Of a stretch of DNA of 27,620 nucleotides, positions 1 through 27,620 are shown in pieces. Numbering within the stretch: position 1 is the stretch's first letter; each line of letters opens with the position of its first letter. The translations under genes and the position numbers were made by a program. Under the pieces are notes generated by a model that searched no databases, was not told where the DNA came from, and was given only the letters and a program-made list of their open reading frames with translations. The DNA comes from a virus (taxonomy: Duplodnaviria > Caudoviricetes): positions 1 to 27,620 of the IMG/VR virus record IMGVR_UViG_3300032277_000065. One strand, given 5' to 3'.

Positions 1-158
1 CGGTACGTACGGCGGTGGTAGTAATGATAGCGTAAGCTATTATAACGAAAATACCTCTACTAATATGTTTCAATGTAAAATACAAAACGCGGGCGTAACA
101 GATAAAAAAATAGTAGTAGGTAGACGCGATAACACCGACCTAGATATAATAGACGAGA
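1..158. repeat. Terminal direct repeat / assembly overlap, left copy
   Basis: 1-158 matches 27463-27620 except C127 vs A27589 (CGC/CGA, both Arg); the reading frame continues across the join. Confidence 0.95.
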
Positions 159-361
159 ACGGTAGTACCGATACCTATACAACGGCTAGCAGTCCTACCG
201 ACGCTTTTTATTTTACCGTTGGGGGACGTTGGACGGGCTCAATAGACTTTGCAGAATTTGACGGGCGTATTCATGAGATTATTGCCTACGACAATAAGAT
301 AAGCGACGCAGACCGCGACAAACTAATTTTTTACCTAAAAAATAAATGGAATATACAATAG
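1..361 (+). CDS. C-terminal end of the large tail-tip protein starting at 23780 (LamG/ConA-like C-terminus); not a separate 98-aa gene
   Basis: Same frame as ATG 23780 after circularisation; ends FDGRIHEIIAYDNKISDADRDKLIFYLKNKWNIQ. Confidence 0.85.
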   Translation, partial: GTYGGGSNDSVSYYNENTSTNMFQCKIQNAGVTDKKIVVGRRDNTDLDIIDENGSTDTYTTASSPTDAFYFTVGGRWTGSIDFAEFDGRIHEIIAYDNKISDADRDKLIFYLKNKWNIQ

Positions 362-594
362 AACTTACAGACGAAAAACAAACTTTAGACCTAGAGTATC
401 TTTATACTTATGAGGACTTAACTAAACACCTTAACGATTGTATAAACGTAATAGCCCCTACGTTGGATATATTGCCAGATTTTAAAGAGCATTATACACC
501 TAGTAACATAATGGACTATTACGACAAGCTAAAACGCAACTACGAGGTAAGGCTAAAACAATGGAAAAATAGAGGGGCTTTATGGAGCAATTAG
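346..594 (+). CDS. Hypothetical protein (82 aa)
   Basis: ORF overlapping both neighbouring genes, A-rich start context. Confidence 0.7.
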   Translation: MEYTIELTDEKQTLDLEYLYTYEDLTKHLNDCINVIAPTLDILPDFKEHYTPSNIMDYYDKLKRNYEVRLKQWKNRGALWSN

Positions 595-2300
595 TATTTG
601 ATATAGAGATACGCACCAAGCTAGACAAGGCTATAGACCAACTAAGCGAGGTAGCAGACCAAACCGAAAAAATAGCCGAGAGTACTAGCGCTATGAGTAA
701 GGTAGGTAAAGCTAGTTTAGGCGCTATAAAAGGTTTAGCGGGTGGCTTTAAGGGTCTAGGTTTGGCTATGAAAGGGACGGGCTTACTTTTGCTTAACGAG
801 GCTTTTAAAATGCTAAAAGAAATTATAATGCAAAACCAACCCGTAGTAGATGCCTTAGAAAAAGGTACTACCGCGTTAGGAATTGTATTTAACCAAGTGG
901 CAGACTTTGTAAGTAATTTAGGACAACAAATATTTAACGCATTTTTACAACCTCAAAAAACTATAGATAGTATAAAAGAAAAGCTAATAGGCTTTAAAAA
1001 TTATATAGTAGATAAGTTTAGCGGAGTAGGTACAATACTTACGGGTATTTTTAGCTTTGATATGGATATGATAAAGTCGGGACTTGAAGAGGTAAAGGGC
1101 GACTTTAACGACTTTAAAGAAGACGCTACCGCAGTATATGAAAACGTAAAAGACGTAGCGGTATCTACTTTTAACACAATAGTAGAAGAAAGTAAAAAGG
1201 CTATAAAGACCGCCGACGTATTAGTAGAGCAACGTAAACAAGTAGAACTATTAGAGGCGGGGCAACAAAAACTAATGCTACAATATCAAAACCAAGCAGA
1301 GCTACAAAGACAAATAAGAGACGACGAAAGCCTAACCTTTGCAGAACGTATAAAAGCAAACGAAGAGCTAGGGCAAATATTAGACAAGCAACTAGCAGAA
1401 GAGCAAAGCCTAGCACAAAAAAAACTAGACTTAGCTAAATTAGAGTTATCGGTAAACGAGGATAACCTAGAACTACAAAAAGCAGTTATAGAAGCCGAGA
1501 CAGAAATAGTAGATATAGAAGAGCGTATAACGGGGCAACGGTCAGAACAACTAACAAACACTAACGCCCTAATAAAAGAACAAGCCGAGGCTATAAACGA
1601 GTTAAGGGTAGCGGGACTAAGCGAGCGAGAGGCAGAACTAGAACAGTTAAACCAAGACTACCAACACAAACTAGACTTAGCACGTAAAAGCGGAGTAGAT
1701 ACGGTAGCAATTACCGAAGAGTATAACAAGCAAGTAAATGACGCAAATAAAAAGTTTAGACTAGAGGATATAGCCACACAAAAAGCACTAGACCAAAAAG
1801 CTATAAAGCAAAGGCAAGCAAACGTAAACGCTTTAGGTCAGACTATCAAAATGGCGAGCGCTTTATTTGAAGAGGGTAGCGTAGCGCAAAAAGGTTTTGC
1901 CGTAGCTAGTGCGGTTATGGACACTTATAAAGCCGTTAATATGGCGTTATCTAGTGCACCGCCCCCGTTTAGTTATATACAAGCGGGTATAAGTTTAGCT
2001 ATGGGTCTTAAAAATGTTAAGGAAATAATGAAAGTAAACCCTAAAAGCCCTAAAGCGCCTAGCGGTGGCGGTGGCGGTGGTGGTGCTAGTGCGGGGTCTG
2101 GTGGCGGACAAAGGCAAGGCGTAAATATGAGCGGGGTACATAGTGGTATAAACCAACTACAACAAGGCGCAGATTTTAACCTAGGGCAAAGCCTCGACGC
2201 GTTCGGGGGCGATAGTCCTATACAAGCCTACGTAGTACAACAAGACGTAGAAGAGCAACAACAAGTAAGTACACAAATACAAGAAAGAGCAACTTTATAA
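582..2300 (+). CDS. Tail tape measure protein (572 aa)
   Basis: Ala/Gly/Leu amphipathic N-terminus, long coiled-coil centre, hydrophobic patch and Gly-rich linker near the C-terminus, ending IQAYVV. Confidence 0.8.
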   Translation: MEQLVFDIEIRTKLDKAIDQLSEVADQTEKIAESTSAMSKVGKASLGAIKGLAGGFKGLGLAMKGTGLLLLNEAFKMLKEIIMQNQPVVDALEKGTTALGIVFNQVADFVSNLGQQIFNAFLQPQKTIDSIKEKLIGFKNYIVDKFSGVGTILTGIFSFDMDMIKSGLEEVKGDFNDFKEDATAVYENVKDVAVSTFNTIVEESKKAIKTADVLVEQRKQVELLEAGQQKLMLQYQNQAELQRQIRDDESLTFAERIKANEELGQILDKQLAEEQSLAQKKLDLAKLELSVNEDNLELQKAVIEAETEIVDIEERITGQRSEQLTNTNALIKEQAEAINELRVAGLSEREAELEQLNQDYQHKLDLARKSGVDTVAITEEYNKQVNDANKKFRLEDIATQKALDQKAIKQRQANVNALGQTIKMASALFEEGSVAQKGFAVASAVMDTYKAVNMALSSAPPPFSYIQAGISLAMGLKNVKEIMKVNPKSPKAPSGGGGGGGASAGSGGGQRQGVNMSGVHSGINQLQQGADFNLGQSLDAFGGDSPIQAYVVQQDVEEQQQVSTQIQERATL

Positions 2301-2309
2301 ATTAAAATT

Positions 2310-2912
2310 ATGACCAAAATAGTAGAACTTATTATAGACGACGAGGCGCTAGAAAACCAAGACGGCGTATTTGCTATAAGCCTAGTAAACCAACCCGCTA
2401 TACAAGAAAATTTTATAGCACTAAAACAAGCTAGTAAAAATATAGAGGTACAATTTAACGACCTAGATAAAGAGCAACAACTACTAATAGGCGCGGTACT
2501 GATACCTAACAAACAAATACTAAGAGTAGACGAGGACGGTAAAGACTACTACGTATACTTTAGTAAGGAAACAATACGAAAAGCTAGCGAGCTCTTTTTT
2601 ATGCGTGATAAACAACACAACCACACGCTAGAACATAATAAAGATATAACTAACCTAACAGTAGTAGAGAGTTGGATAAAGACAAGTAAAATAGATAAAA
2701 GCCATGAGTACGGTTTTAAAGACTTGCCTATAGGGACTTGGTTTGTATCGGTAAAAGTAAACGACCGTACGGTATGGGACAAATACGTTAAGAGCGGTAA
2801 GGTACAAGGCTTTAGTATTGAGGGTTATTTTACAGATAAGCAGACAACACTAAGCGAAGACGAGAACATACTAAACCGTATACGTAAAGTTATTCGCGAG
2901 AGCGGGCTATAA
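2310..2912 (+). CDS. Prohead protease, XkdF-like serine protease
   Basis: AISLV..PAI, GAVLIP, H, GTW and GFSIEG motifs; lies upstream of scaffold and capsid. Confidence 0.8.
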   Translation: MTKIVELIIDDEALENQDGVFAISLVNQPAIQENFIALKQASKNIEVQFNDLDKEQQLLIGAVLIPNKQILRVDEDGKDYYVYFSKETIRKASELFFMRDKQHNHTLEHNKDITNLTVVESWIKTSKIDKSHEYGFKDLPIGTWFVSVKVNDRTVWDKYVKSGKVQGFSIEGYFTDKQTTLSEDENILNRIRKVIRESGL

Positions 2913-3144
2913 ACTTATCTTTACTTTGAAAGTCTAGGGCATAATGACACTTGTAACAGAGTAGTCTAATATTGTCGGGGTCTAGTCTTAACTCGGGGTA
3001 TAAGCCTTTAGGTTTTATATGGGCAAAGTGCCACGCTTTAGCCTCGTTACCTAAATGCTCTTTACAGTTAGTACAAACGTGCGGGCGTGCTTGCCATATC
3101 TTAAAAAATAGGGCTTTCTCGCCCGTCTTTTTTCTACGTTTCAT
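2890..3144 (-). CDS. HNH endonuclease (Zn-binding)
   Basis: CTNC...AHIKPKG...NIRLLCYKCH pattern; the only convincing minus-strand gene. Confidence 0.8.
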   Translation of the reverse strand: MKRRKKTGEKALFFKIWQARPHVCTNCKEHLGNEAKAWHFAHIKPKGLYPELRLDPDNIRLLCYKCHYALDFQSKDKFIARSRE

Positions 3145-3163
3145 TTTTTATTTAAAGATAAAC

Positions 3164-3191
3164 TAACTTTTATAAAAAGCATCTTTGTATA
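3164..3191 (+). promoter_or_regulatory. Putative late promoter, TAACTTTT-N11-CTTTGTATA
   Basis: Same bipartite motif at 19843-19871; both copies lie just upstream of structural gene blocks. Confidence 0.55.
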
Positions 3192-3211
3192 GGTGTAACT
3201 TATACTTAAAT

Positions 3212-3775
3212 ATGAAAAACACTATTAACCAAATTAAAGCCATTTTAGGAATGGAAACTAACGAGGTCGAGCTTATGGCGGAGGCTATGCTAGTGGACGG
3301 TACTAAAATTGGTACAGATGCTGAAAAATTTGAGGACGGCGTTCTAGTATTCGTAGTAGGTGAAGACGGCGAAAAAATGCCACTACCTACGGGAGAATAT
3401 GAAGTAGAGGGCGGCGCTAAAATGGTAGTAAGCGACGGAGAAATTACAAGCCTTACGCAACCCGAAGAGGACGGCGAAGAGGCAGACCTTAAAAAGGACG
3501 AAAAAGAAGAGGAAGAGATGAGCGCGGAGACCGTAGACTTATCTAACTACGTTACTAACGAAAACTTAGTAGACGCCTTAGAGCTTATTCGTTCTGAATT
3601 TAAAGACACCGTAGAGGGTCTTACTAATGAGAATACAGAACTTAAAGAGACTGTACAAAAACTTAGTAAATTATCGGCAGTAAAGCCACTAAAACACAAT
3701 GCACCAACAAGCCCTAGTAAAATAGAAACGGGTAACAAGCATTTAGATATTATTTTAAACGCTAAAAACAACTAA
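3212..3775 (+). CDS. Capsid scaffolding protein
   Basis: Acidic, with an LPTGEY motif and C-terminal coiled coil; directly upstream of the capsid gene. ATG 3212 preferred over TTG 3185. Confidence 0.7.
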   Translation: MKNTINQIKAILGMETNEVELMAEAMLVDGTKIGTDAEKFEDGVLVFVVGEDGEKMPLPTGEYEVEGGAKMVVSDGEITSLTQPEEDGEEADLKKDEKEEEEMSAETVDLSNYVTNENLVDALELIRSEFKDTVEGLTNENTELKETVQKLSKLSAVKPLKHNAPTSPSKIETGNKHLDIILNAKNN

Positions 3776-3779
3776 TAAA

Positions 3780-4751
3780 ATGGCAAATAAAAAACACGAA
3801 TTTAACTATCCTGTAGTAACAAACAACACTTACGCGGGCGAGTTGGCACTACCTTACATTACAAGCGCGGTAGCATCTAACTCAATAGAAAACGGCTACT
3901 TAACATCTTTAGCGGGTGTACGTAACAAAGCGGTAGTTTCTTCTTTAGTATCGGCTGACCCTATCGTAGGCTCGGCTTGTGGTATTACTAACGGCGACAA
4001 CTTAACTTTAGACGAGGCAGTACTTACAACTACCGACGTAATGGTAAACGAGGCATTATGTAGAGGTAAACTGTACCCAACTTGGGTAGCGTCTCAAATG
4101 AACGGGTCAAGAAACGGCGAGCCTACAGACTTTATAGACTTTGCGGCGTCAGTTGTTGCGGGACAGTCAGCTCAACAAGTTGAACAATTTATTTATAAAG
4201 GGTCTACTACTTTAGGTACGGGTCTTATTTCTAACGACGGTGCTATTGACAACGACGGAGTACAAGCGGGTAAATTATACCTAGCGGCTAACTATATCGA
4301 CTTAGGGGCGGCACTTGCAGAGGGTAATATCTTAGCTAAAATGCAAGCGGCATATGACAAAGCCGTAGACCAATGCGCGGGTATCTTAACACATGACGAC
4401 TGTCAATTCTTAGTAAGCCCTAAAACTTACGCTTTATACTTAGGTAAATTAGCGTCTAACGGTGGCGGTTACGAGCAAAGAGGATATAACCAAAAATTCG
4501 GCGCAGTATCTTACTTAGGCGTAGCGGTTAATATGGCACAAGGTATGCCAGACGACGCAATTATCTTATGTAGAGCGTCTAACTTATTTGTAGGTACTAA
4601 CTTAGGTACTGATATGACAGAGATGCAAGTTATACCAAGATACCAATACGACGGTAGCGACTTTATTCAGTTAGTTATGCGTTTCGGGATTGGTGTACAA
4701 GTAGGTCTTAAATCTGATTGTATTCTAGCAGTAAATCAAACTATATCATAG
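3780..4751 (+). CDS. Major capsid protein (probably HK97 fold)
   Basis: 323 aa with N-terminal TYAGELALPYI as in Bacteroidota-phage capsid proteins; follows protease and scaffold; terminator downstream. Confidence 0.85.
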   Translation: MANKKHEFNYPVVTNNTYAGELALPYITSAVASNSIENGYLTSLAGVRNKAVVSSLVSADPIVGSACGITNGDNLTLDEAVLTTTDVMVNEALCRGKLYPTWVASQMNGSRNGEPTDFIDFAASVVAGQSAQQVEQFIYKGSTTLGTGLISNDGAIDNDGVQAGKLYLAANYIDLGAALAEGNILAKMQAAYDKAVDQCAGILTHDDCQFLVSPKTYALYLGKLASNGGGYEQRGYNQKFGAVSYLGVAVNMAQGMPDDAIILCRASNLFVGTNLGTDMTEMQVIPRYQYDGSDFIQLVMRFGIGVQVGLKSDCILAVNQTIS

Positions 4752-4768
4752 TTGGTACGACTTATTAC

Positions 4769-4794
4769 GGTGGGGCTTTATGCCCTACCTTTTT
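4769..4794 (+). terminator. Rho-independent terminator after the capsid gene
   Basis: GGTGGGGC-TTTAT-GCCCTACC followed by T5. Confidence 0.8.
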
Positions 4795-4816
4795 ATAACC
4801 TTTAAAATATAAAAAT

Positions 4817-5371
4817 ATGAGTTGTAGCATAGCAACGGGTAAAAGTATACTTTGCCAAAATGACGTAGGGGGTATAGACCAAATAGCCCTAATAAGCGGT
4901 ATAGATGCTAATAGACTTAGTACAGTAACAGTAACTAGCGGGGTAGCCTCGGCAGTAGAAACGGCTAGCGCGTCAGCGGGTACTTGGTACGTAATAGACT
5001 TAGATAAATACCAAAGTAATTTTAACCAAACTATTGTTACAAGCGATAGCGGGGTAGCATACCAACAAGACCTAGAGATAGTTTGCAGAGGCGTACAAGG
5101 AACTACTATTGATTTATTCGAGGATATAGTAGCGGGTATATGGCAAATTATGATAAGAGACAATAACGGTATTTACTACCTAATGGACTTTAAAAAAATG
5201 GTACGTTGTAGCGGTGGGTCTTTTATTCATAACGGCGATACGGCACTAGCTGACCCTATAGGGTTTACTTTACAGTTTAGCGCTATGGGTACAGAGCCCG
5301 CAATAAATATGACAAGCGCGCCCGAATCTGTAACGGCTAGTAAAATTACTTTAAGCGGTACACAAATATAG
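4817..5371 (+). CDS. Major tail tube protein
   Basis: MSC.I..G....C....GGI N-terminus, D.NG.YY and GFTLQF motifs; beta-rich 184 aa; terminator downstream. Confidence 0.7.
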   Translation: MSCSIATGKSILCQNDVGGIDQIALISGIDANRLSTVTVTSGVASAVETASASAGTWYVIDLDKYQSNFNQTIVTSDSGVAYQQDLEIVCRGVQGTTIDLFEDIVAGIWQIMIRDNNGIYYLMDFKKMVRCSGGSFIHNGDTALADPIGFTLQFSAMGTEPAINMTSAPESVTASKITLSGTQI

Positions 5372-5396
5372 AACGGTTTATTTGATTAGTTAAATT

Positions 5397-5434
5397 AAAG
5401 GTGGTAGGAGTTGAAAGCCTTACCGCCTTTTCTT
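5397..5434 (+). terminator. Rho-independent terminator after the tail tube gene
   Basis: AAAGGTGGTAGG...CTTACCGCCTTT followed by TCTT. Confidence 0.7.
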
Positions 5435-5446
5435 ATATTTACAGAT

Positions 5447-5614
5447 ATGAAAATGAAACTAAAAAAGAAATATATAGGTAGCGCAGTATATTGTCCTAAA
5501 AAAACTATACTAAGCGATAACTTACCCGAGCATTTACTTACAACTATTTATAAACTAAACCCTAATTTATTTACTAGTGTTAAGCCTAAAAAAAATACCG
5601 AACTATCGGAATAA
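5447..5614 (+). CDS. Small basic hypothetical protein
   Basis: ATG at 5447 or 5453, after the terminator; the track's TTG 5411 start lies inside the hairpin. Confidence 0.55.
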   Translation: MKMKLKKKYIGSAVYCPKKTILSDNLPEHLLTTIYKLNPNLFTSVKPKKNTELSE

Positions 5615-6095
5615 AATAACGGTTAATTACTCTAGTAATTTGTTTAGTAATGCAATAAACAAGAGTAAACCCGTATTTATACCTAATTCTACGCACCAAG
5701 TACCTACTGTATTAAGTGCGCCTACACACTATTTAATAGAATTAATAGAACAAACTACGGGTAAGGTATACGATACGCTACTACAAAAGTCTAAAGAGAG
5801 TAGTAACGCTAGGTATATTACTTTTGACCTACGTATAGATTTAGCTACGCTAGAAACCCCAACGCGCAACGGTGTAATAGGCTTAGATAACGCGGGTAAA
5901 TACGACTATAATATATACGGCGTACTAGAAAACGCAGACTACCCCGCAACGGTGCAAGGTAAGAGCGACCAAAACGCGCGTATACTTATAGATAAGGGGG
6001 TAGCTATGGTTTACGATAGTTACGACTTTACTAATACATATTATAACCCCGATAGGCAAACTATACCTACGGTAATATCTTATAAGAATGAGTAA
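5577..6095 (+). CDS. Hypothetical virion protein (beta-rich)
   Basis: 172-aa ORF overlapping the portal start. Confidence 0.65.
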   Translation: MLSLKKIPNYRNKITVNYSSNLFSNAINKSKPVFIPNSTHQVPTVLSAPTHYLIELIEQTTGKVYDTLLQKSKESSNARYITFDLRIDLATLETPTRNGVIGLDNAGKYDYNIYGVLENADYPATVQGKSDQNARILIDKGVAMVYDSYDFTNTYYNPDRQTIPTVISYKNE

Positions 6096-8220
6096 GCTAC
6101 ATACATTTAATAACTCTTACGAGTATACAGACGATAGCGAAGTAGTAAAGAGCTCAGACGAGTACGTAAGCTACGGACAGAATAACGACTACCCTAACTA
6201 CCTTATAGACTTATACCAAAAGTCTAGCGTACACAATGCGCTTTGTAATTCTATAGCGTCTTGGATATATGGCGACGGGGTAACAAGTCCCGACAAAGAC
6301 GTAAAGGTAGAGGCTTGGGCTAAGTTTTTGCAACTATTCGATAAGGGCGTAGGTAAAAACACTATACAAAAATGCGTTTTAGACCTTAAAGTACAAGGCG
6401 GTTTCTATTTGTCTTTATCTTATTCCTTAGACCGCACTACTATAACAGACGTAGAGCATATACCTTACGAGAATATGAGAACGGGCGAAGAGACCGACGG
6501 CAAAGTAGATTTTTACTACTATTCTAAAGATTGGAGTAACGTAAAAAAGGCGGGTTACGATAAAGTCAAAGCCTTTGACCCCGAACAAAAACACGCTTTT
6601 CCAAGTCAAATAGCTTGTTTTAAAATGTATAGCGTAGGGTCTTACTATTACCCAAAGCCCGACTATCAAGGGGGACTAAATTATATTAACCTTGATAAGA
6701 ACGTAAGCGAATACCACCTAGCAAACATACAAAACGGTCTAGCGCCTAGTTTTTTACTATCATTTAACCAAGGTATACCTAGCGAAGAGAAACGCAGAGA
6801 GGTAAAACGCCAAATAGAAAACGAGTTAAGCGGGTCTAAAAACGCGGGTAAGTTTATACTTTCATTTTCAGACGACCGCGCCAACGCTCCAGAAATTACA
6901 AGTTTTGCACTCTCTGACGCTGACAAGCAATATGAGTTTTTAAGCAAAGAAATAACTAACAAAATTATGATAAGCCATAGAGTAGTAAGCCCTCGTTTAT
7001 TTGGGGTAAACTCTGACGGTGGCGGGCTTGGTAATAATGCGGACGAGTTACGTACGGCTAGTATATTATTTGAACAAACAGTAGTAACGGGCTATAGGGA
7101 CTTATTAACCGAGGCGCTAGAATTAATAATGTTTGAAGCGGGCGAGGGTATAAAATTAGAGTTTGAAAGCGCGCAACCATTTAGCGAAGAGGTAGAGGTA
7201 AAACGTACAGTAGAAGAGGTAGAGGCTACTAGCTTATCTAGTGAAAAAAAAAAGAAGAAACGCAACTATAAAACCCAAGACGACGTAGACCGTACACCTA
7301 CTAAAGGTATGGTAGAAGAGGCTAAAAAGGGTTTAGAGTGGCGTAGAGAATATAAGCGAGGCGGTACAGAGGTAGGAGTAGCTAGAGCTCGAGATATTAG
7401 CAACGGTAAAGACCTTAGTATAGATACTATTAAACGTATGTACTCTTACTTTGAACGCCATGAGGTAGACAAAAAAGGGCAAGGCTTTAACATAGGCGAC
7501 AAAGGTTTTCCTAGTGCGGGGCGTATAGCTTGGGCTCTTTGGGGTGGCGACGCGGGTCATAGTTGGAGTAGAAAAAAGGTAAAAGAGGTAGCTAATCTAA
7601 GCGAAAACGTACACCTATGCGACGAGGACGCTCACAAATGGCTAGAATACCTAGACAAAGTAGGCGAGGTAGTAAATACTAACTCTTGGGAACTTGTAGA
7701 AGAAACAGAGATAGACGACACTAAACTAGAGGCGCAATATCATAACGAGCCGTATAAGTTTTTTAAACGATACGCTAACCCCGAGGAAAAGAGTAAAACC
7801 GATAAGGGACTATTTAAAGTACGTTATAGATATAGTAGAAACCTAAGTAAGAATAGCCGTTTATTTTGTAAGAATATGGTAGCAAACGCAAAGCTAGGAG
7901 TATCTTATAGGTACGAGGATATTAGACAAATGGGTAAAGAGGGTATAAATGGCGAGTTTGCCCCAGAGGGTAAAAGTACTTACTCTATATGGGAGTGGAA
8001 AGGTGGGGTATATTGCCACCATAAATTTATACGTCAAGTTTGGAAACGTAAGCGAAACGCAAGCGGACAATTTTTACCAAACGACGGGCTTAATAACGAT
8101 ACAGAAGTAAGCCCAAATACAAGAGGTACGGGTATAACAAACCCTAGAGGGTGGCGTAAGTCTAGTACCCCTACAATAGATTTACCTAATAGAGGAAGTT
8201 TAAAACATAAAAACAAGTAA
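6088..8220 (+). CDS. Portal protein with a central helical domain and a C-terminal MuF/minor-head-like domain
   Basis: YG..NDYP..L..LY..S..H, YYP.PDY and NG.APS portal-type motifs in about aa 1-365; WALWGG domain; SRLFC...KGGVYCHH C-terminus. Confidence 0.8.
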   Translation: MSKLHTFNNSYEYTDDSEVVKSSDEYVSYGQNNDYPNYLIDLYQKSSVHNALCNSIASWIYGDGVTSPDKDVKVEAWAKFLQLFDKGVGKNTIQKCVLDLKVQGGFYLSLSYSLDRTTITDVEHIPYENMRTGEETDGKVDFYYYSKDWSNVKKAGYDKVKAFDPEQKHAFPSQIACFKMYSVGSYYYPKPDYQGGLNYINLDKNVSEYHLANIQNGLAPSFLLSFNQGIPSEEKRREVKRQIENELSGSKNAGKFILSFSDDRANAPEITSFALSDADKQYEFLSKEITNKIMISHRVVSPRLFGVNSDGGGLGNNADELRTASILFEQTVVTGYRDLLTEALELIMFEAGEGIKLEFESAQPFSEEVEVKRTVEEVEATSLSSEKKKKKRNYKTQDDVDRTPTKGMVEEAKKGLEWRREYKRGGTEVGVARARDISNGKDLSIDTIKRMYSYFERHEVDKKGQGFNIGDKGFPSAGRIAWALWGGDAGHSWSRKKVKEVANLSENVHLCDEDAHKWLEYLDKVGEVVNTNSWELVEETEIDDTKLEAQYHNEPYKFFKRYANPEEKSKTDKGLFKVRYRYSRNLSKNSRLFCKNMVANAKLGVSYRYEDIRQMGKEGINGEFAPEGKSTYSIWEWKGGVYCHHKFIRQVWKRKRNASGQFLPNDGLNNDTEVSPNTRGTGITNPRGWRKSSTPTIDLPNRGSLKHKNK

Positions 8221-8225
8221 ATAAA

Positions 8226-8492
8226 ATGGCGTTAGATACAAGACAAAAAAGTAAAGCAAGATATACCAAGGGCGAAGTAGCCCAAACAGTAACACCAAGC
8301 AATAGTTTAAAAGTAAGCGACGTACCGTTTAACTTATACGTAGGTACGGGGGGCGACTTAAAGGTAGATACAATAGACGGGCAAACGATAACTTTAAAAA
8401 ATGTAGCTAGCGGTACTTATCTTGATTTTATCAAAGTAAATAAAGTATATTCAAAAGGTACAACCGCAAGCGATATTATAGCAATACACTAA
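8226..8492 (+). CDS. Head spike base protein (RcGTA Rcc01079-like)
   Basis: VTPS...LYVGTGGDLKV...NVASG...KV...GTTASDI pattern. Confidence 0.7.
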   Translation: MALDTRQKSKARYTKGEVAQTVTPSNSLKVSDVPFNLYVGTGGDLKVDTIDGQTITLKNVASGTYLDFIKVNKVYSKGTTASDIIAIH

Positions 8493-8496
8493 AATT

Positions 8497-9051
8497 ATGG
8501 CTTTACCTACTCAAGTAATATTTGTAGACGCTGACTATATAAAAGCATATAGTCAAGTTGGGGGCAGTATAGACGAAAAATATTTTTTACCCGCTATACT
8601 AACCGCTCAAGATAAATACATACAACCAATACTAGGTACTAATTTATATAAGTATCTCAAAACAAATGTAGCTAGCTTACCTACTGCATACGCTACGCTT
8701 ATGGACGATTATATAAGGCGTACGGTTATGTATTGGTCTTTAGTAGAGTTATACCCTTATTTATCTAATAAGGTTTTAAATAGCTCTATTTCGCAAATTA
8801 GCGGGGATAACGCAACGCCAATAAGTAAAAGCGAGGTAGATAGTCTAATAGCTAAAGAACGTAATAACGCGCAATTTTATAGCGAGCGTTTAATAGACTA
8901 TTTACAAAATAACAATAGCACCCTAGCAGAATATAACGCGGGTAGCGGTGCGGATATGAGCCCTATTACTACAATATACTACGAGAACGGTTTAACTATT
9001 TCGGGAGCTCCGACTTATAACCCGTATATGTGGATAAAACCTAAAAAATAA
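8497..9051 (+). CDS. Head-tail adaptor-like protein (DUF6712-like)
   Basis: I.TAQDKYIQPILGTNLY motif; helical; downstream of the portal. Confidence 0.6.
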   Translation: MALPTQVIFVDADYIKAYSQVGGSIDEKYFLPAILTAQDKYIQPILGTNLYKYLKTNVASLPTAYATLMDDYIRRTVMYWSLVELYPYLSNKVLNSSISQISGDNATPISKSEVDSLIAKERNNAQFYSERLIDYLQNNNSTLAEYNAGSGADMSPITTIYYENGLTISGAPTYNPYMWIKPKK

Positions 9052-9149
9052 TGGGGCGTCCTAAAGGCAGTAAAAATAATAAAGAGCAATACGAGAAATT
9101 ATTAAAGCTCTACCTAGAAAAAAAAGGTAAAAAATGCAAGACAAAATAG
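9051..9149 (+). CDS. 32-aa basic peptide with AT-hook-like GRPKGSKN motif
   Basis: MGRPKGSKNNKEQYEKLLKLYLEKKGKKCKTK; TAATG coupling to the upstream stop; absent from the ORF track. Confidence 0.55.
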   Translation: MGRPKGSKNNKEQYEKLLKLYLEKKGKKCKTK

Positions 9150-9280
9150 ACACCGTAGTATTTAATACTATAAACGCGGGAGCGGTTGGTATTACCTTTG
9201 TAGATATAGAGCAAGCGCTTACAATATTACTATTAAGTACGGCTTTATTGTATAATATTAAAAAGCTATTAGACAAATGA
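9134..9280 (+). CDS. Small membrane protein, candidate holin (48 aa)
   Basis: MQDKIDTVVFNTINAGAVGITFVDIEQALTILLLSTALLYNIKKLLDK; ATGA overlap with the endolysin start. Confidence 0.6.
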   Translation: MQDKIDTVVFNTINAGAVGITFVDIEQALTILLLSTALLYNIKKLLDK

Positions 9281-9630
9281 TAAAGCACTTTAGCCCTAAA
9301 GAGTTTAATTGCGACGGCGTAGAATGTTTTAGCAAAATGGACGACGAGCTTTTAATTATGTTAGATATGGCGCGCCAGACTGCGGGAATACCTTTTATTA
9401 TAAATTCTAGTTGGCGGTCAGAGGCTAGGAATAAAGCCGTAAAAGGAAGTAAAAACTCGAGCCACCTACGAGGCTACGCGGTAGATATTCGTTGCACTAA
9501 CTCGGCGGATAGGTTTACAATGATTGACGCGCTAATAAACGTAGGTTTTAAGCGTTTAGGAATAGCTAAAACTTTTATACACGTAGATAACGACCCAAGC
9601 CTACCCGACGGCGTTACGTGGCTTTATTAA
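9277..9630 (+). CDS. Endolysin, peptidase M15A family
   Basis: EFNC, SSWRS, SSHLRGYAVD (HxxxxxxD) and FIHVD zinc-ligand motifs. Confidence 0.9.
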   Translation: MIKHFSPKEFNCDGVECFSKMDDELLIMLDMARQTAGIPFIINSSWRSEARNKAVKGSKNSSHLRGYAVDIRCTNSADRFTMIDALINVGFKRLGIAKTFIHVDNDPSLPDGVTWLY

Positions 9631-9764
9631 TGGGGTGGGAAATTTCTATAGGGTTTTATACGGGTATACTCTTAGGGGTATACTCTCAAAGATACCAAGA
9701 CGGTACGGGGCATTATTTATATATGCCTTTTTGTTTCATTTGTTTAGACTTATATAATGATTGA
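9630..9764 (+). CDS. Small hydrophobic protein (44 aa)
   Basis: MGWEISIGFYTGILLGV...; TAATG coupling to the endolysin stop. Confidence 0.55.
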   Translation: MGWEISIGFYTGILLGVYSQRYQDGTGHYLYMPFCFICLDLYND

Positions 9765-9918
9765 TTTTATTAGTAATAATTGGGGCGAGCTTGTTATAGG
9801 CGCGCTAGCATTTGCTAAAGTTGTAGTAAACATTACGCCAACTAAAAAAGACAACAAAGTATTTGCCAAGCTAGACGGCTTAGTAAACCTATTAGTAAAA
9901 GACAAACTAAAAAAATGA
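9757..9918 (+). CDS. Small membrane protein, holin-like (53 aa)
   Basis: MIDFISNNWGELVIGALAFAKVVVNITPTKKDN...; hydrophobic helix followed by a TPTxxDN motif. Confidence 0.6.
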   Translation: MIDFISNNWGELVIGALAFAKVVVNITPTKKDNKVFAKLDGLVNLLVKDKLKK

Positions 9919-9998
9919 TTTACTTTTTAACTGTATTACTAATATTTACCCCCGCTATAGTTTACTATTTATTAGAGTGGTTTTATGATAAAGACTAA
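9915..9998 (+). CDS. 27-aa single-transmembrane peptide
   Basis: MIYFLTVLLIFTPAIVYYLLEWFYDKD; ATGA coupling; fills the gap between neighbouring genes. Confidence 0.45.
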   Translation: MIYFLTVLLIFTPAIVYYLLEWFYDKD

Positions 9999-10203
9999 TA
10001 TTTTAAAAAACATAGGTAAAGTAGCGGACGTTTTTAAAGAGGGGCAACGCAATAAAAAATGGAGCGCAAAGCGTAGCGTATCGGGTGTACTTGTTACGGC
10101 AAGCGTTACCGATATGGCGACCAACGGACTAAACGAGTACAACGTATTACTATCTTTTATAGCGGTATTGCCTTTGTGCTTTAGCGTTTTTAAGAATGAG
10201 TAA
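9985..10203 (+). CDS. Small membrane protein in the lysis cluster
   Basis: WSAKR followed by two hydrophobic segments. Confidence 0.6.
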   Translation: MIKTNILKNIGKVADVFKEGQRNKKWSAKRSVSGVLVTASVTDMATNGLNEYNVLLSFIAVLPLCFSVFKNE

Positions 10204-11287
10204 GCCCGATAGCTTTAACCGTATGCGGTTAGCACCCGAAGAGGTAGACCTTATAAAAAAACATAGGGGCGAGTACGTCGAAAATATAAACGACAACTCG
10301 TTACTAGAACTACACCTTAAAGAGCGGGGAATACATAAAAAAGACGTAGTAAGCGTTAAGCATTGGCAGAACTTTAAAGGCGAGCCACGTTTTAGCATTG
10401 TTACAAAACAAAACCGCGACGACCTACAGATATTTAAAAAGGTACAAGACTACGTAAACGCCCACGCACCTACTTACAAGTATATACAACGTAAAGAAAA
10501 GGACGGGCATCTATTAGTAATAAACCCCGCCGACGTTCATATAGGTAAATACGCTAACGCTTTAGAAACGGGCGACGAGTATAACGTAGATATAGCAGTA
10601 AAACGCGTTTTAGAGGGCGTACAAGGGCTTATAGATAAGTCTAAGGGCTTTAATATAGATAGGGTTTTATTATGCTTAGGAAACGACATACTACATATTG
10701 ATAACGTCTATAACACTACTACAAAAGGTACGCACCAAGACACCGACGGCGGTAAATGGTGGGAGTTTTACGACGTGGCTCTACAACTCTACGTAAAAGT
10801 TATAGAGATGCTACGCCATATAGCCCCCGTTGATTGCGTACACTCTATGAGTAACCATGACTACCAGAGCGGGCACTACCTAGCCAAGACTATAAAGGCT
10901 TGGTTTAGAAAAACTAAAGACGTAAGAGTAGACGCGGGCGCGTCGCATAGAAAATACTATAAGTACGGTAATAGCTTAATAGGTTTAGAGCATGGCGACG
11001 GGGCTAAAGTAGATAACTTACCCCTACTTATGGCTAACGAACGCCCTACAGATTGGTCTTGTACCTTATACAGGTATTGGTATTTACACCATTTGCACCA
11101 CAAAATAAAATATAAATATAGAGACGCTAAAGACTATATAGGGGTAACTATTGAGTACTTGCGTAGCCCCTCGGGGTCGGATAGTTGGCACTCTCGTAAA
11201 GGATATACGGGCAGTAAAAAAGCCGTAGAGGGTTTTATTCACTCTAAAAAAGACGGTCAAATAGCCCGACTTACCCACTACTTTTAA
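10196..11287 (+). CDS. Calcineurin-like metallophosphoesterase
   Basis: ADVH, GND, SNHD, HGD and HHLHH motifs in canonical order. Confidence 0.85.
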   Translation: MSKPDSFNRMRLAPEEVDLIKKHRGEYVENINDNSLLELHLKERGIHKKDVVSVKHWQNFKGEPRFSIVTKQNRDDLQIFKKVQDYVNAHAPTYKYIQRKEKDGHLLVINPADVHIGKYANALETGDEYNVDIAVKRVLEGVQGLIDKSKGFNIDRVLLCLGNDILHIDNVYNTTTKGTHQDTDGGKWWEFYDVALQLYVKVIEMLRHIAPVDCVHSMSNHDYQSGHYLAKTIKAWFRKTKDVRVDAGASHRKYYKYGNSLIGLEHGDGAKVDNLPLLMANERPTDWSCTLYRYWYLHHLHHKIKYKYRDAKDYIGVTIEYLRSPSGSDSWHSRKGYTGSKKAVEGFIHSKKDGQIARLTHYF

Positions 11288-11429
11288 AATTCAAATGTAA
11301 AATATTATATATTTTATTTAAGGCTATTTTTAGCCTCTCTAAGAGACTTTGTACTTTCTCTAGTACGAGTGCGCCCCTACATTTCTACGGCGCAGAAATT
11401 TAAACGTAAAAAAAATATTGCTTGCGTGC

Positions 11430-11460
11430 TTGCGTAACTGTAAATTTTAATTTACATTTG
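11430..11460 (+). promoter_or_regulatory. Bacteroidota primary-sigma (early) promoter
   Basis: TTG (11430-32), 20-nt spacer, TACATTTG (11453-60), matching the -33/-7 consensus; upstream A-tract. Confidence 0.75.
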
Positions 11461-11485
11461 CGTATGCATTCGAGATAGGGGGCTA

Positions 11486-11501
11486 GTTATTTGACATATT
11501 G
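11486..11501 (+). promoter_or_regulatory. boxA-like antitermination element
   Basis: GTTATTTGACATATTG about 20 nt after the inferred start site; resembles rRNA-operon boxA. Confidence 0.4.
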
Positions 11502-11534
11502 ATATAGTTATATACGTAAAATGCTACGGACGGC

Positions 11535-11685
11535 TATAGTACTAACCTAGGGGTAAGGGAAACCCAAACGCGGAACGCGGGAGGCTTTAGGGTTAGAGTA
11601 ATGCTATACAAGTACAAACGCTAAGTACTTTAATCGTTAGGACGTTTTTAACTTATCAAGCTGACGCCATAGGGGGCGTACCTAA
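11535..11685 (+). ncRNA. Structured non-coding leader RNA, family unknown
   Basis: No substantial ORF; GC-richer than its flanks; nested helices and several hairpins. Confidence 0.45.
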
Positions 11686-11691
11686 ATACCC

Positions 11692-11749
11692 GTTATACTG
11701 ATGAGCCTATAAAGGCGAAACGCTAGTACAATATGCTAGCGTCTATAAC
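11692..11749 (+). ncRNA. Hammerhead ribozyme, type I (HH1); predicted cut after C11743
   Basis: GTTATA-CTGATGA-GCCT(ATAA)AGGC-GAAA-CGCTAGTA(CAATA)TGCTAGCG-TC-TATAAC. Confidence 0.95.
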
Positions 11750-11767
11750 TAACTAAAATTTATTAAA

Positions 11768-12007
11768 ATGGAAAAAATTAAAAACTACCAAAAGCTAAAC
11801 CGTCTAAGTTGTAAATATGATATGTATTGTAACGCTACTTTAGATGATACTTGTAATAACCTTTTTAGAAACGACGTAAGCGCTATAAGGTTAATACGAG
11901 CCACCAACCCCGCCGACGTAACCGACGAGCATATTAAACGTATGCAAGAGATAAACAAAACGTGTAAGGCTATAGTAAAGCAAATAATTAAAAACCAAAA
12001 CAGTTAA
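11768..12007 (+). CDS. Early hypothetical protein (79 aa), between HH1 and HH2
   Basis: ATG 24 nt after the HH1 cut site; stop codon lies inside HH2 stem I. Confidence 0.8.
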   Translation: MEKIKNYQKLNRLSCKYDMYCNATLDDTCNNLFRNDVSAIRLIRATNPADVTDEHIKRMQEINKTCKAIVKQIIKNQNS

Positions 12008-12061
12008 ACTGACGAGACCTAAAAGGTCGAAACGCTACCCTACGGGGTGGCGTCTTTAACT
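12002..12061 (+). ncRNA. Hammerhead ribozyme, type I (HH2); predicted cut after C12054
   Basis: AGTTAAA-CTGACGA-GACCT(AAA)AGGTC-GAAA-CGCTACCC(TACG)GGGTGGCG-TC-TTTAACT. Confidence 0.95.
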
Positions 12062-12078
12062 AACTAAAATTTATTATT

Positions 12079-12426
12079 ATGAAATACGGAGTATTAGAGG
12101 GGGGTAAATTAACTAGGTTTAAAAACCCTACCAATTTAAAAGAACTAGCAAAGAGCGTACTAACTAGAGAAATATTAAAAGAGTTTGTAATGCCTAACAC
12201 CTTTAAAGAGGGCGTACAAATGTATTTAGATAGTTGGGTAGAGTGGAGCTACGACACCGAAGAGCCCGTAGAGATGCCTAGCCAAATAGTAGACGTAGCG
12301 GTAGATACTATAGTATACTCTAATAAACATTTTATAGACTTACGTACTAAAGTAGAGATAAGCAACGAAAAGCGCGCTAAATTAAACGAGTATATAATAG
12401 ACTTAATACTAGAAAATTTAGACTAA
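12079..12426 (+). CDS. Early hypothetical protein (115 aa), between HH2 and HH3
   Basis: ATG 24 nt after the HH2 cut site; stop 1 nt before HH3. Confidence 0.8.
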   Translation: MKYGVLEGGKLTRFKNPTNLKELAKSVLTREILKEFVMPNTFKEGVQMYLDSWVEWSYDTEEPVEMPSQIVDVAVDTIVYSNKHFIDLRTKVEISNEKRAKLNEYIIDLILENLD

Positions 12427-12427
12427 T

Positions 12428-12485
12428 GTTAAACTGATGAGCTCAAAAGAGCGAAACCCTAGTACGAGTTGCTAGGGTCTTTAAC
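12428..12485 (+). ncRNA. Hammerhead ribozyme, type I (HH3); predicted cut after C12479
   Basis: GTTAAA-CTGATGA-GCTC(AAAA)GAGC-GAAA-CCCTAGTA(CGAGT)TGCTAGGG-TC-TTTAAC. Confidence 0.95.
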
Positions 12486-12505
12486 TAATCTTTAAATTTA
12501 TTATT

Positions 12506-12838
12506 ATGCGAGAAAACACGCACCTAACCAGACTACTAGCGTATCTTAAAGACAACCCTAGTATTACGCAAAAACAATGTACAGACGAACTAGGTAACAC
12601 TAGGTTAGCGTCTACAGTATTTAAACTAAACCGACACTTTGAAAGTAACGGGGACGACTTAACTATTATAAGCCTACCGCGTAAAGTACCTACAAGGTTT
12701 AGAACTAAAGACGGTAGCCCTAAAGTAACTACGGTAGCAGAGTATAAACTAGTCTCTAAGGCTAAACATATTTTTAACTCTGACTATGACCCCGTTGGCG
12801 AAGTAACCGACCTTATTAACTCTTTAAATATTAAGTAA
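12506..12838 (+). CDS. Winged helix-turn-helix DNA-binding protein
   Basis: LLAYLK..PSITQKQC...LGNTRLASTVFKL...VAEYKL pattern of phage HTH proteins. Confidence 0.65.
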   Translation: MRENTHLTRLLAYLKDNPSITQKQCTDELGNTRLASTVFKLNRHFESNGDDLTIISLPRKVPTRFRTKDGSPKVTTVAEYKLVSKAKHIFNSDYDPVGEVTDLINSLNIK

Positions 12839-13050
12839 TGACAGAACAAGAGAAAAAAGGACTACTAGAAAACGTAATAAACTTACTAGAGGGTATACAT
12901 AATAATACCGCTATAGATACAGACCCACAAAAAACACTTATAGAGGGGTTAAATAAAGTCTTTAGCGACAATAGACTAAACCGTACTAGGTTAAACTACG
13001 CTATAGAGAAACTAAACGAACTAAAACTAAACTTAAATTTACCACAATGA
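12838..13050 (+). CDS. Hypothetical protein
   Basis: TAATG translational coupling. Confidence 0.7.
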   Translation: MTEQEKKGLLENVINLLEGIHNNTAIDTDPQKTLIEGLNKVFSDNRLNRTRLNYAIEKLNELKLNLNLPQ

Positions 13051-13265
13051 GCCGATTATTTGAACAATTTGTAGAGCAAGTATTTGTTAACAACCCGTAC
13101 GCGTACGCCGACGAGGTACAAAAAGAGCTAGACGTACAAGAACAAGAATATAAACACCGACAAAAGCGCCTTATACTATGGCAAAATGGTACGGTAACGC
13201 TATTAAATGGCGGTACGGTTAAAGAGTGGGTAGAGCTTGGGCGACCTAAAAACCCTAACCTATGA
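13047..13265 (+). CDS. Hypothetical protein
   Basis: ATGA coupling. Confidence 0.7.
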   Translation: MSRLFEQFVEQVFVNNPYAYADEVQKELDVQEQEYKHRQKRLILWQNGTVTLLNGGTVKEWVELGRPKNPNL

Positions 13266-13588
13266 AAGTAAGACTACGAAGTAAGCGCGGGCTCGTACAT
13301 AATTGCGAGACGCCTAAAGCGTGGGCGGTAAAGTCGGGTAAGGATATGGTATTTGTACCTAAAAGTAAGAGCGTAGTAACTCCTGTAGAGAGTAGTAAGT
13401 ATATTAACTGCGATAAAGAAGAGTATTTGTACTACGACCTTATAGTAGCTAACGGCTTTTTAGAGGGTAAAGAAGACCTTATAGAAACGCTAACGGATAT
13501 ATACCACCTCAATAAAATGTTGCATAGTAATAAAAGCGACGTACCATTTGTACAACCTAAAGAAGTTTTACCAAATGGAAGAGCGTAA
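13262..13588 (+). CDS. Hypothetical protein
   Basis: ATGA coupling; contains an ETPKAW...FVPKS motif. Confidence 0.7.
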   Translation: MKVRLRSKRGLVHNCETPKAWAVKSGKDMVFVPKSKSVVTPVESSKYINCDKEEYLYYDLIVANGFLEGKEDLIETLTDIYHLNKMLHSNKSDVPFVQPKEVLPNGRA

Positions 13589-13817
13589 AGAGTTTATTTA
13601 CCGTATGCTTACAATGATAAGCGAGGTGCAAGACAAACCTAATTTTAATATAAAGGACGTAGTAAACCTACTAGAGTTTCAGCTACACGCTAGAGACAAA
13701 GAGGTAGCTACAGACTTTAAAGAACAAGCCCTAAGTAAGTTTAGTTTGTCGGGCTTACATAAAAACAGTTACAAAGAACTAGACAAATATTTTAACTTAA
13801 TCTTAACCAATTATTAA
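13575..13817 (+). CDS. Hypothetical protein
   Basis: ATG 13575 preferred over TTG 13548. Confidence 0.65.
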   Translation: MEERKEFIYRMLTMISEVQDKPNFNIKDVVNLLEFQLHARDKEVATDFKEQALSKFSLSGLHKNSYKELDKYFNLILTNY

Positions 13818-13833
13818 ACCTAATTTTAAACAA

Positions 13834-14373
13834 ATGGCACAAGCTGAAATTAAAAACGCAAAAATTGAACTAGTAACGCCTAACGGAACGTGGCAAACTA
13901 GCGACGGGTCTAAGACCTTTTACAAATTCGAGATAAGTTTTGACAACGGAGACGTAGGCGAATACTCTAGTATTCATAAAGAGCAAAACAAATTCGAGGT
14001 AGGGGCTACCGTAGACTACGAATATTACGCGGGTAAATTTCCAAAGATTAAACCCGTATACGCTAAACCTAGCGTACCTTATGGTAACCCCTCGGGTAGC
14101 TTTGGTAAGTCTGACGACGTGCAAGTAAAGATAGTTAGACAAAGTATGCTAAAAGCCTCGGTAGACTTTTGGGCTATTACCCCACAGTTAAAGCCAACGG
14201 TACAAGATATACTAATAACGGCTAAAAAGTTTATAGACTTTGTAAACCAAGAGGACAACCTACAATTTTCTAAAGAGTTTACTACGCCTAGCAGTATCGA
14301 AAATAAATTTAAAGAGGCTAGCATAGAGGCAGAACATAACGACCGCGTAGAAGAGGAAAACCTACCCTTTTAG
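13834..14373 (+). CDS. Single-stranded DNA-binding protein (OB-fold-like)
   Basis: Aromatic beta-rich N-terminus, IVRQSMLKA helix, acidic tail ending EEENLPF. Confidence 0.7.
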   Translation: MAQAEIKNAKIELVTPNGTWQTSDGSKTFYKFEISFDNGDVGEYSSIHKEQNKFEVGATVDYEYYAGKFPKIKPVYAKPSVPYGNPSGSFGKSDDVQVKIVRQSMLKASVDFWAITPQLKPTVQDILITAKKFIDFVNQEDNLQFSKEFTTPSSIENKFKEASIEAEHNDRVEEENLPF

Positions 14374-14393
14374 TTAGTTAGTTAAGGTAGGTT

Positions 14394-14428
14394 AAGTAGA
14401 GCCCCTACGGGGGCTTTACTTTTTTTTT
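14394..14428 (+). terminator. Rho-independent terminator
   Basis: AAGTAGAGCCCC-TACG-GGGGCTTTACTT followed by a T-run; cUACGg tetraloop. Confidence 0.9.
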
Positions 14429-14446
14429 AATTTAAACTATATCAAA

Positions 14447-14662
14447 ATGAACTTATACAAACCTAGAAATAAGCAAGAGGTATACCTTTTTAAGTATTAC
14501 AAGAGTAAAACGGATATATCTAAAGCGCTAAAACTAACGCGCCCTACAGTCGATAAGATATGTAGAGACCCTAGCTACTTTATTAAGTATGCCGACCGTA
14601 TAGCAGAGGCAACTAAACGACCTTTTAAAAAGGTTATTAGATACGTAAACAATGGTTTATAG
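14447..14662 (+). CDS. Small HTH protein (Cro-like)
   Basis: SKTDISKALKLTRPTVDK helix-turn-helix pattern. Confidence 0.6.
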   Translation: MNLYKPRNKQEVYLFKYYKSKTDISKALKLTRPTVDKICRDPSYFIKYADRIAEATKRPFKKVIRYVNNGL

Positions 14663-15425
14663 TTTCCATACAGACCACGCAAAAGCCTACGGGGTAGATG
14701 AAGCTATAGTAATCTATAATTTATTGTTTTGGATAGCTAAGAACAAAGCCAACAATAAAAACGAGTACGACGGTAGTACATATACCTACAACTCTATAAA
14801 CGCGTTTAGGTCTTTGTTTCCGTTCTGGAGTGAACGACAAATAGGTAGAATACTAAAAAGCCTAGAAACTCAAAACGTAATAAAAGTAGGTAACTATAAT
14901 AAGGCTAAGTACGACCGTACTAAATGGTACGCGTTTGTAGACTACCAAACAATATACCAAACGGTAAAAAGCAACTTACCGAACGGTAAAAAGGAATTTA
15001 CCAAACCGTTAAAAGCAAATAACCAAAAGGTAAAACCTATACCATATACTAAAACTACATATAGTAAACCTAATAATAATAACATATATAAAGAGTGTGT
15101 TAGCGTCTACGACGCTTTTATTAAAAATAGGTTAGATATGCCCGCAAAGATTAACGGGGCAGAGGGTAACGCTTTAAAGCAGATTATAGCGTACTTAAAA
15201 AAGTCGGCGAGCTCAAAAGGTTTAAACGACGAAACTACTATAGACGGTTTTAAATATATCTTAAATAGTTGGGACAAGCTCGAGCCGTTTTTACAAAAAC
15301 AGATAAAGCTAACCCAAATTAACAGTAACTTAACTAACATAATAAACGACTTAAAAAATGGACGCGGACAAAATAAAGCAAGCGGTAGCGCTCTTAGGGA
15401 CAAGCTCCGAGCAAAGTACACGTAA
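14652..15425 (+). CDS. Replication initiator (wHTH replisome organizer)
   Basis: AKAYG..EA...FWI..N..N...DG..YTYNS...FPFWS...DRTKWYA N-terminal domain; internal iterons. Confidence 0.8.
   Translation: MVYSFHTDHAKAYGVDEAIVIYNLLFWIAKNKANNKNEYDGSTYTYNSINAFRSLFPFWSERQIGRILKSLETQNVIKVGNYNKAKYDRTKWYAFVDYQTIYQTVKSNLPNGKKEFTKPLKANNQKVKPIPYTKTTYSKPNNNNIYKECVSVYDAFIKNRLDMPAKINGAEGNALKQIIAYLKKSASSKGLNDETTIDGFKYILNSWDKLEPFLQKQIKLTQINSNLTNIINDLKNGRGQNKASGSALRDKLRAKYT
14955..15035. repeat. Four 22-bp-period iterons, putative replication origin
   Basis: TACCAAACGGTA (14955), TACCGAACGGTA (14977), TACCAAACCGTT (14999), AACCAAAAGGTA (15021). Confidence 0.75.
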
Positions 15426-15945
15426 TTTACCTAGCGCGGTAACAACCTTTAACGAGGTAAGCCTAGTAGATAACCCCAGAGCTTTTAAAATGCAAGTAAT
15501 AAACCTAGACGAAAAAAGCCTAGCGCATATAATATTAAAGCATAAGCCCAAGAGCTTACAAAAAATAGCTAAAGAGCAAAGCAACGAAAAGGTAGTAGAC
15601 CTAATTAGTATACTTATTATAGAGGTATTAGAGTGGTATAATGTTAAAAACTCTATGAGCGACACGCAGATAGTAGACGTTGCGTATATGGTATACAATG
15701 AGTTTAAACGCTTTAATTTATACGATATAGGGCTTTGCTTTAACCGAGGCAAAACGGGTAAGTATGGTAAAGTATACGACCGTATAGACGGGGGTATATT
15801 ATTTGAGTGGCTAACTAGGTACGATATAGACCGAACAGGTAACATAATTACAATACGAGAACAAGAGAACGCACTACATAAACAAGCCTTTAGAGAGCGT
15901 AGTAGTGAGACAACTATAAAAGACTATCTAAATGGAAATAACTAA
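15358..15945 (+). CDS. Replication accessory protein, possible helicase loader (DUF6633-like); start uncertain
   Basis: Directly after the initiator gene; GKYGKVYDRID..I..W motif. Confidence 0.5.
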   Translation: MDADKIKQAVALLGTSSEQSTRNLPSAVTTFNEVSLVDNPRAFKMQVINLDEKSLAHIILKHKPKSLQKIAKEQSNEKVVDLISILIIEVLEWYNVKNSMSDTQIVDVAYMVYNEFKRFNLYDIGLCFNRGKTGKYGKVYDRIDGGILFEWLTRYDIDRTGNIITIREQENALHKQAFRERSSETTIKDYLNGNN

Positions 15946-16564
15946 CGAGTGCAATATGAAACTAATGGCTAGGTATGAGGACAATTATTTCGACCTAGCA
16001 ATAGTAGACCCACCTTATGGTATTGGTGCTGGTGGGAAATCTTTTAAAAATGGAACAAGCAAAAACAAAACAATAGGATATAAAAATAAAGATTGGGATA
16101 ATAAAATACCAAATAAAATTTATTTTACCGAATTATTTAGGGTAAGTAAAAACCAAATTATTTGGGGTGCTAATTATATGACAATACATTTACCTCCAAG
16201 CATGGGGTGGATATTTTGGGATAAAGGAACAGGGGACAATAGTTATGCAGACGGAGAAATAGCTTTTAGTTCTTTTAATAGAGCCTTAAAATTATATAAA
16301 GTTTCTTGGGTAGGGGCAAATGCTAACAATGGCACACCAAGAATACATCCCACAGAAAAACCAATTAGATTATATGAATGGCTGTTAATGAACTATGCTA
16401 AAGAGGGCGACAAAATACTAGACACGCACCTAGGTAGCGGTAGTATAGCTATAGCTTGCCATAACTTAGGGTACGACCTTACGGCTTGCGAATTAGATAA
16501 AGAGTACTACGACAAAGCTATAGAGCGTATAGAACAACATAAAGCGCAGTTACGTATATTTTAA
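15932..16564 (+). CDS. Amino (N6-A/N4-C) DNA methyltransferase, beta class, orphan
   Basis: DPPY catalytic motif first, then HPTEKP, then LDTHLGSGS SAM-binding motif. Confidence 0.92.
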   Translation: MEITNECNMKLMARYEDNYFDLAIVDPPYGIGAGGKSFKNGTSKNKTIGYKNKDWDNKIPNKIYFTELFRVSKNQIIWGANYMTIHLPPSMGWIFWDKGTGDNSYADGEIAFSSFNRALKLYKVSWVGANANNGTPRIHPTEKPIRLYEWLLMNYAKEGDKILDTHLGSGSIAIACHNLGYDLTACELDKEYYDKAIERIEQHKAQLRIF

Positions 16565-16568
16565 TATT

Positions 16569-16600
16569 AAACCCTTACTTTAAACGGTAGGGGTTTTTTT
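16569..16600 (+). terminator. Rho-independent terminator
   Basis: AAACCCTTAC-loop-GTAGGGGTTT followed by a T-run. Confidence 0.8.
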
Positions 16601-16662
16601 ATGCTCTAAAAATTAGGCGTTTAGCTATTGTAAGGGTATAATTTTTGTAGTATTTTACCGCT

Positions 16663-17037
16663 ATGAAAATTAAGAGCCGTAAAGCTGACGAGTATACACT
16701 ACAAAAAAACGTTTGTATATACTTAGACTTGCAGTATAAAAACGTATTCTATAACGGAAGCGCGGGCGGTCAATATCAAAAGTACGTAAGCCAAAGAGTA
16801 AAAAATAAGGCTTGCGGTTACAAGTCGGGTTTTCCCGACCTTTTTATATATGAGCCTCGTACTATTGACGGGGTACTATATAACGGTCTAGCTCTGGAGC
16901 TGAAAGTAAAAGGCAACTACCCAAGCACAAACCAAAAAAAAGTACTAGAGATACTAAACGCAAAAGGATATAAGGCGGTAGTATGTACGGGGCTAGAGCA
17001 AACACTAGAAACAATAGACAACTATTTAAAACGCTAA
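16663..17037 (+). CDS. VRR-NUC domain PD-(D/E)xK nuclease (resolvase-like)
   Basis: E...Q, G...GFPDL, LELK, S.NQK and GY...VC motifs. Confidence 0.85.
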   Translation: MKIKSRKADEYTLQKNVCIYLDLQYKNVFYNGSAGGQYQKYVSQRVKNKACGYKSGFPDLFIYEPRTIDGVLYNGLALELKVKGNYPSTNQKKVLEILNAKGYKAVVCTGLEQTLETIDNYLKR

Positions 17038-17040
17038 TAT

Positions 17041-17199
17041 ATGCCTATACCTAAACCAAAAGCTAACGAGAGTAATAAAGAATTTATAGAACGGTGCATG
17101 ATTGACGAGGTAATGACTAGCGAATATAAGAACGAAAAACAAAGGCTAGCTATATGTAGTAGCCGTTTAAAACTAAAACCATTAAAAGGCAAACGATAA
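17041..17199 (+). CDS. Small phage protein (52 aa)
   Basis: MPIPKPKANESNKEFIERCMIDEVMTSEYKNEKQRLAICSSRLKLKPLKGKR; absent from the ORF track. Confidence 0.7.
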   Translation: MPIPKPKANESNKEFIERCMIDEVMTSEYKNEKQRLAICSSRLKLKPLKGKR

Positions 17200-17720
17200 T
17201 AGAGGCACTATACGAGCATTTTAAAGAGCTCGTACACTTTGCTACGCCACTAACAAGAGATAAGGGGCTAGCCGAGGACGTAGTACAAGACGTATACCTA
17301 CAACTATTAACTAGTGATACTAACCGCTTACTATGGATATATGCAGAGGGGGGCGGTCTAAATTATCTAAAGAAAATAATAGCCGTTAGAGTGCTTAGTA
17401 AAAAGTCTCAATTTTACCGAAAGAGAATACTATACAATAAAAACAAGGTAAAAACAGATATAAGCGATTTAGAGCACTTTTTAAATGTAAAGGTAATAGA
17501 TACACCCCAAGACTATAAAGAGCGTTTAAAACAAACCTTAGACACCACCCTAGAGACGTTTAACTATTACGAGCGTAACCTATTTTTATTATACTATGAG
17601 AGTAACCTAACGTATAACGAATTAGCAGAAGAGACGGGCATACCTAAAATATCAATATTCAATACAGTAAGAAAAGTAAAGAAACAACTAAAAGACAAAG
17701 TAAATGTTTGCACCGACTGA
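17181..17720 (+). CDS. ECF-type RNA polymerase sigma factor; start non-canonical (ATT 17181 proposed)
   Basis: Frame open from 17163; region 2 motif LAEDVVQDVYLQL lies upstream of the track's GTG 17391 start; region 4 motif ERNLFLLYY...TYNELAEETGIP. Confidence 0.8.
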   Translation: MKRQTIIEALYEHFKELVHFATPLTRDKGLAEDVVQDVYLQLLTSDTNRLLWIYAEGGGLNYLKKIIAVRVLSKKSQFYRKRILYNKNKVKTDISDLEHFLNVKVIDTPQDYKERLKQTLDTTLETFNYYERNLFLLYYESNLTYNELAEETGIPKISIFNTVRKVKKQLKDKVNVCTD

Positions 17721-18117
17721 CGTACAAAACCAGAGGCTAACAACTTGCCGTAAGTGTAAGTTTTTTAAAAAGAAAAGTAATACTTGTGGTACTCCAATAG
17801 TAGGCGATACGGTAAAGTATAGAAAAAAAGAGTATAAACTTTGCGGGTGCTTTATGAATATAAAGACTAGGCTAAAGTTTGCACAATGCCCACTAGGTAA
17901 ATGGAACGAAGAGGCAAACATAACAGAGGCAGAATACAAAGAACTAAAAGAGTTATTAAGCTATACAGTAGATAAAGTAACAAGAGAGCAAAACAGACAA
18001 ATAGCTATACTACATAGAAAGTATTTAAGTAGTAACGCTAGCCCGTCTAGTTGTGCCCCTTGTGTTGTAAAATTAATTAACGACCTACATAAAGTTGTAG
18101 AGCAATACGAAGACTAA
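17704..18117 (+). CDS. Cys-rich putative zinc-binding protein
   Basis: RL..CRKC, TCG, LCGC, QCPLGKW and SCAPC. Confidence 0.75.
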   Translation: MFAPTDVQNQRLTTCRKCKFFKKKSNTCGTPIVGDTVKYRKKEYKLCGCFMNIKTRLKFAQCPLGKWNEEANITEAEYKELKELLSYTVDKVTREQNRQIAILHRKYLSSNASPSSCAPCVVKLINDLHKVVEQYED

Positions 18118-18155
18118 CACGTCAAAGAGACACAATTTGACACAAACCTAAAGCT

Positions 18156-18233
18156 ATGATTTATATATTTATTTTAGTACCGCTTACTATTGCAGTCTAT
18201 ATATACACCTACAAACTATTAAACAAAGATTAA
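18156..18233 (+). CDS. 25-aa single-transmembrane peptide
   Basis: MIYIFILVPLTIAVYIYTYKLLNKD; ends 3 nt before terS; same AAGCT-ATG context as terS. Confidence 0.45.
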   Translation: MIYIFILVPLTIAVYIYTYKLLNKD

Positions 18234-18236
18234 GCT

Positions 18237-18515
18237 ATGAGTTTTAAAGTAGGTAATAAGTTAGCGGGTAGTCGTAAGGGTAAACCTAATAAAGCTACTA
18301 AAGAAATACGAGAGGCTTTTAAATTATTGATAGAGGACAATTTACCAAATATGAAAGTTTGGCTATCTGACGTAGCAGAGGAAGACCCCGAGAGAGCTCT
18401 AAACATCTTATTAAAAATGAGCGAGTTTATAGTACCTAAACTACAACGCCAAGAGATAGAGCATGAAATAAGAGATAAGCAAGTTGTAATAAACGTAACT
18501 AGTACCGAGGACTAA
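18237..18515 (+). CDS. terS: Terminase small subunit
   Basis: F..GN...GSRKGKPNKAT N-terminus; immediately upstream of terL. Confidence 0.7.
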   Translation: MSFKVGNKLAGSRKGKPNKATKEIREAFKLLIEDNLPNMKVWLSDVAEEDPERALNILLKMSEFIVPKLQRQEIEHEIRDKQVVINVTSTED

Positions 18516-18519
18516 ACAA

Positions 18520-19842
18520 GTGGAAACCCAAGCCGTAAATATTAAGCTATTCCCTAAACAGTTAAGAGCTCTAAAAGTATTAGAGGACAGTACGACGACC
18601 GAGTTACTTTATGGCGGTGGGGCGGGCTCTGGTAAAAGCGCTCTAGGATGCTTATGGCAAATATTCAGACGGCTACAATATGCGGGTACTAGGTCGGTTA
18701 TAGGTAGGTCGGTTTTAAAGAACTTAAAAGCCACTACCTTAAATACGTTCTTTGAGATGAGCGAGCTAGTAGGGTTAGAGCCTAACGTAGACTTTAGGTA
18801 TAACGGTCAAGACAGTACTATAACATTTACTAACGGCTCTATAATATATTTAAAGGACTTATTTAAACAACCAAGCGACCCCGAATTTACAAGCCTAGGG
18901 GGGTTAGAAATTACCGACGCTTTTATAGATGAGAGCGCAGAGGTAACCGAAAAGGCAGTAGATATACTAAAGAGTAGAATACGTTATAAGCTAACCGAAA
19001 ATAATCTAATACCTAAGATACTACTAACGTGTAACCCGTCTAAAGGGTGGCTATATACAAAGTACTACCGCCCCGACGTAGAGGGTAAGCTACCCGACTA
19101 TAGGAAGTTTATAAAAGCGTTAGCAACGGATAACAAATATTTAAGCCCGCATTATATAAGCCAACTAGAAAAGCTAGACCCTCTAACAAAGTCTAGGCTA
19201 TTGTATGGTAATTGGGAATACGCAGACGACGACGCCCTACTATTTAATTATAACGCCCTAGGGGACTTATTTACTAATACCTTTATAGAGGGGGGTAGTA
19301 AGTTTATAAGCGTAGACGTTGCCCGTTTAGGTAGCGATAAAAGTATAATTTGTGTATGGAATGGCAAACGCCTAGAGCATATAGTAAAAATAGATAAGAA
19401 CACTATAACACAATTAGCCCAAAAGGTTAAAGATATGGCTAACGAGCATAGCGTACCTATGAGCAAAATAGTAATAGACGCGGATGGCGTAGGGGGTGGC
19501 GTGGTAGATATGTTAAGCGGGTGCGTATCATTTGTAAACGGGTCGAAAGCCTTAAAGGGTCAGAACTACCAAAACCTTAAAACACAATGCTACTTTAAAT
19601 TTAGCGAGGACGTAAATAACGGTAGGGTATACATAACTAACACTAAATACCGTAAAGAGATAATAGAAGAGCTAGAGGTAGTTAAACGCGACAAGGTAGA
19701 CAAGGACACCCAAAAGCTAGCTATAGAGAGTAAAGATATAGTAAAGAGTAAGTTAGGACGTAGCCCCGACTTTGCAGACGCTATAATAATGCGGTGGTGG
19801 TATGAGGCTAAAGGTAACTACGGCGACTATGCTATAATTTAA
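18520..19842 (+). CDS. terL: Terminase large subunit
   Basis: Walker A GGAGSGKS, Walker B FIDES, TCNP coupling motif, nuclease motifs VDVARLGSD and SPDFADA. Confidence 0.95.
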   Translation: METQAVNIKLFPKQLRALKVLEDSTTTELLYGGGAGSGKSALGCLWQIFRRLQYAGTRSVIGRSVLKNLKATTLNTFFEMSELVGLEPNVDFRYNGQDSTITFTNGSIIYLKDLFKQPSDPEFTSLGGLEITDAFIDESAEVTEKAVDILKSRIRYKLTENNLIPKILLTCNPSKGWLYTKYYRPDVEGKLPDYRKFIKALATDNKYLSPHYISQLEKLDPLTKSRLLYGNWEYADDDALLFNYNALGDLFTNTFIEGGSKFISVDVARLGSDKSIICVWNGKRLEHIVKIDKNTITQLAQKVKDMANEHSVPMSKIVIDADGVGGGVVDMLSGCVSFVNGSKALKGQNYQNLKTQCYFKFSEDVNNGRVYITNTKYRKEIIEELEVVKRDKVDKDTQKLAIESKDIVKSKLGRSPDFADAIIMRWWYEAKGNYGDYAII

Positions 19843-19871
19843 TAACTTTTAACTAAAATAACCTTTGTATA
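19843..19871 (+). promoter_or_regulatory. Putative late promoter, TAACTTTT-N12-CTTTGTATA
   Basis: Second copy of the motif at 3164-3191; fills the gap between terL and the tail genes. Confidence 0.55.
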
Positions 19872-19877
19872 TATAGA

Positions 19878-20489
19878 ATGAAAAAAGAAGTAATACTAAA
19901 CGTTCCCCAAAATTGGGGCGAGGTAACACTAGGTAACTACCAAAAGTACGTAGAGACTAGCGAGAGTAAAGACCCTACCGACGTAATTTATAATACTATA
20001 AGTAGCTTTTGTAACGTACCTACGGAAGTAGTAAAGCGTTTTAAACTAAAGGACTTAAAAACAGTATATAACAGTTTAAACAAACTAATAAAGGTAGAGC
20101 TTAACAAAGCCCTAATAAATAAAATACAGTTAGACGGTGTAACCTATGGTATGCACCCTAATTTGGATAGTATGACTTTTGGCGAGTATGTAGACGTTGA
20201 AGAGTTTACCAAAGAAAATATAGGAGGTTTTCATAAAGTACTAGCAGTATTATACAGACCGATAACGGAAGAGGAAAACGGTAAATATAATATAGAGCCG
20301 TACGAGGCAAGACACCAAGACAACGCCGAGAAATTTAAGGCGGTTAATATGGACGTAGTAAACGGGCTTACGGTTTTTTTTTACAATTTAGGGAGCAAGT
20401 GCTTGCTAACTTTTCAAGCCTCTATAGTGGAAGTACCGACCCCGACGGGTCAGACGTCGCCAGAGCCTACGGGTGGTTTGGTATCATAG
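19878..20489 (+). CDS. Tail assembly chaperone (gpG-like)
   Basis: P..W.EVTLG.Y and MTFGEYVD motifs; T9 slippery run near the 3' end. Confidence 0.65.
   Translation: MKKEVILNVPQNWGEVTLGNYQKYVETSESKDPTDVIYNTISSFCNVPTEVVKRFKLKDLKTVYNSLNKLIKVELNKALINKIQLDGVTYGMHPNLDSMTFGEYVDVEEFTKENIGGFHKVLAVLYRPITEEENGKYNIEPYEARHQDNAEKFKAVNMDVVNGLTVFFYNLGSKCLLTFQASIVEVPTPTGQTSPEPTGGLVS
20374..20382 (+). other. Programmed -1 frameshift site
   Basis: GTT TTT TTT TAC; the -1 frame is open to 20650. Confidence 0.75.
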
Positions 20490-20650
20490 ATAGTTTAGCT
20501 AATAACGACGTAAGCAAATACGACGATATAACAAAGCTACCGTTTAAACAATGCCTACTAAAGCTATGTTACGATATAGATAAAAACAGAGAACTAAAAC
20601 GCAAGCGTAAAAAAAATGATAACGTACAACGGAATAATAGAGTATTTTAA
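20381..20650 (+). CDS. -1 frame extension of the tail chaperone (gpT-like)
   Basis: LQFREQVLANF...YGWFGIIDSLA...; no convincing start of its own. Confidence 0.7.
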   Translation, partial: LQFREQVLANFSSLYSGSTDPDGSDVARAYGWFGIIDSLANNDVSKYDDITKLPFKQCLLKLCYDIDKNRELKRKRKKNDNVQRNNRVF

Positions 20651-21827
20651 AGAGGTCGCTAATAAGCACACCCAAATAAATAGCTTTAGCTTTGGCGATA
20701 TAGACGACGCCGACCTAGAGAAAATAGAAGAGTACCCACTATTGCACGTTGGCGTTACGGGTGCAAATATAGACGAGCGAGTAATAAGCTACGATATTAA
20801 TATAATGTTAATAGAAATAGTAGACGATAAAGACAAGCGCAAGGATAACGAAAAATACGCCCTATCTAATACGCTCCAAATATTACAAGACTTACAAACT
20901 GAATTTTTAAAAGGTAGTAGCATAGTAACCCCAGACACTAAGCTAACGGGTAATGCTCTAAGTTGTACCCCTATAACGGGTAACTATAACAACCGAGTAG
21001 TAGGGTGGTCTACTGTAATGACTATAGAGGGCGCAAATGAAAGCGAGCCTTGTAATATTCCTTATATGCCTTTACTTAGTTGGGACTATGAAACACCAAC
21101 CCCGCCTATAGATAAATTAGTAACGAGCGGTTATACTTGGTATAGTGCTACAGAAAAACAAGAGGGCAATATAGACTACGCTACTAATGAGTACGTAAGA
21201 GAATGGAAGCCAATAGTAGACGGTAAAAGCATAGGTACATTATTTGGCAGTACAACAACCGACGGAAGTATAGAGTATCAATTTAAAAATAAGGCTATTA
21301 ATATTAAAGGTATAGACCCCGTAGTATTTACGGGTGGTCAAAGTACGATAGGTTTAAACGATATATATTTTATTAAAATAAACCAAATAACGGGAGGCAC
21401 AAATAAAATTTTCTCTATAGTTTCAGCTACGGGCTACGCTGACTTAGTTATAACAAACGGAGTTATAGGGTTAAAAAATGAAAACGGTTATTTAGTGCCT
21501 TTGTCCCCTAGTGGCGATATAACGGGACTACAAGCGGGCAACCCAAAACTAGACGACCAAGACGCTATAATAAGAGATACGCCGTATACTTTTGGTATTA
21601 AAATACAAGACAGTAATAAAATACGTTTATACTACGGTGGTACTCAATACGCTGAACTAACTACAGTAGGCAATATTACGGGGGTAGGCACTTTTTATAT
21701 AGGTAATAAGCTAGACGCTTCAGTCCTAGTAAAAACAAATTTTAACGTACAAGAGGTTATATATACTAACGGTACTATGAGCGACACAATAATAGAAAAT
21801 ACTATAGAATGGCTAAACGCAAAATAG
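20616..21827 (+). CDS. Tail terminator-like protein with a C-terminal LamG/ConA-like domain
   Basis: H.QI..F.FG...YPLL...VVGW N-terminal ~145 aa, Pro-rich linker, beta-rich C-terminus. Confidence 0.55.
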   Translation: MITYNGIIEYFKEVANKHTQINSFSFGDIDDADLEKIEEYPLLHVGVTGANIDERVISYDINIMLIEIVDDKDKRKDNEKYALSNTLQILQDLQTEFLKGSSIVTPDTKLTGNALSCTPITGNYNNRVVGWSTVMTIEGANESEPCNIPYMPLLSWDYETPTPPIDKLVTSGYTWYSATEKQEGNIDYATNEYVREWKPIVDGKSIGTLFGSTTTDGSIEYQFKNKAINIKGIDPVVFTGGQSTIGLNDIYFIKINQITGGTNKIFSIVSATGYADLVITNGVIGLKNENGYLVPLSPSGDITGLQAGNPKLDDQDAIIRDTPYTFGIKIQDSNKIRLYYGGTQYAELTTVGNITGVGTFYIGNKLDASVLVKTNFNVQEVIYTNGTMSDTIIENTIEWLNAK

Positions 21828-22387
21828 GGGTAATAGATAATAACACTATTAACGCTATGGACTTATACGCTCAAGAGGTAGTAAAAAGAGCAAAGCGTAA
21901 CCTTAAAATAAAAAAGAAAATAGAGGGCAAAGCTAGAATAACCGATAATACGGGAGCTCTAGCCAAAGGTCTTAGCTATAAATTGGTTAAAGGACAAAAT
22001 ACTCTAAATATGCGTTTTACAAGTAACCAACCTTACGCCGACTTTATAGAGCAAGGTGTAAAAGGTAGTACCTCTACTTATGCGTCAGCTAAAAAAAGCC
22101 CTTTTAAATTTAAGAGCCAAAACCTAGCTAGCGGGGTAGTAGAAGAGTGGATAAATACCAAGCCTATAAAACTAAGAGACCTAAAGACTAACCAATTTAT
22201 AAGCCCTACAGAACAAGCAAAAAAACAAGCCTCTTTTTTAATAGGGCGAAGTATAGCTAATAAGGGTATAGCGCCTAGGCACTTTTTTAAAGACGCTATA
22301 GAAGAAACAAAAAAGCGCTTTGTAATGGACTTAGCGCAAGGCATGATAAAAGACACGTTTAAAACTTTTAAAGATATAGTAGAGTAA
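21809..22387 (+). CDS. Neck / tail-completion protein (HK97 gp10-like)
   Basis: TGAL...L, YADFIEQG and GIAPRHFF motifs; basic. Confidence 0.6.
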   Translation: MAKRKIGVIDNNTINAMDLYAQEVVKRAKRNLKIKKKIEGKARITDNTGALAKGLSYKLVKGQNTLNMRFTSNQPYADFIEQGVKGSTSTYASAKKSPFKFKSQNLASGVVEEWINTKPIKLRDLKTNQFISPTEQAKKQASFLIGRSIANKGIAPRHFFKDAIEETKKRFVMDLAQGMIKDTFKTFKDIVE

Positions 22388-23778
22388 TGGCAATAACTAA
22401 CGCAAACTTTAATAATATAGACTACGTAAAAGCCTCGGGTAAAAGGTTAATAACTTGTAGTAGTGATAAGATAGGAACGACTAACGTATTTAATTATAGG
22501 TTTTTACTAGAATTACAAATAAGCGGTAAAACCTACTCTTATACTTTTAGACCTAATAACGAAAATTACGGCTTTATAAATATTACTAAAATATTGCAAG
22601 CGCATATAAAAGACGCGGGCGACGTGCAACAAACTTTAACTGTACCCGAGGGCTCTAGTGATACAGTAGTACAGTTTAAACAAAATATTCATACTATACC
22701 CCATAGCGGTCAGTTTGGTCTAATTAGTAATGCTACAAACTTAGACACTTTTATGATAGTTTGTACTTTATTTGACTTTTACGGCGACACTATAGACGCA
22801 GTACCCACTAAAAGAACGGCGGGTTCTTCTACGGGTAATTTACACGTAATAAGCGGTTACGATAGAGAGAGCGATTTAATAAATGAAAATTATAATAGCT
22901 ATAAATTAACAAGCGTTACTAGTAGGTTTTTAAATAATAATTACGAGTTTAGCGGTAGTAATTATAAAGTAAGGTGTACTATGAGCGATTGGGGTACATT
23001 AAGCGCTTTTAGACCGTCAGCAGTTAACACATCTCAAAGCGCTCAATATATAAATATTACTTACGTAGATACTAGCGGGGGCACGTCTAACGCCTCAATA
23101 TCTGTAAACATTACCCCACAAGTACAAACGGGGCTTATTACAACTTTTCCCGCGTACCCTCAAAACCTTAATAAACTACAGTTTATTACCCGCCCTATAG
23201 ACGTACCTAACTTATCTCACTACTTTATAGTAGCTAGTACTACTACGCCAATAGGGAGCAACGCGTCGGCTTACTACCAATTTATAATAGAGGACGATTG
23301 CGAAAAGTACGACCGCCAGAGGTTTGCGTTTATTAATAATTTCGGGGTATGGGAATATATTACCTTTACCGAGCTACGTACAGATAATATAAGTAGTAGA
23401 CCTACAAATATAAAAGGCTCTGTATTTAATTATGACGGCAACTATGAGGACAAATTTACGGCAAACGGTAACGAATACAGAGAGGCGGGCTACGTGCCAA
23501 ACGTGGCACACCGAAGCGAAAAAACAGTAGCTACAAACTTTAACGAAACCTTTACAGTAAATACGGGCTTTCTAAGTAAAAGCGATACCGAAAAGGTTAA
23601 AGATATGTTTTTAAGCCATAAGATTAGTTATATAAATACTGACGGGTCAGCGCGTGGGGTTATATTAGAAACCTCTACGATAAACGCTATAAACAATATT
23701 AACAAACACTACGAGCAAGTAAGCTATAGTTTTAGCTTTAGATATAGCGTACCAACTTACAACAATATAATTTTTTAA
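22387..23778 (+). CDS. Tail structural protein (distal-tail-like)
   Basis: 463 aa, beta-rich; FINNFGVWEY.TF and VNTGF motifs; precedes the tail-tip gene. Confidence 0.6.
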   Translation: MAITNANFNNIDYVKASGKRLITCSSDKIGTTNVFNYRFLLELQISGKTYSYTFRPNNENYGFINITKILQAHIKDAGDVQQTLTVPEGSSDTVVQFKQNIHTIPHSGQFGLISNATNLDTFMIVCTLFDFYGDTIDAVPTKRTAGSSTGNLHVISGYDRESDLINENYNSYKLTSVTSRFLNNNYEFSGSNYKVRCTMSDWGTLSAFRPSAVNTSQSAQYINITYVDTSGGTSNASISVNITPQVQTGLITTFPAYPQNLNKLQFITRPIDVPNLSHYFIVASTTTPIGSNASAYYQFIIEDDCEKYDRQRFAFINNFGVWEYITFTELRTDNISSRPTNIKGSVFNYDGNYEDKFTANGNEYREAGYVPNVAHRSEKTVATNFNETFTVNTGFLSKSDTEKVKDMFLSHKISYINTDGSARGVILETSTINAINNINKHYEQVSYSFSFRYSVPTYNNIIF

Positions 23779-23779
23779 T

Positions 23780-26700
23780 ATGGCTAGTACTTTAGTAGCA
23801 ATAGATAGCGACGGCAATAAATTTTACCTAGACGTACTAAAAGGGCAACCTATTACGGCGGACTTTAAATTCAAAGATATAACCGACCTTAAAACAAAGG
23901 GTAGCCATACCTATAACTTTAGACTACCTAGCACACCTAACAACGATAGCTATTTTGCTACTTACTTTATGGCGGGTAGTTACTGCGCAAGCGACGGCAC
24001 TAACTCAAATTTTAACCCTTATTTTAAAGCCGAGGCTTATTTATTACAAGATACTGTAGAAGTATTTAGCGGTTATCTACAATTAGTAAACGTATTTTTA
24101 AGAGAGGGCAATAGATACGAATATGAAGTAATTTTGTATAGTAACAACGTTTCTTTAATGGACGATTTAAAGGGCGTAAGTATGGCAGACGTAGATTATA
24201 GCCAATATAACCATACACCAACTACAGACAATATATACGACACTTACGCAAGTAATAGTATAGCTAACGGCGATTTAGTATATAGTCTTTGGGACTATGG
24301 TACAGGTATGGCAACTAGTCAGAGCTCGGAGTTTTTTGTACCCACTACTACGGGTTTTCCTTTTCCGCAATATAATAAAGTAATTATAAATTTTTTACGC
24401 CCACAAATAAGACTAAGCGCCTTAATAACTAAAGTACTAGGGTACAAAGGCTACACCTTTAGTAGTGCTTTTTTTGATAGTGCAATAGGTCAGAAAATAT
24501 ACTGCGACGTAAACTATAGCGGTAGCGATAGCCTAACAAGTAATACGCCAGAGAGTTACTACAAAGTAAAAGCACGTAATACGGGTAGTCAGATTATAGA
24601 GTACGGTAGTACGCAAAACATACTAAACACCCCTACAGAAGATTTAGACAATAACGGAAACTTTGACCCATCAACTAATATATATAGCCCCCCTTTTGGT
24701 GGAGTGTATCAAGTTACAATAAGGGCAACCCTAAACGGGCAAGCGGGCGATATGGGGACTAGTAGCCCCGCTAGGTTTGGTTTATATTTAAAGACGGGGT
24801 CAAATACGTATTTATTAATAACCTACGCGGGTAACGAATTTAATATAGGCGCGGGTACTACGCAAACTATTACCTCGGGCTTTGATACGTCAGTCCCAAT
24901 ATCTTTAGCAAATGGTAGCCAAATACAGTTAAGCTCGGCGTCTAATATAGTAGTAAGATTAATAACTGAAACTAATACCGCGTACCCCGTTGGCGATAAT
25001 ATACAAATAACAGACGCGTCTATACAAGTTGATTTAATCGGCGCAAACGAGACGGGGGCGCAAATAAGTATAAACCAACTATTTGGTAACTTAAAAGCCT
25101 TAGACTTTTTTACTAGTGTTATACGTAAATTTAACCTTACAGTAATACCCGACCCTACAAATAGTAAGCACGTATTTATTGAGCCTTACGATGATTTTAT
25201 GAACGCGTCAAGCGGTGTAAAGGATTGGTCTAAAAAAATAGACTTTACTAAAGACGTGCAAATAATACCGCCTACTAAAATAAGCGGGCGTAACGCATTA
25301 TTTAAAGACACACCTAGCGACGACTACGTATACCAAAGTATAGCCCGTTCTCGTAGGTTTACATACGGCGAGTACGACTATAATATAGGTAACGAGTTTA
25401 GCGAAACTACTAATAATTTTACTACAGTATTTAGCCCTACAATAAATTACCCTATTCAAGACGCGGGAATATATAGTAGCCCTATTATAACAACTGACGA
25501 GGACGGCTATAAAAATGTAGGGGGTATAAGACTAAGTTTTTACCATGGTACGGACACCGTAGACAACGGGTTAAAATATGCTTTATATTATGACGACGGA
25601 AGTAACTCGGGCGACTATAAACATAATTTAACAGTAGCGCCTTATTTTAGCGCTTTTAGTGAAAAAGATTTTCAAAATAGTAATACAGTTTTTACTATAA
25701 ATTGGGGGTGTACTCTTAGCGAGCAGTTAGGACTATGGGAACAAATACCTTTACTTGGGTGCGCGCATAAATTCTGGCTTAGTTATATAAGAACAAACTT
25801 TGATAAAAACGCCCGTATGTTAGTGGCGTATATGAGACTAACCCCTAGCGATATACAAGACTTTAAATTTAACGACGTAATACATATTAACGGCGACGAT
25901 TATATAGTAAACAGTATAAAGGGTTATAATATAAATTCAGCTACTATATGTAAGGTAGAGCTCTTAAAAACTTACGTAACCTTTGGTAGTTTTCCCGAGG
26001 ACTACGACCCTAGTACGGGCGGGGCTTGTCCTACCATATTCGATATATACTCTGTAGACGGAGTAATTTATGACGCTAATACAAATAACCCCGTCAATGA
26101 AAGTTGTTGCGATATATTTAACTCACAGTTTAGCGGTGGTTTTGGGTTTTTTGTTAATGGGTTATGTTATACCCAACCCCAAAGAACTATACAAAGAGTA
26201 GAGCGACCTATAAATAATAACGTAAAGGGCGTAGATAACAAGTTCAAATTTTTAGAGGGTGGTAATATTCAAGGAAACCGCAACAATGTAGTAAACGGGG
26301 GGAGAGATATTAAAATAAACGGAAACGAAAATAACGTAAGGTCTGGAGTATTTAAAGTAGATATAACGGGCGATAGCAATATAGTACTAGATAAGTCTAC
26401 CGACGTAACTATTATAGGTACGGGTAACATAGTTAGACCCGCTAGCGACAACATAGAAATAAATAACCAAACGGTAGTATATAATAACTCTTTAAGTAAC
26501 ATACGTATAACGGGCGACTACGGGCTAGCTTTAAATAACAACGAGGTAATAGTAAGCACGTCAGAGGAAAACCTAGTAGGAACTAGCCAAAAGGCAGAGC
26601 ATATAATACGTACTACGGTAGCGGGTGGCTCTCGCGACGCTTGGGTAGGTCAGCTAGGCGCATTTACTACCTACCCCGTAGGTAATACTTATAACAGTGA

Positions 26701-27620
26701 TTTAGGTATAAACGCCTTTAGGTTACCCGCTAAAACTTTAATAACTTTAACTATAACCCTACAAGCTACTACGGGAACTACTAATAATACGACTAATACG
26801 CAAAGTTGGGAAACTGTAAGAGAGTATAAAATATTGAGCGGTACTGCGCCTATTATATTATCTAGTAATACAGTAAGCCAAACACAAAGTAGCGAATTTA
26901 CTAACGCAGAGATTCAGCTACACCCTAGTAGTAATATACCTTATTTATATAACGCTTATTTACTATGGCTAAGTTTACCATATAGAACACTCGTAAACGA
27001 TAGTACATTTGTAATTAAAACAAATTACACCTCTAGTATATTAAGCGGTACGGTTACTACTAACGTAGTACCTACAGATATAACGGGCTGTAAATTATGG
27101 CTAGATAGCGCTAACTTTGGTAGTCTAAGTTTTAACTCTACAGTAGGTAGCGGGCAACCTATAACCGAATGGTACGACCGTAGCGGGGGGAATAACCACG
27201 TATTACAAAATAATGTTACATATATGCCCAAATGGTGGAGCGGTGCGGGAACTCTAGGCGGACGTCCTTACTTAGAGTTTGACGGTAGTACTGCGGTTAT
27301 GTTTAGCACCGACGCAGACCTACTAAACTTAGCTAGTGGCGACAACACATTTATAGTAGTATTTGAGAGCGATAAAATAACTAGCGAGACTTTCGGGCAA
27401 GTGGTAGCGGGTATAAATACTAGTACGGGTTTTCCTAGGGCGGGTATAGTTGTAAACGCTAACGGTACGTACGGCGGTGGTAGTAATGATAGCGTAAGCT
27501 ATTATAACGAAAATACCTCTACTAATATGTTTCAATGTAAAATACAAAACGCGGGCGTAACAGATAAAAAAATAGTAGTAGGTAGACGAGATAACACCGA
27601 CCTAGATATAATAGACGAGA
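23780..27620 (+). CDS. Large tail-tip / host-recognition protein (1347 aa with the wrap to 361)
   Basis: MASTLVAID...YLDV...FKDITD...NFRLPSTPNN start; the same frame reads sensibly at spot checks (24641, 26261, 27071); missed by the track because no stop occurs before the window end. Confidence 0.85.
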   Translation, partial: MASTLVAIDSDGNKFYLDVLKGQPITADFKFKDITDLKTKGSHTYNFRLPSTPNNDSYFATYFMAGSYCASDGTNSNFNPYFKAEAYLLQDTVEVFSGYLQLVNVFLREGNRYEYEVILYSNNVSLMDDLKGVSMADVDYSQYNHTPTTDNIYDTYASNSIANGDLVYSLWDYGTGMATSQSSEFFVPTTTGFPFPQYNKVIINFLRPQIRLSALITKVLGYKGYTFSSAFFDSAIGQKIYCDVNYSGSDSLTSNTPESYYKVKARNTGSQIIEYGSTQNILNTPTEDLDNNGNFDPSTNIYSPPFGGVYQVTIRATLNGQAGDMGTSSPARFGLYLKTGSNTYLLITYAGNEFNIGAGTTQTITSGFDTSVPISLANGSQIQLSSASNIVVRLITETNTAYPVGDNIQITDASIQVDLIGANETGAQISINQLFGNLKALDFFTSVIRKFNLTVIPDPTNSKHVFIEPYDDFMNASSGVKDWSKKIDFTKDVQIIPPTKISGRNALFKDTPSDDYVYQSIARSRRFTYGEYDYNIGNEFSETTNNFTTVFSPTINYPIQDAGIYSSPIITTDEDGYKNVGGIRLSFYHGTDTVDNGLKYALYYDDGSNSGDYKHNLTVAPYFSAFSEKDFQNSNTVFTINWGCTLSEQLGLWEQIPLLGCAHKFWLSYIRTNFDKNARMLVAYMRLTPSDIQDFKFNDVIHINGDDYIVNSIKGYNINSATICKVELLKTYVTFGSFPEDYDPSTGGACPTIFDIYSVDGVIYDANTNNPVNESCCDIFNSQFSGGFGFFVNGLCYTQPQRTIQRVERPINNNVKGVDNKFKFLEGGNIQGNRNNVVNGGRDIKINGNENNVRSGVFKVDITGDSNIVLDKSTDVTIIGTGNIVRPASDNIEINNQTVVYNNSLSNIRITGDYGLALNNNEVIVSTSEENLVGTSQKAEHIIRTTVAGGSRDAWVGQLGAFTTYPVGNTYNSDLGINAFRLPAKTLITLTITLQATTGTTNNTTNTQSWETVREYKILSGTAPIILSSNTVSQTQSSEFTNAEIQLHPSSNIPYLYNAYLLWLSLPYRTLVNDSTFVIKTNYTSSILSGTVTTNVVPTDITGCKLWLDSANFGSLSFNSTVGSGQPITEWYDRSGGNNHVLQNNVTYMPKWWSGAGTLGGRPYLEFDGSTAVMFSTDADLLNLASGDNTFIVVFESDKITSETFGQVVAGINTSTGFPRAGIVVNANGTYGGGSNDSVSYYNENTSTNMFQCKIQNAGVTDKKIVVGRRDNTDLDIIDE
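27463..27620. repeat. Terminal direct repeat / assembly overlap, right copy
   Basis: Matches 1-158 with one mismatch. Confidence 0.95.

Follow-up and report, generated by a model that had tools for sequence, protein, structure and literature searches.

The window, by which is meant the whole 27,620-nt stretch of DNA that was analysed, is one phage contig coding for terminase, portal, virion, lysis and replication-initiation proteins, from a phage known from metagenomes only. Its two ends (positions 1-158 and 27463-27620) share 158 nt with one mismatch, so the phage genome is probably complete and circular, with a length of ~27.5 kb; a 1280-aa ORF at 23780 extends into the end overlap. The nearest terminases are those of Flavobacterium phage 11b (49%) and Cellulophaga phage phi10:1 (47%), and this kinship, taken together with a match to the Bacteroidota-type promoter and with initiation-favouring adenines in the leaders listed below, makes a Bacteroidota host likely. 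The phage appears to be a free one, with no integrase match. Avoidance of restriction sites is suggested by the window having no GATC, CCGG or GGCC at all and a strong shortage of CCTG/CAGG; it also codes for a DNA methyltransferase, at 15932-16564. An HNH endonuclease gene (2890-3144, minus strand), located between the head protease and scaffold-like genes, is the sole gene opposing all others, and the portal protein (6088-8220, 710 aa) has a long C-terminal extension matching phrog_2859, apparently a fusion.

The early transcript is predicted to run from ~11465 to a hairpin at 14394-14421 and to include eight ORFs. The features of this region are the following.

11430..11460, + strand: match to a Bacteroidota sigma-A-type promoter (TTG, 20 nt, TAnnTTTG), with the start predicted near 11465
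11465..11691, + strand: conserved untranslated leader, which HH1 would release as part of an RNA of ~280 nt (11465-11743)
11486..11502, + strand: boxA-like element of 17 nt, a 16/17 match to a motif of Bacteroidota rRNA leaders and spacers
11664..11679, + strand: 5-bp hairpin just upstream of HH1, with a compensatory change from A-U to G-C in 3/7 leaders
11692..11749, + strand: HH1, type I hammerhead, predicted cut after C11743, U1.7 at 11750
11744..11767, + strand: 24-nt A/U-rich leader after HH1, with A at -3, -6, -12 and -13
11768..12007, + strand: variable gene of slot 1, 79 aa, no PHROG or Pfam family above cut-off
12003..12060, + strand: HH2, type I hammerhead, predicted cut after C12054, the stop of ORF1 inside it; absent from relatives L013 and L015
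12055..12078, + strand: 24-nt leader after HH2, near-identical to that after HH1; a ribozyme-less copy precedes the same gene in relative L010
12079..12426, + strand: gene of slot 2, 115 aa, no family; two homologous clusters, one being itself
12428..12485, + strand: HH3, type I hammerhead, predicted cut after C12479
12480..12505, + strand: 26-nt leader after HH3, with A at -3, -6 and -12
12506..12838, + strand: 110-aa probable helix-turn-helix (HTH) protein, first gene of the conserved early block (phrog_4973, E 8.7e-7)
14394..14429, + strand: intrinsic-terminator-like hairpin (14394-14421) and U run, which would end the early transcript

The promoter pattern, whose consensus and -12 to -5 position are given for Bacteroidota in the available part of PMC9723704, has three matches in the window, only one of which (11430-11460) is non-coding, and its -7 box is invariant in all seven aligned leaders (7/7). 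Upstream of this promoter, at position 11370/11371, the window is 94 nt shorter than L010, L011 and L013 and than contigs of sequencing runs X1 and X4, which suggests either a strain deletion or an assembly slip. The terminator-like site is the only one in 11250-14700, and shuffles average 2.6, so the count itself is not significant. An Rfam match to sbrA at 14356-14426 was rejected as being this terminator hairpin.

Fold, family scores and covariation of the hammerheads

A structure descriptor applied to the full 27,620 nt, on either strand, gives three type I hammerheads and no more, with CUGANGA cores starting at 11698, 12009 and 12434, and the same descriptor finds none in 300 dinucleotide-preserving shuffles. 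Each copy folds alone into a three-way junction with an open stem I, loop-closed stems II and III and a G10.1-C11.1 pair, and the core (C3-U4-G5-A6-N7-G8-A9, G12-A13-A14-A15.1, U16.1-H17) is exact in all three, with GUC as the triplet. A prior sequence-only reading of the window had proposed three complete type I hammerheads, and the proposal holds, as do its stems, its cut sites, its post-cut leaders of 24, 24 and 26 nt and its spacings of 311 and 425 nt between cuts. Two of its positional claims stand in part. It had put the starts of HH2 and HH3 at the upstream stop or 1 nt past it, and HH3 does begin 1 nt after the stop of ORF2, but the stop of ORF1 (TAA, 12005-12007) lies within stem I of HH2 (12003-12008); and the claim of one ribozyme before each gene applies to the first three ORFs but not to the remainder of the eight that precede the hairpin. 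A clade-specific covariance model run with its filters off finds no fourth hammerhead copy in the window.

The comparison with Rfam that the same reading had proposed places hammerhead families at all three sites (five matches in total), but only HH2 attains a gathering score, that of RF00163, and by a margin of 0.2 bit (34.2 against 34). The best match of HH3 is to RF02275 (35.5 against a gathering score of 52), HH1 is matched only at E values of 0.04-0.18, and the gathering thresholds of RF02275 and RF03152 are reached by none of the three copies. Among 50,697 phage records the region is unmatched except for one 46-nt piece over HH3. The copies resemble RF00163, RF02275 (Hammerhead_HH9) and RF03152 (RAGATH-1-hammerhead) in type I topology and core, and the 5' hairpin of the RAGATH-1 model is also found before HH1, the hairpin at 11664-11679 being the one placed in that role. 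They differ from HH9 in that HH1 and HH2 lack the extended stem I with its internal loop, and from the short-stem eukaryotic repeat forms in that stem III is long.

The sequence-only reading had also held that the copies covary, which is borne out in an alignment of 14 distinct copies from the window and its relatives, one of them from the distant L491. In this alignment 95.5% of the stem cells are paired, as compared with at most 46.9% in slid controls, and 11/16 stem pairs show two-sided changes, a value reached by none of 500 shuffles; because the alignment had been made to fit the structure, and because the copies share ancestry, these figures are supportive and do not represent a probability. 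The core is invariant across the 14 copies except at N7.

Covariation beyond the stems was evaluated in a wider sample, obtained by a pattern scan in which only the core and U1.1 were fixed. The scan gave 138 loci from 4 of the 64 parts of a viral collection (an estimated ~2,700 stretches), of which 118 have a valid type I fold, yielding 132 distinct copies; 131 of these have enough flank, and the 101 with a domain II of 12-13 nt were analysed, the 30 with a longer one being left out. The last base of loop II and N1.7 covary as U/A or A/U in 91 of the 101 (U/A 68, A/U 23, G/A 8, other 2), with a mutual information of 0.75 against a maximum of 0.12 in 1000 permutations, and the association holds over 86 distinct stem types, the statistic being one that treats the copies without a model of relatedness. 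This covariation is likely to reflect a tertiary contact, with a presumptive pair geometry. All three copies in the window have A as the last base of loop II and U1.7, and the reversed form (A1.7, loop II U) is three times commoner in the phage sample (68 vs 23). The U1.7 of HH2 could alternatively pair with A2.7. The contact between loop II A and U1.7 is reported in the available part of PMC11875169 to speed minimal hammerheads, and a section heading of that paper describes U7 as not essential in its own constructs. The window copies share with the minimal hammerhead of O'Rourke et al., as described in the same available text of PMC11875169, a 6-bp stem I, a 4-bp stem II, U1.7 and the loop II A, but that hammerhead is an engineered trans-acting construct. 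No report of the loop II/N1.7 covariation was found in the literature outside subscription papers.

Junction geometry and the leader before the first ribozyme

The sequence-only reading had described the post-cut leaders as standardised, a description that fits both their near-identity and the recurrence of the same geometry in the independent viral sample. In that sample the cut falls 15-45 nt before an ATG in 96/121 copies (17% for random positions), and 95/124 have an upstream stop no more than 12 nt from the core (7% for random positions), the UGA of the core itself serving as the stop in 25 of those 95. The ORFs that follow are small (median 68 aa, n=82). The window thus has the layout that is normal for this common phage element, and the survey of other phages that had been proposed for such ribozyme-gene arrays finds them to be common in viral contigs, with arrays of up to seven hammerheads. 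The array of seven, on one contig represented by L094 and L095, packs seven type I copies into ~4 kb; a small gene follows each of them at 20-32 nt, and both forms of the tertiary pair are mixed. An unrelated phage (L002, reverse strand, 2340-2500 and 3320-3350) has four hammerheads, the first of them preceded by a direct repeat of ~35 nt, as well as a fifth core-like sequence that lacks full stems.

Adenines at leader positions such as those listed above enhance initiation in Flavobacterium johnsoniae, according to the available part of PMC6847099, and the start region is predicted to become 1.2-2.9 kcal/mol cheaper to open once the RNA is cut. The release by cleavage of a sequestered ribosome-binding site was rejected as an explanation, since stem I overlaps a Shine-Dalgarno-like site in 0/63 cases.

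The leader upstream of HH1 is 90.7% identical to that of L015 over 11440-11536, as against 76% for the adjacent gene. Its consensus fold has two-sided changes in 4/57 pairs over 7 sequences, which is weak, and its single-sequence fold is no better than that of shuffles (z -0.49). A conserved anti-core switch upstream of HH1 was considered and rejected, because it is not kept in L015 and L479 and because the same bases pair inside the leader consensus fold. The 7-nt sequence AAYGCTA occurs in three copies in the leader, at 11520, 11600 and 11617, which are possible protein-binding sites; a branch of ~60 nt containing one of the copies is missing from L010, L015 and L479.

The 17-nt motif in this leader, which we take to be a boxA-like antitermination site, lies on the sense strand upstream of 16S (4) or 23S (16) rRNA in 20/122 genome loci, Rfam confirming rRNA at 3/20 loci tested; 98 motif loci have no rRNA signal, some of them lacking flank. 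The 12 rRNA-linked loci with known titles are all from Bacteroidota. Position 4 of the motif is C in all 20 rRNA-linked loci, A in the window, and C in L015 and L479, which match exactly. That the site recruits host antitermination factors of the rRNA type is speculative. A search for the leader motif found it only in the four known relatives, and no report of a boxA leader on hammerhead arrays, or of boxA in Bacteroidota phages, was found outside the subscription literature. As a general partner of hammerhead arrays boxA was rejected, since only 5 of 109 hammerhead contexts have the site ahead of them and all five belong to the clade of the window (the 500-nt reach of this search may miss the starts of arrays). 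By eye, a boxA-like sequence that failed the pattern can be seen in L004 at 520-545, after a promoter-like site and ahead of an array of three hammerheads.

Variable genes and presence or absence of the module

The slot genes have nothing above cut-off in Pfam, searches of the atlas gave no usable match for them, and their single PHROGs match is that of one relative's gene to a family of unknown function. The 110-aa protein that follows HH3 is below the cut-off of Pfam HTH_39 (17.2 vs 21.3). In slot 1, between HH1 and HH2, six strains hold five unrelated protein groups, and homology is lost at the start codon, to return 4-28 nt ahead of HH2. The order of units varies among the relatives as follows: HH1-99aa-HH2-56aa-leader copy-118aa-HH3 in L010, HH1-80aa-HH2-118aa-94aa-HH3 in L011, HH1-70aa-118aa-94aa-HH3 in L013, HH1-143aa-HH3 in L015, and HH1-152aa-HH2 followed by a member of the 143-aa family in L484. 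(L481 was left out as a probable duplicate of the window, and L482 and L483 were not counted again beside L011 and L013.)

The leader copy of L010 (7136-7159) is a post-cut leader without a ribozyme, placed before the 118-aa gene and present also in runs X3 and X4; the identity of L010 to the window starts at the first base past the HH2 cut. A deletion or insertion between leader repeats fits this arrangement, and an RNA-guided origin is possible.

If the cassette repeats are kept chiefly as DNA-level anchors for recombinational gene exchange, cleavage would be incidental or merely tolerated. Such a role would account for the switching of homology at cassette edges, for the 143-aa family, which follows HH1 in L015 and HH2 in L484 (69% identity), for the further slot-1 replacements in runs X4 and X5, whose joints are at cassette edges, and for the 94-aa gene of L011 and L013, which is missing from the window with a junction in a near-repeat of ~10 nt. 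Recombination favours identical repeats, whereas these copies keep their structure at no more than 61-80% similarity, and the covariation of the tertiary contact implies selection on the catalytic fold; anchoring as the selected role is for these reasons judged quite unlikely. An integron-like cassette array was rejected, given that there is no integrase match among the scanned ORFs and that slot-1 homologs exist without the element.

The whole module can be absent. Among 58 exonuclease-related loci with at least 1.5 kb downstream, five keep the syntenic HTH gene, three with ribozymes and two (L012 and L014) without. These two have no leader, boxA-like site, ribozymes or variable genes, and their HTH allele (40% identical) directly follows the promoter region. 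L012, ~92% identical to the window on both sides, shares a group with the window, L013 and L010 (91/91, not starred) from which the ribozyme-bearing L011 is excluded; loss or exchange of the module as one block is therefore likely. Searching with the HTH protein recovered three of the four known relatives and nothing else. Homologs of the 79-aa protein occur in three other phage contigs with no flanking hammerhead, two having none within ~3 kb and one having a copy 1.4 kb upstream, so the gene does not depend on a ribozyme and does not bring one with it.

Proposed processing of the early RNA

Clustered prophage hammerheads flanking single genes or blocks whose identity is not constant, together with the proposal that they release gene-sized mRNAs, were described by Perreault et al. 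2011 (PMC3088659, available part), who showed that three prophage clusters cleave in vitro and that one does so in E. coli, with triple arrays active in both settings. The window resembles those clusters, as far as their available description goes, in having several hammerheads close together in one operon around genes of inconstant identity. It differs in being an apparently free Bacteroidota phage with no integrase match, in having compact type I copies with a 6-bp stem I and a 4-bp stem II, and in a single loop II/N1.7 contact where the available text of PMC3088659 emphasises a pseudoknot; beside the same text, its clade adds swapping at the strain level and ribozyme-free siblings. The layout and the single-gene-mRNA idea have accordingly been known since 2011 (PMC3088659, in the part available), and the window is a new example rather than a new kind of system.

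The best reading of the array is that it would provide protein-free processing of the early transcript at gene junctions. In this reading, which we consider reasonably probable, the hammerheads would cut the early RNA and thereby give the swappable genes and the conserved block their own 5' ends, each with a strong leader. It is built on the folds and positions of the ribozymes, on the covariation of the stems and of loop II with N1.7, on the variable genes between constant cassettes and on the absence of the module from close relatives; its start site and its set of products are predicted. Host RNA polymerase would start near 11465, and cleavage would yield a leader of ~280 nt, single-gene RNAs of 311 nt and 425 nt, and a six-gene RNA of ~1.95 kb. 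Each cassette of ~80 nt would combine a stop context, a cut and a start context, so that an incoming gene could be expressed independently of its neighbours, and the cassette repeats would double as DNA homology for gene exchange. The single-gene messages of the sequence-only reading would thus be two of the four predicted products, the leader RNA and the six-gene RNA being of another kind, and L010, L011 and L013 have units of two or three genes. Processing is not essential, given the slot-1 homologs without an adjacent ribozyme and the absence of the module from L012 and L014.

Two functional analogies, which do not imply membership in either system, may be drawn. The early mRNA of phage T7 is cut between the early genes by RNase III, a host protein that leaves 5'-monophosphates. 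Synthetic insulators of the RiboJ type, attributed to Lou et al. 2012, reportedly cut upstream of the ribosome-binding site and so produce a defined 5' leader.

A broader version of the processing reading treats the locus as a plug-in expression module in which a boxA-like antitermination leader is combined with stop/cut/start cassettes, an RNA-level counterpart of the integron, acquired, lost and refilled in one piece, with ribozymes drawn from a widespread compact phage subfamily and held active by one loop II/N1.7 pair. As a whole, this version is put forward tentatively.

RNA data bearing on cleavage come from assembled contigs of five runs (X1-X5), one of which is on record as RNA. A 713-nt contig of that RNA run, X1, crosses HH3 uncut, as does a 157-nt contig of X2, whose RNA status is a guess; such contigs could come from precursor RNA, from incomplete cleavage or from DNA carried into the library. 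The promoter, the leader and HH1 are uncovered in X1. One contig of X1 ends ~10 nt before the HH2 cut and another begins ~7 nt before it, while X4, whose kind is unrecorded, bridges HH2; these contig ends come from one study and lie in a repeated, strain-variable region, and they were not counted toward cleavage. Ribozyme cutting can also arise during RNA extraction and reverse transcription (bioRxiv 10.1101/2024.07.19.604288). When the copies are folded in their context with a nearest-neighbour model, which includes neither tertiary contacts nor Mg2+, the probability of stem I is 0.00-0.01 for HH1 and HH2 (flanks of 60-150 nt) and 0.73-0.79 for HH3, and imposing stem I carries a penalty of 2.0 kcal/mol for HH1 and 3.5 kcal/mol for HH2. 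Taken with the contigs that cross HH3, these modelled folds would count against fast constitutive cutting.

Another reading is a translation-coupled switch, in which ribosomes stopping in or beside stem I would unfold the ribozyme and cleavage would occur only when the upstream gene is poorly translated. The contigs that cross HH3, the weakness of stem I, and the stops at stem I or core, here and in the 95 surveyed copies noted above, are all in keeping with such a switch. There is, however, no ORF upstream of HH1, regulation is not required to explain why stops crowd up to an element that is itself rich in stop triplets, and the compensatory changes preserve a plain, constitutive-looking fold; a switch of this kind is considered distinctly improbable.

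The effect under selection might instead be the half-life of the products, whose 5'-OH ends and structured cyclic-phosphate 3' ends would prolong the action of the earliest genes or shut it off, an explanation that joins the stability idea of the sequence-only reading, which gained no support here, to its opposite. In E. coli 5'-OH ends resist RNase E, and in Bacillus RNase J1 degrades them after glmS cleavage; the effect of such an end depends on the nucleases of the host. The same geometry is nevertheless found with and without Shine-Dalgarno leaders and across a wide range of GC content, and hence probably in hosts with different decay enzymes, and half-life alone does not explain why ribozymes bracket variable genes. 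In favour of this decay timer or stabilizer, two stable hairpins would end each upstream product, and altered stability or translation is the outcome proposed in reviews (PMC6765202, available part). On balance it is thought unlikely.

Very improbable, finally, is a circular or mobile RNA, in which the cut-to-cut fragment is re-ligated into a protein-coding circle or the ribozyme-gene element itself moves. The 425-nt unit could indeed close a perfect stem I from the 5' strand of HH3 and the 3' strand of HH2, and the cross-pairing is 6 in the equivalent pair of L003, but the 311-nt unit is mismatched at the second pair and only 26/48 adjacent pairs in the surveyed arrays are cross-compatible. 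The run contigs contain no cut-to-cut back joint (a comparison of low power), the ORFs scanned have no reverse transcriptase or integrase family match, homologs of the gene exist without ribozymes, and the available part of Perreault et al. 2011 (PMC3088659) records no circles. A retrozyme or other circular ribozyme element was rejected on the grounds that the units carry unrelated genes, that the 311-nt unit is mismatched and that the run contigs hold no junction.

The role of hammerheads in phage genomes is a stated open question (PMC6155905 and PMC6765202, in their available parts). The reviews, in the portions available (PMC6765202, PMC6155905, PMC7761336 and PMC13725137), repeat the 2011 proposal and call the phage role open, in agreement with the earlier statement that no worked-out function is known for such an array; none was found in the literature outside subscription papers. 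Beyond the arrays already known, the window and its clade add a covarying tertiary contact and a swappable leader-ribozyme module with ribozyme-free siblings. Since two of the three copies fall below Rfam thresholds, the covarying pair could improve search models, and it also gives a precise mutational test. The clade itself provides a natural comparison between siblings that have the entire module and siblings that lack it, and between strains that carry different genes in one and the same slot.
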